A stretch of 64,000 nt of DNA, taken from positions 1 through 64,000 of the forward strand of contig JBGGMJ010000010.1 in the NCBI GenBank assembly GCA_041288095.1, read 5' to 3'. The stretch is from Myxococcota bacterium (GTDB lineage: Bacteria > Myxococcota > XYA12-FULL-58-9 > JALHOP01). Below the pieces are notes generated by a model. It saw nothing but the letters and a program-made list of their open reading frames with translations, did no database searches and had not been told where the DNA came from. Shown here piece after piece: positions 1 through 64,000 of this stretch (positions are counted from its first letter, which is position 1; the number at the start of each line of letters is the position of its first letter). Both the position numbers and the translations under genes were made by a program.

Positions 1-206
1 AAAAAGCCCTTGTCAGGTGGTGTCGGATCGATCTAGGTACGCCGCGGCTAGGGCTATCTCGCCGATTTTTAATCACAAAATTCGACGAATGTGCCGTTTC
101 GGGTTAGAAGGTTGTCGGGCGCGAATGTATGCAGCTGTAAGGCTTTGTACTGTCGCAACCTAATTGAGGTTTCCGCCGATACTCTTCTTGTAGTCGAGGT
201 GTATCA

Positions 207-404
207 ATGCACGGTCTCATTACGACGCGGAACCTGGTTGTGAACGCGCCAACCATCATCCACGAGTTCGGAATGAGCGCCTACATGCGGTGCCTGGCTG
301 CCGCGCTCCTCTCCCGCAAGAACGTCACCTTCCTCGAGTGCGTCATGCGCCTCCAGGGTGGCTGTGCTCAGCGCGCGAATCCTGGCCCCCAAGCCAACGA
401 CTAG
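207..404 (+). CDS. small hypothetical protein (65 aa)
   Basis: GAGGTG Shine-Dalgarno before ATG 207, AT-rich upstream region, GC-rich third positions. Confidence 0.65.
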   Translation: MHGLITTRNLVVNAPTIIHEFGMSAYMRCLAAALLSRKNVTFLECVMRLQGGCAQRANPGPQAND

Positions 405-440
405 CCCTCCTCTTCGGAACCACAATCCGGCTCCAGCAGT

Positions 441-890
441 ATGCTGAGCATGGGTTCATTGCTCATCGACGAGCTCTGTGCCGAAGGTCTCCTCGGCCCG
501 TTCCTCGAGAGCCTACGCACGCGCATCGGCGGCTACGAGCTGCTCGATCATTGGTCCCAGGGCGAGTTCCACCATGACGTCGTGATCGCCTTGCCTGCGT
601 CCGCGAAAGCGTACGGTCTCCCCGCGGTGGTCGTCGTCGCGACGAACTGCAACGGCGGCATCAAGGAAGTCCTGGGCTTCGATGAAGCGCCCGCGCGTTG
701 GGCATTGTGGCATCACCGCTGTCCCGACAACCCCGAGTTCACGGGTGACCTGCCGACCCTGCGGGCATGCAAGCGCACCGAGCACTGGTTCGACCCGTGC
801 GAGTTGCTGGTCGAGGATGCGCGCAGCGAGCTGAAGGCGGAGTATCGCTGCCGTGTCCGTGGTGGCGGATGGGCGCCGCTGAAGCGCTGA
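441..890 (+). CDS. hypothetical protein (Cys/His/Trp-rich)
   Basis: 149-aa ORF with host-like codon usage; HWSQGEFHHD, ATNCNGG, HWFDPC segments; start uncertain. Confidence 0.7.
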   Translation: MLSMGSLLIDELCAEGLLGPFLESLRTRIGGYELLDHWSQGEFHHDVVIALPASAKAYGLPAVVVVATNCNGGIKEVLGFDEAPARWALWHHRCPDNPEFTGDLPTLRACKRTEHWFDPCELLVEDARSELKAEYRCRVRGGGWAPLKR

Positions 891-899
891 CGCATCGAT

Positions 900-1424
900 G
901 TGGTGAACGGCGGCTCGGGGCGGCCGATATTCCGGCCTCACACCCAGGTGGAGCCCCGCGTGACCTCCCTCATCGGCCAAGCTGCCTTGCAGCGCGCCAC
1001 GAATTTCCTCGGCTCGGTGACCTATACCCGCAGCGCCGAGCTCGGTATCCCGGTCGAATTCGCCAGCCATCCCGTCAATCAAGGCGGCCTCTGCGCGAGC
1101 TTTGTCGCGAGCGTGTTGAGCCAGGTCGGTTTTCCCCACCTGAGCCTCACCCTGCAGCCGCTGATGGCCATGCCTGACGTCCTGCGCGCCGCCTTGGTGG
1201 CTAGTGGTTTCGTGCCCATGCCGGTGGGGTCGCTTGCGCCTCCGGGATCCGTCGTGATCTGGCCGCACAACGAGCACGCCGCCTTCCTGCTGCGGACCGA
1301 CGGTCAGACCATGACCGTGCTCAACAGCAACAGCGCCCATCGGGCCCTTCCCCAGACCGTCCGCTTCGACAACCACCTGGTGGCTTACGAACAGCGGGCG
1401 ACCATCTTCCGGCCGCCGCTTTAG
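900..1424 (+). CDS. putative CHAP/NlpC-P60-like cysteine hydrolase
   Basis: GLCASFV ... PPGSVVIW..EHAAF ... VLNSN pattern resembles a papain-like Cys-His-polar triad. Confidence 0.5.
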   Translation: MVNGGSGRPIFRPHTQVEPRVTSLIGQAALQRATNFLGSVTYTRSAELGIPVEFASHPVNQGGLCASFVASVLSQVGFPHLSLTLQPLMAMPDVLRAALVASGFVPMPVGSLAPPGSVVIWPHNEHAAFLLRTDGQTMTVLNSNSAHRALPQTVRFDNHLVAYEQRATIFRPPL

Positions 1425-1522
1425 AGCGTCGGCATGTCACCGGGGGCGCGATTGCGCGTTGATGGTGGCCCTCCTAAGGTTCGTGGCCAGTGGCGCGCCG
1501 GGACGCGCTCCACGGATCCCCA

Positions 1523-2446
1523 ATGGTCATCGTCTATCTCTTGCTCGGAGCGGCCGTACTGCTCGGCTGCGGTAGCTCCCTGCAGCGCCGACACCCGCGC
1601 GCCCTTTTTGCCCTCGTGCTCGCCTCGCTGGTCGCGCCGCTGATCCTCGACCACAGCGCGCACAATCTCGTCCAGATAGGAGCCGTGCTCGTCTTGCTCG
1701 GCGTGGAAGCGCTCGTTCCCCACGCGGACTACGCCGCGGTGAGCGACGAGAACCTCAAGAGCGCCGCCTTCGTTTCGTTCAAGCGCCTCGCCTCGGTCGT
1801 GGTGACGATTTTCGTAATCCCACGGATCCTGAGCTGGGCAACGCCGATGTGGAGCATGAGCGCCCACGGCGTGCACCCGCTCGTCCAGGGCATCGTCGGG
1901 TTCTTGGTGCTCGACTTCTATCTGTGGGCCTACCACTGGACGCAGCACCGCCTCGATTTCATGTGGCACTTTCACAAGCTCCATCACGCAACCGCGGAGC
2001 TGACCGTCTTCGCGAGCGGACGGTCACATCTCGTCGACGCAACGCTAAAGCTGACCGGTGTCGTGCTCATCTCCTACGCTCTCGGTCTGTCGCCGGAAGT
2101 GTTCACCTTCGGCTTCGCCCTGCCAATTCTCCTGCTCGACTCCTTCAACCATTCCAACATCGACTTCCCCAGGCGGCGCTGGCGATGGCTCGCTCGGGTG
2201 TTCACCTCCCCGAACTGCCACGCGGTTCATCACACACCCGATCGCGATCGGATGAACTACGGAGTTGCTCTGATGATCTGGGATCGGATCTTTGGAACCT
2301 TCGAGCTCCCCGAAGCGCGGCCTACCGTCTTCGGGCTCCACGACCGTGCATGGGGGCGCGCCGGCGTGTTGTGGCAGCACCTCGAGCCGGTGCGCGCGAT
2401 GCTCCCATCACCGCGCCCGCGCGTCTCTTCTCTTCCGGCCAAATGA
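1523..2446 (+). CDS. sterol desaturase / fatty acid hydroxylase family protein
   Basis: His boxes HWTQH, HKLHH, NHSN, HAVHH plus NYG..L.IWDRIFGT; several TM segments. Confidence 0.9.
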   Translation: MVIVYLLLGAAVLLGCGSSLQRRHPRALFALVLASLVAPLILDHSAHNLVQIGAVLVLLGVEALVPHADYAAVSDENLKSAAFVSFKRLASVVVTIFVIPRILSWATPMWSMSAHGVHPLVQGIVGFLVLDFYLWAYHWTQHRLDFMWHFHKLHHATAELTVFASGRSHLVDATLKLTGVVLISYALGLSPEVFTFGFALPILLLDSFNHSNIDFPRRRWRWLARVFTSPNCHAVHHTPDRDRMNYGVALMIWDRIFGTFELPEARPTVFGLHDRAWGRAGVLWQHLEPVRAMLPSPRPRVSSLPAK

Positions 2447-2991
2447 CCGCGCTGGCCCTACCGAGCGTCGTGCTCATGTCTCTGGTCGGCATCCTCGGTT
2501 TCATCGACGGCGTCTACTTCCACATCTGGAAGTTCCGCCTGCACGAGCGCCGCGACTCGCGACGCGAGCACGTCATTCATGCCCTGCGCGCGTCTCTCGC
2601 GGTGCCCGCCATCTATGGCCTCTTCGTGGTGCCGGTGAGTGGTGTCTGGTTGTGGGCCATCGCCGGCTTCATCGTTGCTGACTTCTTCGCGATGGTCTGG
2701 GATCTCTTCGAGGAAGATCACAGCCGGCGCGACCTGGGTGGGATTCCGCGTGCCGAGTACATCATCCACGTCGTCGCCACGGGTTTTCACATGGCGGCCT
2801 GTGCGCTGGCGCTCGCCAGCAGGCCGCTCGCGGCTTGGGCCAGCGACACCGCGCCAGCGGACTTGCCTGCCGTCGTGATGACGATTGGCCAGCTCGCGAT
2901 TCCGACCTCGATCGCGCTGGCGCTCGCGCACTTCGCGCTCTTGCATCCGCGAGTCGCGGCGCTGTTGCCCGCGGCTACTGGTAGATCTTGA
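2443..2991 (+). CDS. integral membrane protein, His-containing
   Basis: ATGA overlap with the desaturase stop; hydrophobic helices with DGVYFH, REHVIH, EYIIH. Confidence 0.75.
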   Translation: MTALALPSVVLMSLVGILGFIDGVYFHIWKFRLHERRDSRREHVIHALRASLAVPAIYGLFVVPVSGVWLWAIAGFIVADFFAMVWDLFEEDHSRRDLGGIPRAEYIIHVVATGFHMAACALALASRPLAAWASDTAPADLPAVVMTIGQLAIPTSIALALAHFALLHPRVAALLPAATGRS

Positions 2992-4837
2992 GCTTGTCGC
3001 CGGCCTTGATGCCGCTTCCGCGGATGCCGTTCCAACGCTTCAAGTCGGCGACCGTGGCCCCGTATTTCTGCGAGATCGACCAGAGCGTGTCACCGGCTTC
3101 GACCACGTGGGTCGAGGCCTTGCCCTTCGGGGGCGGTTGAGGGGCAATCGGTTTTTGCGGACGGGCCGATGGAGGGTTCCCAGTCGCGCCCGGCTCGCGG
3201 CTGCGCGCCAAGATCGCGGCGACGATGACATCGTTGGGATCGTTCGAAGCGGCCGGCGGCGGTGTCTTCTGCAGCGACGCGGGCGACGTCCGCGGAGCTT
3301 GACCGGTGGTGGGGGCGGGGCTGCTGCTCGCGGGGAGGCTGGCCGTCGTAGCGGACGCCTCGGCGGCGGTCGGGGTCGCCGCCGCGAGCTTCGCCACGTC
3401 TGATGGCGAGGGGCTCACCACGCCCTTCGGCCCAGCGTCCTTGTTGGCGATGCCGCGCAGGCTCGGGATGATGAGCTCCTGGCCGACGCGCAACGACTTG
3501 GCGCTCTTCACGTGATTGAAGTCCTGCACCATCTGCGAGGTGGTGTTGAAGATCTTGGCGATCGACGAGAGCGTGTCACCCTTGGCGATCTTGTGCGTCG
3601 CGTAAGTGAGCCGCTGCGACGGCGGCAGCGCCGCTGCCCATGTCTTGACGCGTTCGGCGGTGCCGACGGGCAAGCGCAGTGCATGCGGCTTTCCCGGCGG
3701 GGTTATGTCGTAGAGGAGCATCGGGTTGAGCTCGCGCAAGCTCTCCGGCTCGACGTTGAGCTCCTTGGCGACGAGCTTCAGATCCAAGGCTTCGGTGACC
3801 TCGATCTCGTCGTAAGACAGCGGCCGCAGAGCGTCGTAGCGCGCGAAGCCGAAGTGCTCCTTGTTCTTGGCGACGATGGCCGCGGCGATGATCTTGGGAA
3901 CGTAGTGCTGCGTCTCGCGTGGCAAAGCGTCCTGCTCGACCAGCTCCCAGAACGTCTTGGCGCCGGTCTTGGCGAGTGCCCGGCCGATACGGCCTTCGCC
4001 GGCGTTGTAGCCGGCCCACGCCAAATGCCAGTCGCCAAAGTGTTTGTGGAGCATCGAGAGATATTTCGCGGCGGCGTGGGTCGCGAGCACGAAGTCGCGG
4101 CGCTCGTCGGCCCAGGCGTTCATGCGCATGCCGTAGATCTTCGCGGTGCCGGGAATGAACTGCCAGTAGCCCGCGGCGGCGGCGGGTGAGTACGCTTTAG
4201 CGGAGAAGCCGCTCTCGATCATCGCCAGGTACACGAGGTCCTTGGGGATGCCGTATTGCTCGAGAATCGGGCGCATCATCGGAATGTAGCGCTCACTGCG
4301 CCCGAGCCAGCGCTCGAAGAACCAGCGGCCCTTGCCGGTGAAGTAATCGATCCAGGCGTCGACGAGCTCGTGGTCGACGATGGGAATGTCGTAGCCCTGG
4401 GTGGGCACGCGGGCGACCTGATGCGTGGTGAATGGGCGCAATGACGCCAGCGCTTGGGCGCGCTCGAACCCCTCGAGCCACGCGTCTTCGCGCATCAACA
4501 CGATCTGATCGAGGAGCAACCGGTCTTCACGGGCAGCGAGGGCCGCCGCGACCCGCGCCTCGAGCCCGTCGCTCTGCGCGAACCCCAACGCGAGCAGCTC
4601 GCGCATTGCCCAGCGACCCCGGCTCTCGGAGACGTCGTGCTCGCTCTCCTGCAGGGCGACCTGCGCCAGCAGCTCCGCGACCGACCCAGGCGCTTCGCCG
4701 GAGACCGCGTCGGGCTCGTCCGCCGCGTTGATCAGCATGGGAATCGTTCCGCGCACCGGCGGGTGAGACCCCGTCTCCTGGGCCGACGCGGGGACCCAGA
4801 TCAGCGTCGCGAGGCCTATGAACGCGGTTCGGAACAT
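2975..4837 (-). CDS. MltD-like lytic transglycosylase with LysM domains
   Basis: signal peptide; SLT motifs AMIES, AAGYWQF, AGYNAG; LysM repeats KGDTLSSIA and AGDTLWSIS. Confidence 0.93.
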   Translation of the reverse strand: MFRTAFIGLATLIWVPASAQETGSHPPVRGTIPMLINAADEPDAVSGEAPGSVAELLAQVALQESEHDVSESRGRWAMRELLALGFAQSDGLEARVAAALAAREDRLLLDQIVLMREDAWLEGFERAQALASLRPFTTHQVARVPTQGYDIPIVDHELVDAWIDYFTGKGRWFFERWLGRSERYIPMMRPILEQYGIPKDLVYLAMIESGFSAKAYSPAAAAGYWQFIPGTAKIYGMRMNAWADERRDFVLATHAAAKYLSMLHKHFGDWHLAWAGYNAGEGRIGRALAKTGAKTFWELVEQDALPRETQHYVPKIIAAAIVAKNKEHFGFARYDALRPLSYDEIEVTEALDLKLVAKELNVEPESLRELNPMLLYDITPPGKPHALRLPVGTAERVKTWAAALPPSQRLTYATHKIAKGDTLSSIAKIFNTTSQMVQDFNHVKSAKSLRVGQELIIPSLRGIANKDAGPKGVVSPSPSDVAKLAAATPTAAEASATTASLPASSSPAPTTGQAPRTSPASLQKTPPPAASNDPNDVIVAAILARSREPGATGNPPSARPQKPIAPQPPPKGKASTHVVEAGDTLWSISQKYGATVADLKRWNGIRGSGIKAGDKLKIYQ

Positions 4838-4848
4838 CTTCCTCGAAC

Positions 4849-6240
4849 TTACTTCTTCACCAGCCGCGCCGCAAAGAAGCCATCGACGTCATGGCGCTGC
4901 GGCCACGTACGGAAGTACGGAAACGGCGTAGGCCCCTCGTGGATGTTCTTGAACAGGTCCAACGCGTGGTTGTGCAAAGGCCAGTCCGGCACGAATTCGG
5001 GATGGCGCTCGAGGAAGGCCGCAATACGCTCCACGCCCTCTTCACGGGTGATGGTGCAGACCGAGTAGACGAGGGCACCACCTGGCTTGATGAGCCCAGA
5101 GACGCTCTCCATGATCGAGTCCTGGAGACGCGTCATCAGGGGAATCGTGCTCTCCTGCCGGCCACGTAGCTCGGGATTTCGCCTTAGCGTGCCCATGCCG
5201 GAGCAAGGTGCGTCGACCAAAGCGAGGTCGACCTCGCGGGTCTTGGCTGCTTGCTGGAGCTTCTCCACCAGCAGGGCGCGGTCGGAGGCGTCCGCTGCAG
5301 CGGTCACAACGGACTTGAGCCCCAAGCGCGCCGCGGCGTCGGCGATCAGGCGGGTCCGCCCGGGATGAATGTCGACCGCGAGCACCGTGCCTTCATCGTC
5401 CATGAGCTCGGCGAGGTGCGTCGACTTACCACCGGGCGCGGCGCAAACATCGAGCACGACGCTTCCCGGAGCTGGACCGCACAGCTCGCCGATGAGCTGC
5501 GCCGCGAGATCTTGCACGGTGAAGTGTCCGTCATTGAAGGCGGCGACGTTGCGCACATGGCCGAGGCCGCGCGCCAGCAGACCTTCCGGAAAGTGGATGG
5601 GCAGATCGACTTCGGCGCCCGCGTCGGTGAGCGCCCGTGCGACGTCCTCGCGGCTCGCTCGCAACCGATTCACGCGTATCGAGAGCGGCGGCGGCCGATT
5701 GTTCGCGGCGACGAGCTCGCGCGCTTCGTCGATGCCCACCTCCTCGACCACGCGCTTCAGGAACCAATGCGGATGCGATCCGGAGACCGCCAGCTGATCG
5801 ATCGGATCTTCGTAGACATCATCGAGGCGCGGCAGCTCACCGCGCTCGTGCAGCGTCGCGAGCTTGCGCAGCAAGGCGTTGGTGAAGCCGGTCGCGAATT
5901 TGTGGCTGTGGCGAATGAGACTGACAGTCTCGTTGACGGCGACCGGCGCGGGGATGCGCGTCTCGAGCACCTGATAAGCGCCAAGCCGCAGCGCGATGAG
6001 CACCGCTGGATGGAGCTTGCGCAAAGGCCGCTCGGCGAGCTGCCCTAGGTAAAAGTCGAGACGTTGCTGCTGGCGCAGCGTGCCGTAGACGAGCTCGGTG
6101 GCGAGGCCGCGGTCGCGCTCGTCCATGCCGGAACGGTCGAGGGCGGCGTCGAGCGCGCGGTCGGCGAAGGCTTGGTCGCGCAGGACACGCAGCAAAACTT
6201 CGTGGGCGACCCGCCGCGCGTGGGAAATCTGATGACTCAC
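4849..6240 (-). CDS. rsmB: 16S rRNA m5C967 methyltransferase (Sun/RsmB)
   Basis: NusB-like N-terminus; LDVCAAPGGKS, LVDAPCSG, LVYSVCT motifs. Confidence 0.95.
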   Translation of the reverse strand: MSHQISHARRVAHEVLLRVLRDQAFADRALDAALDRSGMDERDRGLATELVYGTLRQQQRLDFYLGQLAERPLRKLHPAVLIALRLGAYQVLETRIPAPVAVNETVSLIRHSHKFATGFTNALLRKLATLHERGELPRLDDVYEDPIDQLAVSGSHPHWFLKRVVEEVGIDEARELVAANNRPPPLSIRVNRLRASREDVARALTDAGAEVDLPIHFPEGLLARGLGHVRNVAAFNDGHFTVQDLAAQLIGELCGPAPGSVVLDVCAAPGGKSTHLAELMDDEGTVLAVDIHPGRTRLIADAAARLGLKSVVTAAADASDRALLVEKLQQAAKTREVDLALVDAPCSGMGTLRRNPELRGRQESTIPLMTRLQDSIMESVSGLIKPGGALVYSVCTITREEGVERIAAFLERHPEFVPDWPLHNHALDLFKNIHEGPTPFPYFRTWPQRHDVDGFFAARLVKK

Positions 6241-6249
6241 CCCAGGACC

Positions 6250-7728
6250 TTACAGGCGCGGGGCTAGCTCTTGGAAGGCGCGAATGTTGGCCCCCTTCTG
6301 CAAGCCGTCGTAGGTCCAGAACGGCGCGTCCCAGCCGTTATTGGCGCGCACCCAATCGGCAATGCTCCAGCGAGCGGGCAGGCGATTGACCTCTTCGGGG
6401 AGCCGAATGCTGTAGCGGGGCTCGTAGAACGTGTCGCGCAGCTCGGGCACCTGGGTGAAGAGCGCGTTGAGTGCCTCGCCCACCGGGCCGAATTGCGACG
6501 AGCCGGAGGTTTGCAGGCCGCCGCCGCCACCGTCGCTCATGCGGGTCGCCATGCGCTGAAAGAGCGTGTGCACCAGCTCGGTTTGGCGCAGACGCGCCAC
6601 CATCTCGTCGCGCACCGGACCCGGCGGCAGCTCCATGAGCGCTTGCAGAGGAGCGAGCACGCCCTTGTTGCCTTGGACGTAGAAGGTCGGATCTTCCGGG
6701 CTTGCCAGGCGATTGAAGATTTGGACTGTCGCTTGGGTCAGGCCGTTCTGGTCGGGCGTGAGCTCGAAGCGATGCTGGTACAGGCCCTCCCAGTTGCCGA
6801 CGAGATCGCGCTGCACGGCGGCCAAGCGCTCGACGACGCGGTGCTCGGTGACCAACGGCCAGGTCTCCGCGCCGAACGCCCGGATCGCTTCGCCAACACC
6901 GTTGAGCGCCATCGCCTGCGCTCCGGTGGCGGCGTGAAGATAGATGTCGTTGGCGCGCGACGTCCGGGCCAGAGCGCGGCCGGCGTCGAAGGCGTCGAGG
7001 GCACGACCGAACAGATTCTCCTCGAAGACGAGCCGGCGCACCTCGGGGCTGCTCGCGTGCGTGCGAACGGCATAGGCGAGGCCGCGCCCCAGGTCCTCGT
7101 AACCCTGCATGACGGCTTCGGCGCGCGCGATGACCGCGTCAGGGTCGAGGCTGCCAAAGAGCGGGCGAACCTCGGCGACCACTGCTTCCGCGTCGCGGAG
7201 CTGCTGGCGTGCGCGCTCGACCAAGGCCTCGCGCTCGGGGCCATAGCGCTCCCGCGCCCAGGGATCCGCGTTGACGCGCCGGAGCTCCTCTTCGGCGCGG
7301 TCGATCGCGTTGGCGAGGGGGACGCGCATGAGCCGGTTGTGATGGAAACGCTCGGCGAGCCCGGGCTCGCGATCGAGCACTGCGCGCATACGTGCGATGT
7401 CGCGCTCGGCCTCTTGGGCTTGCTCGCGAAGCACGTCGAGCTGCCCCGCGACACGGCCGAGCACGGCTGGACCCCGTGCCGTGGGTGGAAGACCGACGGC
7501 GCGCGCGAGACGCTCCTCGGCGTCACGTACCTCGTACGGGCGGTCGTCCACTAAGGCGGACGGTGCCGGAGTCTCCAACCTGAGCTGCGCGGTCTGAACG
7601 CCCCGTGTATGGCGCGGATGCGGCCGGGTTTCGCGGACCGGCACGCCGGCGTCGGCGCGCACCTGTACGCGGCCGCCGGTATCCGCGGTCAGCCCGTCGC
7701 CAGCCCTCGTTCTCGTGACACGAACCAC
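6250..7728 (-). CDS. hypothetical protein, helical/coiled-coil
   Basis: 492-aa ORF with GAGGTG RBS before GTG; fills the gap between neighbours on the same strand. Confidence 0.7.
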   Translation of the reverse strand: MVRVTRTRAGDGLTADTGGRVQVRADAGVPVRETRPHPRHTRGVQTAQLRLETPAPSALVDDRPYEVRDAEERLARAVGLPPTARGPAVLGRVAGQLDVLREQAQEAERDIARMRAVLDREPGLAERFHHNRLMRVPLANAIDRAEEELRRVNADPWARERYGPEREALVERARQQLRDAEAVVAEVRPLFGSLDPDAVIARAEAVMQGYEDLGRGLAYAVRTHASSPEVRRLVFEENLFGRALDAFDAGRALARTSRANDIYLHAATGAQAMALNGVGEAIRAFGAETWPLVTEHRVVERLAAVQRDLVGNWEGLYQHRFELTPDQNGLTQATVQIFNRLASPEDPTFYVQGNKGVLAPLQALMELPPGPVRDEMVARLRQTELVHTLFQRMATRMSDGGGGGLQTSGSSQFGPVGEALNALFTQVPELRDTFYEPRYSIRLPEEVNRLPARWSIADWVRANNGWDAPFWTYDGLQKGANIRAFQELAPRL

Positions 7729-7743
7729 GTCACCTCGAACCTA

Positions 7744-8883
7744 TCAGGTCGAGCCTACGCCTGACACCTGACGTTTTGGCTTCTGCACGACATCGTCGAC
7801 GGTTTCCTCGTCTTCACGGCGACGCGTCGTGGTGTTGGCGTACACGTTCTGGACCCCTTCGGAGAGGGTCGTGAGGCGCGGCAAGCCGACACCGCTCTCC
7901 TCGCGCATCTCGCGGTAGTCGCGCGCCGAACGCATCGGGCCGCTCTCGCGGGAGAGGCTCAGAGCGATGCGCGCGTTGTCGCTGATGACGCCGCGCTGCG
8001 ACGCGTTGATATCGGCGGTGAAATCGCCCCCGCGATCGTAGAGATCGCCCAAGCTGTTGCCGGCGACGAAACGGCTGTCGTTCGCGAGCACGAAGATCTG
8101 ACCGTCAGCGTTGCGGTGATCGAAGGTCTCACCGTTGTTGCTCAGCGTTCCAGGTCCGCCATTGCGAACATCCATGGTTCCAAGCGAGGCACCATATTGC
8201 ACGTGGAGCTGGTCGCTGAGCGTGACCGCGGCGCCGCCGTAGTCACCGACCTTGCTGGTATTGCAGTACACCTTGCTGCCGTCCGGGAGGATGAAGCTCG
8301 CGTCGCGATTGAAGTGCCAATCGTCACGGCCGTCGTTGTTCTCGTCGACGTGAGGGTCGCCCCAGATGCGATGTTCCTGGCCCGAGGGCTCGCGGATGCG
8401 CCAGTTGTGGCCGCCGTCGTTGAGGACGGTGTAACCGCCGGGCGTGGTGATCGAGCCGTCGCCGTTGAGTGTGAGCTCACCCGCCGGCAGGCTGTTCGCG
8501 CCGGTCGTTTCGCCGGTGCCGCGTCCACTCTCGAGCTCGTTGCGCGTCGCTTCGATGATGGCGATACGGCGCATCAAGCGGTTGGTGGTCTCGCCGTCGT
8601 GGTTGCCGAAGACGGTGGCCCACTGGTCGCCGAGGCGGGGGAGGTGATCGCTAGCTTCACCCTCGGGCTCGCCTTCGCCGGGCAGACCGGTTGCGACCCG
8701 TCCAGGCAAGTCGGCTACCGTCGTTCGCTCATTGCTCACGCGGTCCCTGTCGCCCAGAGATGTGGGTGCCGCCACATTGACCGCAGGTTGCAGGACGGCG
8801 GTAGGTCGCAGGACATTGCTCTGCGTGTCGTTCGATGTAGGTAACTGTCGGTGTGTGGCATTGCCGTCGGTGAGACGCGTCAT
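7744..8883 (-). CDS. DUF1521-like WGDPH-domain protein
   Basis: RIWGDPHVDE...F.LPDGSKV motif; low-complexity N-terminus. Confidence 0.7.
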   Translation of the reverse strand: MTRLTDGNATHRQLPTSNDTQSNVLRPTAVLQPAVNVAAPTSLGDRDRVSNERTTVADLPGRVATGLPGEGEPEGEASDHLPRLGDQWATVFGNHDGETTNRLMRRIAIIEATRNELESGRGTGETTGANSLPAGELTLNGDGSITTPGGYTVLNDGGHNWRIREPSGQEHRIWGDPHVDENNDGRDDWHFNRDASFILPDGSKVYCNTSKVGDYGGAAVTLSDQLHVQYGASLGTMDVRNGGPGTLSNNGETFDHRNADGQIFVLANDSRFVAGNSLGDLYDRGGDFTADINASQRGVISDNARIALSLSRESGPMRSARDYREMREESGVGLPRLTTLSEGVQNVYANTTTRRREDEETVDDVVQKPKRQVSGVGST

Positions 8884-8899
8884 GAACAGAGGTTAACAG

Positions 8900-10603
8900 A
8901 TGCGGCGCGGGTTGGTTCTGTCATCAAGTCAGCCGGCACCGCTGAGAACATGGCTGACATTGGCGTTGGCGACCTGGGCCAATCCGGTGGACCTCGACTA
9001 CCGCTACAGCCCCGAGCAGCGTGCCCATGGCATCTCGTACCGGACCGGCGCGGACCCGGTCGTTGTCCGCTACCGCGGTGCGTACTATCTGTTTGCGACG
9101 CTCGCCGACGGCTACTGGACGTCGACCGATCTTGCGAGCTGGCGGTTCGTCAAAGCGGATGGCTGGCCGGCGGAACAGCCGGTAGCACCCGCGGTGCTCG
9201 CCACCGACTCGACGCTGTTCATGTTGCCGTCGGCGATGGCACCGACGCCGCTATTTGCCTCGCACGACCCGGCGTCGGGACGCTGGAGCGCTTCGCCGCG
9301 GGTGCTTCCCAGAGTTGGGCCACCCACTGGTCCGTGGGACCCGGCGTTGTTTCGCGACGACGATGGCAAGACGTATTTGTACTGGGGCTCGTCGAACCTA
9401 TTTCCGCTGTACGGGGTGCAGGTGGATCTCGCGGTCCCCGATCTCGTTGGGCGGACCGCGCCCCTCATCAACCTCGACCCGCCGGCCCATGGTTGGGAGC
9501 GCTTTGGCCGCGATCACGCGGATGCCGAGACGCGACCGTTTCTCGAGGGCGCCTGGATGACCAAGCGCGGTGACCGCTATTACCTCCAGTACGGCGCGCC
9601 CGGTACGGAGCACAATGTCTACGCCACGGGCGTATACGTCGGGTCCTCACCCTTGGGGCCGTTCGCGTACGCGCCGTACAACCCGGTCGCTTACAAGCCC
9701 GGCGGCTTCGTCACCGGCGCCGGCCACGGCTCGACCTTCGAGGATGCGCACGGCAACCTTTGGAGCACCGGGACGGCATGGGTCGGCTTGAATTGGCCTT
9801 TCGAGCGGCGCATCGATCTCTTCCCCGCTGGTTTCCACGATGACGGACAGCTGTGGGTCGACACGCGCTTCGGCGACTTTCCCCACCGCATACCCGATCG
9901 CAAGCTCGCGCCTGGGGAGAGCACCTTCACCGGCTGGATGTTGCTTTCGTACCGAAGGGAGCACCCGGCCACCGACGAAGATCCACGCACGTATTGGCTC
10001 GCCGAACAGCGCGTGCCGAGCCCGACGTTGACCGTCGACCTGGGCGCCGTCAAGACGGTGCGCGCGGTGCAGGTCGACTACGCGGACGTCAAAGCGGACA
10101 CCTACGCCAATGGACCGGGCGTCTATACGACGTTCGCGCTGGAGGGCATGGCGAATGGTGAGTGGACGCGGCTCGCGACCGTGGAGCGTGATCGCGATCG
10201 CCCGAATGCTTACATCGAGCTCGAACGACCCGCGCGGGTTCGGTGGGTACGCTACCGGCACGGCCACACCGCCGGAGAGCACGTCGCCATCGCCGAGCTT
10301 CGCGTCTTCGGCAACGGCGATGGTCCGGCGCCGGCTGCGCCGAAGCTCGTGAGCGCCCAACTTCAGCACGACGCGCGCAATGCTGTCATCGTTTGGGAGC
10401 CGGTTGCCGGGGTTGTCGGCTATAACGTCCGCTGGGGAATCGCGGCGGACAGGCTCTACTCGACCTATCAGCGCTGGGCGCATCAGCAGACGCGGCTCGA
10501 GCTGCGGGCTTTGTCCAAGGGGGGGCGTTACTTCGTTGCCGTTGAAGCCTTCGACGGAAACGGCGTATCTCCGTTATCACGGACCATCCCGATCGCTCCT
10601 TGA
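8900..10603 (+). CDS. glycoside hydrolase family 43 with C-terminal discoidin-like and FN3-like domains
   Basis: GADPVV, WDPALFRDDDG, EGAWM, GAGHGS motifs; LTVDLG and GYNVRWG segments. Confidence 0.9.
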   Translation: MRRGLVLSSSQPAPLRTWLTLALATWANPVDLDYRYSPEQRAHGISYRTGADPVVVRYRGAYYLFATLADGYWTSTDLASWRFVKADGWPAEQPVAPAVLATDSTLFMLPSAMAPTPLFASHDPASGRWSASPRVLPRVGPPTGPWDPALFRDDDGKTYLYWGSSNLFPLYGVQVDLAVPDLVGRTAPLINLDPPAHGWERFGRDHADAETRPFLEGAWMTKRGDRYYLQYGAPGTEHNVYATGVYVGSSPLGPFAYAPYNPVAYKPGGFVTGAGHGSTFEDAHGNLWSTGTAWVGLNWPFERRIDLFPAGFHDDGQLWVDTRFGDFPHRIPDRKLAPGESTFTGWMLLSYRREHPATDEDPRTYWLAEQRVPSPTLTVDLGAVKTVRAVQVDYADVKADTYANGPGVYTTFALEGMANGEWTRLATVERDRDRPNAYIELERPARVRWVRYRHGHTAGEHVAIAELRVFGNGDGPAPAAPKLVSAQLQHDARNAVIVWEPVAGVVGYNVRWGIAADRLYSTYQRWAHQQTRLELRALSKGGRYFVAVEAFDGNGVSPLSRTIPIAP

Positions 10604-10625
10604 GCGGTTGGCTCCGCAAACACGA

Positions 10626-10662
10626 AGGCCGCCGTGCTGGCTGGGAGCCACCACGACGGCCT
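10626..10662. terminator. hairpin between convergent GH43 gene and pnp
   Basis: AGGCCGCCGTGCTGGCT-GGG-AGCCACCACGACGGCCT, 17-bp stem with 2 mismatches. Confidence 0.65.
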
Positions 10663-10685
10663 CGGATCTGTAAGTAGCGGTTGCG

Positions 10686-12860
10686 CTAGTTGACGGCGAC
10701 TTCGCTGTCCGCCGGAGCAGACGCCTGCTCGGCCGAGCGCTGCTCGTCTTCGATTGCCGCCTTGCGTGACAGCTTGATCTTGCCCTTCTCCATGCCGATG
10801 ACCTTCACCAGCACTTCATCGCCCTCTTGCAGGACGTCCTCGACGCGCTTGACGCGGCGGTGAGCAAGCTCGCTGATGTGGATGAGGCCGTCGGTGCCCG
10901 GGAAGATTTCCACGAAGGCGCCGAAGTCGGTGATCTTGCGGACGTTGCCCATGTACAGCTTGCCGATTTCCGGCTCCTGGGTGAGATCCTTGATCATCTT
11001 GATGGCGCGAGCCGCGGCTTCGCCATCGGTCGAAGCGACGCTGACCTTGCCGTCGTCCTCGATGTTAATCTGCGTGCCGGTGCGCGCGACGATGTCCTTG
11101 ATGACCTTGCCGCCCGGTCCGATCACGTCGCGAATGCGGTCGACCTTGATCTTGAAGGTCGTGATGCGCGGCGCGTACTTCGACATCTCGACGCGCGTAT
11201 CGGCGATCGCCTTTTCCATCTGCTCGATGATGTGCAGACGGCCCTGGCGAGCCTGCTCGAGCGCGGTCTCGAGGACCTGACGATCGACGCCCGAGATCTT
11301 GATGTCCATCTGAATGGCGGTGATGCCGTTCTTGGTGCCGGCGACCTTGAAGTCCATGTCGCCCAAGTGGTCCTCGTCACCGAGGATGTCACTCAGGATG
11401 GCCATCTTGTCGCCTTCCTTGATGAGACCCATCGCGATGCCCGCGACCGCGCCCTTCATGGGCACGCCGGCGTCCATCAACGCGAGTGAGCCGCCGCACA
11501 CCGTCGCCATCGACGAGCTGCCGTTCGACTCGGTGATGTCCGAGACGATGCGGATGACGTAGGGGAAATCGTCGCCCTTCATGATGGCTCCGGAGAGCGC
11601 ACGCTCGGCGAGAGCGCCGTGACCGACTTCGCGACGGCCCGGGCCGCGCATCGGCTTGGTCTCACCGACCGAGTAGGGCGGGAAGTTATAGTGCAGCATG
11701 AAGCTGCGGTAACGCTCGCCCATGAGGTCGTCGATCTTCTGCTCGTCCTGGCGGGTGCCGAGGGTGACCGTGACGATGGACTGGGTCTCGCCGCGCGTGA
11801 AGAGCGCCGAGCCGTGCGTCCGCTCGAGCACACCGACATCGCAGGTGATCGGACGGATCTTCACGTTGTCGCGCGAGTCGAGACGACGCTTGTCGTCGAC
11901 GATCATCTTGCGGACCATGTTGTATTTGACGTCGCCCAAGATGGCGCTGATCTCGCCACCGCGGGTCGCGAGGGTTGCGTCGCCGGCGACGAGCTCTTCG
12001 ACGATCTTCTTCTTCGCCACGTCGAGCGCGGCGTAGCGCGGCAGCTTCTCGACGTTCGCGTAAGCGCTCTTCAGGTGCGGGGTCGCGATTTGCGTGACCT
12101 TCGCGACCAGGGCCTCGTCGACCTTCGGCGGGGTGTGCGCGCGCTTCGGGCGGCCGGCCGTCTTCTGCATCGCCACCTGCGCGTCGATGAGCTTCAAGCA
12201 CTCCTTGTGCGCGAGGAGCAGCGCCTCGATGGCGTCCTTCTCACTGCACTCGCGGGCGCCGCCTTCGACCATGACGATGGCCTCACGGCTGCACGCCACG
12301 AAGATGTTCAGGTCTGCCTTCTCGCGTTGCTCGAAGCTCGGGTTGACGATGAAGGTGCCGTCGAGGCGCGCGATGCGAACGCCGGCGATCGGGCCCTGGA
12401 AGGGCATGTCGCTCAGGGTCAACGCCAGCGAGGCGCCGCAGAGAGCGAGCGTGTCCGCCGGAGCGGCCGGGTCGGCGCTGAACACGGTGGCGATGACCTG
12501 CGTCTCGCAGCCCCAGCCTTCCGCGAAGAGCGGACGGCACGAGCGGTCGATGACGCGCGAGGTGAGGGTCTCTTCGTCGCGGGCCTTGCCTTCGCGCTTG
12601 AAGAAGCCACCAGGAATGCGGCCGGCGGCCGACATCTTCTCTTGGTAGTCGACGGTGAGCGGGAGGAAGTCGATACCGGGCTTGGGCTCCTTGGCGCCCT
12701 GCGCGGTGACCAGCACCATCGTTCCGCCGCAGCGGACAACGACGCCGCCCGAAGCTTGCTTCGCGACCTTACCGGTCTCGAAGGTGATGGTCTTGCCGTC
12801 GATTTCGATGGACTGAGTGACAACGCCGAGAGGACCGACGCCATGCGGATTGGTATTCAT
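10686..12860 (-). CDS. pnp: polyribonucleotide nucleotidyltransferase
   Basis: two RNase PH domains ([34 protein letters not shown]), KH and S1 domains. Confidence 0.98.
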
Positions 12861-12935
12861 GTTCTTAAGCTTTCTTTCGCGCTCCATCACCGCGGGGTAC
12901 GCGGGGAGCACGGCTGCCTCGAAGTCACGCCTATC

Positions 12936-13014
12936 ACCTGATTGTCTTCCGTTACCGACTTCGCGCGTGCGTAACTTATGAGGCTCTGGATCTAAAACTT
13001 GGTAACGGTCAGGT
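12936..13014 (-). promoter_or_regulatory. long imperfect stem-loop in pnp 5' leader
   Basis: on the mRNA strand ACCTGA/TCAGGT and CCGTTACC/GGTAACGG pair. Confidence 0.5.
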
Positions 13015-13065
13015 TCTATCTACGCTTTTTGCTTGGGGCGTGACTTAGTCCAGCTGACTTGCCGT

Positions 13066-13081
13066 TGGCAAGATCAAAGCA
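13066..13081 (+). promoter_or_regulatory. possible sigma-54 promoter of the Kelch gene
   Basis: TGGCAAGATCAAAGCA = GG-N10-GC spacing; -12 element non-consensus. Confidence 0.35.
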
Positions 13082-13138
13082 TCGTGCTCTTGGACCCCGC
13101 GCGCGTCGAGCGACGCAATGCGGTACAAAGAGGGGGTG

Positions 13139-15121
13139 ATGGGTCGCGTCGTGGGGTTGCTCGGCATGGGCCTGGCGTTGGTCATGCTCACCTCCCGGCT
13201 GGCGGCCGCGCAAACGTGGTCGCCGCTCTCACCGGCCAACCCACCCTCCGATCGACGCTCGTGTGGCGCCGTGACGGTCGACGCCGCCGGGTCGCAGCGC
13301 ATTTTCATCTTCGGGGGCTTTGGCTCCGGGTCCGGCAACAATGTGTCGACGCGCTTTCGCGACGACCTCCTTTACTACGGCACCGCGGACGCCGATTGGC
13401 ACCTGTCCCCGGCGACCACCTCCCGTCCATCCCTGCGTGACCGCCACGCCTTGGGGTACGACCCGCTAGCGCGGCTTCTGGTCGTCTTTGGCGGCTATGC
13501 CCAGTCGGGTCCAGTGATCAATCCGACCGAGACCTACTTGGGCGACACCGCTCTCTACGACCCGACGGGCGATCAATGGTCGCTGCCAACCGTCAGCGTG
13601 ACGCGTCCGACTCCGCGCCGCGACACGCGTATGCACTGGAGCCCGCAGCTGGGACGGCTCTTGCTCTTCGGTGGCCAGGACGGTGCGTCGCGCTTCAACG
13701 AGCTCTGGGCCCTCGCCGTCAATGCCGAGTCGAACACCGCCACCTGGAGCTTGCTCACGCCGAGCGGGACGCCACCATCGCCGCGCAATGCCGCTTGTAC
13801 GGCCTACGACACCGATGCTGGGCGACTCATCATCTTCGGTGGTGAGACCAGCGACTCCGTGATGATCGGCGATACGGTTTACTACGACGTCGCGACGAAC
13901 GCTTGGCAGACCCCGACTGTCGGCGGTGATGTGCCGTCGGCTCGGGCGTACTGCGCCGCCGAATATGATCCGGTGCTCGGGCGCATGCTGCTGCATGGCG
14001 GTCAGGCTGGTACCGACGTCGTCGACGGCACCTACGACTTCGAGCCGACGACGGGCATCTGGACGTCGTTCACCATCGCCCCGACACCCGGTGCACGCGA
14101 GGTCGGCGGCATGGCTTACAGCGCCGGCCTCGGCGGCATGCTGAGCTTTGGTGGCCGCGTCGGTGGCGTCACCTATGTCGCCGACACCTGGTTGTTCACG
14201 GCGGCGACATGTGTTCCCACCGCGGCGAACGATACGACTTGCGACGGTGTCGACGACGACTGCAGCGGCGCCGCCGATGAAGACTTCGTCCCCAGTGGCA
14301 CCACCTGTGGCACCGGCCTTTGCGCGAGCAGCGGCGCGACGAGCTGCAGCGGCGGCAGCGTTCAGGACAGCTGCAGCGCGCCGGTGCCGGGCCCCCCCAT
14401 CTGCTGCGGCGACAGCGACTGCGACGACGGGGATGGCTGCACTAGCGATGGCTGCGGCCCCGACCTTACGTGCGCGCATGTCGCGAGCGGCTGCCAGGCT
14501 CCCGACCCTTGCGCTGGCAGCCAAACGGCCTGCACCTCGAGCATCTTGCGGCTCACCCGCGGCGCGGCCTCGCCAACCGCGACCCAGAGCCTCGACGCAA
14601 ACGAGCGTGTGATCCTCCAGCTCGAGCTCACGAACGGCACCTTGGCGGCGCATCTCCGCGGCTTGCGTTTTCTGCTCGAGGGGGACGTGCCCACGAGAAC
14701 GGCGCTCCTTTGGCGGGTCTATGACGACGCTGACGGCGATGGTGAAATCGACGATCCAGCCACGCCGCTCGCCGAGAGACCAGGGCCGCAGACCGCTATG
14801 GCGTACATGGATATCGATCTCGCCGCGAGCACGCGGCGCAATCTCTTGATCACCGTGCAGCGCACGCCCGTGATGGCGGACAGCGGCTGGCTTGCCCCGT
14901 TGATGTTAGCCGCGGCGCTGCTCGACCGCCGCCGTCGCCGGCTGGCGTTCCTCTGCCTCGTTGGGCTCGTGGGTGTCGAAGCCTGCGGTCGCAGCGGCTT
15001 CGAGCGTCATCTTGGTCGGCTCACGCTTACCGCTGCCATGGCCGAGCCCAGTGCCCGCGACCCTACTCAGCACGTCATCGTCATCGGCGTACCGCTGGAG
15101 AGCGCTCCCATCGACCTATGA
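13139..15121 (+). CDS. secreted Kelch-repeat beta-propeller protein with Cys-rich region
   Basis: signal peptide; six hydrophobic-GG...W repeats; CDGVDDDCSG and DCDDGDGCTSDGC Cys-rich segments. Confidence 0.88.
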   Translation: MGRVVGLLGMGLALVMLTSRLAAAQTWSPLSPANPPSDRRSCGAVTVDAAGSQRIFIFGGFGSGSGNNVSTRFRDDLLYYGTADADWHLSPATTSRPSLRDRHALGYDPLARLLVVFGGYAQSGPVINPTETYLGDTALYDPTGDQWSLPTVSVTRPTPRRDTRMHWSPQLGRLLLFGGQDGASRFNELWALAVNAESNTATWSLLTPSGTPPSPRNAACTAYDTDAGRLIIFGGETSDSVMIGDTVYYDVATNAWQTPTVGGDVPSARAYCAAEYDPVLGRMLLHGGQAGTDVVDGTYDFEPTTGIWTSFTIAPTPGAREVGGMAYSAGLGGMLSFGGRVGGVTYVADTWLFTAATCVPTAANDTTCDGVDDDCSGAADEDFVPSGTTCGTGLCASSGATSCSGGSVQDSCSAPVPGPPICCGDSDCDDGDGCTSDGCGPDLTCAHVASGCQAPDPCAGSQTACTSSILRLTRGAASPTATQSLDANERVILQLELTNGTLAAHLRGLRFLLEGDVPTRTALLWRVYDDADGDGEIDDPATPLAERPGPQTAMAYMDIDLAASTRRNLLITVQRTPVMADSGWLAPLMLAAALLDRRRRRLAFLCLVGLVGVEACGRSGFERHLGRLTLTAAMAEPSARDPTQHVIVIGVPLESAPIDL

Positions 15122-15204
15122 AAACGCATCGAGCCTCGGCGACCGGCAGTCGTTTGACCGCAGGTGACCGAGGCTCGAATCGAACGACAGGTCGTCGGAG
15201 CTTT

Positions 15205-15474
15205 TTACTTACGCAGGCCGAGACCGGCGATCAGCTTCTTGTAGCGGTTCTCGTCCTTGCGCTTCAGGTACTCGATGAGCTGCTTGCGCTGGCTGACCAT
15301 CTGCAGAAGGCCGCGGCGGCTGTGGTGGTCCTTCTTGTGGGTCTTGAAGTGCTCGGTGAGGCCGTTGATGCGCTCGGTGAGCAGGGCCACTTGGACTTCG
15401 GGCGAGCCCGTGTCGGTGCCGTGGGTGCGATACTTCTCGACGAGCTCTTGCTTCTTCTGGGTATCCGTCGCCAT
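15205..15474 (-). CDS. rpsO: 30S ribosomal protein S15
   Basis: [24 protein letters not shown], 89 aa. Confidence 0.99.
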
Positions 15475-15496
15475 GCGAAACCTCTTTGTGACGCGA

Positions 15497-15536
15497 GCAT
15501 CCCCGGCGTGGTGGAGATGCCGCCTTTCGGAAGGCG
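15497..15536 (-). promoter_or_regulatory. structured rpsO leader (candidate S15 autoregulatory RNA)
   Basis: two adjacent hairpins CGCCTT-CCGA-AAGGCG and GCATCTCC-N8-GGGGATGC just 5' of the RBS. Confidence 0.5.
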
Positions 15537-15632
15537 CGGCTTGTACGCCAGCGCACTAGGTTCGTCAACCACCGCTGGCAGCCTGCGGTGCTGGCGCGGC
15601 ACTGGCGGACAACCCGCCGCCTATCTTGCCCG

Positions 15633-16385
15633 ATGATCGAGGCGATGATCGAGCTGCGCCGGCACATCGATGAAAGCATTTGGATCCGCGACCCGGTGCT
15701 TGCTGGTGCGCCTGGCGCCTCTACGATCCCTGTCGGTGAGGGCTTGGCTCGCGCCGAGCTGCTGCTCGGTGGAGCGTCCTTTCAGAGCGACATGACGTAT
15801 CGGCGGTCGGGCGGCGACCCCGGGCTCGGCTTGCCGACCGGCGTGGTCAGTGGCTGCAACATGGTGGCCGCTTTGGCTCCCCGAGCCGAAGTTGGCGGCC
15901 TTCGCCTCGGCGCTCACCTGCGTGGCGGCGTCACCGCTTCCGACCCTCGATGCATGCACGGACGCTCGGTGATCTCCGGGGAAGCGCGCCTCGAAGGGCC
16001 CGTGGCCGATGCCCGTTTCGCCGTCATCGTGAACGCAACCGCCACCGGTGCGGGGAGCCCATTTGCCGGGTCAGCGAACAGCCGGCGAGCGAACCACCGC
16101 GCGGAGGTGGGTATCGAGCTTGGCCGTGGGCTCGACGCTGCCAGCGAGCGCGTCGCGGTAAGCGCCTTCGCGGCCCATGACCGCGAGTCCATGGCGCCGT
16201 CGCAGCGACGTGGCGTGCATACGACCGGGATCAATCTTCAATACGAGCGCGCCGTGAGCTTGCCGACCGCGCCGGGGGCGAACGTCGTCGCGACATTGAT
16301 CGGCGAAGCTCGGGTCGCGCGTGTCGTCGATCTCAGGCCGACCACGCAGGCAGCCGCCATCCTGCGCTTGCGCATCAATTACTAG
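15633..16385 (+). CDS. hypothetical protein, possibly beta-strand rich
   Basis: ~250-aa ORF ending LRLRINY (alternating pattern, terminal aromatic); no clear signal peptide. Confidence 0.5.
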   Translation: MIEAMIELRRHIDESIWIRDPVLAGAPGASTIPVGEGLARAELLLGGASFQSDMTYRRSGGDPGLGLPTGVVSGCNMVAALAPRAEVGGLRLGAHLRGGVTASDPRCMHGRSVISGEARLEGPVADARFAVIVNATATGAGSPFAGSANSRRANHRAEVGIELGRGLDAASERVAVSAFAAHDRESMAPSQRRGVHTTGINLQYERAVSLPTAPGANVVATLIGEARVARVVDLRPTTQAAAILRLRINY

Positions 16386-16866
16386 GGGGCTCGCGCTCCT
16401 CGGCGCGGCGTTTCACGACGTGGTCGAGCGCGGGTGAGGCGACGAGCTCGTTGGTGAGCACGCGCGCGGCGTAGTGGGGCGTCCCTGCCGCAACCGAGCT
16501 CTGGCCGGTAAGGGCTCCCGAGCGCGCATCGGCGATGCCCATGGCGACGTTGACGCGGTCCATGACGGTGCGGCCGGCGGCGACGCGCAAGGTGAGCGCG
16601 AGGTCATGCTCATCGTGGCGGTTCGTCAGCACCGTGAAGCCGTGGTCGCGCAGCTCGTTGGCGACATCGTCGACCAGCTGGTGGCCCCAGTCGTGAACCG
16701 ATTTCACATAGGCGTCTTGCGCCCAGCGCACTTCGCGGTCGAGGAACACCGCAACCGGGCGGGCTTCCACCGGCACCGCGATGACCCGGGGCGCTGGCCC
16801 GTCTGGCGCCCGCCCGCAACCAGCCACAGCCACTAACATCGCGAAAACATGGGACATTCTGCGCAT
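16375..16866 (-). CDS. putative lipoprotein
   Basis: GAGG RBS; lipobox VAGC after a hydrophobic stretch. Confidence 0.75.
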   Translation of the reverse strand: MRRMSHVFAMLVAVAGCGRAPDGPAPRVIAVPVEARPVAVFLDREVRWAQDAYVKSVHDWGHQLVDDVANELRDHGFTVLTNRHDEHDLALTLRVAAGRTVMDRVNVAMGIADARSGALTGQSSVAAGTPHYAARVLTNELVASPALDHVVKRRAEEREPPSN

Positions 16867-16877
16867 GCCTCATAACA

Positions 16878-17068
16878 TGTGACAGGACGATGACTTTGGA
16901 AAGCGCTTTTGCCTGTGGACAAAGGTGTGCTCTGCCTGTGACGCGAGCCGTCAAAAACACCGCCTTTTCACGTGAATAACCAAAAAAAGTGAGACGTAGA
17001 TATGTTTGTGGCAGGACAATCGTCGCTCTGTGACGATAATGTGACGAAACAACTTGCGCATTGTCACA
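16878..17068. promoter_or_regulatory. AT-rich divergent regulatory region with TGTGAC repeats
   Basis: TGTGAC at 16878, 16937, 17029, 17040; inverted GTCACA at 17063. Confidence 0.6.
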
Positions 17069-17160
17069 AATGCGCTATGTTTTGAGAGTCGCTAGGAAAT
17101 TTCCGAGCGATCGTTTCGTGGGTCCCGATAGTTGGTTTTGCGATCTGGGAGGTTAGAGCT

Positions 17161-17292
17161 ATGCAGCAATGCTCGTCGCATTCGGAACAGACGCCGCGCA
17201 CCACGCTTCAACGTGTTCTCGACGTCGCTACATTCGGCTTGAAGGTCGTTTTCTGCGGCCCAGGCGCTTGTACGATTCTTCCGAAGCGCTAA
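17161..17292 (+). CDS. 43-aa small protein MQQCSSHSEQTPRTTLQRVLDVATFGLKVVFCGPGACTILPKR
   Basis: GGAGG RBS upstream and strong intrinsic terminator downstream; below the ORF-track cutoff. Confidence 0.6.
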   Translation: MQQCSSHSEQTPRTTLQRVLDVATFGLKVVFCGPGACTILPKR

Positions 17293-17330
17293 GACGCTCC
17301 GGCTCGCACAACTGATCGTGTAGATCCACG

Positions 17331-17362
17331 AATGGCGCGGAAGATACCGCGCCATTTTTTTT
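17331..17362 (+). terminator. rho-independent terminator
   Basis: AATGGCGCGG-AAGATA-CCGCGCCATT followed by a T run. Confidence 0.88.
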
Positions 17363-17500
17363 GGCGCACGAGTCCGCTATGGCGGACACAAGTGCCTGGA
17401 CGTCAGGTCTGAAAGCAGATCTTGCGCGAACCTCGAGGTCCGCGGGCCCGATAAACACTCCGAGACACGACATCGCCGCCTTGCATCATTCGGAGCTCCT

Positions 17501-18109
17501 GTGTTCGCCAGCACTGCTACGGCCATCCCGCTTCGTGACGTGCGCCTGATCGATCCCATCATCGCGCAGAAGCTGCGCGTCGAGCTTGGCGCGTCCGCGG
17601 AAACCGTCACCGCCGACACGGCTGCAAAGGTTCTCACCACCGCCGAACGCCGTACATTCGACGCGCTCGTCCGCAATCAAAGCGAGGACGAATCGCGCAC
17701 ACGCCGGGTCACCGTCCTCGCCATCGGCGGCTTGGTGCTTGCCAACGCGTACTTGCTGATGCCTGGCGTGTTGGCGGCGCTGCCCCCGGCGCTCAGCACG
17801 GCTCTCGTCCTGGGCGGCGCCTTTGCTCTCGGCGGGGTGCTGCGCAAGGCACTCGATCGTCTGAGCCCACGTTACGAGCTGCCGCTGCCCGAGAGCCTCG
17901 AGGTCACAGCGCGCTGCAATCGCATCGATGAAGCGTTCGAAGAGGTGCCGCGGTTGCGCCGCGGCGAATTCGCCTGGCTCGAAAAGCAGGTCGACGACGG
18001 CCTTGCCGAGCTCGCGAAGCTCTCGAGCCCCGAGACGCGCGTCGTCATCGACCTCGCCACCACCTACTATCGCGAGCGCTTGGAAAAAGAGCGCGCCGAC
18101 CTGGCGTAG
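17501..18109 (+). CDS. hypothetical membrane protein (2 TM)
   Basis: GGAG RBS before GTG; two hydrophobic helices. Confidence 0.7.
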   Translation: MFASTATAIPLRDVRLIDPIIAQKLRVELGASAETVTADTAAKVLTTAERRTFDALVRNQSEDESRTRRVTVLAIGGLVLANAYLLMPGVLAALPPALSTALVLGGAFALGGVLRKALDRLSPRYELPLPESLEVTARCNRIDEAFEEVPRLRRGEFAWLEKQVDDGLAELAKLSSPETRVVIDLATTYYRERLEKERADLA

Positions 18110-18113
18110 CGGC

Positions 18114-19736
18114 TCAGTTCGCCCGCACTTCCTCGATGCGCTTGATGCCGCCCTTGTCGACGATGACACGAATGCGCGTGAGCTGAGCCGCGCGGCCGGT
18201 CTGCTCGTCGCGCAGCGCGAAGATCAAGTTCACGTGGTAGACCTTCGGGCACTCGACCAGCTTCACGCTGTCGCTCTCCTCGTCGTAGGCGTGAACCGTC
18301 TGTACCGGGTCATCCGTCCGCACGAGCAGACTCGATACGTTGAAGCGGATGATGTCGTTGATGTCGTGCAGGCGGCCGTGCAGGTCGTGGATGAGCTTGG
18401 CCTCGAGCTCGATGTGCTTGTCGTACTTGAGGACGACCTCGGGTGAGCCCTTCGGCAGCAGGTTGTCGACTCTGTTTTCGCGGATGGCGGCGATCTCGCT
18501 CGGGATCTTGTCCCCGGCGAAGACGAACGATTCGCGGCAGCGCCCGATGCGCTCGCCGGTCGTCGGGTCGACGATGTCGACCATGTAATCGCGAACCCAG
18601 CGGGTGACGCGCGCGCCGAAGTAGCGCTTCGCCCACTCCTTCATGCGGTCGCGCAACGCATAGGCGAGCACGGTGGCGGTGAAGAAGGCGAGGCTGTTCA
18701 CCGCGAGCGCCTTCTCGTTGAGCGCCGTCAGGATGAGCGATGCGGTCATACCGACGCCGGCGCCGAGCGACGCGGCAATGTCGGCCCAAGCGCGGCCCTC
18801 TTCGCGGCGTCGGATGGTCAGGAACAAGCACGACATCGCGAACTTCTTGAGAATGCCGGCGCGGTGCACGAAGTGCTCGCGGTCGAGCGGCGCTTCGCTG
18901 GTGGGACTGGGATAGCTCAAGGAGGCGCGGCGCTTCTGCTCGGCAACGAGGATGTCGCGCACGTGCGCGCGCATCGCCGCCAGGCGGTCGTCCTCGCGCT
19001 TGTCCAGCTCCTCGATGAAGGACGTCATGTAGTGCTCGACCGTGAGGCTCACGTACTCGTCGACGTTGGTGAAGTCGCGACGCAGGCTCTCGGGCACGAC
19101 GCTGTCTTGCAGGTGCACGCCGAAGTCGCGAAGCTGGCCAATGACTGGCGCGAGCTCTTGCAGCAACACATCCATGCCGACTTCGATGCGCGTGATCTGA
19201 TCGTCGTTCGGGAATGGCGCGATATCCCCGTCGCTCGGCACCGCGATCAGGCCGTTGCGTTCGTTCACCGCGCGCAGCGACTTGTCGACGCGTGCCACCG
19301 CGACGATCTTCTCGCGCGCGGCAGCCATCTGCCCGATCAGGGCCTTCACGCGGTCACGCAAGCTCGCGCGGATCGAGCAGGCCAGCAGTCGCAGCTCGTA
19401 GCTAATGCGCTTGGCGTGCTTCTCGTCGTGACCATCTTCTTGCAGCTTCTCGAGGCTCGCCTTCATGCGGAGGAGCGGCGAGCCCTTGTTCGTTGGTGAC
19501 GCGAGGGCCGCTAGAGCAATTAGCGGCGTGCGAAAGCGAATGTACGCCTGGCTCGCGCGATAGAACTGCGCGCGGCCGTACGACAGATCGTTGACGCCGA
19601 GCGACTGCGGCACGAAGAAGAAACACTCGACGCGGTAGCGGTTGTGTTTGACGCTCGGATCGATGGCGTAGTCGAGCTTGATCTCGATGTGATGCTTGTC
19701 GTGGAGCTCAATCCGCTTGTCGATCGCGTCACGCAA
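18114..19736 (-). CDS. uncharacterised protein with C-terminal TM hairpin (540 aa)
   Basis: long ORF with strong codon bias; helical middle region and two hydrophobic helices. Confidence 0.8.
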   Translation of the reverse strand: MRDAIDKRIELHDKHHIEIKLDYAIDPSVKHNRYRVECFFFVPQSLGVNDLSYGRAQFYRASQAYIRFRTPLIALAALASPTNKGSPLLRMKASLEKLQEDGHDEKHAKRISYELRLLACSIRASLRDRVKALIGQMAAAREKIVAVARVDKSLRAVNERNGLIAVPSDGDIAPFPNDDQITRIEVGMDVLLQELAPVIGQLRDFGVHLQDSVVPESLRRDFTNVDEYVSLTVEHYMTSFIEELDKREDDRLAAMRAHVRDILVAEQKRRASLSYPSPTSEAPLDREHFVHRAGILKKFAMSCLFLTIRRREEGRAWADIAASLGAGVGMTASLILTALNEKALAVNSLAFFTATVLAYALRDRMKEWAKRYFGARVTRWVRDYMVDIVDPTTGERIGRCRESFVFAGDKIPSEIAAIRENRVDNLLPKGSPEVVLKYDKHIELEAKLIHDLHGRLHDINDIIRFNVSSLLVRTDDPVQTVHAYDEESDSVKLVECPKVYHVNLIFALRDEQTGRAAQLTRIRVIVDKGGIKRIEEVRAN

Positions 19737-19841
19737 TTGTCACAACCCATTTCCCCGTGGAGATCGTACCTCCAACATACTGATTACGCTACAAAATGGG
19801 CTTCTATTCAGTCCTTCGAAGCCCCGCTTTGGGCGGGGCGG

Positions 19842-19859
19842 GTGTCACAGAAACGTCAT
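19842..19859 (+). promoter_or_regulatory. Pho-box-like 11-bp-period direct repeat
   Basis: GTGTCAC-AGAA-ACGTCAT versus PhoB consensus CTGTCAT-N4-CTGTCAY. Confidence 0.4.
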
Positions 19860-19958
19860 TTTGTGTGCCGATGTAGGCGCTGCGCTTTTGCCTTCCAAGC
19901 GTGTACAGAGCATGCTTTTGAGAGCACATAGCCGCCCTTAGAAGGCATTCGAGATCCA

Positions 19959-21671
19959 GTGGAACGACAGCGTCCCGACACCAGCAGCGACGAGATCGAC
20001 CTCTACATTCGCACGTATTATTCGCTGCTTCGCAGCAGCGGCGAGGTCCGTGTCCGCTCCTTCGAGGAAGCGCACATCTACAGCAACTCGAGTCTCCACG
20101 AGGGCGCCAAGGACACCCGTCCCGACATCTCCGCCTTCGGCTACGCGGCCGGCCGCGTGCCCGAATCCATGTCGGACGTGCGGCGCGTTCTGCTCGGCCA
20201 AGCCGAGGAACAGTTCGTCGCCGCCGGCGCCAACATCCAAGATTGGCAACGGGTCAGCGCCCGCGGCCGCCGCCGGCCATACCGCTACGACGGACGGGGC
20301 ACGCTCGCCGCCTTCATCGCCAGCGCCTCGGACATCGACGATCTGGTGCCGATCCTCACCGCCTACCAGATCGAATGGAACAAGATTCACATGCTGCTGG
20401 CGCAGAGCACTGTCGGCCAGGAGCTCGCCCGCGGCGAGATCACCGTTGGTGACAAGGACCTCGACGCGCGTCTCGCCGAAGCGCTGGACCTACCGATCGA
20501 GCTGGTCGCGCGCTTGAAACAGGCGCTCGGCAAGTCGGCGGCGCACGGTCTCAAGCTCATGGCGAGCATGCGCCTCGATCTGCGCTTGCAGCTGCTCGCC
20601 GGCTCGTTCAATCACTACCAGAAGGCGACGCAGCGCTGGTGGAGCGGCATCGAGCCCGTCTACTTGAAGACGAGCAAGGGTCCGCAAAAGCGGCCGGTCT
20701 ACTTCGTCTCTTCGAACACTCACTCGCTGGCAAACCTCCTCGGTGGCTATGCCCTCGAGCACAAGGAGCAGCTCCTCGCCACGGCCAAGGCGCACGACCC
20801 CGACGGCGTTTGGAGTCAGCTCGAGCGCGCGGTCGCCGAAGGCTCGGACGAAGCCGCCAATCTCCTCTACTTCGTGTTGCGCGCGCACCTGCGCTTGTCG
20901 CCCGGCTCCATGGAGAGCGTCCAGCGCTGGGACGAATCGAACGGCATCTACACGGTGCCCGACCCGGGCCACATCGAGGTCGGCGCTCAGGTGATCGAGC
21001 TCGACAAGATGGTGCCCGATCGCGTCGATCCGCGATTGCGGATCCCCGGCCTCGAGCGTCTGCGCAAGAGCAACGCCGTCATCATCAACGTCGACTACCC
21101 GCTGGGCATGGCCGCCTATCAGCTTCTATCGCGCGTCGGCCAAGGCGTCGGCGAAGTCCGTGGCCTCTACCTCATGGGCAAGGCCGCGACTCTCAACGCC
21201 CGCGTCGGCGACGTGATGATCTCGAAGGTCGTGCAGGACGAGCACTCGAAGAACACCTATATGGTGAGCAACTGCTTCAACTCCGGCGACGTCGCCCCGT
21301 ACCTTCGCTACGGCACGGTCTTCGACAACCAGAAGGCGCTCACCGTGCGCAGCGCCTTCCTGCAGAATCGCGAGTACATGGGTGTCTTCTATCGCGAAGG
21401 CTACACCGTGCTCGAGATGGAAGCGGGGCCGTACCTCTCGGGCATCTTCGAGCTGGTCGATCCGAACCGCCACCCCAACGACGAGCTCGTGAACGTCGGC
21501 GAGCGCACGAACTTCGACGTCGGCGTGCTGCACTACGCGTCCGATACTCCGTATAGCCGCCGTCAGAGTCTGCTATCGAAGAGCATGGGCTTCTTCGGCA
21601 TCGACTCGACCTACGCTTGCGCCATCGCGATCACGCGGCGCATCTTGTCGCAAGAGATCCAGCGACTTTAA
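19959..21671 (+). CDS. DUF6909-like protein with nucleoside phosphorylase/nucleosidase-like C-terminal region
   Basis: IDLYIRTYYSLLRS N-terminus; LMGKAATL...VGDVMI and VLEMEAG motifs typical of the PNP/UDP fold. Confidence 0.7.
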   Translation: MERQRPDTSSDEIDLYIRTYYSLLRSSGEVRVRSFEEAHIYSNSSLHEGAKDTRPDISAFGYAAGRVPESMSDVRRVLLGQAEEQFVAAGANIQDWQRVSARGRRRPYRYDGRGTLAAFIASASDIDDLVPILTAYQIEWNKIHMLLAQSTVGQELARGEITVGDKDLDARLAEALDLPIELVARLKQALGKSAAHGLKLMASMRLDLRLQLLAGSFNHYQKATQRWWSGIEPVYLKTSKGPQKRPVYFVSSNTHSLANLLGGYALEHKEQLLATAKAHDPDGVWSQLERAVAEGSDEAANLLYFVLRAHLRLSPGSMESVQRWDESNGIYTVPDPGHIEVGAQVIELDKMVPDRVDPRLRIPGLERLRKSNAVIINVDYPLGMAAYQLLSRVGQGVGEVRGLYLMGKAATLNARVGDVMISKVVQDEHSKNTYMVSNCFNSGDVAPYLRYGTVFDNQKALTVRSAFLQNREYMGVFYREGYTVLEMEAGPYLSGIFELVDPNRHPNDELVNVGERTNFDVGVLHYASDTPYSRRQSLLSKSMGFFGIDSTYACAIAITRRILSQEIQRL

Positions 21672-23431
21672 CGCGACAGAAAACGTCCCGCCGAGCGCAC
21701 GCCGGAGAAGAACGCGCCCCAGCCCGTGACGTACGCGCTCGCCGCCCCGCCGAGGTCGCCGTGGGCAAGCGAAGAAGCCCAGTTCTTCACCGAACCGGCA
21801 TAAACTCCCGCGGCACCCGCATAGGCGCCGGCGTCATATCTGCGCGCCTCGCTGCGCGAGAGCATGCGCGGCGGGGGTGCGAGCGGATAGATGGTGTCGA
21901 CCGCCTCGCCGCGTCCGCGCAGGCACATGTTGGTGATCGCGGTGGCCGCGGCTTCCCCCGAGCGCCATGCGCCACCGACTCGATCAGCGACGTTCAAGTG
22001 GCTGCCGGCATCGACGATGCGCGACCCACCGACGCTTTCCTTGTACGCTTGGATCTTCGCCGAAATGCCCGGGGGTGAGTCGACGATAGCGGACGGAATT
22101 TTCACGACCGCGGCGAACTCGAGCTCGGCGTCCGCGAGCCCTGGGATCTGTCTCGCGAGGGATGCGCGCGTCAGGTCGAGGACCTCTTCGGCCGACTTGT
22201 CGAGGAGCCCGAGGCTCTCGACTTTGTCGCCCAGCGCCATGCACTGCACGGTGTCGACACCCGGAACGCGACCACCGACCGCTCCCGAGTGGAACGACAC
22301 GCTGGTGATGAAGTCCTTCGGCCCGTGGTGCTTCGGCGCGTTGATGAGCCCGTAGACGTCGGCGTCATGGAAGCGCTCGAGCACCTTGCGCGCGTTGCGC
22401 ACGCCCAAGATCACGTTCACCGTGGGCGTATAGGTCCGGCCGCGCACCGCGCGCTCTTCCTCGGTCTTCGGTGGGGCAATGCGCGCCGCGACATCGGAGG
22501 TCGTGGCGAGGACCGCGTAGTCGAAGCTCTCGGATTTGCCCGCAATCGTGGCGCGCACGCCTTTCTTCGTCTCTTCGAGGGCGGTGACCGGTGCGTTCAA
22601 GCGGACACTGGCGGCGCCGTAACGCTCTCGGATGCGGTCGACGGCGCGCGGTCCAATAGCGCCAAAGCCGTCGTGCAGCGTCCAGCCATGCTCGCCGCGC
22701 AAGCCGCAGCCGGTGATTGATGCGACGTTGGCGATGCTCGCTTGCTCGGGCGTCTTGAAATACAGCGCCGCGAGCTCTGCATCCGCGAGGTCCCCGACGC
22801 CGTCACCGAAGGTGTCGCGGAACCAGCTGGAGCGCCGGCGGTCCTCGCCGACCCAATGTTCGGAGGCGTCGGGCAAACGGTGGTGCCACTTGCGGCTCCA
22901 CTCGTCCATCATGCGGCGCACGCCGTCCCACAACCCCGCATCGAGCAGCGAGCCGCCGCGGGCTTGCTCGACCTTGTAAAACGAAGCTGGGTTCGCGATA
23001 TCGACCACGATCGGCGTCTTCGAGGCACCGCGAAACAAGGTCACGCGTGGCGCTTGTTGGCGCTTCTCGCCGTCGAGCCCGAGCTCGCCTACCGCCCGCC
23101 AAAACGGACCATAGCTCTCTGGCGCCATCTGCGCGCCGAGCTGGCCGACGCCGTGGCTACCGTCTTTGCGCGCGAAGGTCAGACTGTCGGCGCGACCCAT
23201 GACGTGGTCGGCTGCTTCGCACACCACGACTTCACGGACACCCCGGCGCAGGAGCTCGAGTGCCGCCGCGAGCCCCGCCGGACCGGCGCCAACGACGAGC
23301 ACGCGGGCGTCGACCCTGGGACTTGGTTTGCGCTCGGTCGGGCGCGCGCTGGTCGCCTCGGCGACGCGGCCTAGAAGCTTGACGTCGCGGCCACGGACGA
23401 CTTCGAGGTGTGGGCCAGGTCCAATACGCAT
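21668..23431 (-). CDS. FAD-dependent oxidoreductase (amine oxidase/protoporphyrinogen oxidase-like)
   Basis: VVGAGPAGLAAA Rossmann motif, EAADHVMGR, C-terminal GGAWRSGEAAA. Confidence 0.85.
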   Translation of the reverse strand: MRIGPGPHLEVVRGRDVKLLGRVAEATSARPTERKPSPRVDARVLVVGAGPAGLAAALELLRRGVREVVVCEAADHVMGRADSLTFARKDGSHGVGQLGAQMAPESYGPFWRAVGELGLDGEKRQQAPRVTLFRGASKTPIVVDIANPASFYKVEQARGGSLLDAGLWDGVRRMMDEWSRKWHHRLPDASEHWVGEDRRRSSWFRDTFGDGVGDLADAELAALYFKTPEQASIANVASITGCGLRGEHGWTLHDGFGAIGPRAVDRIRERYGAASVRLNAPVTALEETKKGVRATIAGKSESFDYAVLATTSDVAARIAPPKTEEERAVRGRTYTPTVNVILGVRNARKVLERFHDADVYGLINAPKHHGPKDFITSVSFHSGAVGGRVPGVDTVQCMALGDKVESLGLLDKSAEEVLDLTRASLARQIPGLADAELEFAAVVKIPSAIVDSPPGISAKIQAYKESVGGSRIVDAGSHLNVADRVGGAWRSGEAAATAITNMCLRGRGEAVDTIYPLAPPPRMLSRSEARRYDAGAYAGAAGVYAGSVKNWASSLAHGDLGGAASAYVTGWGAFFSGVRSAGRFLSR

Positions 23432-23506
23432 GGCCTCGATATCGAGGTGGTCACCCTAGGCGTTGCCTCGGAAGGGGTGCCAAGGTGGCCTTCGCCGGGG
23501 TGACCG

Positions 23507-25108
23507 TCAGGCCTCGTCGTTGTCCACGCGGAAGGTCGAGACCTCGGCCTCGAGGAGCGACGCGATGTCCGCCATCTGATTAGCGGCGCGGGTGACCTCC
23601 TGTGCGAGCGCGGTCGCGCTGGTCGAGACCGCCGTGATCTCGCCCATGGCCGACGAGACCTGCTCGGAGCTCGAGAGCTGTTGCTGGGTGATCTCGAAGA
23701 TCTGCCGCGCCGAGCCAACGGCGCGCTCGACGAGCTCGAACATCTCTTTCGTCGCCGACACCATCGTCTCCATTTCGGAGACGCCGTGTTTGGTCGCCTC
23801 GGAGCTGTCGCGGCTGGCCGTCAAGGAAGCGCGTGTCGCGTCGCCGATGATGGCGATGGTCTCTTTCACTTCGCGCGTCGAGCTCATGACGCTCTCGGCG
23901 AGGCGGCGCATCTCCTGAGCGACCAGCGAGAAGCCCTTGCCGACGTCGCCGGCGCGCGCGCCTTCGAGCGCGGCATTCAGCGCCAGCAGGTCCAAGCGAT
24001 CGGAGATGCTCTCGATGATGTCGATGACCGAGATGATGGCGCGGCTGTGCTCGTAGAGCTCCTGGACGCGTGCGCTCACCATGTCGTTGCGATCGGAGAT
24101 CTCGCGCATGGCGCTGCGGGCCGCCTCCACTGCTTCCGTGGCTCCACGGAGCTGGTCCGACATGCGCTGGCCGAGGCCCGCGAGATCCTGCGAGCGGCCC
24201 GCGATGGCGTGCGCGGTGCTCGTGAGCGCCTCCATCGAGTGCGTCACCTCGTCGATGCTCGCCGTCTGCTCGGAGACGCCCGACTCCTGCGCTTTCGACG
24301 ACATGACGATGTCGGCGGCGGCTTCGCTGACGCGGGTGGTTGCGGAGCGGACGCCCCCGACGATCTTGCGCAAGCTGCCGACCATGCCGTTCAAGCTGGC
24401 CCCGAAGATCGAGAATTCGTCGCGCGTCTCCACATTCGCCTGCACGCGGAGGTTGCCGGCGCTGACCTCGTTCGAGACGCGCATCAGCGTGTAGAGCGGC
24501 CGCACGAGCAGCTGTCCCGCGAGGATCGCGATGGCGGCGCCGATGAGAATGAAGACGATGAAGATGACGACGACGCGCATGACCGTGTTGCGCGTTTGCC
24601 TGCCGATGGGCGTGACGTCGAGGCCAACATGCAAGGTGCCGGCGTCGACCGGCGAGCTGATGTCGATGACGTCGAAGTCGGGGATACGGAATTCGGAGAC
24701 CATGACCTCCGAGTCGTCACCCTGGGGAACGCCGCTGTCGGCGGTGCGGATCAGCGCCTGCACGAGCGGTGAGGGGACGAGGTCGGGGAACGAGCTGGCG
24801 ATCGGAGCGCCACGAACGTCGAGGACGACGAAGTAGCGGACGGCCTCGAGATCGGACAGGGCTCGCAAGCGATCGGCGAGGGCTGCTTGGCGACCGGCGG
24901 CGACGAACTCGTTCGCCGTCACCTCGATGGCGCGCGTCAGCGATAGGCCGCGGGTGATGAACTGACGCCGCAGGATGTCGGCTGCATCCGCGCCGATGAC
25001 CCAGGCGGTGACGATGCCCAAGCAGACGAGCACGATGGACATGACCGCCGAGATCTTGGGCCCAAGCCCCACGACCTTGCTCGCAATGCCACTGACGATC
25101 GACGTCAT
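23507..25108 (-). CDS. methyl-accepting chemotaxis protein
   Basis: two TM segments, HAMP domain, [31 protein letters not shown] signalling hairpin. Confidence 0.95.
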
Positions 25109-25140
25109 CGGTCGCGAGTATCCTCAAAGTTCGAGCGGAA

Positions 25141-25156
25141 TGCGCGTTTTTTGCCA
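25141..25156 (-). promoter_or_regulatory. possible sigma-54 promoter of the MCP gene
   Basis: TGGCAAAAAACGCGCA on the minus strand, GG-N10-GC; -12 element non-consensus. Confidence 0.3.
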
Positions 25157-25249
25157 CTATTCATGTCATCGATGGCGGCTATTGGGGTCACTACGGATTT
25201 ACTAAGCAGCGGACCGGTATATCTTCCCCTCCATCAAGGAGGATCGCCC

Positions 25250-25948
25250 ATGTTGACGATTCGCAAAGCAGGCGAGCGCGGCCATGCCAATCACGGCTGG
25301 CTCGACACGTTTCATACCTTTTCCTTCGCTGGATATTACGACCCCAAACACATGGGGTTTCGCGCGCTCCGCGTCATCAACGACGACCGCGTCGATGGCG
25401 GTGCTGGGTTTCCGACGCACCCGCACAGCGACATGGAGATCATCACGTACATCCTCGACGGCGCGCTGCAACACCGCGACTCGATGGGCACGGGATCGGT
25501 GATCAAGCGGGGCGACGTGCAGCGCATGAGCGCCGGCACCGGCGTCACCCACAGCGAGTTCAACGCGTCACCTGACCAGCAGGTGCACCTGCTGCAGATC
25601 TGGCTGTTGCCCGAGCGCGAGGATCTCAAGCCTTCCTACGAGGAGAAGCACTTCAGCGAAGATGAGCGCTCCAACGTCCTCAAGTTGGTCGCTTCGCGTG
25701 GCGGCGAGGCCGGTAGCATCCACATCAATCAAGATGTGCGCCTCTACGCGTCGTTGCTCGCCAAGGGAAAGACGGTCGAGCACACCATCGCCAAAGGCCG
25801 GCACGCCTGGTTGCAAGTGGCGCGTGGTGGCTTGCGCGTGAACGATCTGGCGCTCGCGACCGGCGACGGCCTCGCGGTCAGCTCGGAAGACAAGCTGCAG
25901 ATCAGCGCGACCGAGGACAGCGAGCTCTTGCTCTTCGACCTCGCCTAG
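25250..25948 (+). CDS. pirin family protein (YhhW-like)
   Basis: AGGAGG RBS; RGHANHGWL, GFPTHPHSDMEI, MSAGTGVTHSE. Confidence 0.95.
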   Translation: MLTIRKAGERGHANHGWLDTFHTFSFAGYYDPKHMGFRALRVINDDRVDGGAGFPTHPHSDMEIITYILDGALQHRDSMGTGSVIKRGDVQRMSAGTGVTHSEFNASPDQQVHLLQIWLLPEREDLKPSYEEKHFSEDERSNVLKLVASRGGEAGSIHINQDVRLYASLLAKGKTVEHTIAKGRHAWLQVARGGLRVNDLALATGDGLAVSSEDKLQISATEDSELLLFDLA

Positions 25949-25974
25949 TGCCGCCTCGAGTGGCGGCCCACTAG
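25945..25974 (+). repeat. 30-bp CTAG-ended REP-like palindrome, copy 1
   Basis: CTAGTGCCGCCTCGAGTGGCGGCCCACTAG; 27/30 identical to the reverse complement of 49566-49595. Confidence 0.8.
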
Positions 25975-28199
<2,225 letters not shown>

Positions 28200-28203
<4 letters not shown>

Positions 28204-30335
28204 GTTCGCTTGCCGTAGACCAAGAGCATGAGCGAGCCCTCGATGAGATTGACCTGGGCGGCGCTGATGACGTGGGGGTGGGTACCGCCGGTGTCGAGCT
28301 CGCTGCGCCAGGTTCCGGCGGCTGGGAGTTGGGGCAAGGTGAAGGAGCACGCGGTCGCGTCGGCGTTCATGAGCAGCAAGAGTGTGGTGCCGGCGACCGT
28401 GTGTCCATGCTCATTCACTTCTTCCGTGGACTCGCCCGCGATCAACATGCCGAGAACGCGACATTCCTCGTTGGCCCAATCTTCGTCCTTCATCTCGGCG
28501 CCGTCGGGGCGCACCCAGGTGACGTCTTTGACGCCCGACTCGACGGTGCGGCCGGTGAAGAAGCTGTGCCTCCGTAGGACCGGGTTGCGCCGGCGGAGCT
28601 GGAACACGAGCCGCGCGAAGGCCACGAGATCGGCGTTGCTCTTGGCGAGCGACCAGTCGACCCACGAGATGCCGTTGTCCTGACAGTAGGCGTTGTTGTT
28701 GCCGCTCTGGGTGCGGCCCATCTCGTCGCCGGCGACGAGCATAGGCACTCCCTGCGAGAAGGCGAGCGAGGCGAGGAAATTGCGCAGCATGCGTTGGCGC
28801 ACGCGCAGCACCTCGGGCTTGTCGGTCGGACCTTCGACGCCCCAGTTGCGGGACAGGTTGTGGTCGTGGCCGTCCTTGTTGGCCTCGCCATTCGCCTCGT
28901 TGTGCTTCTGCTCGTAGCTGACGAGATCGAGCAGCGTGTAGCCGTCGTGCGCGGTGACGAAGTTGATGCTCGCGGGCGCGACGCCGGCGTTGTGGTGATA
29001 GATGTCGCTGTTGCCGGAGATGCGCGAGGCGAGCTCGGGGATCTTGCCGGCATCCCCGCGCCAGAAGCTGCGCAGGGCATCGCGATAGCGGCCGTTCCAC
29101 TCGGTCCAGCTCGCTGGGAAGTTACCGACTTGATAGCCGTTCGGCCCCAGGTCCCAGGGCTCGGCGATGAGCTTCACTTGCGAGAGCACCGGGTCCTGCT
29201 GGACCACGGTGAAGAATCTGCTATCGCGGTTGAACTCGACGGGTTCGCGCGCCAAGGCCGGTGCGAGGTCGAAGCGGAAACCGTCGACATGCATGTCCGT
29301 GACCCAATAGCGCAGGCTGTCGAGCACGAGCTGCAGGCCGCGCGGGTGCCTGGTGTCGACCGTATTGCCGCAGCCGGTGAAGTCTTCGTTCGAGCGCCAC
29401 TCGTCGGGCTTGAGCCGGTAGTACTGGAGGTTACCGAAGCCGCGTAGCGACAGAGTCGGGCCGGCCTGGTTGCCTTCACAGGTGTGGTTGTAGACGACGT
29501 CGAGAATCACCTCGATGCCGGCTCGGTGCAGCGCCTTCACCATCGCCTTGAACTCGATCACCTGCGCGCCCAGGCCACTGCCGGCAAAACGCGAGTCGGG
29601 CGCGAAAAAAGCGAGCGTGTTGTAGCCCCAGAAGTTGGTGAGGCCGCGCTCGACGAGCGGCCGTTCGGGCACCATGTGATGCACGGGCAAGAGCTCGATG
29701 GCGGTGACGCCGAGCGACTTCAGGTGCTCGATGATCGGCGGTGACGAGACGCCGAGATAAGTGCCGCGCAGATGCTCCGGCACATCGGGGTGCCGCATGG
29801 TGAGGCCGCGCACGGAGGCCTCGTAGATGACGGTGTTGCTCCACGGCGTGTGTGGCGGCCGGTCGTCGCCCCATGGGTAGGTGGTGTCGACGACGATGGC
29901 TTTCGGGACGAAACCGGCGCTGTCGCGTTCGTCGAACGAGAGGTCGGCCGTGGGATCGCCAATCTTGTAGCCGTAGACGGCGTCGTCCCAGCGCAGGCCG
30001 CCGCTGACCGCTTTAGCGTACGGGTCGACGAGGAGCTTGTTGTGGTTGAAGCGCTGGCCCGCCGCCGGCTCGTAGGGTCCGTACGCCCTGTAGCCGTAGA
30101 GATGGCCGGGCCGCGCGTCCGGGAGGAACGCTTTCCAGACGTTGCCGGGCCGCTCGCGCGCGAGGTCCACTTGCGCGAACGGCTTCGCGTCGTAGGGCTC
30201 GCGGTAAAGCTCGAGGACGACGCGGGTCGCCTGCTCGGAGTAGACCGCGAAGTTTACTCCCTCACCCGTCCATGTCGCGCCCAGGGGATAGGCCGAGCCT
30301 GGCCAGATGCGCGGGTTCATCACCAACGACGTCAT
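28200..30335 (-). CDS. glgX: glycogen debranching enzyme
   Basis: YPLGATW, NFWGYNT, DVVYNHT, DGFRFDLA, IAEPWD, NFVTAHDG, GNNNAYCQDN. Confidence 0.97.
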
Positions 30336-30376
30336 CGACCACGACACTAAGCACGTTTGTGGGAGCCGACAAAACC

Positions 30377-31441
30377 TTACGGTTGCGGCGGGGGCACACG
30401 CTCGAGCTCGACGATGGTCGCGAGGCTCGCCATGGTCAGGCTCGAGCGACCGCCAAGGCTCCAAGCGGCGGTTGCGAGATCGGGCCGGCCGTAGCCGGCG
30501 CGGATAAATCGGGATTGCGCCGCGGCGACCTGATCGAGCTCGCGGCCCGAGGCGATGGCGACCGCGGCGAGCAAGGCGGCGGTCCGCGGGGGGCGGCCCT
30601 CGGCGAAGTAGCGCAAGACCTCGCGTGTTTGCTCCGACGTCTTTCCCGCTTCGGCCGCGGCGGCCGCGACGAGCGCGGCATAACGTGGCGGCACGTCCAG
30701 CTGGCGGACCTCGCGGAAGATGGTTGCTGCTGCCGGCCTCGCCGAGACCGCGAGCAAGGCAGCGACGTCTCCATCTTGTCCGCTAGAGCGGAATGCGGCG
30801 AACCGCGCGTAGCTGCCCTCGACGTCACGCACCGTCGCGAGCAGGGCCGCCGTCGCCTGAACGGTGCCCGAGCGGCGCAAGAGATTGACGTAGTCGGCTT
30901 GCATCACGGCGCCATCGGCCGGGCGATCGGTGGTCATCAGCGCCAGCGTCGTGGCTTCCGCCGCGGTCACGAACTGCCCAGGGCGATAGGCGTTGTAGAG
31001 CTCGAGGGCCCGCGCATCGTTGGTGGCCGAGCTGAGGAGCACGACATGGTCGACGTCGAGCTTGGCCTCTTCGAGCCGCGTCGAGCGCTCGTCGATGACC
31101 TTGTAGCTGTCGGCATCGATACGCTGGTTGAGCTGGCGCAGGCTCTCGGCGAGCCGGGCCAACGAGGTACGATCGGCCGCGACCTCTTGTTGGGCATCGA
31201 CCAGGCTGGTGGAGCCGATCAGCCCCCCATAGGCGTGAGTGGGGTCGAATGAGGGGGGGCCGCCGGCTCCCTGGACGAGCTTGTCGAGGGCCGCCTCGTC
31301 GCGCCGGAGCTCCGCCGCGGCCGCCGCATGAGCCGCCCGAGCTTCGGCGAGCACCTCGCCCGGTGGCGTGGCCGACCCGACGCGCTGCTCGATCGCCGTG
31401 GCCCGGGCAATTTGTGCGTCAATGGTCTCGAGGCCGAGCAT
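30377..31441 (-). CDS. hypothetical Ala-rich helical protein
   Basis: 354-aa ORF with GGAG RBS; no recognisable motif. Confidence 0.6.
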   Translation of the reverse strand: MLGLETIDAQIARATAIEQRVGSATPPGEVLAEARAAHAAAAAELRRDEAALDKLVQGAGGPPSFDPTHAYGGLIGSTSLVDAQQEVAADRTSLARLAESLRQLNQRIDADSYKVIDERSTRLEEAKLDVDHVVLLSSATNDARALELYNAYRPGQFVTAAEATTLALMTTDRPADGAVMQADYVNLLRRSGTVQATAALLATVRDVEGSYARFAAFRSSGQDGDVAALLAVSARPAAATIFREVRQLDVPPRYAALVAAAAAEAGKTSEQTREVLRYFAEGRPPRTAALLAAVAIASGRELDQVAAAQSRFIRAGYGRPDLATAAWSLGGRSSLTMASLATIVELERVPPPQP

Positions 31442-31555
31442 GGGGGGACTCCGGGGGAGGTTATCGGCGGCTCCTTCCTAGGGTTGTGATCACGCATCCG
31501 AGTGAAATCGTGGCGATCGCGCGGCGCTCGACCTTTGGGCGCGGCATCGCTAAAG

Positions 31556-32362
31556 ATGGCGCCAGTGAGCGACCAGAAGCGCAAAGAAGCCATCGCCGAG
31601 CGGCTGGCACAGCACCCAGTCTTTCGCAGCCTCCCCCCCGAGGCGGTTGGCGCCTTGGTCGCCGAGGCAACGCTTTTCTACCTGAACGCGGGGGAAGCGC
31701 TCTACGAGGCCAATTCGTCGGCCAAGCACGTCTTCGCGGTGCTCGAAGGCGCCCTGCAGATCGAATACCCGAAGCCCGGCGAGAACCGCGGCCTGGTCGT
31801 CGCCATGTTGAGCGCCCCGAGCTTCCTCGGGGAATGCCAGGTCATCCACGGCCGGCCATGGAGCGGTACCGGCATCGCCATCGTACCGGTGCTTGCCGTC
31901 GGCATCGGTGCGCGACTGCTCGAGCGGACGATGATGACCTATCCGGCGCTCGGCATCGCCCTCTATCGGGAGGTCACGCACCGCTTCCTGAACGCGATCA
32001 ACTCGCGCAAGGAAGCGCCGGTTCGCTCGGTCGAAGAGCAACTCGCCCGCTTCATGGCGGGGAGCCTCGCGGCGATGGAAGGCGTCGTCCTGACCCGTCC
32101 CGAGGACGCCGCCGAGGGGGAGTCCGAAGACATGCTCCCCTACAGTCAGGCTACGCTCGGTCGCGCCACCGGTTTGCGGCGCGAAACCATCAACCGCATC
32201 CTCGCTCGCTGGGAGAAGGACGGGGTACTAAAAGCTGGCGCTCGCGGCGTTTCGGCCATCGACCGTGCGCGCCTCGAAGGCATTGCTGGCGCTGCCGGAG
32301 TCAGTCTCCTCCAGAGACTCGACAGCGACATCGGACCGGAGCTTACGCTCGGGCGTGAGTGA
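31556..32362 (+). CDS. Crp/Fnr family transcriptional regulator
   Basis: cNMP-binding-like barrel (AGEALY, VLEG, FLGE) and HTH SQATLGRATGLRRETINRIL. Confidence 0.9.
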   Translation: MAPVSDQKRKEAIAERLAQHPVFRSLPPEAVGALVAEATLFYLNAGEALYEANSSAKHVFAVLEGALQIEYPKPGENRGLVVAMLSAPSFLGECQVIHGRPWSGTGIAIVPVLAVGIGARLLERTMMTYPALGIALYREVTHRFLNAINSRKEAPVRSVEEQLARFMAGSLAAMEGVVLTRPEDAAEGESEDMLPYSQATLGRATGLRRETINRILARWEKDGVLKAGARGVSAIDRARLEGIAGAAGVSLLQRLDSDIGPELTLGRE

Positions 32363-32980
32363 GTGCACCAGGCCGTTTTCGTCCTCGTGACCTTCGCTGA
32401 CCTGCGAGACTTCCTCGTTGCCGCGCTCGCGGAGCTCGGCCAAGGCACGGAAGATCGAGCGGCGCGACAGCCCCAGCATCGAAGCCAAGATGTCGATCGA
32501 CGGGGTCGGCGTCTCGAGGACCCGCAGCAGGCGCGAGAGGCGCTCTACCAAGCTCATGCTGTCGAGCTCGATCCAGCGGATGGTGGTGGCGTAGCGGCGA
32601 GCCAGGTCGTCGGTCAGCCAGTTGCGCAGCTCCGAGGAGCCTTCCCATTCGCGGATGAACTCTTCACGTGAGAGCGTCATCAAGCGGGACGGGGTGACCA
32701 GGCGGACGGTGTCGCGAGCCGAGCAATTCGCCAGGACGTCGCGGTCGCCGAGGATGGCCGGGGCGCGAACCAGCAAGGTGGTGCGGCTAGCACTGCCTTC
32801 GCCGACGTAAGCGCGGGCGTAGCCCGAGGCGAGGATGTACACGCCGTCGCTTGGATCGCCTGCGTGGTAAAGAGCTTGTTCGGCACGGGCGCGCAGGGTG
32901 CAACGCTCTCCCATCGCTTCTTCGAGCTGGGTCGTCGGGGTCGAAACCGCTTCGCGCAACGTGGTGAGTAGACTGCTCAT
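32228..32980 (-). CDS. Crp/Fnr family transcriptional regulator
   Basis: LYHAGDPSDGVYILASG, ILGD, HTH SIDILASMLGLSRRSIFRAL. Confidence 0.85.
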   Translation of the reverse strand: MSSLLTTLREAVSTPTTQLEEAMGERCTLRARAEQALYHAGDPSDGVYILASGYARAYVGEGSASRTTLLVRAPAILGDRDVLANCSARDTVRLVTPSRLMTLSREEFIREWEGSSELRNWLTDDLARRYATTIRWIELDSMSLVERLSRLLRVLETPTPSIDILASMLGLSRRSIFRALAELRERGNEEVSQVSEGHEDENGLVHSLTPERKLRSDVAVESLEETDSGSASNAFEARTVDGRNAASASF

Positions 32981-33132
32981 GGCATGTTCTCCATCAGGTC
33001 ATTGCTCACGGCGCAACGCTATGCCCCGCCACTGAGCGTGTGCATGGCCAAATCGCCTTGCACGCATTCTGGGTATCGGTTGCGATTGCCACGCGGACGC
33101 GAAAGACACAGTGACACATCCAGCACGAACGA

Positions 33133-33148
33133 AGTGAGTCTGATCACA
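33133..33148. promoter_or_regulatory. CRP-type operator
   Basis: AGTGA-GTCTGA-TCACA, 9/10 match to TGTGA-N6-TCACA, upstream of the minus-strand Crp gene. Confidence 0.55.
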
Positions 33149-33179
33149 CGTCATGGTCTAAGTGGCTGATTTTGTTGGA

Positions 33180-34727
33180 TCAGGCCGGGGACGGCTGCGC
33201 ATCACCACTCGGCCGGCGCCCGTTCTTGAGGGCGTCGCGTACGATCTCGGAGATCCCACGCATCGGAACCCAGACCCAATCCGGACGATGGGTGAGCTCG
33301 TAGCGTAGCTCATAAAACGTTTTTTCGATTTCGAACAGCCGGATCAGGCGCTCGATGGTGGCTCCATCCGGTGGCAGAGTGGCACTCGTTGTCTGCAAAT
33401 AGCCCTGCATGAAGGCGTCGCGCAGGTGCCGTTCCCAGTTGCTGGCCCGGTAAAGGGCTGAATCCCAAGGCATTTGCTCGGAGCAGGCGATGGCAGCCAT
33501 GGCTGCGGCGTAGGCAAAGGAGCGCAACATGCCCGCGACGTCGCGCAACGGGCTGTGCAGGGCGCGGCGCTCGGCTAGCGGGCGCGTGGGCTCCCCCTCG
33601 AAGTCGATGATGTAGAGGCGACCTTCCGGGTCTCGCAGCACTTGGCCCAGGTGATAGTCGCCGTGATGGCGGATGGTGAGGCCGAGCTCGGCGTGGCTCG
33701 CTTGCTCGAGCGTGGCGATGTCGCGCAGGACGACCTCGTGATGCTCGAGGTCCCGCAGGCCCTGAGCGGTGATCTGGTCGCGTGCGCCGGTGGCGCCGCC
33801 GAAGTCCGTCCGTTTTAGAAGAGCGATGCTGTCGCTCACTTCATGACGGATGACGCTCGCCCAGCGCACTACGTCGTCTTGCGTGGCGCGGGAGGGTGTG
33901 AAGCCGTGCTTGTCGTTGGCCTGCGCGAGCTTCTCGTGGAGCTCGCGCGTCACCTGGCCCAAGCTTCTGGCTTCATCGACGAAGGGCTCGCCGCCGTCGC
34001 GAAGCTCGGGCAGGCGGCTCATCACGTAGCCCCACAGATCGCGCGCGTCAGGCACCAGCCGTTGCGCCATGAGCAGCGCCGTCGGACCGCGGTCGCCATC
34101 GAGAGTAGCGCTGCCAACGAGCGCCGGGACGAAAGGCGCCGCGCGCCGCGTGAGATACGAGCCGATCTCGATGTCTGGGTTCTCACCGGCGGTGAGCTTG
34201 CGGAACAATTTCACGATCAGCGCGTTGCCATAGACGATCGAGGTGTTGCTCTGCTCGACATCGACGACCCGTGATGGAGTCGTCGGGTCGATGTCGATGG
34301 CGGTGTACTTGACGAAGCGAAGCTGGGTGCCGTCGGTGGTGAAGCGGCGCCCGTCGACGAGGTACTTGAGCAGGGCTTCGCGGAACACCGGGCAGTGCGG
34401 GGCGTCGACGAGCGACAGCTCACCGGTGCCGGTCTTCACCTTGGCGACGATCAGCGCTTCGTCGACGGCTTGATCGGTGATCGACAGCGGGACGAGGTAG
34501 GACGCTGTAGCGGACCCATTGCATTCGCGGACGTCGACTTGCGCGAGCACCGCGTCGCAGCTCGGGAAGAGCGGGACGACCTCGGCGAGGACGGCGCTAT
34601 CGGGCTCATAACGGCCCGAGAACCAGCGCTGTCGTCTCAAGAACTCCCCGAGCGGCGCGCCTTCGAGCTGCTTGAGCGTATCGGTGGCGAGAGCGGTGGC
34701 CGCGGTCGCTTCGATCGTCGTGGCCAT
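33180..34727 (-). CDS. mak: maltokinase (Mak/Pep2)
   Basis: RQRWF, EQSNTS, KLFR, HGDYHLGQVL, IIDFEGEP, DVAGMLRSF; follows treS. Confidence 0.92.
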   Translation of the reverse strand: MATTIEATAATALATDTLKQLEGAPLGEFLRRQRWFSGRYEPDSAVLAEVVPLFPSCDAVLAQVDVRECNGSATASYLVPLSITDQAVDEALIVAKVKTGTGELSLVDAPHCPVFREALLKYLVDGRRFTTDGTQLRFVKYTAIDIDPTTPSRVVDVEQSNTSIVYGNALIVKLFRKLTAGENPDIEIGSYLTRRAAPFVPALVGSATLDGDRGPTALLMAQRLVPDARDLWGYVMSRLPELRDGGEPFVDEARSLGQVTRELHEKLAQANDKHGFTPSRATQDDVVRWASVIRHEVSDSIALLKRTDFGGATGARDQITAQGLRDLEHHEVVLRDIATLEQASHAELGLTIRHHGDYHLGQVLRDPEGRLYIIDFEGEPTRPLAERRALHSPLRDVAGMLRSFAYAAAMAAIACSEQMPWDSALYRASNWERHLRDAFMQGYLQTTSATLPPDGATIERLIRLFEIEKTFYELRYELTHRPDWVWVPMRGISEIVRDALKNGRRPSGDAQPSPA

Positions 34728-34754
34728 CAGCTCTCCCAAGAGCTAGCTCCAAAG

Positions 34755-36449
34755 CTAGCCCACGTCAGGTCTCTCGATTCTGAACATGTAGAATCCGTGA
34801 GGCGCGAAGGTAAGTAAATAGGGCATCTCTGTGATGATCGGGAACGGTGTTTCACCGAAAAGCTCGATGAGCTGCGAGCCCGCGAAGCGCTTCAAGTCCA
34901 GCTCCGCGGCCTGCGCGAAGCGCGACAAGCACGCGACCACCAGGATGACCTCGTTTTCGTATTGGCGCAGATAGGCGAGAATCTTACGGTTCGCGAGCGG
35001 CAAGATCTCGAAGGTACCGCGACCGAAAGCCTTGTATTGCTTGCGCAGCTTGATGACCCGACGCATCCAGGCAAGTAGCGAGGTTGAGGTCCGATCTTGA
35101 GCCTCGACGTTGACGGACTGATAGCCGTACGGAGGGTCCGAGATGATGGGGCTGTAGAGAGCGGCGGTGTCCGCCTCCGAGAAGCCCGCGTTGCGGTCGC
35201 CGGTCCATTGCATCGGCGTGCGTACGCCATTGCGGTCACCGAGATAGACGTTGTCCCCCATGCCGATCTCGTCGCCGTAGTAGATAATCGGCGTCCCGGG
35301 CATGGTGAAGAGTAGAGCGTTCATCAGCTCGATCTGGCGCCGGCCGTTGCCGAGGAGCGGCGCTAGGCGGCGGCGGATGCCGACGTTGATCCGCATCAGC
35401 GGATCGGTCGCGTACTCGCGATACATGTAGTCGCGCTCTTCGTCGCTCACCATTTCGAGGGTTAGCTCGTCGTGGTTGCGCAGGAAGATGGCCCACTGGC
35501 AGTTCGGCGGGATGTCGGGAGTCTGGCGCAAGATCTCGATAATGGGCGTCGCGTCTTCGCGGCGCAGCGCCATGTACATGCGCGGCATCAACGGGAAGTG
35601 AAATGCCATCTGGCACTCGTCGTCGTCGCCGAAGTAGGGGCGAACGTCGCTCGGCCACTGGTTCGCCTCGGCGAGGAAAAGGCGTCCGCTATAATGGCGA
35701 TCCATCTCGCGGCGCATCTCTTTCAATACCTCGTGCGTCTCCGGCAAGTTCTCGCAGTTCGTGCCGTCACGCTCGATCAGGTAAGGCACGGCGTCGAGGC
35801 GCAGACCGTCGACGCCCATGTCGAGCCAGTACTTCATGATCTTCAGGATCGCGCGCCGGACGTTCGGATTGTCGAAGTTCAGATCGGGCTGATGGTGGAA
35901 GAAGCGGTGCCAGAAGTACTGCTTGGCGACCGGGTCCCAAGTCCAGTTCGACTTCTCCGAGTCGGTGAAGATGATGCGCGCGCCCTTGTACCGTTCGTCG
36001 CTGTCGCTCCAGACGTAGTAGTTGCGCTTTTGACTGCCGGGTGGCGCCCGTCGGGCGGCTTGGAACCACGCGTGCTGATCGCTCGTGTGGTTGATGACCA
36101 GCTCGGTGATGACGCGGATATCGCGGTCGTGCGCCGCTCTCACGAAGCGGCGGAAATCCTTCATGGTGCCGTAGCGTGGGTTGATGGCGCGGTAGTCCGC
36201 GATGTCGTACCCGTCGTCGCGTAGCGGTGATGGGTAGAACGGCAGCAGCCACACGGCCGTGACACCGAGCGACTGGATGTAGTCGAGCTTCTCGATGAGG
36301 CCGCTGAAGTCGCCGTAGCCGTCGCGCGTGCTGTCGCGGAACGCTTTGACGTGCAGCTGATAGATGACGGCGTCCTTGTACCAAAGCGGGTCGCCGCCCT
36401 TGGCCAGGCTTGCCTGTTCGGGGGTCTGTATGCGTTGGTCCGACGCCAT
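34755..36449 (-). CDS. treS: maltose alpha-D-glucosyltransferase (trehalose synthase)
   Basis: WYKDAVIY, SPLRDDGYDI, HQPDLN, GLRLDAVPYL, LAEANQW, FLRNHDELTLEMV. Confidence 0.97.
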   Translation of the reverse strand: MASDQRIQTPEQASLAKGGDPLWYKDAVIYQLHVKAFRDSTRDGYGDFSGLIEKLDYIQSLGVTAVWLLPFYPSPLRDDGYDIADYRAINPRYGTMKDFRRFVRAAHDRDIRVITELVINHTSDQHAWFQAARRAPPGSQKRNYYVWSDSDERYKGARIIFTDSEKSNWTWDPVAKQYFWHRFFHHQPDLNFDNPNVRRAILKIMKYWLDMGVDGLRLDAVPYLIERDGTNCENLPETHEVLKEMRREMDRHYSGRLFLAEANQWPSDVRPYFGDDDECQMAFHFPLMPRMYMALRREDATPIIEILRQTPDIPPNCQWAIFLRNHDELTLEMVSDEERDYMYREYATDPLMRINVGIRRRLAPLLGNGRRQIELMNALLFTMPGTPIIYYGDEIGMGDNVYLGDRNGVRTPMQWTGDRNAGFSEADTAALYSPIISDPPYGYQSVNVEAQDRTSTSLLAWMRRVIKLRKQYKAFGRGTFEILPLANRKILAYLRQYENEVILVVACLSRFAQAAELDLKRFAGSQLIELFGETPFPIITEMPYLLTFAPHGFYMFRIERPDVG

Positions 36450-38673
36450 GCGCATCTCTATTGCTATCGCCATTCTGCTGGCCGCCGGGTGCGGCTCGTC
36501 ATCGAATCGAACGTCGGTCGTGGAGGCCGACAATGCTGCAACACCTGCGGGCGAAGCTAAGCACGCCTTCAACTACCCGCTAGCACGCACCGTCGATCAG
36601 GTCGACGACTATCACGGCACCAAGGTGCCCGACCCCTACCGCTGGCTCGAGGACGCGGACTCCACCGACACACGCGCCTGGATCGAAGGCGAGAACAAAG
36701 TCACCTTCGGCTATCTCGAGAACATTCCGACCCGCGCCGCCATCAAGGAGCGGCTCACCGCACGTTGGAACTACGAGCGCTGGAGCACGCCGTTTCGCCA
36801 GGGCAAGAGCTATTTCGTCGAGAAGAACGACGGCCTGCAGAATCAGGCGGTCCTGTACACCATGACGGACGTCGCGGCGCAGCCCAAGGTCCTCATCGAT
36901 CCCAATACGTTATCGCAGGCGGGGACGGTGGCACTCGCCGACTACGACGTCAGCGACGACGGCAAGAAGATCGTCTACGGCTTGGCCTCCGCCGGCTCGG
37001 ACTGGGTCGAGTTCCACGTTCGCGATGTCGCCAAGGGCACCGACACTCCCGACCTCGTCCGCTGGAGCAAATTCAGCACACCGGCGTTCGCGGCGGACGG
37101 TAGCGGGTTTTACTACGCGCGTTTTCCTGAGCCAAAGGCCGACGCGGCATTGGCCGAGGCCAACTATTTCCACAAGGTGTACTTCCACGCGCTCGGCACC
37201 GACCAAGCCAACGACGTCCTCGTTTACGAGGCGCCCGAGCACAAGGAGTGGATGTTCGGGAACCTCGTCACCGAGGACGGCAAGTATCTCGTCATCCAAA
37301 TCGTCAAAGGCACCGACGACAACAACATGGTGCTGGTCGTCGACCTGGCGCGGAAGAACGCGAAGCCCATCACCCTGATTCCCAACTTCGATGCCGAGTT
37401 CGCGTACATCGCCAACGACGGGCCTCTCTTTTATTTCAAAACGACCGAAAGCGCGCCGCGGGGCCGCATCATCGCCATCGACATCAAGAAGCCGGCGAAG
37501 GCGGCGTGGAAGGAGATCGTGCCGCAGAGCGAAGCGGCGGTCGAAACCGCGAGCGTCGTTGGCAACAAGATCTTCGTGAGCTACATGCGTGATGCCAAGT
37601 CCGCGGTCGCGGTCTTCAGCATGAAGGGCAAACGCGAGAGCGAGGTCTCGTTGCCCGGTGTCGGCAAGGCCGCCGGCTTCCACGGTGAGCGCCGTGACAA
37701 GGAGACCTTCTTCTCCTTCGAGAGCTTCACGCAGCCCAAGAGCATCTACCGCTACGATCTGGTGAGCGGGAAGTCGTCGGTGTTCCGCGAGCCGAAGCTG
37801 GGCTTCGACGCGTCGGCCTTCGAGACCACGCAGGTGTTCGCGACGAGCAAGGACGGAACCACGAAGGTGCCAATCTTCATCACCCGCAAGAAGGGCGCCC
37901 CCCTCGACGGCAACGCGCCGACCCTGCTCTACGGCTATGGCGGCTTCAATATCCCGCTGACACCGTGGTTCAGTGTCCCGTTCATGACCTGGGTCGAGCT
38001 CGGCGGTACCCTCGCGGTAGCGAACCTTCGCGGCGGCGGCGAGTACGGCCAGGATTGGCATCTCGCGGGCACCCGCGACAAGAAGCAGAACGTCTTCGAC
38101 GACTTCTTCGCGGCCGCGGAGCTGCTCACGAAGGAGGGCTACACCAAGCCGTCACGCCTCGCGATCCAGGGGCGCTCGAACGGGGGCTTGTTGGTCGGCG
38201 CGGCAATCACGCAGCGGCCGGAGCTCTTCGGCGCGGCGCTGCCCGCCGTCGGCGTCATGGACATGTTGCGCTTCCACACGTTCACGATCGGCCGCGCTTG
38301 GGTCGACGACTACGGCTCGTCGGAGAACCCGCGAGAGTTCGAGGCACTGCGCGCCTATTCGCCGTACCACAACGTCAAAGCGGGCACGCGGTATCCGCCG
38401 ACTCTCGCGGTGACCGCGGACCACGACGACCGCGTCGTGCCGGCGCACAGCTTCAAGTTCATGGCCGCTCTGCAGTCCGCTCAAGCGGGCGATGCCCCCG
38501 TGCTCATCCGCATCGAGACGCAGGCCGGTCATGGCGCCGGCAAGCCGACGACCAAGAAGATCGAGGAAGCGACCGACGAGATGTCCTTTGCCTTCCACGC
38601 GCTCGGGGCCGACGATGTGGTGATGGCCGCTGTCGGCGGCGCCGCGGCAGCCGGCAGCTCGACGAGTCGATGA
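36448..38673 (+). CDS. prolyl oligopeptidase (S9A), lipoprotein
   Basis: lipobox LAAGC; DPYRWLED, YGYGGF, GRSNGG (Ser), DDRV (Asp), AGHG (His). Confidence 0.96.
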   Translation: MRISIAIAILLAAGCGSSSNRTSVVEADNAATPAGEAKHAFNYPLARTVDQVDDYHGTKVPDPYRWLEDADSTDTRAWIEGENKVTFGYLENIPTRAAIKERLTARWNYERWSTPFRQGKSYFVEKNDGLQNQAVLYTMTDVAAQPKVLIDPNTLSQAGTVALADYDVSDDGKKIVYGLASAGSDWVEFHVRDVAKGTDTPDLVRWSKFSTPAFAADGSGFYYARFPEPKADAALAEANYFHKVYFHALGTDQANDVLVYEAPEHKEWMFGNLVTEDGKYLVIQIVKGTDDNNMVLVVDLARKNAKPITLIPNFDAEFAYIANDGPLFYFKTTESAPRGRIIAIDIKKPAKAAWKEIVPQSEAAVETASVVGNKIFVSYMRDAKSAVAVFSMKGKRESEVSLPGVGKAAGFHGERRDKETFFSFESFTQPKSIYRYDLVSGKSSVFREPKLGFDASAFETTQVFATSKDGTTKVPIFITRKKGAPLDGNAPTLLYGYGGFNIPLTPWFSVPFMTWVELGGTLAVANLRGGGEYGQDWHLAGTRDKKQNVFDDFFAAAELLTKEGYTKPSRLAIQGRSNGGLLVGAAITQRPELFGAALPAVGVMDMLRFHTFTIGRAWVDDYGSSENPREFEALRAYSPYHNVKAGTRYPPTLAVTADHDDRVVPAHSFKFMAALQSAQAGDAPVLIRIETQAGHGAGKPTTKKIEEATDEMSFAFHALGADDVVMAAVGGAAAAGSSTSR

Positions 38674-39389
38674 ACGTCGACGTGGTCATTCCGGCGCTCG
38701 ATGAGGAGCCCGCCATCGGTGACGTCGTGCGCTCCTTTATCGGACGCGTGCGTGAGGTCGTGGTCGCCGACAATGGCAGCCGGGATCGAACCGCGGAGGT
38801 GGCGCGCGAGGCCGGCGCTCGGGTTGTGAGCGCGCCGCGACGCGGATACGGCAACGCTTGTCTCGCGGCGCTCGCCGAGCTCGCGCCCGGTTGCGACGTC
38901 GTGGTGTTCGCCGACGCTGACGGCAGCGACGATCCCGCGGATCTCGACGGGCTCGTCGCCCCCATCGTGTCGGGCGAGGCCGATCTGGTGATCGGCTCGC
39001 GGGTACGCGGCGTCATGGAGGCCGGCGCGCTCACTCCGCAACAGCGGATGGGCAACGCCTTGGCGGCGACTTGGCTGCGGTGGCGCTTCGGTCAGCCGGC
39101 AACCGACCTCGGACCGTTCCGCGCCGTTCGCAAAGAGTCTCTCGACCGCTTGCACATGAGCGACCCCACGTACGGTTGGACCATCGAGATGCAGATCAAG
39201 GCGGCGCGCGCGGGCATGCGTTACACGGAAGTGCCCGTGGCATATCGACGGCGGAAGGCGGGCACGTCGAAGGTCTCGGGGACGCTGCGCGGGATTGCCG
39301 GCGCCAGCGCCAAGATCTTGGGCCTGCTCGCGTATTACGATGTGGTTCAGCGCTCGGCGCTGGCGCAGCGCCTGTGGCGCCGGTTCTGA
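38670..39389 (+). CDS. glycosyltransferase family 2
   Basis: VIPALDEE, DNGSRD, RGYG, DADGSD, TDLGPFR; ATGA overlap. Confidence 0.93.
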   Translation: MNVDVVIPALDEEPAIGDVVRSFIGRVREVVVADNGSRDRTAEVAREAGARVVSAPRRGYGNACLAALAELAPGCDVVVFADADGSDDPADLDGLVAPIVSGEADLVIGSRVRGVMEAGALTPQQRMGNALAATWLRWRFGQPATDLGPFRAVRKESLDRLHMSDPTYGWTIEMQIKAARAGMRYTEVPVAYRRRKAGTSKVSGTLRGIAGASAKILGLLAYYDVVQRSALAQRLWRRF

Positions 39390-40636
39390 CGGTCGACCGG
39401 CGGCTCGTCGCCTGCTGCGTGTTGTTCGGCGCGGCGTGTCTCGGCGCGGCGGCCGGCGCTTGGGCGCCTGTTGGCTATCGCGGATCGATCTACGTCGCGT
39501 CACACGTCGTGGCGAGCCTCGCCATGCTCGGGGCCTATCGGTTCGCGGATGCTCGCGCCGTCGGCCTCCTCACCATCACCGGGGTTTTGTGCCGTGTGCT
39601 TCTGGTGCCGGTGCCGCCGTACACCACGCACGACGTGATGCGGTACATGTTCGACGGCGCCATGGCGCTCGCCGGCTTCGACCCTTACACCGTGCCGCCC
39701 GGCGACCTGCGGCTCGTCGGCCTGCACGCGATGTGGCCGAGCGCGGTCGAGCATGCGCGCTACCCGACGCTCTATCCGCCCCTCGCGCTCTGGGCATTCG
39801 CGTCGTGCGCGCGCTTCGGGCCCGAGGTGGCGTGGTTGGTGTGGAAATCGGTCATCGCGCTCGCATCGTTGGTCACGCTGCGGGTTGGCCGCGGCATCAT
39901 GAGCCCGAAGGGTTACGCTCTGCTGGCGTTGTCGTCGCTCTTGGTGCTCGAAGGCGGTATCGGCGCGCATCTGGATGTCTTGTGCGTCATGGCGGTCGTG
40001 CTCGCGGTGAGCGAAACCGCGCCGCTGGCGCGCGGAGCGTGGATAGGCGTCGGCATCTTGCTGAAGCTCTCGCCGATCACGCTGTTGCCGCCGCTCTTGG
40101 TCTACACGCTGCCGGCTCCGTGGCGTGCGCTGCGCTTGTTTTTCGCGACGCTGTCCGTCGTAGCGGTCGGTTACGTGGCCGCGACGCTGATGGGCTACCA
40201 AGCCGTTGGTTCGTTGCAGGCGTTCTTCGGTGGTTGGAGCTTCGGTTCGCCGTGGATGCTGGTGGAGAAGCCGCTCGGGCTTTCACGGCCGGCGCTCTTG
40301 CACGCGGCTTCGGTGCTAGCGTCGGTGACGCTGGTGACCGCTTGTGCGCTAGCGTATCGGCGCCGCTTGGGGCCCGCGCTGTTGCTCGGGGCGTGTGCGC
40401 CGTTCATCGCGAGCCCTGTCGTGTTCCCTTGGTATCTGTGCACGGCCGCGGCGCTGCTCGGGGTTACACCGTCGCTGGTCGTAGGTGCCTGGATCGCGGC
40501 GCTCCCGCTCACCTACGAAGTCATCGATCGCTTCGACGTCGATGGGAGCTGGCAGCCGCGCGCTTGGCCTATCGCCCTGATGTTGGTCGCGGTGCTGGTT
40601 GCGGCCTTGCCGTGGCGGCGCCTCCGGCGTAGCTGA
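39374..40636 (+). CDS. polytopic GT-C (GT87-like) glycosyltransferase
   Basis: HDVMRYMFDG, FDPY, TLYPP, PVVFPWY motifs; many TM helices; start uncertain. Confidence 0.8.
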   Translation: MAPVLTVDRRLVACCVLFGAACLGAAAGAWAPVGYRGSIYVASHVVASLAMLGAYRFADARAVGLLTITGVLCRVLLVPVPPYTTHDVMRYMFDGAMALAGFDPYTVPPGDLRLVGLHAMWPSAVEHARYPTLYPPLALWAFASCARFGPEVAWLVWKSVIALASLVTLRVGRGIMSPKGYALLALSSLLVLEGGIGAHLDVLCVMAVVLAVSETAPLARGAWIGVGILLKLSPITLLPPLLVYTLPAPWRALRLFFATLSVVAVGYVAATLMGYQAVGSLQAFFGGWSFGSPWMLVEKPLGLSRPALLHAASVLASVTLVTACALAYRRRLGPALLLGACAPFIASPVVFPWYLCTAAALLGVTPSLVVGAWIAALPLTYEVIDRFDVDGSWQPRAWPIALMLVAVLVAALPWRRLRRS

Positions 40637-40640
40637 GGCC

Positions 40641-41219
40641 ATGGCTCGCACTCTCCTCTTCGCGCCGGGAGCCGGCGCGCCATCGACCTCGGGTTGGATG
40701 ACCGCGTGGGCAGAGCGGCTCGAAGAGCTCGGACGCGTCGTGGCGATGGACTATCCGTACATGCTCGCCGGCAGGAAGCGCCCGGACCCGCAGCCGAAGC
40801 TCATCGCCGTGCACCGCACCGAGCTCGACAAGATTTCCGACCGACCGGTCGTGCTAATCGGAAAGTCCATGGGATCGCGCATCGGTTGCCACGTCTCGCT
40901 CGACGCCAAGGTCGATGCGCTCGTGTGCTTCGGCTACCCCCTCCGTAGCCCGAGCGGCGCGCTCCGCGACCAGGTGCTGCTCGAGCTGACGACGCCTATC
41001 CTCTTCATCCAGGGCACCAAGGACACCAAGTGTCCGCTGGAGGAGCTCGACGACGTGCGCAAGCGCATGCGCGCACCCTCGACCGTGCACGTCGTCGAAG
41101 GCGGGGATCACTCGCTCGCCATCTCGCGCGGCAAGAGCAAGCGGGAGCAACAGGCCGCCGTGGACGACGCCATCCTAGCGGCAGTTCGCACGCACCTTAC
41201 CCATTTCGCCCCATTGTAG
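40641..41219 (+). CDS. alpha/beta hydrolase
   Basis: GKSMG nucleophile elbow, QGTKD, GGDH. Confidence 0.9.
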   Translation: MARTLLFAPGAGAPSTSGWMTAWAERLEELGRVVAMDYPYMLAGRKRPDPQPKLIAVHRTELDKISDRPVVLIGKSMGSRIGCHVSLDAKVDALVCFGYPLRSPSGALRDQVLLELTTPILFIQGTKDTKCPLEELDDVRKRMRAPSTVHVVEGGDHSLAISRGKSKREQQAAVDDAILAAVRTHLTHFAPL

Positions 41220-41402
41220 CGTCCGGCGGATCGCGTGATCTCGCGGATCTAGCGCGCCGCGGCCGCTGGTATGTGGCTTGCAGCCCCAGCCCCTCGTGAA
41301 AGTGGTCTTGGGTCAGCTTGCCATCATCGCAGTGTGCCTCGTGGCATGGCTCGGCACCCACCGCCTCTACGCCGGCACCCACGACGACCTTCGGAGGAGT
41401 TC

Positions 41403-42956
41403 ATGGCCAGCGAGTCTCTCTGGCAAGCACGCGTCGCGCGCCCACGCTTCCCAACCTTGCGCGAGGATATCGAAACAGACGTCGTCATCATTGGCGCCGG
41501 CATCACCGGGCTGCTCACCGCGCGGTCGTTGCAACGGCTCGGCAAAGACGTCGTCGTGCTCGAACGCCGGCGTATCGCGAGTGGCACGACTGGATACAGC
41601 ACGGCGCACGTAACGTCGCTGCTCGACTCCGGCTACGCGACCATCGAGAAGAAGTTCGGACGCGAAGCGGCGCATCTTGTCGCCGGTTGTCTCACGCATG
41701 CCATCGAGGACCTGTGCGCTACGGCGGACAGAATGAGCGTGCCTTGCGAGCGCTTGCCGGTGTATCACTATGCGCACGCCGAGTCGGCCCGCGATACGAT
41801 CGCCGAGGAGCTCGCCGCGGCCGACCGCGCGGGGATTGCCGTCGAGCCCGTGGGGGACATTCCCTTCCCAGCGGCCGAGCACGGGGGCTTGCGGGTGCCG
41901 CGTCAGGCGCAGCTCGATCCCGTGGAGCTCGCCTCCGCGCTCGCGTTCGACTTCTCGCAACGCGGCGGACGCATCTTCGAAGACGCTCGGGTCGTCTACG
42001 TCGAGGACGGAGAACCTTGCCGCGTGGAGACCGCGCATGCGCGCGTGCGGGCGCGTGATGTCGTCATCGCGACGCATACGCCCATCGGGCTGTCGTTCTT
42101 GCATACCGAGGTGGCGCCGTATCGCTCGTACGTTATAGCGGCGCGATGCGAGAAGCCGATTGGGCACGGGTTGTTCTTCGATACCGACGAGCCTTACCGC
42201 TACGTGCGGGCGGTCTCCGCCAAAGATCCGGGGATGCTGCTGATCGGGGGAGGCGACCACAAAACGGGCGACCCTGCGTCGGCGGAGGCGTACACGAATC
42301 TCCAACGCTTCGCTTCGGAGCGCCTCGGCGCGAGCGTACCGCGCTTTCGCTGGTCGGCGCAGCTCTACGAGCCGGTGGATACGCTGCCGTACATCGGTCG
42401 ATCGTCGCGCAACGGGCACAACTACGTGGCCACTGGCTATGCCGGCGATGGCATAGCCTTCGCGGCGGTCGCGTCGCGGCTCATCTCCGCGAGCATCATG
42501 GGGAAGGTCCTGCCCGAGGCGGAGCTCATGAGCCCGAGTCGGATCACACCGATCGCGAGCGCGCGGAACTTCATTCGCGAGAACGCGGATGTCGCCAAAC
42601 ACTTCGTCGGCGATCGCCTGAGCATGGCGGAGCAGCGGGACCTCGAAGACGTGGCGCGCGGCGAGGGGCGGTTGGTGCAGCTCGGGATGCGCAAGGTCGC
42701 GGCCTATCGCGACGGCGATGGGCAGCTCCACGTCGTGCGGCCGGTTTGCACGCACATGAAGTGCATCGTGCATTTCAATCCAGTGGAGACGTCGTGGGAT
42801 TGTCCGTGTCATGGGGGACGGTTCGACGTGGACGGGGAGCCGATCGAGGGGCCGCCATTGGCGGGGTTGATGCCGTTCGAGCTCCCGAATCGGATCGAGC
42901 CGGAGCCGGCGACGGTGGCGCCGTTGATGAGTGGGATTGCGCCTAGCTCTTCGTAG
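41403..42956 (+). CDS. FAD-dependent oxidoreductase with C-terminal Rieske domain (YhfW-like)
   Basis: GGAGG RBS; IIGAGITG; CTHMKC and WDCPCHG Rieske ligands. Confidence 0.93.
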   Translation: MASESLWQARVARPRFPTLREDIETDVVIIGAGITGLLTARSLQRLGKDVVVLERRRIASGTTGYSTAHVTSLLDSGYATIEKKFGREAAHLVAGCLTHAIEDLCATADRMSVPCERLPVYHYAHAESARDTIAEELAAADRAGIAVEPVGDIPFPAAEHGGLRVPRQAQLDPVELASALAFDFSQRGGRIFEDARVVYVEDGEPCRVETAHARVRARDVVIATHTPIGLSFLHTEVAPYRSYVIAARCEKPIGHGLFFDTDEPYRYVRAVSAKDPGMLLIGGGDHKTGDPASAEAYTNLQRFASERLGASVPRFRWSAQLYEPVDTLPYIGRSSRNGHNYVATGYAGDGIAFAAVASRLISASIMGKVLPEAELMSPSRITPIASARNFIRENADVAKHFVGDRLSMAEQRDLEDVARGEGRLVQLGMRKVAAYRDGDGQLHVVRPVCTHMKCIVHFNPVETSWDCPCHGGRFDVDGEPIEGPPLAGLMPFELPNRIEPEPATVAPLMSGIAPSSS

Positions 42957-43046
42957 CGCTGGTTCACTCGCGAGCGGTATTCGCGTTGCTTGGTCGCGGC
43001 CTGGGTGGTTTAGCACCGAGAGGGTGGTTGCGCTTCGTTTTCGCTG

Positions 43047-44341
43047 TGTGTCTTCTATTGCGGATGCGCCCCGGGGCGCGTCGTGTAGTTGCGGGCGGCG
43101 TTATGGACGCGGCAAAACAATCTTAGATTCTTCGGGCTCGTCTCGCCGCCGGCGGCGAACTCGTGCTTGTGGTCGAACTCGATCCAGGCGGTGGCGCTAC
43201 AGCGTCTGCCGTCGGCGCTTACGTAGGTGCAGCGGTCTTGGTCGCGTTCAGAGACCTCGCGCCTGGTTGCGGCACTGGGGGCGCGGCCGGGGTCGGGAGC
43301 ACGCTCGCCTTCGGTGGCGTCGATAGCGAGCTGCTTGGGCTTGTCGGTGCGACCGAGCTTGCGCTTCTCGACGGACTTACGGGCAAGCTTGATGGCTTTG
43401 GCGACCACCTTGCCGACGTCGCCGTCGGGGACGCTGTGGCGCACGAGGTCACGCAAGCGCATGAGGTCGGCATAGGTGTCGGCGTCGATAGTGAGCTGGA
43501 GCCTGTAGTGCTCGCCGGTGAGCGGCTTGGGCATCGGCGCACGCGGAGGTGCTGGAGCTTCGACCTTGGGTTCTTCGCGTGGTGCTTCCCGCTCTGCACG
43601 CTCTGCTGCTGCCCGTTCGTTCACGGCCCAGGCGAGCCGTTCTTGTTTGTTGTCGAAGGTCACGGCGGTAACCCGTGTTTCCACCAACGGCTTCGGCTGC
43701 CACGAGGCGACCAAGCGCTCGAGCTCATCGCGGGTCTTCCCAGCAGCAGCCTTCAATCGCGCATCGGCATCAGGGCCATCGAGCGCAGGCGCGAGCACCC
43801 GCACCCCACTCACGTTGAGCGCCCCCGCCCGCAGCATCTCGAGAACAATCGGATGCTCCAGCACGACGTAGGCGACGGTCACGTAGTGCCGCGCCACATC
43901 CTGCCCGTAGCCAATCACCTCATGGCAGTAGGCAAACAAACTCGTACATGCCGATGTCACGTAGAGCCTGCGTCGCGCGACCTCCGCGATGTGCTCGATG
44001 ATGTCTGCCACCACCGCGCGCTCGCGCAAGACGAGAGCCTTCAACGATGCAACCAAAGCCTCGGACGTTAGCGCGGATACGTTCATGGCTCATCGTACCA
44101 CGGGATTTTCGAGGCCTTTCCGAGCCCCGCCACGCCCCGCAAATCACCGCGAACGCGAAAACATCCCACCCCTCCGCAAAAACGCACCAGCGTTCACGGC
44201 AATGCGCGCAGAGGCCATTCTACAGGGTCGCGACACACGAAGGCGGCTCGGTGGTGTCAGGACGCGTCAACAAAAAAGATACAAATCGACACGCAGAAAG
44301 TACGCAACGCGCCCCGGGGCGCGTACGCCATAGCGGACACA
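43047..44341. mobile_element. candidate HNH element bounded by inverted repeats
   Basis: 43047-43081 and the reverse complement of 44307-44341 match at 30/35 positions and bracket the HNH gene. Confidence 0.5.
43055..44086 (-). CDS. HNH endonuclease with DUF222-like helical N-terminal region
   Basis: RDQDRCTY....RRC....EFDH....GG....NLRLFCRVHN. Confidence 0.9.
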   Translation of the reverse strand: MNVSALTSEALVASLKALVLRERAVVADIIEHIAEVARRRLYVTSACTSLFAYCHEVIGYGQDVARHYVTVAYVVLEHPIVLEMLRAGALNVSGVRVLAPALDGPDADARLKAAAGKTRDELERLVASWQPKPLVETRVTAVTFDNKQERLAWAVNERAAAERAEREAPREEPKVEAPAPPRAPMPKPLTGEHYRLQLTIDADTYADLMRLRDLVRHSVPDGDVGKVVAKAIKLARKSVEKRKLGRTDKPKQLAIDATEGERAPDPGRAPSAATRREVSERDQDRCTYVSADGRRCSATAWIEFDHKHEFAAGGETSPKNLRLFCRVHNAARNYTTRPGAHPQ

Positions 44342-44434
44342 GTGCCAGCGCCCGGGTCCATCACACCCCCTCAGTGCCAAACCACCGCGAAGACGAATAG
44401 CAACGCCAAAACGGCTCGCAGTGACCACGCAACG

Positions 44435-45439
44435 TCAAATGTCAGGCTTATCCACGCGCCAGAGCATATCCGCGAACCACCGCTTCCGATCATACCAACG
44501 CGCCGCGACTTGAAACCCAGTCGCCGCCGCCAGCGCCTCGATGTCGCTGTCCAAGTACTTGTACGAGTACTCCGTGTGAATCGGCTCATAGGGATCGAAG
44601 TCGAAGAAGTGCCGCAGGTCCCGCACCGTCACCGTCTGCCGCCTCTGCGACACGAGATAGCTCTCCATCGCGCCGGTGAAGACGTTGTAAGTGCCGAAAT
44701 GCCGCCACGACTCGAGATCGAAATCCGCCCCGAGCTCTCGATTCAACCGCGCCAGCAAGTTGAGGTTGAAGTCCCGCGTGATCCCTTGCTCGTCGTTGTA
44801 GGCGCGCAGGAGCACGTCGATGTCCTTCTTCAGGTCGAACCCGATGAGGACGAGATCGCCGTCCGCCAAAGCGTCCCACATCTGTCGCAAGAACACGCGT
44901 GCGCGATCGGTGCGAAAGTTGCCGATGTTCGAGCCCAAGAAGAGCACGACTGTCCGTTCGCCGTGGGTATCGCGCAGCGAGTGGAGCCCGTCGAAGTACT
45001 CCGCGACGACGCCCGACACCTTCAACGTGGGAAAGCGCCGTCCCATCTTGTCGACGAGGCCCTGCATCGCCGCTTCCGAGATGTCGATCGGCACGAAGGT
45101 GACCTCGCACCCGCGTTCGACGGCTTGTGACAGCAAGATGTCCGTCTTGCGTCCATCGCCGACGCCGAGATCGACGAGCTTGAAGGTCGTGTCTCCGACC
45201 GCGTCGAGGATCGCGTTCTTGCGCGCCTGCAGAATCTCGGCCTCGCAGCGTGTTGGATAATAGTCCTCGAGATCCGTGATCCGCTGAAACAGACGACTAC
45301 CCACGTCATCGTAGAAGTAACGAGAGGATAGACGGCGCGGACGCTCGGACAAGCCCAGGAGCACGTCCTGAGCGAAACGGCGCGACGCGGCGATGGCGCT
45401 GATCTCCGTGGTGTCGAGCACCCGATAGGTCTGACTCAC
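44435..45439 (-). CDS. egtD: L-histidine N-alpha-methyltransferase
   Basis: YFYDDVGSRLF, YYPTRCE, DLGVGDGRKT, FLGSNIGN, IHTEYSYKY; GTGA overlap with egtB. Confidence 0.95.
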   Translation of the reverse strand: MSQTYRVLDTTEISAIAASRRFAQDVLLGLSERPRRLSSRYFYDDVGSRLFQRITDLEDYYPTRCEAEILQARKNAILDAVGDTTFKLVDLGVGDGRKTDILLSQAVERGCEVTFVPIDISEAAMQGLVDKMGRRFPTLKVSGVVAEYFDGLHSLRDTHGERTVVLFLGSNIGNFRTDRARVFLRQMWDALADGDLVLIGFDLKKDIDVLLRAYNDEQGITRDFNLNLLARLNRELGADFDLESWRHFGTYNVFTGAMESYLVSQRRQTVTVRDLRHFFDFDPYEPIHTEYSYKYLDSDIEALAAATGFQVAARWYDRKRWFADMLWRVDKPDI

Positions 45440-46677
45440 GGATCGCGCGCCAGACGGATCCCCGTCATCTGCCAGCGCTTGTCGGGTTGGAAGAAGTTCC
45501 GGTAGCTCGCCCGAATGTGATTCGCCGGTGTCAGGCAGGAGCCGCCCTTCAGCACCATCTGCCCGATCATGAACTTGCCGTTGTATTCTCCGAGAGCCCC
45601 CTCCGGACGCTTGTAGCCTGGGTAGGGTAGATACGCGCTTTGAGTCCATTCCCACACCTCGCCGATCATTGCGTGACTCGTTGGCTCGAAGATCATGGCG
45701 TCGAGGAGCGTCCCCTTGTCCGCTATGGCGTTGCGTTTCGCGGCGGCGTGCTCCCACTCTGCCTCGGTCGGCAGGCGTGCCTTGCGCCACGCCGCGTAGG
45801 CGTTGGCCTCGTAGTAGCTGACATGGGCGACCGGATGTTCGGGAACGAGCGGCTGTAGACCGTAGAGCGTGTGGCGCATCCAGGTGCCGTCGCGCTCGAC
45901 CCAATACATCGGGCTCTTCCAGCCGCGCTCGCGGGTCGTCGCGAACCCATCTGACAGCCACAGATCGGGACGCGCATAGCCCTCGTCACGCATGAACTCG
46001 AGATAGTCGCCTTGGGTCACGAGGCGATCGGCGAGCGCGAAGGGCGCGACATACGCGCGGTGGCGGGGCTCTTCGTTGTCGAAGCAGAAACCGTTGCCAT
46101 CGTGGCCGAGCTCGCTCATGCCGCCGTCGTGGAGCATGAAGCCGGGCGCCGCGGCGGCCACGCGGGGAAGCTTCGCGAGCTCGTCCTCTTTAGCGTACGC
46201 GGGAAAGATGGGCTCCTGATGGAGCACACGCTTGATGTCGGTGAGCAGGAGCTCTTGGTGCTGCTGTTCGTGATGGATGCCCACGGTAACGATTGTCGCC
46301 AGCTTCTCGAGCCGTGGCTGGTCGCACCCGGCGATTAGCTCCACCATCCGCGCGTCTACCGTCTTTCGGTAGGTCATGATCTCGGCGACCGTGGGCCGTG
46401 AGAAACGTCCGCGTTCGGCTTGGGTTACGCGCTCGCCGATGCTGTCGTAGTAGGAGTTGAAGAGGTGCTGCGTCGCCGGGTCGAGGCGGCGGGTGCCATG
46501 GACGGCGAGCACCAAGGTTTCGAAGAACCAGGTGGTGTGCGCCAGGTGCCACTTGGGCGGGCTGACCTCCGCGGCCGGCTGGACCACGTAATCTTCCACG
46601 GCGAGCGGTGCCACCAGGCGCAGGGTCAGGTCCCGCGTCTCGCGATAGGCGCGCGTGAGGTCGTCTCGGGTCATCAC
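45436..46677 (-). CDS. egtB: ergothioneine biosynthesis sulfoxide synthase
   Basis: SPPKWHLAHTTWFFE, FNSYY, HEQQHQEL, FGE-sulfatase-like RLPTEAEWE. Confidence 0.95.
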   Translation of the reverse strand: MMTRDDLTRAYRETRDLTLRLVAPLAVEDYVVQPAAEVSPPKWHLAHTTWFFETLVLAVHGTRRLDPATQHLFNSYYDSIGERVTQAERGRFSRPTVAEIMTYRKTVDARMVELIAGCDQPRLEKLATIVTVGIHHEQQHQELLLTDIKRVLHQEPIFPAYAKEDELAKLPRVAAAAPGFMLHDGGMSELGHDGNGFCFDNEEPRHRAYVAPFALADRLVTQGDYLEFMRDEGYARPDLWLSDGFATTRERGWKSPMYWVERDGTWMRHTLYGLQPLVPEHPVAHVSYYEANAYAAWRKARLPTEAEWEHAAAKRNAIADKGTLLDAMIFEPTSHAMIGEVWEWTQSAYLPYPGYKRPEGALGEYNGKFMIGQMVLKGGSCLTPANHIRASYRNFFQPDKRWQMTGIRLARDP

Positions 46678-46689
46678 GTCTCCGGGGCA

Positions 46690-46703
46690 ATTACCTAGGT
46701 AAT
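46690..46703. promoter_or_regulatory. perfect 14-bp palindrome upstream of egtB
   Basis: ATTACCTAGGTAAT in the slyD-egtB spacer. Confidence 0.45.
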
Positions 46704-46729
46704 CATCCCTGGGCGGGGTGGCGACCTAC

Positions 46730-47233
46730 TTAATGATGGTGATGGCCGCCGGGGCCGTGGGGGTGGCCATGCGCGACCTCTTCTTTGCTGGCGTCGCGGA
46801 TCGACACGAGCTCGATCTTGAAGTGCAGCGTCTCGCCCGCGAGCGGATGGTTGCGGTCGATGTGCACGCTGTCCTTGTCCACGGCGGTGACCCAAACCGG
46901 CATGATCGAGCCGTCGGGGCCTTCGGCGGTGAACTGGGCGCCTACCTCGATCTCGACGTCGGTCGGGAAGGAGTTGCGCGGCACGGCCTGGGCGGCGCGC
47001 TCGTCGCGAACGCCGTAGCCTTCTTCGGGCGGAATCTTGGCCTCGAACTTGTCGCCGATGGTCTTGCCTTCCATCTGGCGCTCGAGTCCCGGAACGATGT
47101 TTTCAGCGCCATGCAGGTACGTCATCGGCTCGCCGCCGTGCGAGCTCTCGAGCTGCGCGCCCTTCGAGTTCATCAGGGTGTAGTGAAAGCCCACGACCTT
47201 GTTGGCACCGACCACGTTCTTGCTGTTCGCCAC
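46730..47233 (-). CDS. slyD: FKBP-type peptidyl-prolyl isomerase SlyD
   Basis: YLHGAENIVPGLE, PEEGYG, DRNHPLAG, His-rich tail. Confidence 0.95.
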   Translation of the reverse strand: MANSKNVVGANKVVGFHYTLMNSKGAQLESSHGGEPMTYLHGAENIVPGLERQMEGKTIGDKFEAKIPPEEGYGVRDERAAQAVPRNSFPTDVEIEVGAQFTAEGPDGSIMPVWVTAVDKDSVHIDRNHPLAGETLHFKIELVSIRDASKEEVAHGHPHGPGGHHHH

Positions 47234-47409
47234 GACGCGCTCCTTATGGGCGCCGCAATATCAGGGGTTCCGCCGACCCACAATGCAGACCCGCTCGGCG
47301 TTTTCGCGTCGCAAATCGCGACACCACCGGCCCCTCGGGCGCTTCATGGCTTGCCTAGCGCGCGTGCAGTGAGCTTTACAGCGGCACGCGCTTTGCGATG
47401 CCTCGATGC

Positions 47410-49263
47410 ATGGCGAGCGTCGTACAACTCCCCTTGTTCCACGGCGTGACGATGCGCGACCCGCGCGAGCTTCTGGCGAGCGTCTTCGGTTACCACGCGT
47501 TCCGTGGTCACCAGGCGGCCATCATCGATCACGTGGCGGCCGGTGGCGACGCCCTCGTCGTCATGCCGACAGGTGGTGGCAAGTCGCTGTGCTACCAGAT
47601 CCCGGCGCTGATGCGGCCTGGTGTCGCCGTCGTGGTGTCGCCTCTCATCGCGCTGATGCAAGACCAGGTGAGCGCGCTCAAACAGCTCGGGGTTCGCGCC
47701 GCGGTGCTTAACTCGACGCTGTCGACGGGCGAGGCTTCGGCGACCGAAAACGCGATGCGCCGCGGCGAGATCGACCTCGTCTACGTCGCGCCCGAGCGCT
47801 TGGTGCTGCCGCGTTTCCTCTCGGTCATCGAGCGCTGCGATCTTGCCCTGTTCGCCATCGACGAAGCGCACTGCGTCTCGCAATGGGGCCATGACTTCCG
47901 CCCCGAATACTTGCAGCTCGCCATCCTCGCGGAGAAGTTTCCGTCGGTGCCGCGCATCGCCCTGACCGCTACGGCGGACGAGCCGACGCGCAACGACATC
48001 GTCGCCCGCTTGAGTCTCGACAAGGCGCGTCAGTTCATCAGCGGCTTCGACCGTCCGAATATTCGCTACAACGTCACGCCCAAGGCGAATCCGCGCGCTC
48101 AGCTCGCGCGGTTCCTCGCGGTGCACAAAGACGAACCGGGCATCATCTATTGTTTGTCGCGCAAGCGCGTCGACGATACGGCGGCGGCTCTGCGCGAAGA
48201 GGGCATGAACGTCCTCCCCTACCATGCCGGTCTCGATGCGAATGAACGCGCCGGGAACCAGGAACGCTTCCTCCGCGACGACGGCATGATCATGGTCGCG
48301 ACCGTCGCGTTCGGTATGGGCATCGACAAGCCGGACGTGCGCTTCGTCTTCCACGCCGATCCGCCCAAAAGCATCGAGGCCTATTATCAAGAGACCGGCC
48401 GCGCCGGCCGCGATGGAGCGCCCGCGGAAGCGCACATGCTCTACGGGTTGCAAGACATGGCCTTGCTGCGCCAGCTCCTCGCGCGCGGTAATGCCGACGA
48501 CGCTCACCGGCGGGTCGAGCGTCACAAGCTGACGGCGCTCTGGGGCTACTGCGAGAGCATGCGTTGCCGGCGTCAGGTCTTGCTCGAATACTTCGGCGAG
48601 ACGCGCGACGAGGCCTGCGGCAACTGTGACAGCTGCTTGTCTCCGGTGACCGGTTGGGATGGCACGGTCGCCGCGCAAAAGGCGCTATCGGCCATCTACC
48701 GCACTGGTCAGCGCTATGGCGTCGCGTATCTCGTCGACGTCCTGCGGGGCGAGACCAACGAACGCATCGAGCGCGCTGGGCACGACACGCTCGCCGTGTT
48801 CGGTATCGGCAAAGACATCGAGGCGGGCACCTGGCAGTCGGTGTTCCGGCAGCTCGTCGCCGCGGGGCTCGTCGAGGTCGACGTCGAAGGACACGGAAGC
48901 CTCATGCTCACCAACGAGGCGCGGCCCGTGCTACGGGGCGAGAAGGCGATTACGTTCCGGCCCGATTTGCGGCCATCCGCCAAAGCGGTGCGCGGCTTCA
49001 AGCAGCCCGACGAAGACTTGGCCGATCCGAGCGACGTCGCGCTCTTCCATACGTTGCGCAGCAAGCGGCTCGAGCTCGCCAAAGCGCAGAATGTGCCTTC
49101 CTACGTCATCTTCCACGACCGCACTTTGCGCGAGATGGCGCGGCGTAAGCCCAAGAGCTTGGATGAGCTGGCGCAGGTGAGCGGTGTCGGCGCGACCAAG
49201 CTCGAGCGCTATGGGGCGGATTTCGTGGCGCTGGTCGTGGCCCATGCGCACGTTGGTGCGTAG
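47410..49263 (+). CDS. recQ: ATP-dependent DNA helicase RecQ
   Basis: MPTGGGKSLCYQ, DEAHCVSQWGHDFR, YYQETGRAGRDG, CGNCD zinc site, RQC and HRDC domains; start may be 47452. Confidence 0.98.
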   Translation: MASVVQLPLFHGVTMRDPRELLASVFGYHAFRGHQAAIIDHVAAGGDALVVMPTGGGKSLCYQIPALMRPGVAVVVSPLIALMQDQVSALKQLGVRAAVLNSTLSTGEASATENAMRRGEIDLVYVAPERLVLPRFLSVIERCDLALFAIDEAHCVSQWGHDFRPEYLQLAILAEKFPSVPRIALTATADEPTRNDIVARLSLDKARQFISGFDRPNIRYNVTPKANPRAQLARFLAVHKDEPGIIYCLSRKRVDDTAAALREEGMNVLPYHAGLDANERAGNQERFLRDDGMIMVATVAFGMGIDKPDVRFVFHADPPKSIEAYYQETGRAGRDGAPAEAHMLYGLQDMALLRQLLARGNADDAHRRVERHKLTALWGYCESMRCRRQVLLEYFGETRDEACGNCDSCLSPVTGWDGTVAAQKALSAIYRTGQRYGVAYLVDVLRGETNERIERAGHDTLAVFGIGKDIEAGTWQSVFRQLVAAGLVEVDVEGHGSLMLTNEARPVLRGEKAITFRPDLRPSAKAVRGFKQPDEDLADPSDVALFHTLRSKRLELAKAQNVPSYVIFHDRTLREMARRKPKSLDELAQVSGVGATKLERYGADFVALVVAHAHVGA

Positions 49264-49274
49264 GGGGAACCGCC

Positions 49275-49502
49275 ATGCGCCAGAAGCAAACGGGTCGTAA
49301 TACCGATCATGCTCAGCCTCGCACGCCCGCTGACGATCGCCGTGAAGTCGTCGAAAACGACCGTGACAGCGTCGCGAACGAGGGCAATGGCCGTGCTGTC
49401 GGTGGTCATCACACCGAAGAGCTACCACGCTCGAAGAAAGGCGGTCGGGTGGGCGCCGACCGCCAGCCTAGACAACACAGCACATCTCATAACCCGCGTT
49501 GA
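49275..49502 (+). CDS. small hydrophilic protein (75 aa)
   Basis: GGGGGA RBS immediately after the recQ stop; highly polar, likely disordered. Confidence 0.5.
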   Translation: MRQKQTGRNTDHAQPRTPADDRREVVENDRDSVANEGNGRAVGGHHTEELPRSKKGGRVGADRQPRQHSTSHNPR

Positions 49503-49565
49503 GGTGATTCGCCGCGTCGGCGGGTTATGAGCTGCGCTGTCGCCTTCGGCGGGTATTTCGCTTCG

Positions 49566-49595
49566 CTAGCTGGCCGCCACTTGAGGCGGCACTAG
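49566..49595 (-). repeat. 30-bp CTAG-ended REP-like palindrome, copy 2
   Basis: minus strand reads CTAGTGCCGCCTCAAGTGGCGGCCAGCTAG; contains the TAG stop of the adjacent gene. Confidence 0.8.
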
Positions 49596-50104
49596 ATGGT
49601 CAACGCACCGGTGCGCATGAGGTAGGCGAGCCGCTGGCGCTGCTCGTCATCCAGAATACCGTGCACGCGGCGAAGCGCGTCTTGCACAGCGCCACGCACG
49701 TGCTCGGCGCTCTTGACGCGCTCCTCGCCCGCGGCCTGCGCCTTGCTCTCGTCGAAGGTCGGCGACGCAAGGGCCTCCGCCATGGCGTTGACGGTGCGAC
49801 GATAGTCCACGGCCGCCTGCGCGCGCTCGGTCTTGAGGTCATTCAAGATCACGGCGAGCTTCTCGACCTGCTCGTCGCTGAGCTCGAGCTTGTGCGCCAT
49901 GAATCGCAGCGGTCTGCGGACGCCGAAGCTCGCGCCCTCGCCGTCGTCACCGCTCCAGCCTTCCGGCGGTCCGCGATGGCGGCTATGCGCGAAGTAGCCT
50001 TCGCGCGGGTCGCTCTCGGGCGCACCGTAGCCAGCAGCGGCATGAACATGAGCACTGGGATGACAATGATGGTGGCGGCGCCACCAATAGGGAAAACCAC
50101 GCAT
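49592..50104 (-). CDS. Spy/CpxP-like (LTXXQ) protein with His-rich N-terminus
   Basis: LELSDEQ and ILDDEQRQRL repeats; GGAG RBS. Confidence 0.8.
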   Translation of the reverse strand: MRGFPYWWRRHHHCHPSAHVHAAAGYGAPESDPREGYFAHSRHRGPPEGWSGDDGEGASFGVRRPLRFMAHKLELSDEQVEKLAVILNDLKTERAQAAVDYRRTVNAMAEALASPTFDESKAQAAGEERVKSAEHVRGAVQDALRRVHGILDDEQRQRLAYLMRTGALTI

Positions 50105-50203
50105 TTCACACTCCACGCGCCGGAGCAGTCGCTTCCAGCGGGGTTTGAACGGGCGCCGTCGTCAAGACTGGCGCTCGGCGCGGGCGATATGCCCGGCGCA
50201 TCC

Positions 50204-52408
50204 TTAGGGTACGGGGTGCGGCGGCGTTGTCAACGTGGGCACGGCCGCCCGCGTCCAGCGCACCACGGCTTCGTGGATGATCGCGATCTGCTGAGGCAGG
50301 CGCGACAAACGTAGCGCCAGCGTTGGTGAAACGTCGCCGACGGGCTCGAAATTCGGTAGTGGCGCCGGGCGTCGTTCGGCACGCATGGCGTTTTCGAGGT
50401 CTCCCAGCACCAAATCGACACGCTGCCGCAATGTTTCGATACGCGATGCCGGCACGGTCGATTCGATGGCGCGAGCGGCGGCGAGCGCGCTGCACGTCGC
50501 CCCCAAGCGCCTGCCGTAGAGCAGCAAAGTCATCATCGGCTCGAGTTGCTTGTCGTCGGCCCCGATCTCGGCGAGGCGCCGCTGGAACGATGCTTCCGCG
50601 AGATTGAGCTTCAGACCGTAATGGCGGCGCGCGTCCATGAACTTCGCCTGCTGGGCCGGCGTTGGTTCGGTGAGCGCGCGCATCGCTTCGTCGAAATACG
50701 CGCGCATCGCCCGAATGGTGTCCGCGATAGCGTCAGGCAGCTGCTCCGATTCCCGTTGGGGCCAGAAGAAGCGAGACCCCACCAGCGCCAGGACTCCACC
50801 GATGACCGTGTTGACGATACGCAGCTCCGGCAGGTGGACATCGAAGGCCCGGACCTCGGCGAGGAGGACGAACGTCGGCGTGAGGAAGAAGGCGTAGAGG
50901 CCATAGTTGAGCTGCATGACCGAGGCGCAGACGCCCGCGAGCAACGTCGCGATCACCAGCAGCGCCGACTCGTTTTGCACGTACGCCATCATCAAGGCCG
51001 CGACGATGCCGCCGAGCGCGGTGCCCGAGACGCGTTGCAAGGTCTTCACGGCCGTCGCGACAGTGTAAGGCTGCAGCAAGATGACGACGTTGAGCGTGAC
51101 CCAGTAGCCGCGTTCGAGCCGGAAGTACTGCGTGATGATGACGGCGACGGTCGCCATGATGCAGACGCGCATGGCGTGACGCACCTGCAGCGGGTGCGTC
51201 CGCAGCTCCTCGACGATACGCCGTGCGAGCGGCACGCGTGCCTCTTCGGTCCCGGAGGCGACTGGTGCTTGGACGAGGGGAGTCACACGGGACTCATAGA
51301 GGCGGTCGGTCGTGTCGTAGGCGTTGGCGATGCCGTCGCGCAGGCGCATCATCACCGCGGCGACGTGGCGCCGGTGCAACGCTTCGGCGGACACCGAGTC
51401 GTCGGCGGGCGGCGCCTCGCTGCCGATGAGTGTCCAATCGATGCGCGGCTCTCCCAGGCGGCCCTCGGCTTCGATGCGGAGGGCGAGCTCGTCGAGGCAC
51501 CCTTCGACGCGCTTCAAGGCGTTCCCCACGGCGGCGTGCATCTCGCCCGCGTGCGGGTCGCGGCTCGCGTTGTCGAGCACGTCTTCGAGCGCGACGACGG
51601 CGCTGAACAAAAGATCGATGTTCTGGAGCAGCACCAAGAGCAGCGCGCCGCGGCCGCTCTCCCCGCGCCGGCCGCGCCGTGTCGCGGCGAGCACGGCGCG
51701 CGCCGCTTCGATGGTCTCGCGGATGGGCCCGTGGGCGCGCGAGACGGTGGTGAGCCAGTCAGCGGTGCCGAGCTTGTGCGCTGGCGCGTGGACCAAGCGC
51801 GCGTGCGCGGCGACTGCCTGATAGCAGCGCGCCACCGCCATGCGCGCCGGGCGGTAGACGCGCACCGGCCAGAAGAACAGGGCGAGCAACATCGCCCACG
51901 CACCGCCAGCGAGCGTCGCGAGCCCACGCTCGAGCACGACTCCGAGCTCCGGTCCTTCTGGGGGATAGCCGAGCGAGATGCAGAAGAGCACCGCGGTTGT
52001 TACCCCGCCCGCGGCGGCGACCGGGCTCAAGACGCCGACGAGATTGAAGAGCGCCGCGCACACGAACATGGCGAGCGGCGCGAGCCAGACCACCTCCTCG
52101 GAGACACCACCGACGAGCGCCCCGAGGGCCACCGCGAAGGCGCTGGCCAGGGTGATGCCGCCCATGGTCTGCGCCCGCGTGCGGTAGGAACCTCCCTTGT
52201 CCGCGATAGCAAGCATGAAGCCCGCCGTGCTCATCCAGGTCGTCGACGTCGGGCTCACCATGGGCCCAACGACCAGCGGCACGACGGTGGCGAGCGCGGT
52301 GCGCACGCCGAGCATGAGAGCCGGCTTGCCGGGCGCGAAAGCCAACATCGCGCGGATCTGATGACCTAGCTGCTGTCGGAGCTCGGAGACGTTCGAGAGC
52401 AGGCTCAC
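50204..52408 (-). CDS. FUSC family membrane protein (YccS/YhfK-like)
   Basis: two TM clusters; RHAMR, RGYWV, QRVSGTALG, RIVNTVIGG. Confidence 0.9.
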   Translation of the reverse strand: MSLLSNVSELRQQLGHQIRAMLAFAPGKPALMLGVRTALATVVPLVVGPMVSPTSTTWMSTAGFMLAIADKGGSYRTRAQTMGGITLASAFAVALGALVGGVSEEVVWLAPLAMFVCAALFNLVGVLSPVAAAGGVTTAVLFCISLGYPPEGPELGVVLERGLATLAGGAWAMLLALFFWPVRVYRPARMAVARCYQAVAAHARLVHAPAHKLGTADWLTTVSRAHGPIRETIEAARAVLAATRRGRRGESGRGALLLVLLQNIDLLFSAVVALEDVLDNASRDPHAGEMHAAVGNALKRVEGCLDELALRIEAEGRLGEPRIDWTLIGSEAPPADDSVSAEALHRRHVAAVMMRLRDGIANAYDTTDRLYESRVTPLVQAPVASGTEEARVPLARRIVEELRTHPLQVRHAMRVCIMATVAVIITQYFRLERGYWVTLNVVILLQPYTVATAVKTLQRVSGTALGGIVAALMMAYVQNESALLVIATLLAGVCASVMQLNYGLYAFFLTPTFVLLAEVRAFDVHLPELRIVNTVIGGVLALVGSRFFWPQRESEQLPDAIADTIRAMRAYFDEAMRALTEPTPAQQAKFMDARRHYGLKLNLAEASFQRRLAEIGADDKQLEPMMTLLLYGRRLGATCSALAAARAIESTVPASRIETLRQRVDLVLGDLENAMRAERRPAPLPNFEPVGDVSPTLALRLSRLPQQIAIIHEAVVRWTRAAVPTLTTPPHPVP

Positions 52409-52429
52409 GGTGTCGCCACCGCGGCGGCG

Positions 52430-52921
52430 TCAGTCGGCGTGGACCGCCATGGCACGGGCCCAGAGGCGTTGTTTGGTGGCTTCGATGCGCTGGCGCACGG
52501 TCGACTGCGGCTCGGCGAGGACACTCGCGATTTCGAAGGAGCCGTAACCCAACACGTGCAGGTCCAGCGCGCAGCGGTCGACGTCGGCGATGCCGTCGTT
52601 GCCGTCCGCCGTGGGGTCGAAGGGGCCGACGGGCGCGGTGAAGGCTTCCTCCGCGGCGAGCTCGAGCCACGCGAGAAATGGCGTGCCGCTCGCTTGTAGG
52701 GCGCTGACGCGGCGAATGGCCAGGCGGGCGCTCGCCCAGGCGCAATCTTCGCTGATGAAGCTCTGACGCGCGGCGAACACTCGGGCTCGCACGACGCGAT
52801 TGACCACTCCGCCATAGCGCGCTTCGAGCGCGCCCAACGCAAGGCTGTCGCCGCGCGCGGCAGCCAGCACCAGGTCGTCGAGAAGATCGCTGTTGGTCGT
52901 AAGGGCGGTGTTGCTTGCCAT
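52430..52921 (-). CDS. divergent ECF sigma-factor-like protein
   Basis: LVLAAARGDSLALGALEARY and FLAWL (region 2-like); EIASVL....TVRQRI (region 4-like); GAGG RBS. Confidence 0.65.
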   Translation of the reverse strand: MASNTALTTNSDLLDDLVLAAARGDSLALGALEARYGGVVNRVVRARVFAARQSFISEDCAWASARLAIRRVSALQASGTPFLAWLELAAEEAFTAPVGPFDPTADGNDGIADVDRCALDLHVLGYGSFEIASVLAEPQSTVRQRIEATKQRLWARAMAVHAD

Positions 52922-52997
52922 CGGTATTGTCCTCGGTGCGCGTGTGGGCGCTCGAAGAACAACAACGGCCCGAACCTGGAATTCCCTGAGTCCTCTC

Positions 52998-54287
52998 TCA
53001 CCGAGCGCCGCCGAAGACGTCCCGAGCCACCAGCGCGAGACCCCGACCGACCGTGGTCATCTCCTCGCCGCCTCTGACTTTTTCCGCCCCGAACCGATCC
53101 GTGAAGAGCTTGCGCACCGCCGGCACCAGCGAGGTGCCGCCGGTCATGAACACCCTGTCCACGGCGCCTGCTTCGAGCTTTGCCCGCGCCAGCACGCGGT
53201 CGGTGGCCTCCGCGATGGCGGCGAGGTCGGGGGCAATCCAGCGCTCGAGCTCGGCGCGCGTCACCTCGAGTCGCAAGCCCGCCGGTTGAAAATCGATGAC
53301 CGTAGCCTTCGCGCTCGAGAGCTCGACCTTGGCGTGCTCGACCGCGCGGTGCAGGGCGTAACCCAGGTCTTCGTCGACGATGCGGTACAACGTCTCGATC
53401 TCGGCCGTCGCATAGGCGTTCTCGAGGATGTCCTCGAGGAGCTGCATCGTCTTCGTCGACTTGAGGAAGGACAACAGATGCCAGCGCGATAGCGAGTTGT
53501 AGATCCAGAGCGGCACGTCGGCATCGCCGCCGAACGTCTTGTAACGCGTGCCGAGACCCAGGCGCGGCGCGATGGCGTGCTTGATGATGCGCTGATCGAA
53601 TGCGTCGCCCGCCAAGGCCACACCATCACTCGCCCGTACCGAGCGGCGTTCTCCCGCCTTGGCGCGCGCCCGCACGCCGGGTCCGACGTCGATGAGGCAC
53701 AGGTCCGTCGTACCACCACCGAAGTCGGCGATGAGCACGAGCTCGTCGCGATCGAGGCGCTGCTCGTAGCCGTACGCGGCCGCCACCGGCTCGAGCTCGA
53801 AGCGCACTTCGTCGAAGCCCGCCGAAGCAAACGCCCGCCGCAAGCGCTCTTCACCGAGCGCGTCGCCTTCGGCATCGGCGTCATCGTTGACGAAGTGAAC
53901 CGGCCGGCCGACCACGGCGCGTTTGGGTAGCTCACGTCCCGCACCCTGGCGCAGCGCGGCGACGATGTGCGCCACGAGCTGCTCGAGCTTGTAGACGCGG
54001 TTGAAGATGTTGGTCGATATGAAGGTGCGGCTCGCCATGTGCGACTTGATCGATTGGATGAACCGGCCCCGGCCGTCGCACGCGAGATAGGCGTTGATCG
54101 CGGCCATGCCGACAGCGGGTGGAGCAGGGTGGCCGTCGACGCGCGCGTCTGGATCGAAGTAGAGCACCGAGCGCACGGTGTCGTAGCCGATGCCCGCTAC
54201 CTCGTAGCGGGCGAGCTCCACCTTGCCGGCGTTATCCGCGACGGCGAGGGCGCTATTGGTCGTGCCGAAGTCGATACCGACGAACAT
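52998..54287 (-). CDS. Hsp70 family protein (YegD-like)
   Basis: GIDFGTTNS, EPVAAA, DFGGGTTD, TGGTS; no substrate-binding domain. Confidence 0.93.
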   Translation of the reverse strand: MFVGIDFGTTNSALAVADNAGKVELARYEVAGIGYDTVRSVLYFDPDARVDGHPAPPAVGMAAINAYLACDGRGRFIQSIKSHMASRTFISTNIFNRVYKLEQLVAHIVAALRQGAGRELPKRAVVGRPVHFVNDDADAEGDALGEERLRRAFASAGFDEVRFELEPVAAAYGYEQRLDRDELVLIADFGGGTTDLCLIDVGPGVRARAKAGERRSVRASDGVALAGDAFDQRIIKHAIAPRLGLGTRYKTFGGDADVPLWIYNSLSRWHLLSFLKSTKTMQLLEDILENAYATAEIETLYRIVDEDLGYALHRAVEHAKVELSSAKATVIDFQPAGLRLEVTRAELERWIAPDLAAIAEATDRVLARAKLEAGAVDRVFMTGGTSLVPAVRKLFTDRFGAEKVRGGEEMTTVGRGLALVARDVFGGAR

Positions 54288-54301
54288 CTTCGAGCGCCCC
54301 C

Positions 54302-55411
54302 CTACAGGCGGACACCATCAAGCGGCAAGATGTCGTAGGCGCTCACCGGGACGCGGTTGATGTCGCCGTCGATGAGCAAGAGCGAGGTTTCGGCGTGTGG
54401 CACGCTCCCTACGCGATAGCGGACGTCCTCTCCGTCGACCGACAAGCAGCGAATGAAGCCGGCGACGGCGTTGGCCGCGGAGACGTCGGTCCAGCGCGGC
54501 ATTTCTTTTACGCAGCGCGCGTGGCTGGTGTGGCCGCAAGCCTGGCGCAGGTTCGGAACGAGGGTGCGTGGGTCGAAGCGGCGCACCCGCTCGGGGTTCA
54601 TCTCCCAGTGACGATCGAGGATACCGTCCCGGTCGGGGTCAGCCGGGCGGTGGTAGACGAGGCCGCCGCCTTCGTGGCCGCTGGTGCCGAAGACGCACAA
54701 CGGTGCGAGGTCGAGCTCGGCGTTTTCGCCGCGCTGCCAGGCCGGAGCCACGCGGCTCACCGCGTAGCGTAAGAACCGATTCAGATCGTCGGCAATCGTG
54801 GGCACCGTGGTCGCGCTGCTGCCGGCGTTGGCGAGGTCCACGGTGGTGACGCCGGCATGGGTTACCAGGAGATCGCAGCCCTCTCGAGCCGCGGCGACGG
54901 CGAAGCCGACTCGACCTTCGGAAAGAAGTGCCCGCAATAGCGTTCGTTGCTCGACCATGAACGACGAGAAGTCGCGCAACGCGACCTCGGGCGTGGGGAT
55001 CCGCGGGTAGGTCGCCAGGAACCTGTCGCGCAGCTCGGGCCGCTGCACCACCTGACGCGCGAAGCGCTGCGCCTCACGAAACCCTTCATCGGTCTCGAAG
55101 GCGAGCTCCTGGACACGCGCCAGGTCGTGATTGCCCAGCAAGACCACTGTTTGCTCCGGCGGATGCTCGGCGAGCCAACGCACGATGCGCGTGCCTTCGT
55201 TACCGACGACATGCGCGTTCGATTCGTCGACAACACCGAAGTCGAAGTAGTCGCCCACCGTCACTAGGCCGACGTCGTTCGCGAGCAGCCCATCACGTAG
55301 TAGATCGTGGTGCGCCAGCACCTGCATGAAGCGGTCGAAAGTGGTCTGCAGATCGCCGATCGCAAACCAACGCCTGTCGGTGCGCAGGGTCTTCATCGGG
55401 GGCCTTCGCAT
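54302..55411 (-). CDS. calcineurin-like metallophosphoesterase
   Basis: GDLQ, GDYFD, GNHD, THAG, GHT motifs. Confidence 0.8.
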   Translation of the reverse strand: MRRPPMKTLRTDRRWFAIGDLQTTFDRFMQVLAHHDLLRDGLLANDVGLVTVGDYFDFGVVDESNAHVVGNEGTRIVRWLAEHPPEQTVVLLGNHDLARVQELAFETDEGFREAQRFARQVVQRPELRDRFLATYPRIPTPEVALRDFSSFMVEQRTLLRALLSEGRVGFAVAAAREGCDLLVTHAGVTTVDLANAGSSATTVPTIADDLNRFLRYAVSRVAPAWQRGENAELDLAPLCVFGTSGHEGGGLVYHRPADPDRDGILDRHWEMNPERVRRFDPRTLVPNLRQACGHTSHARCVKEMPRWTDVSAANAVAGFIRCLSVDGEDVRYRVGSVPHAETSLLLIDGDINRVPVSAYDILPLDGVRL

Positions 55412-55438
55412 CGTACGACGGATGTGGTCAAAGCGGCT

Positions 55439-55810
55439 ATGGGTCTCTTACTCGCCTGGTTCGTCTTGTCCCTCGCCGTCTGGGTGACCTCGCTCATCCT
55501 CCCGGGCTTCAAGGTCCGCGGGTTCGCCGGTGCCATCATCGTGGCCGCGGTCTTCGGCATCCTCAACTACCTCGTCGGTTGGCTGCTCTTCGTCGTCATC
55601 GGCATCGGCACCCTGGGCCTCGGTTTCTTGCTCGCCTTCATCACCCGCTGGGTCGTCGACGCCATCCTTCTCAAGGTCACCGGCGCCATGATGCGATCGC
55701 TCGAAGTGAAGAGCTTCGGCTGGGCCATGGCGGCGGCGTTCGTGATGGCGATGATCGGCACCGTCGCCGAGCACATGCTGGCGCACGGCCATCATCCCTA
55801 CCGGTTCTGA
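55439..55810 (+). CDS. YvlD / phage holin 4-2 family membrane protein
   Basis: LPGFKVRGF.GAIIVAAVFGILN, TLGL, four TM segments. Confidence 0.88.
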   Translation: MGLLLAWFVLSLAVWVTSLILPGFKVRGFAGAIIVAAVFGILNYLVGWLLFVVIGIGTLGLGFLLAFITRWVVDAILLKVTGAMMRSLEVKSFGWAMAAAFVMAMIGTVAEHMLAHGHHPYRF

Positions 55811-55860
55811 AAGACGAATAATTGGATCCGGGCCCGCCCACACTGTAAGCTCGCAGTTCT

Positions 55861-56349
55861 ATGACGGCAGACCATCCATTCCGCTGGATTGGTGGTGCGG
55901 CGCTCGTGGTGGGATTGTTCGTGCTCGGCGCGACGTCCTTCCAGAAGCAGCCGCAGGCGCTCGCGTTGACGCTGGAGCGGACGGCCGTCAGCTACGCCCA
56001 GACCCGCGCCGAAGCCGTCGCCAAGGCGAGTCTCCCCGTCGCCGCGACAAAAGTGGCCTCTCGCCCGGCGGTGCCGCGTAAGGTCAGCGAGCGTATCGCA
56101 CGAGTCCCGTTTGCTCCCGAGTCTTGCATGACCATCACCGCGTTGGATGGCATTTCGGGCATGAGCGCGCCGTCATCCGGCGGCGATGAGCTGACGCGCA
56201 CGTTGCGCGCGCACGCCCGCGCCTCGGCGCCGGCCGACGCCGTGCCGACGCGTGATGTGCGCACGATTCACGGCAACCAAATCGCGAGCTTCCCGCCTTC
56301 GGTGGTTCTCTTGGCCTCTCGGCCACTGCGCGGACCCCCGTCAGTCTAG
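55861..56349 (+). CDS. hypothetical membrane-anchored/secreted protein with C-terminal RGPP (candidate arrest peptide)
   Basis: N-terminal hydrophobic segment; ends LASRPLRGPPSV-stop. Confidence 0.6.
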   Translation: MTADHPFRWIGGAALVVGLFVLGATSFQKQPQALALTLERTAVSYAQTRAEAVAKASLPVAATKVASRPAVPRKVSERIARVPFAPESCMTITALDGISGMSAPSSGGDELTRTLRAHARASAPADAVPTRDVRTIHGNQIASFPPSVVLLASRPLRGPPSV

Positions 56350-56452
56350 TCTTGTCCGCCACCAGGCGGGTCAGTCCACTATCGCGTTCTGTTTTAGCAG
56401 TCTCACACACGGTCACGTCATGACGGCGTGATCTTCGTTCGGAGTTTCAGCC

Positions 56453-57121
56453 ATGCATGAGGCAGCAGAGTTCTACCGCGCCGGCGGTATTTGGATGCAC
56501 CCGATCACGATCGTTTCGATCTTCGTGCTGGGTATCTCGTTCGAGCGCATCTATTCGCTGTACTTCAAGTACAACATCAACGCGTCGCAGTTCATGGCGC
56601 AGATCCAGAAGCTGGTTCTGACCAACAACATCGACCGCGCCATCAAGCTCTGCAACGCTTCGCCGCAGGCCGCTCTGCCGCGCGTCATCAAGGCAGCCCT
56701 GACTCGCGCCAACAAGGGCGAGGTCGAGATCGAGAACGCGCTGGAAGAAGCGAGCGTCGAGGTCCTCCGCGACATCGGCAAGCGCATTCCGATTCTTCCC
56801 AACCTCGCGAACGTCGCGACGCTGTGCGGCCTCCTCGGCACCATCGTCGGTCTGATCGAAGCGTTCACCGCGGTCGCGTCCGCTCCGCCGGACATGAAGA
56901 GCCAGCTGCTCACGCAGTCGCTCGCGATCGGTCTGAACGCCACGGCGCTCGGTCTCATCGTCGCCATTCCGGCGCTCTTGTTCTTCGTGTTCTTGAGCAC
57001 GTCGTCGAAGAAGATCATCGAGGACGTCGACCAGTATTCGCTCAAGATCCAGAATCTCCTGGTTGCGCGCAGCCGCAATCCGCAAGCGATTCAGTCGGCC
57101 GAGCAGGCGACCGGGGGCTAA
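56453..57121 (+). CDS. MotA/TolQ/ExbB proton channel protein (AglR-like)
   Basis: ATLCGLLGTIVGLI and GLNATALGLIVAIP. Confidence 0.95.
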   Translation: MHEAAEFYRAGGIWMHPITIVSIFVLGISFERIYSLYFKYNINASQFMAQIQKLVLTNNIDRAIKLCNASPQAALPRVIKAALTRANKGEVEIENALEEASVEVLRDIGKRIPILPNLANVATLCGLLGTIVGLIEAFTAVASAPPDMKSQLLTQSLAIGLNATALGLIVAIPALLFFVFLSTSSKKIIEDVDQYSLKIQNLLVARSRNPQAIQSAEQATGG

Positions 57122-57124
57122 GCC

Positions 57125-57766
57125 ATGTCGTTCTCACCGTCGAGCCGTAACCGAGAAGAGCTCGGTGAGGTCGCGATCAACCTCAATCCGATGATGGACA
57201 TGTTCGCGGTGCTCATTCCGGCACTGCTCATGCTGTCAGCGGTCGTCGAGGTAGCGATCGTCGAGGTGTCGGCGCCGTCGATCGGTCCCTCCAGCGAGCC
57301 ACCGCCCAAGGAAGACAAGCCGCCGCTCAACCTGACAGTCACCATCTTGGATAGTGGCTACATGTTGACGGCGTCCGGTGGTGAGCTCTCGGGCGTCCCC
57401 AAGGTCGATGCGAATGCGCCACAAGCGCAGATCCCGATCAAGGAGATGCCCGTGGTGTGCTCGCGCTATCGCGGGACGACACCACCGCCTCGCTCGCGCA
57501 ATGGCGATCGCCCTCAGTGCGACGATAAGAACGCGCGCGACGCGGTGATGTTCTGGGCCTACGACACCGAGACGCTGAACCAAGCGATCTTGAAGATCCA
57601 CCGCGACTATCCGGACGAGCGACGACTCATCGTCGCCGCCGAATCCAGTGTGCAATACGAGAGCATCATGGACACGCTCGACGCGACGCGTGTAACGCGC
57701 CTCGCCGACGGGTCGCTCGAAACGATGTTCGACCAAGTGGTGCTGTCTCCAGCGACCAACATGTGA
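57125..57766 (+). CDS. ExbD/TolR family protein (AglQ-like)
   Basis: INLNPMMDMFAVLI with conserved Asp; VQYESIMDTLDA. Confidence 0.9.
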   Translation: MSFSPSSRNREELGEVAINLNPMMDMFAVLIPALLMLSAVVEVAIVEVSAPSIGPSSEPPPKEDKPPLNLTVTILDSGYMLTASGGELSGVPKVDANAPQAQIPIKEMPVVCSRYRGTTPPPRSRNGDRPQCDDKNARDAVMFWAYDTETLNQAILKIHRDYPDERRLIVAAESSVQYESIMDTLDATRVTRLADGSLETMFDQVVLSPATNM

Positions 57767-57777
57767 GGTTGTGAACA

Positions 57778-58407
57778 ATGTCGACTGAAAACGACCCGGC
57801 ATCGCTGTCCAACGCCGGCGGACCTGGAATGGTGGCTGGACACGTACGCTCGCAAGACGAGCTCTATTCGGAGATGCGCGCTCGCGAGAAGAAGAAGGCG
57901 AAGCGCATGCGCCGCAAGACGGCGCACGACCATCCTGTCGACGTGAGCATCAACTCCTTGCTCGACATCTTGAGCGTCATCCTCGTCTTCTTGATGAAGA
58001 GCTACTCGGCGAGCAGCGTGAATATCAAGCCGTCGAAAGAGCTGCAGATCCCCTTCACCAAGTCGATCACGGCGCCAGCCGAGGCGACGGCGGTGACAGT
58101 GACCCTCAAGCACATCTTGGTCGACGATGTGCCGATCATGGATCTGGAAGAGGGTGGCAAGGTTCGCCCCCAGGACCTCGCGGAAGAGCAGATGATGCTC
58201 CAGCCGCTCTACAACAAGCTCCTCGACGAGGTCGAAAAGCGTAAGAAGATCATGCAAAGGAACACGTCGGTCGAGGCCAAGATCGACATGACGCTGATCG
58301 CCGACCGCTTCGTGCCTTTCGACCTCCTGACACGTGTGATGTACACGGCCGGCCAAGCCGAGTTCTCCAAGTTTGATTTCATCGCCATAAAGCTCGAAGG
58401 CGGCTGA
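57778..58407 (+). CDS. ExbD/TolR family protein (AglS-like)
   Basis: INSLLDILSVILVFL; ADRFVPFDLLTRVMYTAGQAEF. Confidence 0.9.
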   Translation: MSTENDPASLSNAGGPGMVAGHVRSQDELYSEMRAREKKKAKRMRRKTAHDHPVDVSINSLLDILSVILVFLMKSYSASSVNIKPSKELQIPFTKSITAPAEATAVTVTLKHILVDDVPIMDLEEGGKVRPQDLAEEQMMLQPLYNKLLDEVEKRKKIMQRNTSVEAKIDMTLIADRFVPFDLLTRVMYTAGQAEFSKFDFIAIKLEGG

Positions 58408-58464
58408 AGTTAGCGCTAGAACGTAGGCACGAATCACAAAGTAGTACTGCCCCTAAGGTGACGG

Positions 58465-59097
58465 ATGCTCGACTACCTCATTGCTGGTGGACCCTTCATG
58501 TTCGCGACGCTCAGCGTCTCGATCTTGTGCGTCGCAATCTTCATCCTGCGCATCGTGTATCTGTGGCGGCGCGCCGGTAAGGGCGAGCTGCTGCGGTCGC
58601 AGGTGATGCAGTTCGTCGAGGAGCGCAACTACCGCAACGCCATCCGCGTGGTGAGCGGCAACAACTCGCCTCTCGGCAAGGTTCTGCAAGCGGCGCTCGT
58701 CCGCGCCAACCGCAGCGAGAAAGAAATCCGTCGCGCTGTCGAGTCGGCGGCGATCGAAGAGATCCCGAAGGTCCGCGGCGCTACCGTCTACCTGCCGCAG
58801 CTATCCAACTTGGCGACGCTCCTCGGCCTCCTCGGCACCATCGAAGGTCTGATCGTTACCTTCCAGGGTGCGTCAGGCGAAAGCGCCGCGGTCCGTCAGG
58901 AAGCTCTGGCGCGCGGTATTTCGATCGCGTTCTACAACACGTTCTTCGGTCTGCTCGTCGCGACGATGGGCGTCGTGTTTTACCTCGTGCTCCTGGCCCG
59001 CACGAACACCGTCCTCGGTCTCATCGAGCGGTCCGCTGCAACGGTCATCGACTCGTTGCTGTGGACGCGCGAACAACCGGGCAAGAAGAGCGCCTAA
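58465..59097 (+). CDS. second MotA/TolQ/ExbB protein
   Basis: ATLLGLLGTIEGLI, GISIAFYNTFFGL. Confidence 0.93.
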   Translation: MLDYLIAGGPFMFATLSVSILCVAIFILRIVYLWRRAGKGELLRSQVMQFVEERNYRNAIRVVSGNNSPLGKVLQAALVRANRSEKEIRRAVESAAIEEIPKVRGATVYLPQLSNLATLLGLLGTIEGLIVTFQGASGESAAVRQEALARGISIAFYNTFFGLLVATMGVVFYLVLLARTNTVLGLIERSAATVIDSLLWTREQPGKKSA

Positions 59098-59103
59098 GAC
59101 TCC

Positions 59104-59676
59104 ATGTCGGCTCCAAACAAAGGCATCGGCGCCGGTTTGTTCGGCAAAGAGTCCGGAACGAGCTACGAGGTCTATCTCAACCTGACGCCCTTGATGGACG
59201 TCATGTCGAACCTCCTGTTCTTCCTCCTGGCCTCCTTCGGCGCGACCATGGTCGCGATCATGCCGACCACGGTGCCTACGGTCTCGAGCGGTGAGTCACC
59301 GCCGGATCCGGAGAAGAACGAGGACTCGGTCAACGTCACCCTGCGCGCCGACGGCACGGGGATCACCCTCAAGTGCGAGAGCGACACGCTAGCGCCCGAT
59401 CTCTTGAAGGACCTCGGCGGCAAGATCCCGAAGAAGGACGGCCTCTACGATTAAAAGCAGCTCACCGCGACGTTGAAGTCCATCAAGGAGAAGTACCGCG
59501 CCTCGAAGAGCGTGGTCGTGGTCCCTGACGACAACGTGCCTTACGAGGTTATCGTCAAGATCCTCGACGCCGCGCGCGATACGCGGCTCGTCGATACCAA
59601 AAACGCCATCCTGTTTCCTGACGTCGTGCTGTCCGGCATAGCGACACATGACGCGGACGGAAACCTACTGAAGTAG
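59104..59676 (+). pseudogene. ExbD/TolR family gene interrupted by an in-frame TAA at 59452-59454
   Basis: LNLTPLMDVMSNLL N-half and VVPDDNVPYEVIVKILDAAR C-half are in the same frame, separated only by TAA. Confidence 0.85.
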
Positions 59677-59685
59677 AGGTCGATC

Positions 59686-60156
59686 ATGGCTGGTGGTGGC
59701 GGTGGAGATGGTGAATACGACGTCAATATCAACTTGACGGCGCTCCTCGACATTCTCACCAACCTGCTCTTCTTCTTGATGGTCGGCTTCATGTCGTCGA
59801 AGGCTTCGATGGAGCTCGACGGCGGTATGGAGCTGCCGACCTCGACGGCTCAGCTCGAGCCCAAGAAAGCCGTGCAGGTGACCGTGGCGCGCAAAGAGCT
59901 GCGCGTCGAGAAGGAAGTCATCGCGCAGCTGCGTGACGGCAAAGTGGTCGCCGCCAAGTCGCAAGAGGGCAAGATCGACCCGCTCCTGCAGCGCTTGCAG
60001 ATCATCCGCAAAGAAAAGAACGCCACGGGTCCCGAGGCCGACATCCTCTTCGTGCTTTGCGACAAAGACACCCCCTACGGATTACTGCGCCGCGTCATGA
60101 TGACAGCAGCGGAAGCCGGCTATCCCAAGTTCCGTATGGCCGTGCTTATGCAGTAG
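59686..60156 (+). CDS. ExbD/TolR family protein (AglS-like)
   Basis: INLTALLDILTNLL; DKDTPYGLLRRVMMTAAEAGY. Confidence 0.92.
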   Translation: MAGGGGGDGEYDVNINLTALLDILTNLLFFLMVGFMSSKASMELDGGMELPTSTAQLEPKKAVQVTVARKELRVEKEVIAQLRDGKVVAAKSQEGKIDPLLQRLQIIRKEKNATGPEADILFVLCDKDTPYGLLRRVMMTAAEAGYPKFRMAVLMQ

Positions 60157-60167
60157 GGTTCCGATAG

Positions 60168-60185
60168 CCCGCCACCTGAGGCGGG
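60168..60185. repeat. degenerate REP-like hairpin after the motor cluster
   Basis: CCCGCC-ACCTGA-GGCGGG; core matches the 49566 repeat at 15/16. Confidence 0.55.
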
Positions 60186-60207
60186 ACAGTGCTGGGGGAG
60201 TACATCG

Positions 60208-60912
60208 ATGTCTGACGCCGACCGGGCGGCGCGCGCAGAAGAGCTGCTCGCGCGCCGTGATGATTTGTATGCCCTGGTCTTCCATGACCTGCGCAACCCG
60301 CTGAACACCATCAGTATGTCGCTCGCGCTACTCGCCGACGACGTACCGCAGTCCGGCAAGGACACGATCGCTCGCATCAAGCGCGCGGTCGACAAGATGG
60401 AAAAGCTGATGCGTGACATCACCGAGCTGACGCGCCTCGAGGCCGGTCAGGTGAAGTTCGAGCCGGTATCGCTCGGAGTCGCCGACGTCTTGAAACACGC
60501 CTACGACCCTTTCGCGCAGCGCATCGCCGACCGCGCCATCAACCTCGAGTCCGGCGCCGTCGACCCGGCCCTGCGCTTCTCCATCGAGCGCGAGCGCTTC
60601 AATCAAGCGCTGTCCGCGATGATCGACAACGCCATCCGGCACGTGCCCGACGGCGGCACCGTGAAGCTCGACGTCGCCGAGCGCGGTGACCTCGTCGAGA
60701 TCTCGGTCCATGATAGTGGACCCGGCATTAGCGCCGAGGATCAGCAGACCGTCTTCACGCGGCACCACCGTGTCAACAAGAAGCGTGGGCACGGCCTCGG
60801 CCTGGGGCTCGCCATCGCCGCGCACATCGCCGAGCTGCACGGCGGCAGCGTCGGCGTGGCGAGTGAGGTCGGCAAGGGCTCGACCTTCTACCTGCGGGTG
60901 AAGAAGGCCTAG
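60208..60912 (+). CDS. histidine kinase (HisKA + HATPase, no sensor domain)
   Basis: FHDLRNPL H-box, DNAIRH, DSGPGI, GLGLGLAIA, GSTF. Confidence 0.92.
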   Translation: MSDADRAARAEELLARRDDLYALVFHDLRNPLNTISMSLALLADDVPQSGKDTIARIKRAVDKMEKLMRDITELTRLEAGQVKFEPVSLGVADVLKHAYDPFAQRIADRAINLESGAVDPALRFSIERERFNQALSAMIDNAIRHVPDGGTVKLDVAERGDLVEISVHDSGPGISAEDQQTVFTRHHRVNKKRGHGLGLGLAIAAHIAELHGGSVGVASEVGKGSTFYLRVKKA

Positions 60913-62237
60913 AGCGCCAGCAAGTTGGTCGCCGCCACCACGGTTGCCTGTACGCCGCGGCGGATGGCGACCTCGGCCACCGGCGCATAGCGCGCGGTGT
61001 GCCCCTGCGCGAGCGGTTTGCCTTCCTTGTGATACGCCTCGACCGCCTTCGGGTCGCTCGCGCCGACGAAGAAGAAGACCGCTGGAACGGACCTGTCCTC
61101 GAGACTGTAGCGAGAGAAGTCCTCGCCACCCATGCGCGCTTCCTTGATGGCGACGGCGCTTTCCCCCAGCTCGCTCTTCCACAGCGTCATGAGTCGCTCG
61201 GTGAGCTCGGGGTTGTTGTAGAGCGCCGGCGTGTTGTCGGTCTCGCTCACCTTGACGATGGGCATGCGGTCCCCGGGCACGCCGTTGGCGGCGGCGATAC
61301 CGTTGGCAATGCGGCTGATCCCCGCGAGCAGGACCTTGCGGACCTCCTCCTTGTACGAGCGTACCGTGAGCTGGAGCTTCACTTCGTCGGGGATGACGTT
61401 GCTCTTGGTGCCGCCGTGGATCGAGCCCACGGTGACGACCGCCGCCTCGCCGGGCGTGACCTCGCGCGAGACGATGGTTTGCAAGGCGACGACGAGCTCG
61501 CCCGCCATGACGATCGGATCCTTGACGAGGTTCGGATAGGCACCGTGGCCGCCGACGCCGCGCATGGTGACCTCGACCGTATCGACGTTCGCGAGCAAGA
61601 ACCCTGGGCGCGTCACCACGACGCCGGCCGCCGTTTCGCTATCGACGTGCAGGCCGATGGCGTAGTTGGGCTTGCCGAACTTCTCGTAGAGACCAGCGCT
61701 CAACATCGACTTGGCGCCGCTGCCGACTTCTTCGGCCGGCTGGGCGATGAGCACGAGCGTGCCGCGCCACTTGTCCTTGAGCTGCATCATCATCTCGGCG
61801 GTCCCGAGCATCGAGGTCATGTGCACGTCGTGACCGCACGCGTGCATCACGCCGGTCTCGACGCCGGCCGGGGTCTTCGTGCGCACCTTGCTGGCGAAGG
61901 GCAGGCCGGTCTCTTCGGTCACGGGCAACGCGTCCATGTCGGCGCGCACCAGGAGCGTCGGGCCGTTGCCGTTCTTGAAGACAGCCACCACGCCGTACGC
62001 GGGCTGCTTCGGATCGGCGTAGCGACCGAAGTTGGTCGTCACGGTGTAGCCGAGCGACTTGAGCTTGGACGCGAGCTTGGCGCTCGTCTTCTCTTCCTTC
62101 TCGGAGAGCTCGGGCGAGGCGTGCAGATCCTTGTAGGTCGCGAGCAGCGCCGGCAGCTTCGGCGTCAGCGCCTTGTCGACTTCGTTGGACGGCACACCGG
62201 CGGCAACCGCGACGTGGATAACGAGAGCTAGGATCAT
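60909..62237 (-). CDS. M20 family amidohydrolase, paralog 2
   Basis: HASPELS, RADMDALP, MHACGHD, QPAEE, GGHG, GEDF. Confidence 0.95.
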   Translation of the reverse strand: MILALVIHVAVAAGVPSNEVDKALTPKLPALLATYKDLHASPELSEKEEKTSAKLASKLKSLGYTVTTNFGRYADPKQPAYGVVAVFKNGNGPTLLVRADMDALPVTEETGLPFASKVRTKTPAGVETGVMHACGHDVHMTSMLGTAEMMMQLKDKWRGTLVLIAQPAEEVGSGAKSMLSAGLYEKFGKPNYAIGLHVDSETAAGVVVTRPGFLLANVDTVEVTMRGVGGHGAYPNLVKDPIVMAGELVVALQTIVSREVTPGEAAVVTVGSIHGGTKSNVIPDEVKLQLTVRSYKEEVRKVLLAGISRIANGIAAANGVPGDRMPIVKVSETDNTPALYNNPELTERLMTLWKSELGESAVAIKEARMGGEDFSRYSLEDRSVPAVFFFVGASDPKAVEAYHKEGKPLAQGHTARYAPVAEVAIRRGVQATVVAATNLLAL

Positions 62238-62258
62238 GCCGCGCTCGAAACCACAGGG

Positions 62259-63524
62259 TCAGCGGGCTTGCAAGAGAGCGGTCGCTGCCACCACGGTCGC
62301 TTGGACACCGCGCTTGATGACGACCTCGGCGACCGGCGCGAAACGGCTGCTGTGCTCGGAGGGTGCGGCTTTGCCGTGCTCCATGAGCTTGGGGTCCGTC
62401 GCCCCAACGAAGAAGAAGACCGCTGGAACGGAGTGGTCGGGCAAGCTGAAGCGGCCGAAGTCCTCGCCGGTCATGCGCGGCGCGCGCGGTTTGACGGTGC
62501 TCTCGCCAAGCTCGGCGATCCAGATGCGCGTCAGCCGCTCGGTGAGCTCCGGGTCGTTGTAGGTCGCGGGTGTGCCGCCTGGATGATTGGTGATGACCGG
62601 CATGCGGTCGGCGGGCACCCCATGGGCGGCCGCGACGCCATTGGCGATGCGAGCGATACCGTCGAGCAGGAGCTTCCTCGCGGCCTCACCATAGGAGCGT
62701 ACGGTGAGCTGAAGCTTCACTTCGTCGGGGATGATGTTGTGCTTGGTGCCGCCGTGAAACGAGCCGACGGTCACGACGCCGGGCTCGCCGGGGGAAAGCT
62801 CGCGCGAGACCAGCGTCTGGAGCGTCATCACCAGCTCGCTCGCCATGACGATCGGATCTTTGGCCATCTCCGGCGCCGCCCCATGGCCACCGACCCCACG
62901 CACGGTGATGTCGACACTGTCGACGTTGGCGAGGACGTACCCGGAGCGCGTGCTCACGACTCCCATGGGCGAGCCTGCATCGACGTGCAACGCGAGCGCG
63001 TAGGTCGGCTTGGCGAACTTCTCGTAGAGGCCCGCCGACAACATCGCCTTGGCGCCCTTGCCGACCTCTTCGGCTGACTGACCGATCAGCATCAAGGTTC
63101 CGCGCCAGCGATCCTTGAGCCGCGCCATCACCTCGGCGGTGCCGAGCAGCGACGTCATGTGTACGTCGTGTCCACACGCGTGCATGACTCCGCGTGTCGT
63201 GCTCGCGTACGTGAGGCCGGTGTCTTCGGTCACCGGCAACGCGTCCATATCGGCACGGACCAAGAGCGTGGGACCATCGCCGTTCTTCAGGATGGCGACG
63301 ACGCCGTGCAGGCCGACGCCCGTGGTCACCGCGTATCCGAGTGTCTTGAGCTTCGCGGCGAGCTTCGCGCTCGTTTGCGCTTCCTTCTCCGACAGCTCGG
63401 GATGGGCGTGGAGATCCTCGTAGGTCGCGACGAGACTCGCTAGCTTCGGCGAAAGAACTTTGTCGACCTCGGCGGTGGAGACACCAGCGGCAAGACTCAC
63501 GTGAACGGCCAACGCGACGAGCAT
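62259..63524 (-). CDS. M20 family amidohydrolase, paralog 1
   Basis: HAHPELS, RADMDALP, MHACGHD, QSAEE, GGHG, GEDF. Confidence 0.95.
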   Translation of the reverse strand: MLVALAVHVSLAAGVSTAEVDKVLSPKLASLVATYEDLHAHPELSEKEAQTSAKLAAKLKTLGYAVTTGVGLHGVVAILKNGDGPTLLVRADMDALPVTEDTGLTYASTTRGVMHACGHDVHMTSLLGTAEVMARLKDRWRGTLMLIGQSAEEVGKGAKAMLSAGLYEKFAKPTYALALHVDAGSPMGVVSTRSGYVLANVDSVDITVRGVGGHGAAPEMAKDPIVMASELVMTLQTLVSRELSPGEPGVVTVGSFHGGTKHNIIPDEVKLQLTVRSYGEAARKLLLDGIARIANGVAAAHGVPADRMPVITNHPGGTPATYNDPELTERLTRIWIAELGESTVKPRAPRMTGEDFGRFSLPDHSVPAVFFFVGATDPKLMEHGKAAPSEHSSRFAPVAEVVIKRGVQATVVAATALLQAR

Positions 63525-63644
63525 GGGGCGCCCGAGACCACGGTGGCGACGGCCCTGTCAAACGGCTCACGTTGCGCGCATGACACGGCGTCGGGAAACC
63601 CCTGCTGGAAGCGCACGATAACTGCGGCGTTCCAGGAGAGCTCC

Positions 63645-64000
63645 ATGCGTCACGTCACCGCAGTTGCCACGAACCCCGCGGCCGTCGCCAAGGCGGTCAG
63701 TGGCCCTATGTACGCTATAGAAGACCTGAGAATTCTGGCGGAGAAGCCCACCCCGGCCAATGGTTGGCAAACACATCCGCAGCTCGCTGGTCTCAGGTTC
63801 CTGCCCATCGCGACCCTCGGCGGTGGCGGCACGACGCTCTACATGCTGGCCCCAGGGGCGCGCGTTCCCGGTCACGAGCACGGCGTGGGTGGCGAGCATA
63901 CGCTGATGCTCGACGGCACCATCACCGCGGGCAACTTCACGTTGAAGGCTGGTGAAAGCGTGTTCCGCGGCGAAGGCACCATCGACGAGGCCGCGACCGC
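63645..64000 (+). CDS. cupin-domain protein (ChrR-like), truncated by window end
   Basis: AGGAGAG RBS; LAPGARVPGHEHGVGGEHTLMLDG cupin motif; frame open to the end. Confidence 0.75.
   Translation, partial: MRHVTAVATNPAAVAKAVSGPMYAIEDLRILAEKPTPANGWQTHPQLAGLRFLPIATLGGGGTTLYMLAPGARVPGHEHGVGGEHTLMLDGTITAGNFTLKAGESVFRGEGTIDEAAT

Follow-up and report, generated by a model that had tools for sequence, protein, structure and literature searches.

A 1,478-bp interval on the minus strand of contig JBGGMJ010000010.1 (positions 42957 to 44434 of the window, the whole 64,000-nucleotide stretch that was analyzed) is an insertion relative to the congeneric genomes G002 and G003, made up of a mobile element plus at most a few base pairs of native spacer. 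It is probably an intact copy of a group of selfish, single-gene mobile elements of 1.3 to 1.6 kb that are driven by a nuclease and bounded by terminal inverted repeats. Similarity between the two terminal repeats extends from ~42960 to ~44428, and homology to other copies spans 42964 to 44424. The original prediction of a selfish, transposase-free HNH element is supported by an empty site at this locus, a patchy multicopy family, and nine further empty sites.

The host genes on either side were described as convergent housekeeping neighbors, and Pfam assignments agree that they converge on the interval. To the left, outside the element, lies a FAD-dependent oxidoreductase with a C-terminal Rieske domain (41271 to 42956, plus strand; DAO, 9.4e-43; Rieske, 1.7e-12), with its TAG stop at 42954 to 42956 and orthologs in the comparison genomes G001, G002, and G003. 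To the right, also outside, is egtD, encoding a histidine-specific methyltransferase (44435 to 45400, minus strand; Methyltransf_33, 9.5e-103), with its stop at 44435 to 44437 and an approximate start; upstream of it is egtB (45436 to 46677; FGE-sulfatase and DinB_2). Between the same convergent stops, G002 has only 4 bp (TAG-CGCC-TCA) and G003 only 3 bp (TAG-CGT-CTA), versus 1,478 bp here, and the empty site that the original prediction had suggested looking for in relatives is thus present in two congeners. At the window copy, where the flanks read ...TAGCGC and GCAACGTCA..., a target-site duplication of at most 2 bp is possible. None is visible in the flanks of subfamily B copies, and none was readable elsewhere, where spacers and junctions are not alignable between species. 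Among soil-metagenome contigs, the stretch was present in two runs of one study and absent from the third run of that study. X1 contigs span both junctions between element and flank, and X1 may simply be the source sample; no contig from the sequencing runs connects the two flanks in the element's absence, no joints were reported, and no RNA run was listed with the stretch.

The element was first delimited by a 35-mer inverted repeat with outer limits at 43047 and 44341. Both copies are where they were placed and match at 30 of 35 positions after reverse complementation, and a repeat search extends the pair to 44-nt arms (43047 to 43090 and 44298 to 44341) that are 82% complementary and 1,207 nt apart. 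Those limits do not hold, since the repeat continues outward: an inverted BLAST alignment pairs 42952 to 43090 with 44298 to 44434 (146 columns, 71% identity, E = 8e-11). The inverted repeat noted first is only the inner part of terminal inverted repeats of about 139 nt. The outer left repeat, on the 3′ side of the gene (42960 to 43046), holds the family motif GGTGGTTTAGCACCGAGAGGG at 43004 to 43024; the outer right repeat (44342 to 44428) holds the motif at 44366 to 44386 on the minus strand and ends ...AGTGACCAC. The palindrome-bearing repeats had been taken for the ends of the element, and the inserted unit reaches about 90 bp beyond them on both sides, so the palindromes are subterminal.

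Palindromes of 18 bp had been proposed for both arms. The right one, ACGCGCCCCGGGGCGCGT (44307 to 44324), is perfect over its full 18 bp, with a 14-mer core at 44309 to 44322; the left is perfect over 14 bp only (43066 to 43079). The left arm takes in the final 12 codons of the HNH gene together with its stop, as predicted, and the right arm begins 212 bp upstream of the start codon, close to the predicted distance of about 220 bp. The 14-mer core GCGCCCCGGGGCGC occurs twice in the window versus 0.23 times expected (at least two occurrences in 2 of 100 shuffles) and three times in the whole 5.85-Mb assembly. The third site, on contig C21, looks like chance, as it lies inside a 719-amino-acid open frame without other likeness to the element. 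The core is also part of an exact 16-nt direct repeat (43066 to 43081 and 44309 to 44324) around which the arms are inverted. The palindrome had further been suggested as the target of insertion, a role that can be set aside because empty sites hold no palindrome.

The window element is one diverged member of a multicopy family with many site differences among congeners. tblastn located 12 loci in this genome (G000; 90% complete, 212 contigs), many of them at contig ends, and family matches numbered 13 in G000, 28 in G002, 14 in G003, and 0 in G001. In one family, which includes closed genomes, copies are present in 38 of 40 genomes sampled. A profile search of public data returned 39,339 protein clusters at an E value of ≤0.001, so the HNH protein family is large. 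A search with a five-row alignment found four loci, three in one metagenome-assembled genome (MAG) labeled “uncultured Bdellovibrionales bacterium” and one in a Vicinamibacterales MAG. The dispersed unit measures roughly 1.3 to 1.6 kb with repeats of about 140 to 190 nt; inverted repeats flank the gene at equivalent positions in 11 of the 17 copies examined in G000 and G002, and the boundaries common to subfamily B copies are sharp, at C27:53761 and 55395.

Since the species diverged, members of the family have moved repeatedly. Nine insertions in G002 are empty in G000, with 2 to 310 bp there versus 923 to 1,773 bp when filled, and 11 insertions occupy 11 unrelated loci. Six empty sites, in G002, G003, and G000, consist of 2 to 39 bp of unrelated spacer with no repeat unit. 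The outer repeat motif has 30 matches in G000 and G002, of which 29 coincide with HNH copies and the other with a remnant lacking the gene, and none in G001 or G003, and 11 of 11 matches to the subfamily C arm motif are at HNH copies. Because the empty sites lack the repeat unit and the motifs are confined to copies and remnants, the whole unit, including its outer repeats, arrives at a new locus. A genome-wide search likewise tied the palindrome to HNH copies, as the original prediction had anticipated; the palindrome is not spread genome-wide, nor is the gene syntenic. Paralogs within one genome differ by a dS of 0.3 to 0.5, so movement is slow or old, unlike the burst typical of insertion sequences. 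Three decayed subfamily B copies retain both repeats and both palindromes, and their internal deletions start 3 to 7 nt inside the 3′ palindrome in two of the three and 6 to 25 nt inside the 5′ palindrome in all three. A further candidate, in which the outer repeats are halves of a preexisting dispersed hairpin, was ruled out for this family, as every one of the 30 motif matches is at an HNH copy or the remnant.

Four subfamilies carry four different palindromes at one subterminal position. At each end, a conserved arm (a TGTC..CTATAGCGG-like motif plus the palindrome) lies about 90 to 190 bp in from the tip and runs 20 to 25 nt past the palindrome, inverted at both ends. When 39 arms (30 distinct rows) were compared for dyad symmetry, 94.1% of cells were paired and two-sided changes had occurred in 7 of 9 pairs. 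None of 500 shuffles matched the observed pairing or covariation score, and slid controls were 32 to 57% paired. This alignment indicates that the 2-fold symmetry of the end palindrome is under selection while its sequence differs by subfamily. Subfamilies C and D carry an additional copy of the palindrome inside the coding region. No palindrome of at least 7 paired bases was present at equivalent positions in the G003, G006, G013, and G038 copies, and the copies of more distant relatives (G038, about 30% identity) end in short, imperfect repeats of about 20 nt without such palindromes. The palindrome module is thus a clade-specific feature that the family as a whole does not require.

The sole open reading frame (43055 to 44086, minus strand) encodes 343 amino acids. 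Ratios of dN/dS were 0.16 to 0.17 between the window copy and G002 copies and 0.07 to 0.24 within subfamilies, indicating that the gene is under purifying selection and that the protein has been kept functional. An AF2 model combined with fold matches suggests a ParB/KorB-like helix-turn-helix domain (residues ~6 to 135), a ribbon-helix-helix-like dimer module (~191 to 252), and an HNH nuclease domain (~270 to 335). The protein had been described as DUF222-like plus HNH, and the HNH half of that description stands. The window protein itself scores below threshold against Pfam HNH (20.3 bits; cutoff, 21.4), yet 15 of 15 family members match (best E value, 7.7e-06), the motif is intact with invariant residues C286, C296, H306, C325, H328, and N329, and the fold resembles McrA, Gme HNH, and IscB HNH at Z scores of 5.3 to 5.6. 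The DUF222 half is reduced to a remote likeness. Pfam DUF222 (PF02720) does not match the window protein at an E value of ≤0.01, and it matches 1 of 15 homologs (E = 0.0034) and 1 of 26 profile hits (19.2 bits, below the 24.4 cutoff), while in one Atlas cluster among near neighbors 21% of members carry it; membership in DUF222 was ruled out at the Pfam threshold. Across Pfam and NCBIfam, HNH was the only domain, with no DDE, HUH, serine recombinase, or tyrosine recombinase domain, and a PDB sequence search gave nothing under an E value of 0.1.

For the N-terminal domain, the three best VIA matches are the DNA-binding domains of ParB, Spo0J, and KorB, at Z scores of 8.9 (root mean square deviation [RMSD] of 9.4 over 128 residues), 8.8 (3.3 over 107), and 8.1 (3.5 over 109), where a safe Z score for a helical domain is about 13; Foldseek gave probabilities of 0.93 to 0.97 with E values of 0.3 to 0.7. 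Residues 191 to 252 match ribbon-helix-helix proteins at Z scores of 4.6 to 5.2. A homodimer predicted for residues 186 to 256 scored 0.52 versus 0.00 for the best control, with contacts agreeing by at least 94% between runs and a partner pLDDT of at least 68. Among solved homomers, 20 of 30 reach the score mark, as does 1 of 23 monomers; resemblance to ribbon-helix-helix dimers of solved structure may account for this pass.

Of the explanations considered, the most likely is an autonomous, nuclease-driven element akin to REP13E12 repeats, and a mechanism can be proposed from its parts. The protein would dimerize via the ribbon-helix-helix module, its DNA-binding domains would read the subterminal palindromes at both ends, and cuts by the HNH domain would release or copy the element, a step that may be compared with the deletions starting a few nucleotides inside the palindromes of decayed copies. 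The element is probably also shielded by its long, hairpin-rich ends against transcription that reads through from the two flanking genes. HNH enzymes hydrolyze DNA, and none is known to join strands or catalyze strand transfer. Integration would thus need another partner, and host repair or replication would have to finish the insertion where convergent genes are separated by very short spacers. Because the palindromes lie 90 to 190 bp inside the tips, cutting next to them would not by itself free the co-inserted outer repeats, and because subfamilies C and D have palindromes within the gene, a regulatory site fits as well as a mobility site. A bolder proposal, which we advance tentatively, is that these units constitute an HNH-nuclease-only transposable class, guided by ParB-like helix-turn-helix and ribbon-helix-helix domains, with palindromes particular to each subfamily and gaps between convergent stop codons as insertion sites; such a class would explain the spread of REP13E12.

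Alternatively, the unit could be a nonautonomous terminal-repeat element moved in trans by an unlinked transposase, with the HNH gene as a passenger that aids persistence through cut-and-recopy repair, as has been proposed for the TnpB/IscB nucleases of IS200/IS605 elements. We consider this unlikely. The hydrolytic chemistry of HNH enzymes, the age of the copies (dS of 0.3 to 0.5), and the lack of a visible target duplication would all suit it, and an autonomous partner could have been missed because the assemblies are incomplete. Nuclease-assisted transposon retention is also the subject of a review (PMC13565253). However, inserts of 923 to 1,773 bp leave no room for a second open reading frame, and no other gene was ever found between the repeats. 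Each of the 30 outer-motif matches coincides with an HNH copy or a remnant, only the HNH gene is constant across subfamilies and distant relatives with different ends, and a protein-only nuclease could not recognize 11 unrelated donor sites.

Somewhat less probable again, and compatible with the autonomous element favored here, is that the palindromes are gene-control sites, the upstream one serving as an operator for autorepression and the one at the 3′ end as a terminator or roadblock. One copy lies 212 to 230 bp upstream of the start and the other overlaps the stop codon, there are the extra intragenic palindromes of subfamilies C and D, and the ribbon-helix-helix and KorB-type domains suggested by fold matches are typical repressor modules. 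Weighing against this reading, a terminator scan found one terminator-like site, within the open reading frame (versus 1.6 expected), and none at either palindrome, and the single-strand hairpin stability of the ends was no better than that of shuffles (z scores of −1.06 and −1.62 for 36-nt arms and −1.78 and 0.02 for full repeats). The conserved arm also extends past the palindrome in inverted orientation at both ends, and decayed copies without the gene and promoter still hold both palindromes. According to one report (PMC3381160), LexA controls the related 13E12 genes of Mycobacterium tuberculosis. The hairpin-like inverted repeat upstream of this genome's lexA (contig C203), the sole region compared for SOS control, is absent from the element leader and is not repeated in the element. 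A promoter scan returned no promoter-like site and no sigma-70-like site.

The leader and promoter region spans 44087 to 44297 (minus strand), and its proximal ~135 nt align as conserved DNA across subfamilies A, B, and C. A noncoding RNA had been suggested for 44087 to 44434, a suggestion that was dropped when no structured RNA was detected there: Rfam gave zero matches at an E value of ≤1 in 42800 to 44600, and RNAalifold scored 13 leaders at −16.6 in the sense and −9.9 in the antisense direction, with a single-sequence z score of −0.6 against mononucleotide shuffles.

Homing, in which the nuclease cuts the palindrome of a preexisting arm-palindrome-arm unit and repair copies the gene in, duplicating the palindrome on both sides, would account for the 16-nt direct repeat within inverted arms and for deletions that begin beside palindromes, and free-standing HNH homing genes are well known, but it is improbable given that no unoccupied arm-palindrome-arm unit was found, that the outer motif (30 of 30) and the subfamily C arm motif (11 of 11) occur only at HNH copies or a remnant still carrying leader sequence, and that six empty sites are short, unrelated spacers.

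The closest known counterparts are the REP13E12/13E12 repeats of M. tuberculosis, which are likewise dispersed and multicopy, measure about 1.4 kb each, and encode as their only product a protein that joins a helical domain at the N terminus to an HNH nuclease at the C terminus; these repeats are regarded as insertion-element-like, with no explanation of how they move. The element described here differs in belonging to another phylum-level lineage, in a DUF222 likeness below the Pfam threshold, in having no recognized SOS-type operator, and in its long terminal inverted repeats, covarying subterminal palindrome, and ten comparisons of filled and empty sites. In the searched literature, 13E12-type repeats appear only as repeats, with REP13E12/HNH/DUF222 counted among repetitive elements (PMC10589994), as recombination hot spots, with recombination between REP13E12 copies reported (PMC13157036), and as LexA targets (PMC3381160). 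Long inverted repeats, a covarying palindrome, and filled and empty sites were not found described for REP13E12 in the nonsubscription journals searched, and full-text searches of such journals found no HNH-only mobile element bounded by inverted repeats. For decades, DUF222/HNH repeats of the 13E12 type have carried insertion-element-like annotation with no mechanism attached. For comparative work this genus is unusually clean, with dated insertions paired with empty sites, end palindromes that differ among four subfamilies yet stayed symmetric, decayed copies that define the modules required in cis, and a protein with predicted DNA-reading, dimerizing, and cutting parts. Movement of an HNH-only element is now open to direct binding, cleavage, and mobility assays, and if the nuclease alone suffices, it would represent a new catalytic class in bacterial transposition.

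Other mobile units share single features with this family. Bacterial insertion sequences and their MITE-like derivatives are also short and single-gene, end in inverted repeats, vary in copy number between close relatives, and have empty sites, and internally deleted copies here keep both ends as MITE-like derivatives do. Unlike insertion sequences, the family has no recognized transposase class, no target-site duplication was seen, and copies within a genome are diverged and not near identical. An HNH enzyme acting as an insertion-sequence transposase was not found in the literature searched, and no insertion-sequence family is known to use one. Free-standing HNH homing endonuclease genes, phage or intron associated, are similarly selfish and encode sequence-specific HNH nucleases, but they occupy one cognate homologous site, in contrast to 11 unrelated sites and long inverted ends of the element's own. 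IscB/OMEGA units of the IS200/IS605 type likewise resemble transposons whose one gene encodes an HNH-containing nuclease; here there is no RuvC domain (NCBIfam guided_IscB, 13.3 bits versus a cutoff of 175, over the HNH part only), no Rfam RNA beside the gene, and long inverted repeats in place of asymmetric hairpin ends. REP/REPIN sequences are short hairpins dispersed alone, whereas all 30 occurrences of the outer motif are at HNH copies or remnants. A separate, truly dispersed hairpin repeat also exists in the genus and is distinct from the outer repeat motif of the element.

The element proved longer than the repeats first taken to bracket it. Paired 35-mers at 43047 to 43081 and 44307 to 44341, identical at 30 of 35 positions, were recovered as predicted, and a repeat search of the window returned them within arms of 44 nt each (43047 to 43090 and 44298 to 44341; 82% complementary). 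BLAST comparison of the upstream and downstream regions, however, aligned 42952 to 43090 with 44298 to 44434 (146 columns, 71% identity, E value of 8e-11), so the predicted ends are the inner third of terminal inverted repeats of about 139 nt. Likeness between the two repeats runs from TGGTTCACT (42960) to AGTGACCAC (44428), so that CGC remains outside the left repeat and GCAACG outside the right, and no target duplication of more than 2 bp could be read at the flanks of the window copy. The left arm overlaps the final codons and stop of the HNH open reading frame (43055 to 44086, minus strand, 343 aa), and the right arm lies upstream of the gene, starting 212 bp before the start codon, both as originally described.

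The flanking genes are ordinary host genes. On the left are an alpha/beta hydrolase and a flavin adenine dinucleotide (FAD) oxidoreductase with a Rieske domain (plus strand), and on the right are egtD and, upstream of it, egtB (45436 to 46677; FGE-sulfatase and DinB_2 domains), both on the minus strand, then a full-length recQ helicase gene on the opposite strand (47398 to 49263). No transposase was found among these neighboring genes. In two congeneric genomes, G002 and G003, the Rieske gene likewise converges on a neighboring egtD with nearly no spacer, confirming the expectation of an empty site. Their stop codons meet as TAG-CGCC-TCA in G002 and TAG-CGT-CTA in G003, versus 1,478 bp apart in the window (42957 to 44434), and this comparison identifies the entire interval between the stops as an insertion. 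A third congener, G001, is uninformative because its Rieske gene adjoins a different neighbor. Public sequencing runs contained only the filled window site, in low-depth contigs.

Using tblastn, 12 loci of this family were located in the source genome (G000), several interrupted by contig ends, as is usual for repeats. The window copy belongs to subfamily A of four (A to D); subfamily B has about ten copies, with a protein about 57% identical, sharp boundaries common to copies (contig C27, 53761 and 55395; 1,635 bp), and inverted ends of about 190 nt. Matches were present in 8 of 41 related genomes, with 28 in G002, 14 in G003, and 29 in G038, a genome from another family, and were absent from G001 (97% complete). 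Across the phylum, 55 of 301 genomes and 21 of 137 genera had matches at an E value of ≤1e-20, and 38 of 40 genomes matched in one family. For nine G002 copies, the flanking sequences form one continuous stretch in G000, where 2 to 310 bp take the place of the 923 to 1,773 bp found in G002, so the insertion sites of the two genomes are almost completely different. The element is thus a discrete unit that has inserted repeatedly and lacks a transposase. A distant paralogue about 25% identical to the window protein (G000 C17, 1155 to 1985; G002 L040) is syntenic, lies in a 4-kb block 80% identical between the two genomes, and seems to be vertically inherited and possibly domesticated. At another G002 locus (L027, contig C5), an inverted 48-nt fragment, which matches a portion of the gene 3' end at 98% identity, lies just beyond the 5' repeat, 200 bp beside the element, and is probably a relic of an earlier or nested copy.

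One alternative to movement of a complete unit is homing of the gene into a repeat already present, and the distribution of the ends speaks against it. An outer-repeat motif (GGTGG-WTYK-GCAC-YGAG-RGGG, one mismatch tolerated) matched 17 times in G000, 13 times in G002, and not at all in G001 or G003. HNH copies account for 29 of the 30 matches; the other is a gene-less remnant of a subfamily D 5' end (G000 C188, 113900 to 114200) that keeps the outer repeat, arm, palindrome, and leader sequence. All 11 matches to a subfamily C arm motif in G002 were likewise at HNH copies. The original proposal to search the genome for the core GCGCCCCGGGGCGC held for two of the three sites in the assembly (5.85 Mb, 212 contigs), which are the element arms (2 occurrences in the window versus 0.23 expected; at least 2 in 2 of 100 shuffles); the third, which falls in an open frame of 719 aa (contig C21), has no further likeness to the element. 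Ends and palindromes are therefore exclusive to the element. A dispersed, REPIN-like hairpin repeat (AATGGGGAC-N-CCATT; 40 matches in G000, 15 in G002, 2 in G003, and none in G001) is separate from these ends and often forms inverted doublets 30 to 55 bp apart after gene ends (for example, G000 C4, 12477 to 12543; C55, 16587 to 16658; C209, 25661 to 25679). It sometimes abuts subfamily C elements, is present at the empty site in G000 that corresponds to one G002 insertion, and begins, as a doublet, where the C188 remnant is truncated.

Placement was examined for 11 insertions with defined boundaries. Six lie with each side ≤16 bp from the stop codons of convergent open reading frames, a seventh is also convergent with a 63-bp gap, and every one of the 11 has one end or both ≤16 bp from a flanking stop codon, although a boundary here is the point where interspecies homology ends, which tends to match gene ends. 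The empty sites have spacers of 2 to 39 bp in six cases and overlapping stop codons in one. Because short convergent spacers make up a tiny share of the genome, these positions may point to targeting, beyond survival alone.

The palindrome differs in each of the four subfamilies and holds an equivalent position: ACGCGCCCCGGGGCGCGT in A (the window and four G002 copies), ATGCGCGT(T/C)AACGCGCAT in B, CCGCCCCGGGGCGG in C, and AATGCACCGGTGCATT in D. The 5' palindrome lies just outside a GCGTAC-TTT block common to subfamilies, the 3' palindrome overlaps the gene end, and an adjoining block, TGTC..(C/G)(T/G)ATAGCGG(AC), is conserved in every arm. In a gap-free alignment of 39 arms (30 distinct rows), 94.1% of cells paired and 7 of 9 pairs had two-sided changes. 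None of 500 shuffles matched the observed pairing or covariation score, 21 of 500 had 7 pairs of two-sided change, and sliding the partner by 1 to 3 columns lowered pairing to 32 to 57%; as arm rows are related, the changes represent a small number of events at clade level and should not be counted as 42 independent ones. Single-strand folding of the arms was no better than that of shuffles, so the symmetry is read as a candidate double-stranded site for a protein with two-fold symmetry, in preference to a notably stable hairpin. Five C copies (G002 L028, L031, L032, L035, and L038) and one D copy (L037) carry an extra copy of their own palindrome about 200 bp before the gene end, encoding the residues that follow a conserved Arg-Ala-Pro.

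Three decayed subfamily B copies (C190, C100, and C175) have internal deletions but retain the inverted end and the palindrome on each side. On the 5' side the deletions begin 6, 16, and 25 nt inside the palindrome; on the 3' side, two of three begin at it or 3 to 7 nt inside it, with an identical BLAST endpoint (C27, 53968) that is blurred by microhomology. Either selection keeps the end modules or breaks fall beside palindromes, and in either case the arms emerge as the cis-acting parts. No deletion form occurred at more than one locus, giving no sign of mobilization in trans.

The original description of the protein as DUF222-like plus HNH stood in its second half. Pfam assigned HNH alone, below threshold for the window copy but in 15 of 15 homologues; DUF222 failed the threshold, with one match below the cutoff in 15 and in 26 relatives. 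A word-indexed search gave 22 relatives, and a profile search of 1.84 billion cluster representatives gave 39,339 at an E value of ≤0.001 and 9,517 at ≤1e-30, mainly full-length. These proteins form a large group, as yet without a name, that is sister to the DUF222-HNH proteins. Atlas neighbors were chiefly Myxococcota, Acidobacteriota, and Bdellovibrionota. Zinc and catalytic residues are invariant, and dN/dS was 0.16 to 0.17 against G002 relatives and 0.07 to 0.24 among same-subfamily paralogues (dS, 0.19 to 0.53). Palindrome symmetry and the nuclease gene are both under selection.

An AF2 model (15-row alignment, mean pLDDT of 76) has three parts. The top three VIA matches of residues 6 to 135 were the DNA-binding domains of ParB (Z of 8.9, rmsd of 9.4 over 128 residues), Spo0J (8.8, 3.3 over 107), and KorB (8.1, 3.5 over 109), with Foldseek probabilities of 0.93 to 0.97 at E values of 0.3 to 0.7; this likeness is suggestive, as Z values of this size are not safe for helical domains. 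Residues 191 to 252 matched ribbon-helix-helix proteins (Z of 4.6 to 5.2), and residues 260 to 343 matched HNH nucleases (Z of 5.2 to 5.6). Residues 186 to 256 are predicted to pair as two copies (score of 0.52 versus 0.00 for the best control; at least 94% of contacts agreeing between runs; partner pLDDT of at least 68), a mark attained by 20 of 30 solved homomers and 1 of 23 monomers. Strands 192 to 200 are antiparallel, an arrangement known from solved ribbon-helix-helix dimers, and the pass may therefore stem from resemblance to such structures. Dimers of ParB, KorB, and ribbon-helix-helix proteins bind symmetric sites, which fits the element palindromes.

These features suggest that the HNH protein, as a dimer, could read the palindromes, that its HNH domain could make the breaks that mobilize the unit, and that host functions could complete integration. 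Weak points are that the palindromes are subterminal, that the copies are old, and that HNH enzymes are not known to join DNA. The nuclease could instead be a passenger on an element moved in trans. A third alternative is that the palindromes are regulatory only. No promoter or terminator consensus was found at the element, and no operator common to it and the region upstream of lexA in this genome. About 135 nt of leader upstream of the start codon (44087 to 44220) is conserved as DNA across subfamilies A, B, and C even though their proteins are just about 47 to 57% identical, and it carries a small inverted repeat (ACGC-TGGT-GCGT). The associated noncoding RNA once proposed here gained no Rfam family and no convincing conserved fold.

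The closest known system is the REP13E12/13E12 family of mycobacteria, which resembles the present element in the broad layout of its gene and in its reputation as an insertion element. Because the present protein falls below the Pfam DUF222 threshold, the element is filed as working like REP13E12, not as a member. New here are a covarying palindrome that is specific to each subfamily, the comparison of filled with empty sites, the location between stop codons of convergent genes, and the putative domain reading of the HNH protein. The extreme tips of subfamily B copies (left, C81, C126, C190, and C41; right, C212) carry 1 to 3 tandem units of about 23 nt starting CTTGCGAG, the count varying among copies. 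In G038, loci L043 to L050 hold 1.9-kb HNH elements at about 30% identity, with imperfect terminal repeats of about 20 nt (GATTC..CACA..) and flanks resembling a GC-rich hairpin repeat split in two, as though hairpins of this kind were their insertion sites.

What the first reader, a model, noticed from the sequence alone, without database searches (positions are those of the whole stretch)
55861..56452. Candidate RGPP ribosome-arrest 'monitoring substrate' in front of an AglRQS/ExbBD-like motor cluster
Seen: a 162-aa ORF with an N-terminal hydrophobic targeting segment (WIGGAALVVGLFVLGA), a low-complexity Ala/Pro/Ser linker and a C-terminus ...LASRPLRGPPSV-stop (RGPP at 56329-56340). It lies 103 nt before the first ExbB gene. 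The spacer holds two hairpins: CCGCC-ACCA-GGCGG (56356-56369) and a 9-bp stem (56411-56433) next to the GGAG RBS. Established: SecM, ApdA/ApdP-type peptides and the DUF2946 protein CruR combine an N-terminal localisation signal with C-terminal RAGP/RAPP/RGPP-like stalling motifs to control the downstream gene. Inference: a force-sensing uORF may couple envelope export or PMF status to expression of a proton-driven ExbB-ExbD-ExbD motor. I know of no such target for arrest peptides.
Basis: partly seen in the sequence, partly recalled or inferred. Interest (0 to 1): 0.82.

Follow-up and report, generated by a model that had tools for sequence, protein, structure and literature searches.

The report
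RGPP stalling leader before ExbB-ExbD genes
A small membrane-anchored protein gene in front of a proton-motor (ExbB/ExbD) operon ends in a strictly conserved ribosome-stalling motif (Arg-Gly-Pro-Pro), so it is most likely a regulatory leader of an already described kind, here facing a target not described in the papers searched.

Summary
ORF 55861-56349 encodes 162 aa with an N-terminal hydrophobic helix and ends ...LLASRPLRGPPSV-stop. It lies 103 nt before an exbB-exbD-exbD-exbB-exbD-exbD cluster.

All 10 aligned relatives, down to 36% identity, keep the N-terminal anchor and the tail VL[LI][AT][AS]RPxRGPP + 2 variable residues + stop (one has 9). The linker diverges. In one metagenome relative ExbB is 95% identical but the ORF only 38%, with linker dN/dS about 0.8. 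The RGPP codons differ synonymously. No fold, Pfam or NCBIfam family was found.

The RNA part is weaker. Hairpin 1 is a window-only 22-nt insertion. Hairpin 2 is conserved with compensatory changes but leaves the GGAG free.

This fits the published class of RAPP/RGPP arrest peptides upstream of diverse genes (Fujiwara 2025; CruR). I file it as a new member of a known kind with a new target class. Arrest and regulation are untested. The family was found only in one Myxococcota genus and a few metagenome relatives. This scan has noted RAPP/RGPP leaders before on other DNA, with other targets.

The parts
55813..55855 (+). Conserved promoter-like element upstream of the ORF: GACGAATAATTGGATCC (55813-55829) and TGTAAGCTCGCA (55844-55855). 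There is no Shine-Dalgarno between it and the ATG, so the transcript may be leaderless or nearly so. This is an inference.
   Evidence: Both blocks are identical in 4 of 4 genomes of the genus while the flanks differ. The sigma-70 consensus scan found 0 promoter-like sites in 55200-56600, so the promoter reading is inferred only.
55861..56349 (+). Leader ORF (uORF), 162 aa: candidate RGPP-type translation-arrest peptide.
   Evidence: Searches give the ORF. GC3 is 0.80. It is conserved in 3 of 3 congeneric genomes, in 7 metagenome proteins and in distant relatives P0009, P0011 and P0013. No Pfam or NCBIfam family matched.
55885..55941 (+). N-terminal hydrophobic segment (residues 9-27): a signal anchor or an uncleaved signal peptide.
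   Evidence: The hydropathy maximum is at residues 10-26. AlphaFold2 predicts a helix at 8-26. The segment is kept in P0011 and P0013.
56305..56340 (+). Conserved C-terminal block V-L-L-A-S-R-P-L-R-G-P-P (residues 149-160). This is the presumed tunnel-resident arrest sequence.
   Evidence: L150, R154, P155, R157, G158, P159 and P160 are invariant in 10 of 10 sequences, against 8 invariant columns in the other 150 positions. Third-codon positions vary.
56329..56340 (+). RGPP core. The predicted stall has Pro159 (CCC, 56335-56337) in the P site and Pro160 (CCG, 56338-56340) in the A site.
   Evidence: The position is read. The P/A-site assignment is by analogy with RAPP peptides and the CruR toeprint (PMC12992588). 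It was not measured here.
56350..56371 (+). A 22-nt insertion found only in this window. It carries hairpin 1 (CCGCC-ACCA-GGCGG, 56356-56369).
   Evidence: It is absent from the 4 other loci aligned.
56411..56433 (+). Conserved hairpin 2 (9 bp, loop AUGAC), ending 7 nt before the SD. Its role is open: an RNA polymerase pause site, a processing site or a stability element are possible.
   Evidence: It is present in the centroid fold of 5 of 5 loci. 97.7% of 44 cells are paired and 2 pairs show compensatory changes; 39 of 500 shuffles reach this value.
56441..56444 (+). GGAG Shine-Dalgarno of exbB1, inside the invariant stretch TCGTTyGGAG. No conserved helix sequesters it.
56453..57121 (+). exbB1, a MotA/TolQ/ExbB-family proton channel.
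   Evidence: Pfam PF01618, E 3.8e-22. NCBIfam TolQ and ExbB models match only below their cut-offs.
57125..58407 (+). exbD1 (57125-57766) and exbD2 (57778-58407).
   Evidence: Pfam PF02472. The gaps between genes are 3 and 11 nt.
58465..60156 (+). Second set: exbB2 (58465-59097), exbD3 (59104-59676, with an in-frame TAA at 59452-59454) and exbD4 (59686-60156).

Best explanation
The ORF is a regulatory leader, an RGPP-type translation-arrest peptide, that heads the exbB-exbD-exbD-exbB-exbD-exbD operon.

Proposed steps; all are inferred unless marked as shown:
1. Transcription starts at the conserved element just upstream of the ORF.
2. The N-terminal hydrophobic segment takes the nascent chain to the membrane.
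3. When Pro159 is in the P site and Pro160 in the A site, the tunnel-resident ...VVLLASRPLRGP chain blocks peptide-bond formation, as in RAPP/RGPP peptides.
4. How long the stall lasts depends on what happens to the exported or inserted part of the chain, for example pulling by Sec/YidC-dependent, PMF-assisted translocation.
5. The parked ribosome sits 7 nt before the stop codon, at the peak of a C>G-rich stretch. It favours expression of exbB, most likely by keeping Rho off the untranslated spacer, as shown for CruR, rather than by opening an SD-sequestering helix.

What is shown here: the anatomy, the conservation pattern, selection at peptide level, conserved synteny, and the presence of rho in the genome.
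For: Conservation pattern
- RGPP is invariant in 8 of 8 close relatives and in 10 of 10 sequences including relatives at 36-44% identity.
- The only dense run of invariant columns is L150, R154, P155, R157, G158, P159, P160.
- The 2 residues after RGPP vary among 9 of the 10. The stop codon varies among the 5 loci read as DNA. One member has a 9-residue tail.

Selection at peptide level
- RGPP codons differ synonymously: CGC GGA CCC CCG, CGT GGA CCG CCG, CGC GGT CCC CCG, CGT GGC CCA CCT.
- In the C-terminal block dN/dS is 0.14 at dS 2.2 against L051.

Fast evolution of the protein body
- Against L051, ExbB is 211/221 identical (95%) and ExbD1 84%.
- The ORF is only 56/149 identical (38%) and its linker 20/75 (27%, dN/dS 0.81).
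- No confident fold was predicted: AlphaFold2 mean pLDDT 51.9, pTM 0.18; the Atlas model has pLDDT 0.43.
- No Pfam or NCBIfam family matched.

Synteny
- The ORF lies 79-103 nt before the same exbB in 5 of 5 distinct loci.

Literature (sections read)
- RGPP is the most robust, EF-P-refractory core. It is enriched near the C-terminus of small secreted or membrane proteins upstream of diverse genes. 7 of 7 Streptomyces lividans candidates arrested (PMC12992588).
- R125GPP and R109GPP peptides arrest in vitro, and a Myxococcales QAPP peptide also arrests (PMC10987492).
- CruR arrest at RAPP prevents Rho termination in a long intergenic region that has a C>G bubble (PMC9426467).

Local features that fit a Rho model
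- A C>G bubble of up to +14 points spans about 56200-56420.
- The spacer C/G ratio is above 1 in 5 of 5 loci, ranging 1.05-1.56.
- rho is present at 698.6 bits, above the family cut-off.

Weak lead only
- SecM clusters are among the nearest language-model look-alikes (score 0.94, 161 shared features).
Against: - No experiment or transcript data exist. Arrest, its release and any effect on exbB are all unshown.
- No conserved structure sequesters the exbB SD, so the classical SecM/MifM/VemP mechanism has no support here.
- The Rho model rests on a modest C>G bias. exbB itself also has negative GC skew.
- Within the genus the linker is under purifying selection (dN/dS 0.13-0.40). Blocks such as SGGDELTRTLRA and AVPTRDVRTIHGNQ are conserved there, which arrest alone does not need.
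- The anchor lies about 130 residues from the stall site, so membrane insertion of the anchor itself cannot supply the pulling force.
- Only 5 distinct loci and about 10 sequences from one narrow lineage are available, and they are not independent.
- The four closest ExbB orthologues outside the genus (68-79% identity) have no such ORF (0 of 4), so the motor does not need it.
Confidence: 0.6

Rival explanations
1. The ORF encodes a genuine small membrane or periplasmic accessory protein of this ExbB/ExbD motor, playing a TonB/TolA-like anchor or output role. Its C-terminal RPxRGPP would be a binding or stability motif rather than a regulatory stall.
For: - It sits where tonB often sits, directly upstream of exbB-exbD (recalled, not tested).
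- It has an N-terminal anchor.
- Within the genus the whole length is under purifying selection (dN/dS 0.19-0.41) and has conserved internal blocks.
- A cluster auto-named 'putative Energy transducer TonB' is among the nearest language-model look-alikes (score 0.94, a lead only).
- In the paralogous clusters of the order this position is held by a real-looking small secreted protein.
Against: - No TonB_C or any other Pfam or NCBIfam domain matched.
- No confident fold was predicted.
- The linker evolves almost neutrally against L051 while ExbB stays 95% identical.
- It is not homologous to the small secreted protein of the paralogous clusters (hhalign probability 0.2%).
- The most conserved part is exactly a motif that bacterial proteomes avoid because it stalls ribosomes (PMC12992588).
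Confidence: 0.2
2. Arrest does occur, but its purpose is not on/off regulation. The arrested, membrane-anchored nascent chain would tether the polycistronic mRNA to the membrane, so that ExbB and ExbD are inserted and assembled together. This resembles XBP1u-type pausing in eukaryotes (recalled).
For: - The exbB SD is free in all 5 folds, so no switch is evident.
- All six downstream products are membrane proteins encoded 3-57 nt apart.
- The anchor and a late stall site are the two strongly conserved features.
Against: - Purely inferential.
- I found no bacterial precedent in the papers read.
- It does not explain the conserved hairpin 2 or the long spacer.
Confidence: 0.1
3. The ORF is translated, but RGPP causes only an ordinary polyproline pause that EF-P relieves, with no regulatory consequence. 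Alternatively, the ORF is a chance open frame.
For: - High-GC genomes have many open frames, and RGPP occurs 31 times in a crude ORF set.
- Arrest efficiency of RAPP-like peptides depends on the ribosome species and, in part, on sequence context (PMC12992588).
Against: - GC3 is 0.80.
- dN/dS is below 1 in every segment measured, and the start Met and frame are conserved in distant relatives.
- A harmless pause gives no reason for RGPP to be invariant together with the preceding RP and LL.
- RGPP arrest is reported to be refractory to EF-P (abstract of PMC12992588).
Confidence: 0.05

Closest known systems
RAPP/RGPP ('RQH family') arrest peptides: ApdA, ApdP, uDF_RQH_Enterobacterales (R125GPP), uA_RQH_Pseudomonadales (R109GPP), and the seven Streptomyces lividans RAPP/RGPP proteins (PMC7897499, listing and abstract only; PMC10987492, passages; PMC12992588, sections 13-14 and passages)
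   Same: - A small protein (<300 aa) with an N-terminal localisation segment.
- An R-G-P-P core a few residues before the stop.
- A conserved stretch just N-terminal of the core and a divergent body.
- A co-directional downstream gene.
   Different: - No sequence homology to any named member was detected (no Pfam or NCBIfam hit).
- The downstream gene is an ExbB/ExbD proton-motor operon. It is not sec, yidC, a metal-homeostasis gene, a thioredoxin gene or an ECF sigma gene.
- Arrest is untested.
CruR (DUF2946) of Bordetella pertussis, upstream of the TonB-dependent transporter BfrG (PMC9426467, abstract and passages)
   Same: - An exported uORF product of about 145 aa that heads an operon.
- R-x-P-P three residues from the end.
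- A long untranslated spacer (162 bp there, 79-103 nt here).
- A C>G bubble spanning the ORF's 3' end and the spacer.
- A target belonging to the TonB-type energy-transduction world.
   Different: - No CXXC motif. The single Cys89 is not conserved.
- No DUF2946 match.
- RGPP instead of RAPP.
- The target is the inner-membrane energiser family, not an outer-membrane receptor.
- Rho dependence is untested.
Monitoring substrates SecM, VemP and MifM
   Same: - An N-terminal export or insertion signal with a stall near the C-terminus.
- Overall size similar to SecM and VemP (sizes recalled).
- SecM clusters are among the nearest language-model look-alikes (a lead only).
   Different: - The downstream gene is not part of the protein-localisation machinery.
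- No conserved helix hides the downstream SD.
- No PF06558 match.
TonB (encoded upstream of exbB-exbD in many bacteria; recalled)
   Same: An N-terminal membrane anchor, an Ala/Pro-containing linker, and a position directly before exbB.
   Different: No TonB_C domain or fold. The body evolves nearly neutrally.
Membrane RGPP proteins upstream of YcnI/DUF1775 genes (a class named in PMC12992588; seen here in L044, L047 and L050)
   Same: The extended tail is almost the same: V-F-L-[TA]-A-R-P-x-R-G-P-P followed by 3 residues and a stop. My search pattern required this tail.
   Different: These are unrelated multi-helix proteins of about 300 aa. Their downstream gene is DUF1775 (E 3.1e-44). The contigs differ in composition and look actinobacterial to me; that label is my impression and was not tested.

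Membership tests
RAPP/RGPP-type regulatory arrest peptides | An R-[AG]-P-P core close to the C-terminus of a small (<300 aa) protein | tested here: met
   RGPP occupies residues 157-160 of 162. It is invariant in 10 of 10 relatives.
RAPP/RGPP-type regulatory arrest peptides | An N-terminal localisation signal (signal peptide or TM segment) | tested here: met
   The hydropathy maximum is at residues 10-26 and a helix is predicted at 8-26. The segment is kept in P0011 and P0013. No dedicated signal-peptide predictor was available, so cleavage and topology remain open.
RAPP/RGPP-type regulatory arrest peptides | The motif and adjacent residues are conserved while the rest diverges | tested here: met
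   7 invariant columns fall in residues 150-160, against 8 in the other 150 positions. The linker is 27% identical with dN/dS 0.81 against L051.
RAPP/RGPP-type regulatory arrest peptides | A co-directional downstream gene in conserved synteny | tested here: met
   exbB lies 79-103 nt downstream in 5 of 5 distinct loci.
RAPP/RGPP-type regulatory arrest peptides | Peptidyl-tRNA accumulation or a toeprint with the third and fourth motif codons in the P and A sites, abolished by R-to-A or P-to-A changes | not testable with these tools
   This needs in vitro translation and toeprinting.
RAPP/RGPP-type regulatory arrest peptides | Expression of the downstream gene depends on the arrest | not testable with these tools
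   No RNA run was listed. Reporter assays are needed.
Sec/YidC monitoring substrates (SecM, MifM, VemP) | The downstream gene encodes a component of the localisation machinery that the peptide monitors | tested here: not met
   The downstream genes are MotA_ExbB and ExbD family members.
Sec/YidC monitoring substrates (SecM, MifM, VemP) | The downstream SD is sequestered in a helix that the stalled ribosome opens | tested here: not met
   GGAG is unpaired in all 5 centroid folds; the minimum-free-energy folds pair it at most weakly, in a helix of 2-4 bp. The one long-range helix proposed by RNAalifold involves exbB codons, not the SD, and is broken in L051.
CruR / DUF2946 | A DUF2946 domain with a conserved CXXC metal-sensing motif | tested here: not met
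   No Pfam hit. There is no CXXC, and the single Cys89 is not conserved.
CruR / DUF2946 | Rho-dependent termination in the spacer, relieved by arrest | tested here: inconclusive
   A C>G bubble spans about 56200-56420, the spacer C/G ratio is 1.05-1.56 and rho is present. There is no functional test.
TonB | A C-terminal TonB_C domain (PF03544) after a Pro-rich spacer | tested here: not met
   No Pfam or NCBIfam hit. No folded C-terminal domain was predicted.
AglRQS gliding motor (for the downstream genes) | Orthology to Myxococcus xanthus AglR, AglQ and AglS | not tested
   Only family-level assignment to MotA_ExbB and ExbD was made. TolQ and ExbB equivalog models match only below their cut-offs. 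No M. xanthus sequences were compared.

The most novel reading that the evidence does not exclude
The leader would be a monitoring substrate for the proton-driven motor itself, or for the PMF that feeds it. The nascent, membrane-anchored chain would be pulled either by PMF-dependent translocation or by engagement of its conserved N-terminal helix with free ExbB/ExbD complexes. Stall duration would then report motor or energy status and set transcription of the six stator genes through Rho. That would be the first arrest-peptide feedback loop on a MotA/ExbB-type motor. A second RGPP leader in the same genome sits in front of an RND efflux pump, which is also PMF-driven. This hints at a lineage habit of gating PMF consumers in this way.
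Probability: 0.15. Interest if true: 0.75.

Novelty: new member of a known kind. Interest (0 to 1): 0.5.

Why it matters
Arrest peptides were long thought to guard only the Sec/YidC machinery. Work from 2022-2025 widened this to metal uptake, redox and sigma-factor genes. A conserved RGPP leader in front of an ExbB/ExbD stator operon would extend the principle to proton-driven envelope motors.

It is also a compact test case: a 162-aa ORF, an 80-100-nt spacer and one conserved hairpin. It could show whether the CruR-type mechanism, in which a stall blocks Rho, is the general solution when the downstream ribosome-binding site is not sequestered.

It also flags an unannotated gene family in uncultured Myxococcota that gene callers label 'hypothetical'.

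Tried and rejected
1. Homology to the small secreted protein (KVIRLEAIKVEGRIQKPQAFYILQRS...) that precedes the paralogous or orthologous exbB clusters was rejected. hhalign probability is 0.2%.
2. Hairpin 1 as a regulatory element was rejected, because it is a window-only insertion.
3. SD sequestration was not found.
4. No intrinsic terminator lies in the spacer. The only two terminator-like hits are the same short stem inside the ORF on either strand, which is no more than the shuffles give.
5. No Rfam family matched. The single hit had E 0.94.
6. Expression data: no RNA holder was listed.
7. A wider family was sought without success:
   - The single-protein search found it in 4 of 61 genomes, all in one genus.
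   - The profile search of 401 phylum genomes gave strong matches in the same 4 only. Five further matches (E 2e-4 to 9e-3) were short pieces inside frames of 159-1761 aa. I did not inspect them.
   - The genome-contig scan returned the 3 congeners.
   - The profile search of 1.84 billion representatives gave 8 hits. Three were long proteins with many matched stretches (P0010, P0012, P0014). I took them for low-complexity matches without inspecting them.
8. The search for related loci on metagenomes with alignment A3 failed because it had no conserved stretch to search with. A degenerate DNA pattern search replaced it. Of its 8 hits, 3 (L045, L048, L049) do not have the motif near the end of a credible ORF. 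I set those aside as chance without further analysis.
9. The structure prediction gave no confident model (pLDDT 51.9), so no fold search was run.
10. No complex prediction was attempted.
Full report
**What is there**

- An ATG at 55861 opens a 162-codon frame that ends with TAG at 56347-56349.
- Residues 157-160 are RGPP (CGC GGA CCC CCG, 56329-56340), followed by Ser, Val and the stop.
- The most hydrophobic stretch is residues 10-26. AlphaFold2 draws a helix at residues 8-26.
- The frame looks coding for this genome. Its GC3 is 0.80, against 0.80-0.90 for the neighbouring genes.
- After a 103-nt spacer comes a tight cluster of six genes:
  - MotA_ExbB at 56453-57121
  - ExbD at 57125-57766
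  - ExbD at 57778-58407
  - MotA_ExbB at 58465-59097
  - ExbD at 59104-59676
  - ExbD at 59686-60156
- The gaps between these genes are 3, 11, 57, 6 and 9 nt.
- NCBIfam TolQ and ExbB equivalog models match only below their cut-offs. I therefore call the genes ExbB/ExbD-family stators and make no claim that they are AglRQS or Tol.
- Record titles of the three congeneric genomes name uncultured Myxococcota or Bdellovibrionales MAGs.

**Is the ORF real, and what is conserved**

The ORF has no Pfam or NCBIfam family. Relatives were found as follows.
- 7 metagenome proteins at 69-88% identity.
- 3 of 3 other genomes of the genus, and none of the 57 other order or phylum genomes searched with the single protein.
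- A profile search of 1.84 billion representatives added three distant members: P0009, P0011 and P0013, at 36-44% identity in A2.
- That search also returned three long proteins with many matched stretches, which I did not inspect.

In the 10-sequence alignment A2 the invariant columns are V21, P31, L36, V43, A46, A52, A54, A66 and then L150, R154, P155, R157, G158, P159, P160.
- That is 7 invariant positions within residues 150-160, against 8 in the other 150 positions.
- The tail reads VL[LI][AT][AS]RPxRGPP.
- Two variable residues and a stop follow in 9 of 10. One member (P0001) has 9 residues after RGPP.
- The start Met and the N-terminal M-x-A-[DE]-x-P-x-x-W-[IL]-G anchor are kept in P0011 and P0013.
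- The RGPP codons differ at third positions between loci, and the stop codon varies among TAG, TGA and TAA. Selection therefore acts on the peptide, not on an RNA motif.

**The sharpest contrast**

A degenerate pattern for the tail found 8 metagenome stretches. Two are family members: L046, whose ORF and ExbB match those of congener G001, and L051, a distant one.

In L051 the ORF lies 80 nt before the same operon. Comparing the window with L051 gives:

| Region | Identity | dN/dS or dN |
|---|---|---|
| ExbB | 211/221 (95%) | dN 0.05 |
| ExbD1 | 84% | |
| whole ORF | 56/149 (38%) | dN 0.71 |
| linker, residues 61-145 | 20/75 (27%) | dN/dS 0.81 |
| residues 146-160 | | dN/dS 0.14 at dS 2.2 |

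A protein body that drifts almost neutrally beside a nearly frozen partner gene is hard to reconcile with a folded structural subunit. Only its anchor and last dozen residues are held. This is what is expected of a leader whose working parts are a targeting segment and a tunnel-resident stall sequence.

Against this reading, within the genus the linker is under purifying selection (dN/dS 0.13-0.40). It also has conserved blocks, so it may carry a sensor function or a second role.

Structure prediction gave no confident fold (mean pLDDT 51.9, pTM 0.18; Atlas model pLDDT 0.43). With only 10 sequences this is weak evidence.

**RNA features**
- The spacer does not fold better than shuffled sequence (z -0.42, -0.92).
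- Hairpin 1 lies in a 22-nt insertion (56350-56371) that the four other loci lack.
- Hairpin 2 (56411-56433) appears in the centroid fold of 5 of 5 loci.
  - On the aligned stems 97.7% of 44 cells pair.
  - Two pairs show compensatory double changes (C-G to U-A; U-A to C-G) and the loops differ.
  - With five sequences, 39 of 500 shuffles do as well, so support is modest.
- Hairpin 2 ends 7 nt before GGAG. GGAG sits in an invariant TCGTTyGGAG stretch and is not tied up in any conserved helix.
- RNAalifold proposed one long-range helix between ORF codons and exbB codons 6-10. It joins two protein-constrained stretches and breaks in L051, so I give it no weight.
- The SecM/MifM/VemP-style mechanism of unmasking the ribosome-binding site is therefore not supported.

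**An alternative mechanism with a precedent**

In Bordetella, CruR's stall at RAPP keeps Rho from terminating in a long spacer marked by a C>G bubble (PMC9426467, abstract and passages). Three local features fit this:
- A C>G bubble of up to +14 points runs from about 56200 to 56420. It covers the ORF's 3' end and the first two thirds of the spacer.
- The spacer C/G ratio exceeds 1 in 5 of 5 loci, ranging 1.05-1.56.
- The genome encodes Rho (698.6 bits).

This is suggestive only, because exbB itself also has negative GC skew.

**Transcription start**

Upstream of the ORF, two blocks are identical in 4 of 4 genomes while the flanks vary: GACGAATAATTGGATCC and TGTAAGCTCGCA. No Shine-Dalgarno precedes the ATG.

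I infer a promoter with a very short or absent leader. The consensus scan did not call one.

The spacer contains no element conserved in all five loci apart from hairpin 2 and the SD. That speaks mildly against a dedicated exbB promoter.

**Distribution**

ExbB relatives occur in 21 of 22 genomes of the order. I surveyed the upstream region of 30 fetched loci.
- 4 loci carry the RGPP ORF: the window and its three congeners.
- 13 loci carry an unrelated small secreted protein (…KVIRLEAIKVEGRIQKPQAFYILQRS…). These include a second, paralogous cluster in each congener.
- 13 loci carry neither. Among them are the four closest out-of-genus orthologues (68-79% identity).

The leader is thus a recent, lineage-restricted addition to one of two paralogous stator clusters. 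It is not homologous to the secreted protein (hhalign probability 0.2%).

**Comparison with what is known**

From PMC12992588 (Fujiwara et al. 2025) I read the abstract, sections 13 and 14, and passages. It reports that:
- RAPP and RGPP give robust arrest that EF-P does not relieve.
- These motifs are depleted from proteomes but enriched near the C-terminus of small secreted or membrane proteins.
- 7 of 7 S. lividans candidates arrest.

PMC10987492 (passages) shows in vitro arrest by R125GPP and R109GPP peptides and by a Myxococcales QAPP peptide upstream of secA.

The present ORF meets every sequence-level criterion of this class. The functional criteria could not be tested.

It is not a DUF2946/CruR member, because it has no CXXC motif and no Pfam hit. 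It is not a TonB, because it has no TonB_C domain.

On the target:
- The words ExbB, ExbD, TolQ, MotA, 'biopolymer' and 'proton' do not occur in the main text of PMC12992588.
- No paper in the searched library holds both 'arrest peptide' and 'ExbB'.
- A second search combining translation-arrest terms with TolQ and ExbD returned only papers in which TolQ and ExbD occur 0 times.
- The figure panels and appendix lists of downstream gene classes in PMC12992588 were not visible to me, so the class may already be tabulated there.

This scan has also logged RAPP/RGPP leaders on other DNA with other targets.

**Verdict**

The arrest-peptide reading is well supported by comparative evidence but is experimentally open. 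The hairpin-based control idea is not supported. PMF or force sensing remains speculation.

I put 0.6 on a regulatory RGPP arrest leader. Within that reading I prefer a Rho-type mechanism over a switch at the ribosome-binding site. I put 0.2 on a structural accessory protein, 0.1 on arrest used for membrane tethering of the mRNA, and 0.05 on an inconsequential pause or a chance frame.

This is a new member of a known kind with a target class not named in the text I could read. Interest is moderate.

Noticed in passing
G000:C60:8905-9276, minus strand (= L052:3906-4277:-): A second RGPP leader candidate exists in the same genome. It is a 123-aa ORF with an N-terminal hydrophobic segment that ends ...SQWLVHPARGPPLS-stop. 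It lies 51 nt upstream of a 1058-aa AcrB-family RND pump (PF00873, E 3.7e-290). Congener G002 keeps it (71% identity...SQWLVLAARGPPST-stop) before the same pump. It was not found in G001 or G003 with this query.
   Followed up: partly
window 59452-59454: exbD3 carries an in-frame TAA where three congeners have a Tyr codon and an intact 190-aa gene. The window therefore reads it as two pieces (59104-59454 and 59473-59676). This is either a nonsense mutation or an assembly error.
   Followed up: partly
L013-L015, L017, L019-L021, L023-L028 (for example L026:1099-1332): In 13 of 30 exbB loci of the order, a 76-98-aa secreted protein directly precedes exbB (one longer call of 156 aa). It has a nearly invariant core KVIRLEAIKVEGRIQKPQAFYILQRSNLNFEGLELKQSF and a C-terminal PF, and it often follows a TPR-like protein. 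One member scanned against NCBIfam gave no match; Pfam was not tried.
   Followed up: partly
L044:3149-4057, L047:1454-2356, L050:5375-6652: Three high-GC metagenome contigs encode a multi-helix membrane protein ending ...VFL[TA]ARPxRGPP plus 3 residues. Each lies directly before a DUF1775 (YcnI-type) gene. This is the published YcnI-upstream RGPP class, and its extended tail is nearly the same as in the ExbB leader. My pattern selected for that tail.
   Followed up: partly
window 55813-55860: Two sequence blocks just upstream of the ORF are identical in 4 of 4 congeners, and no Shine-Dalgarno precedes the ATG. This may be a promoter giving a leaderless or near-leaderless transcript. The consensus scan did not call it.
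   Followed up: partly
window 56350-56371: A 22-nt insertion directly after the stop codon is present only in this genome.
   Followed up: yes
window 55307-55810 (+) and 54302-55411 (-): The upstream neighbours are a Phage_holin_4_2-family membrane protein (co-directional, ending 50 nt before the ORF) and a divergent metallophosphoesterase. Both neighbours are kept in the three congeners.
   Followed up: no
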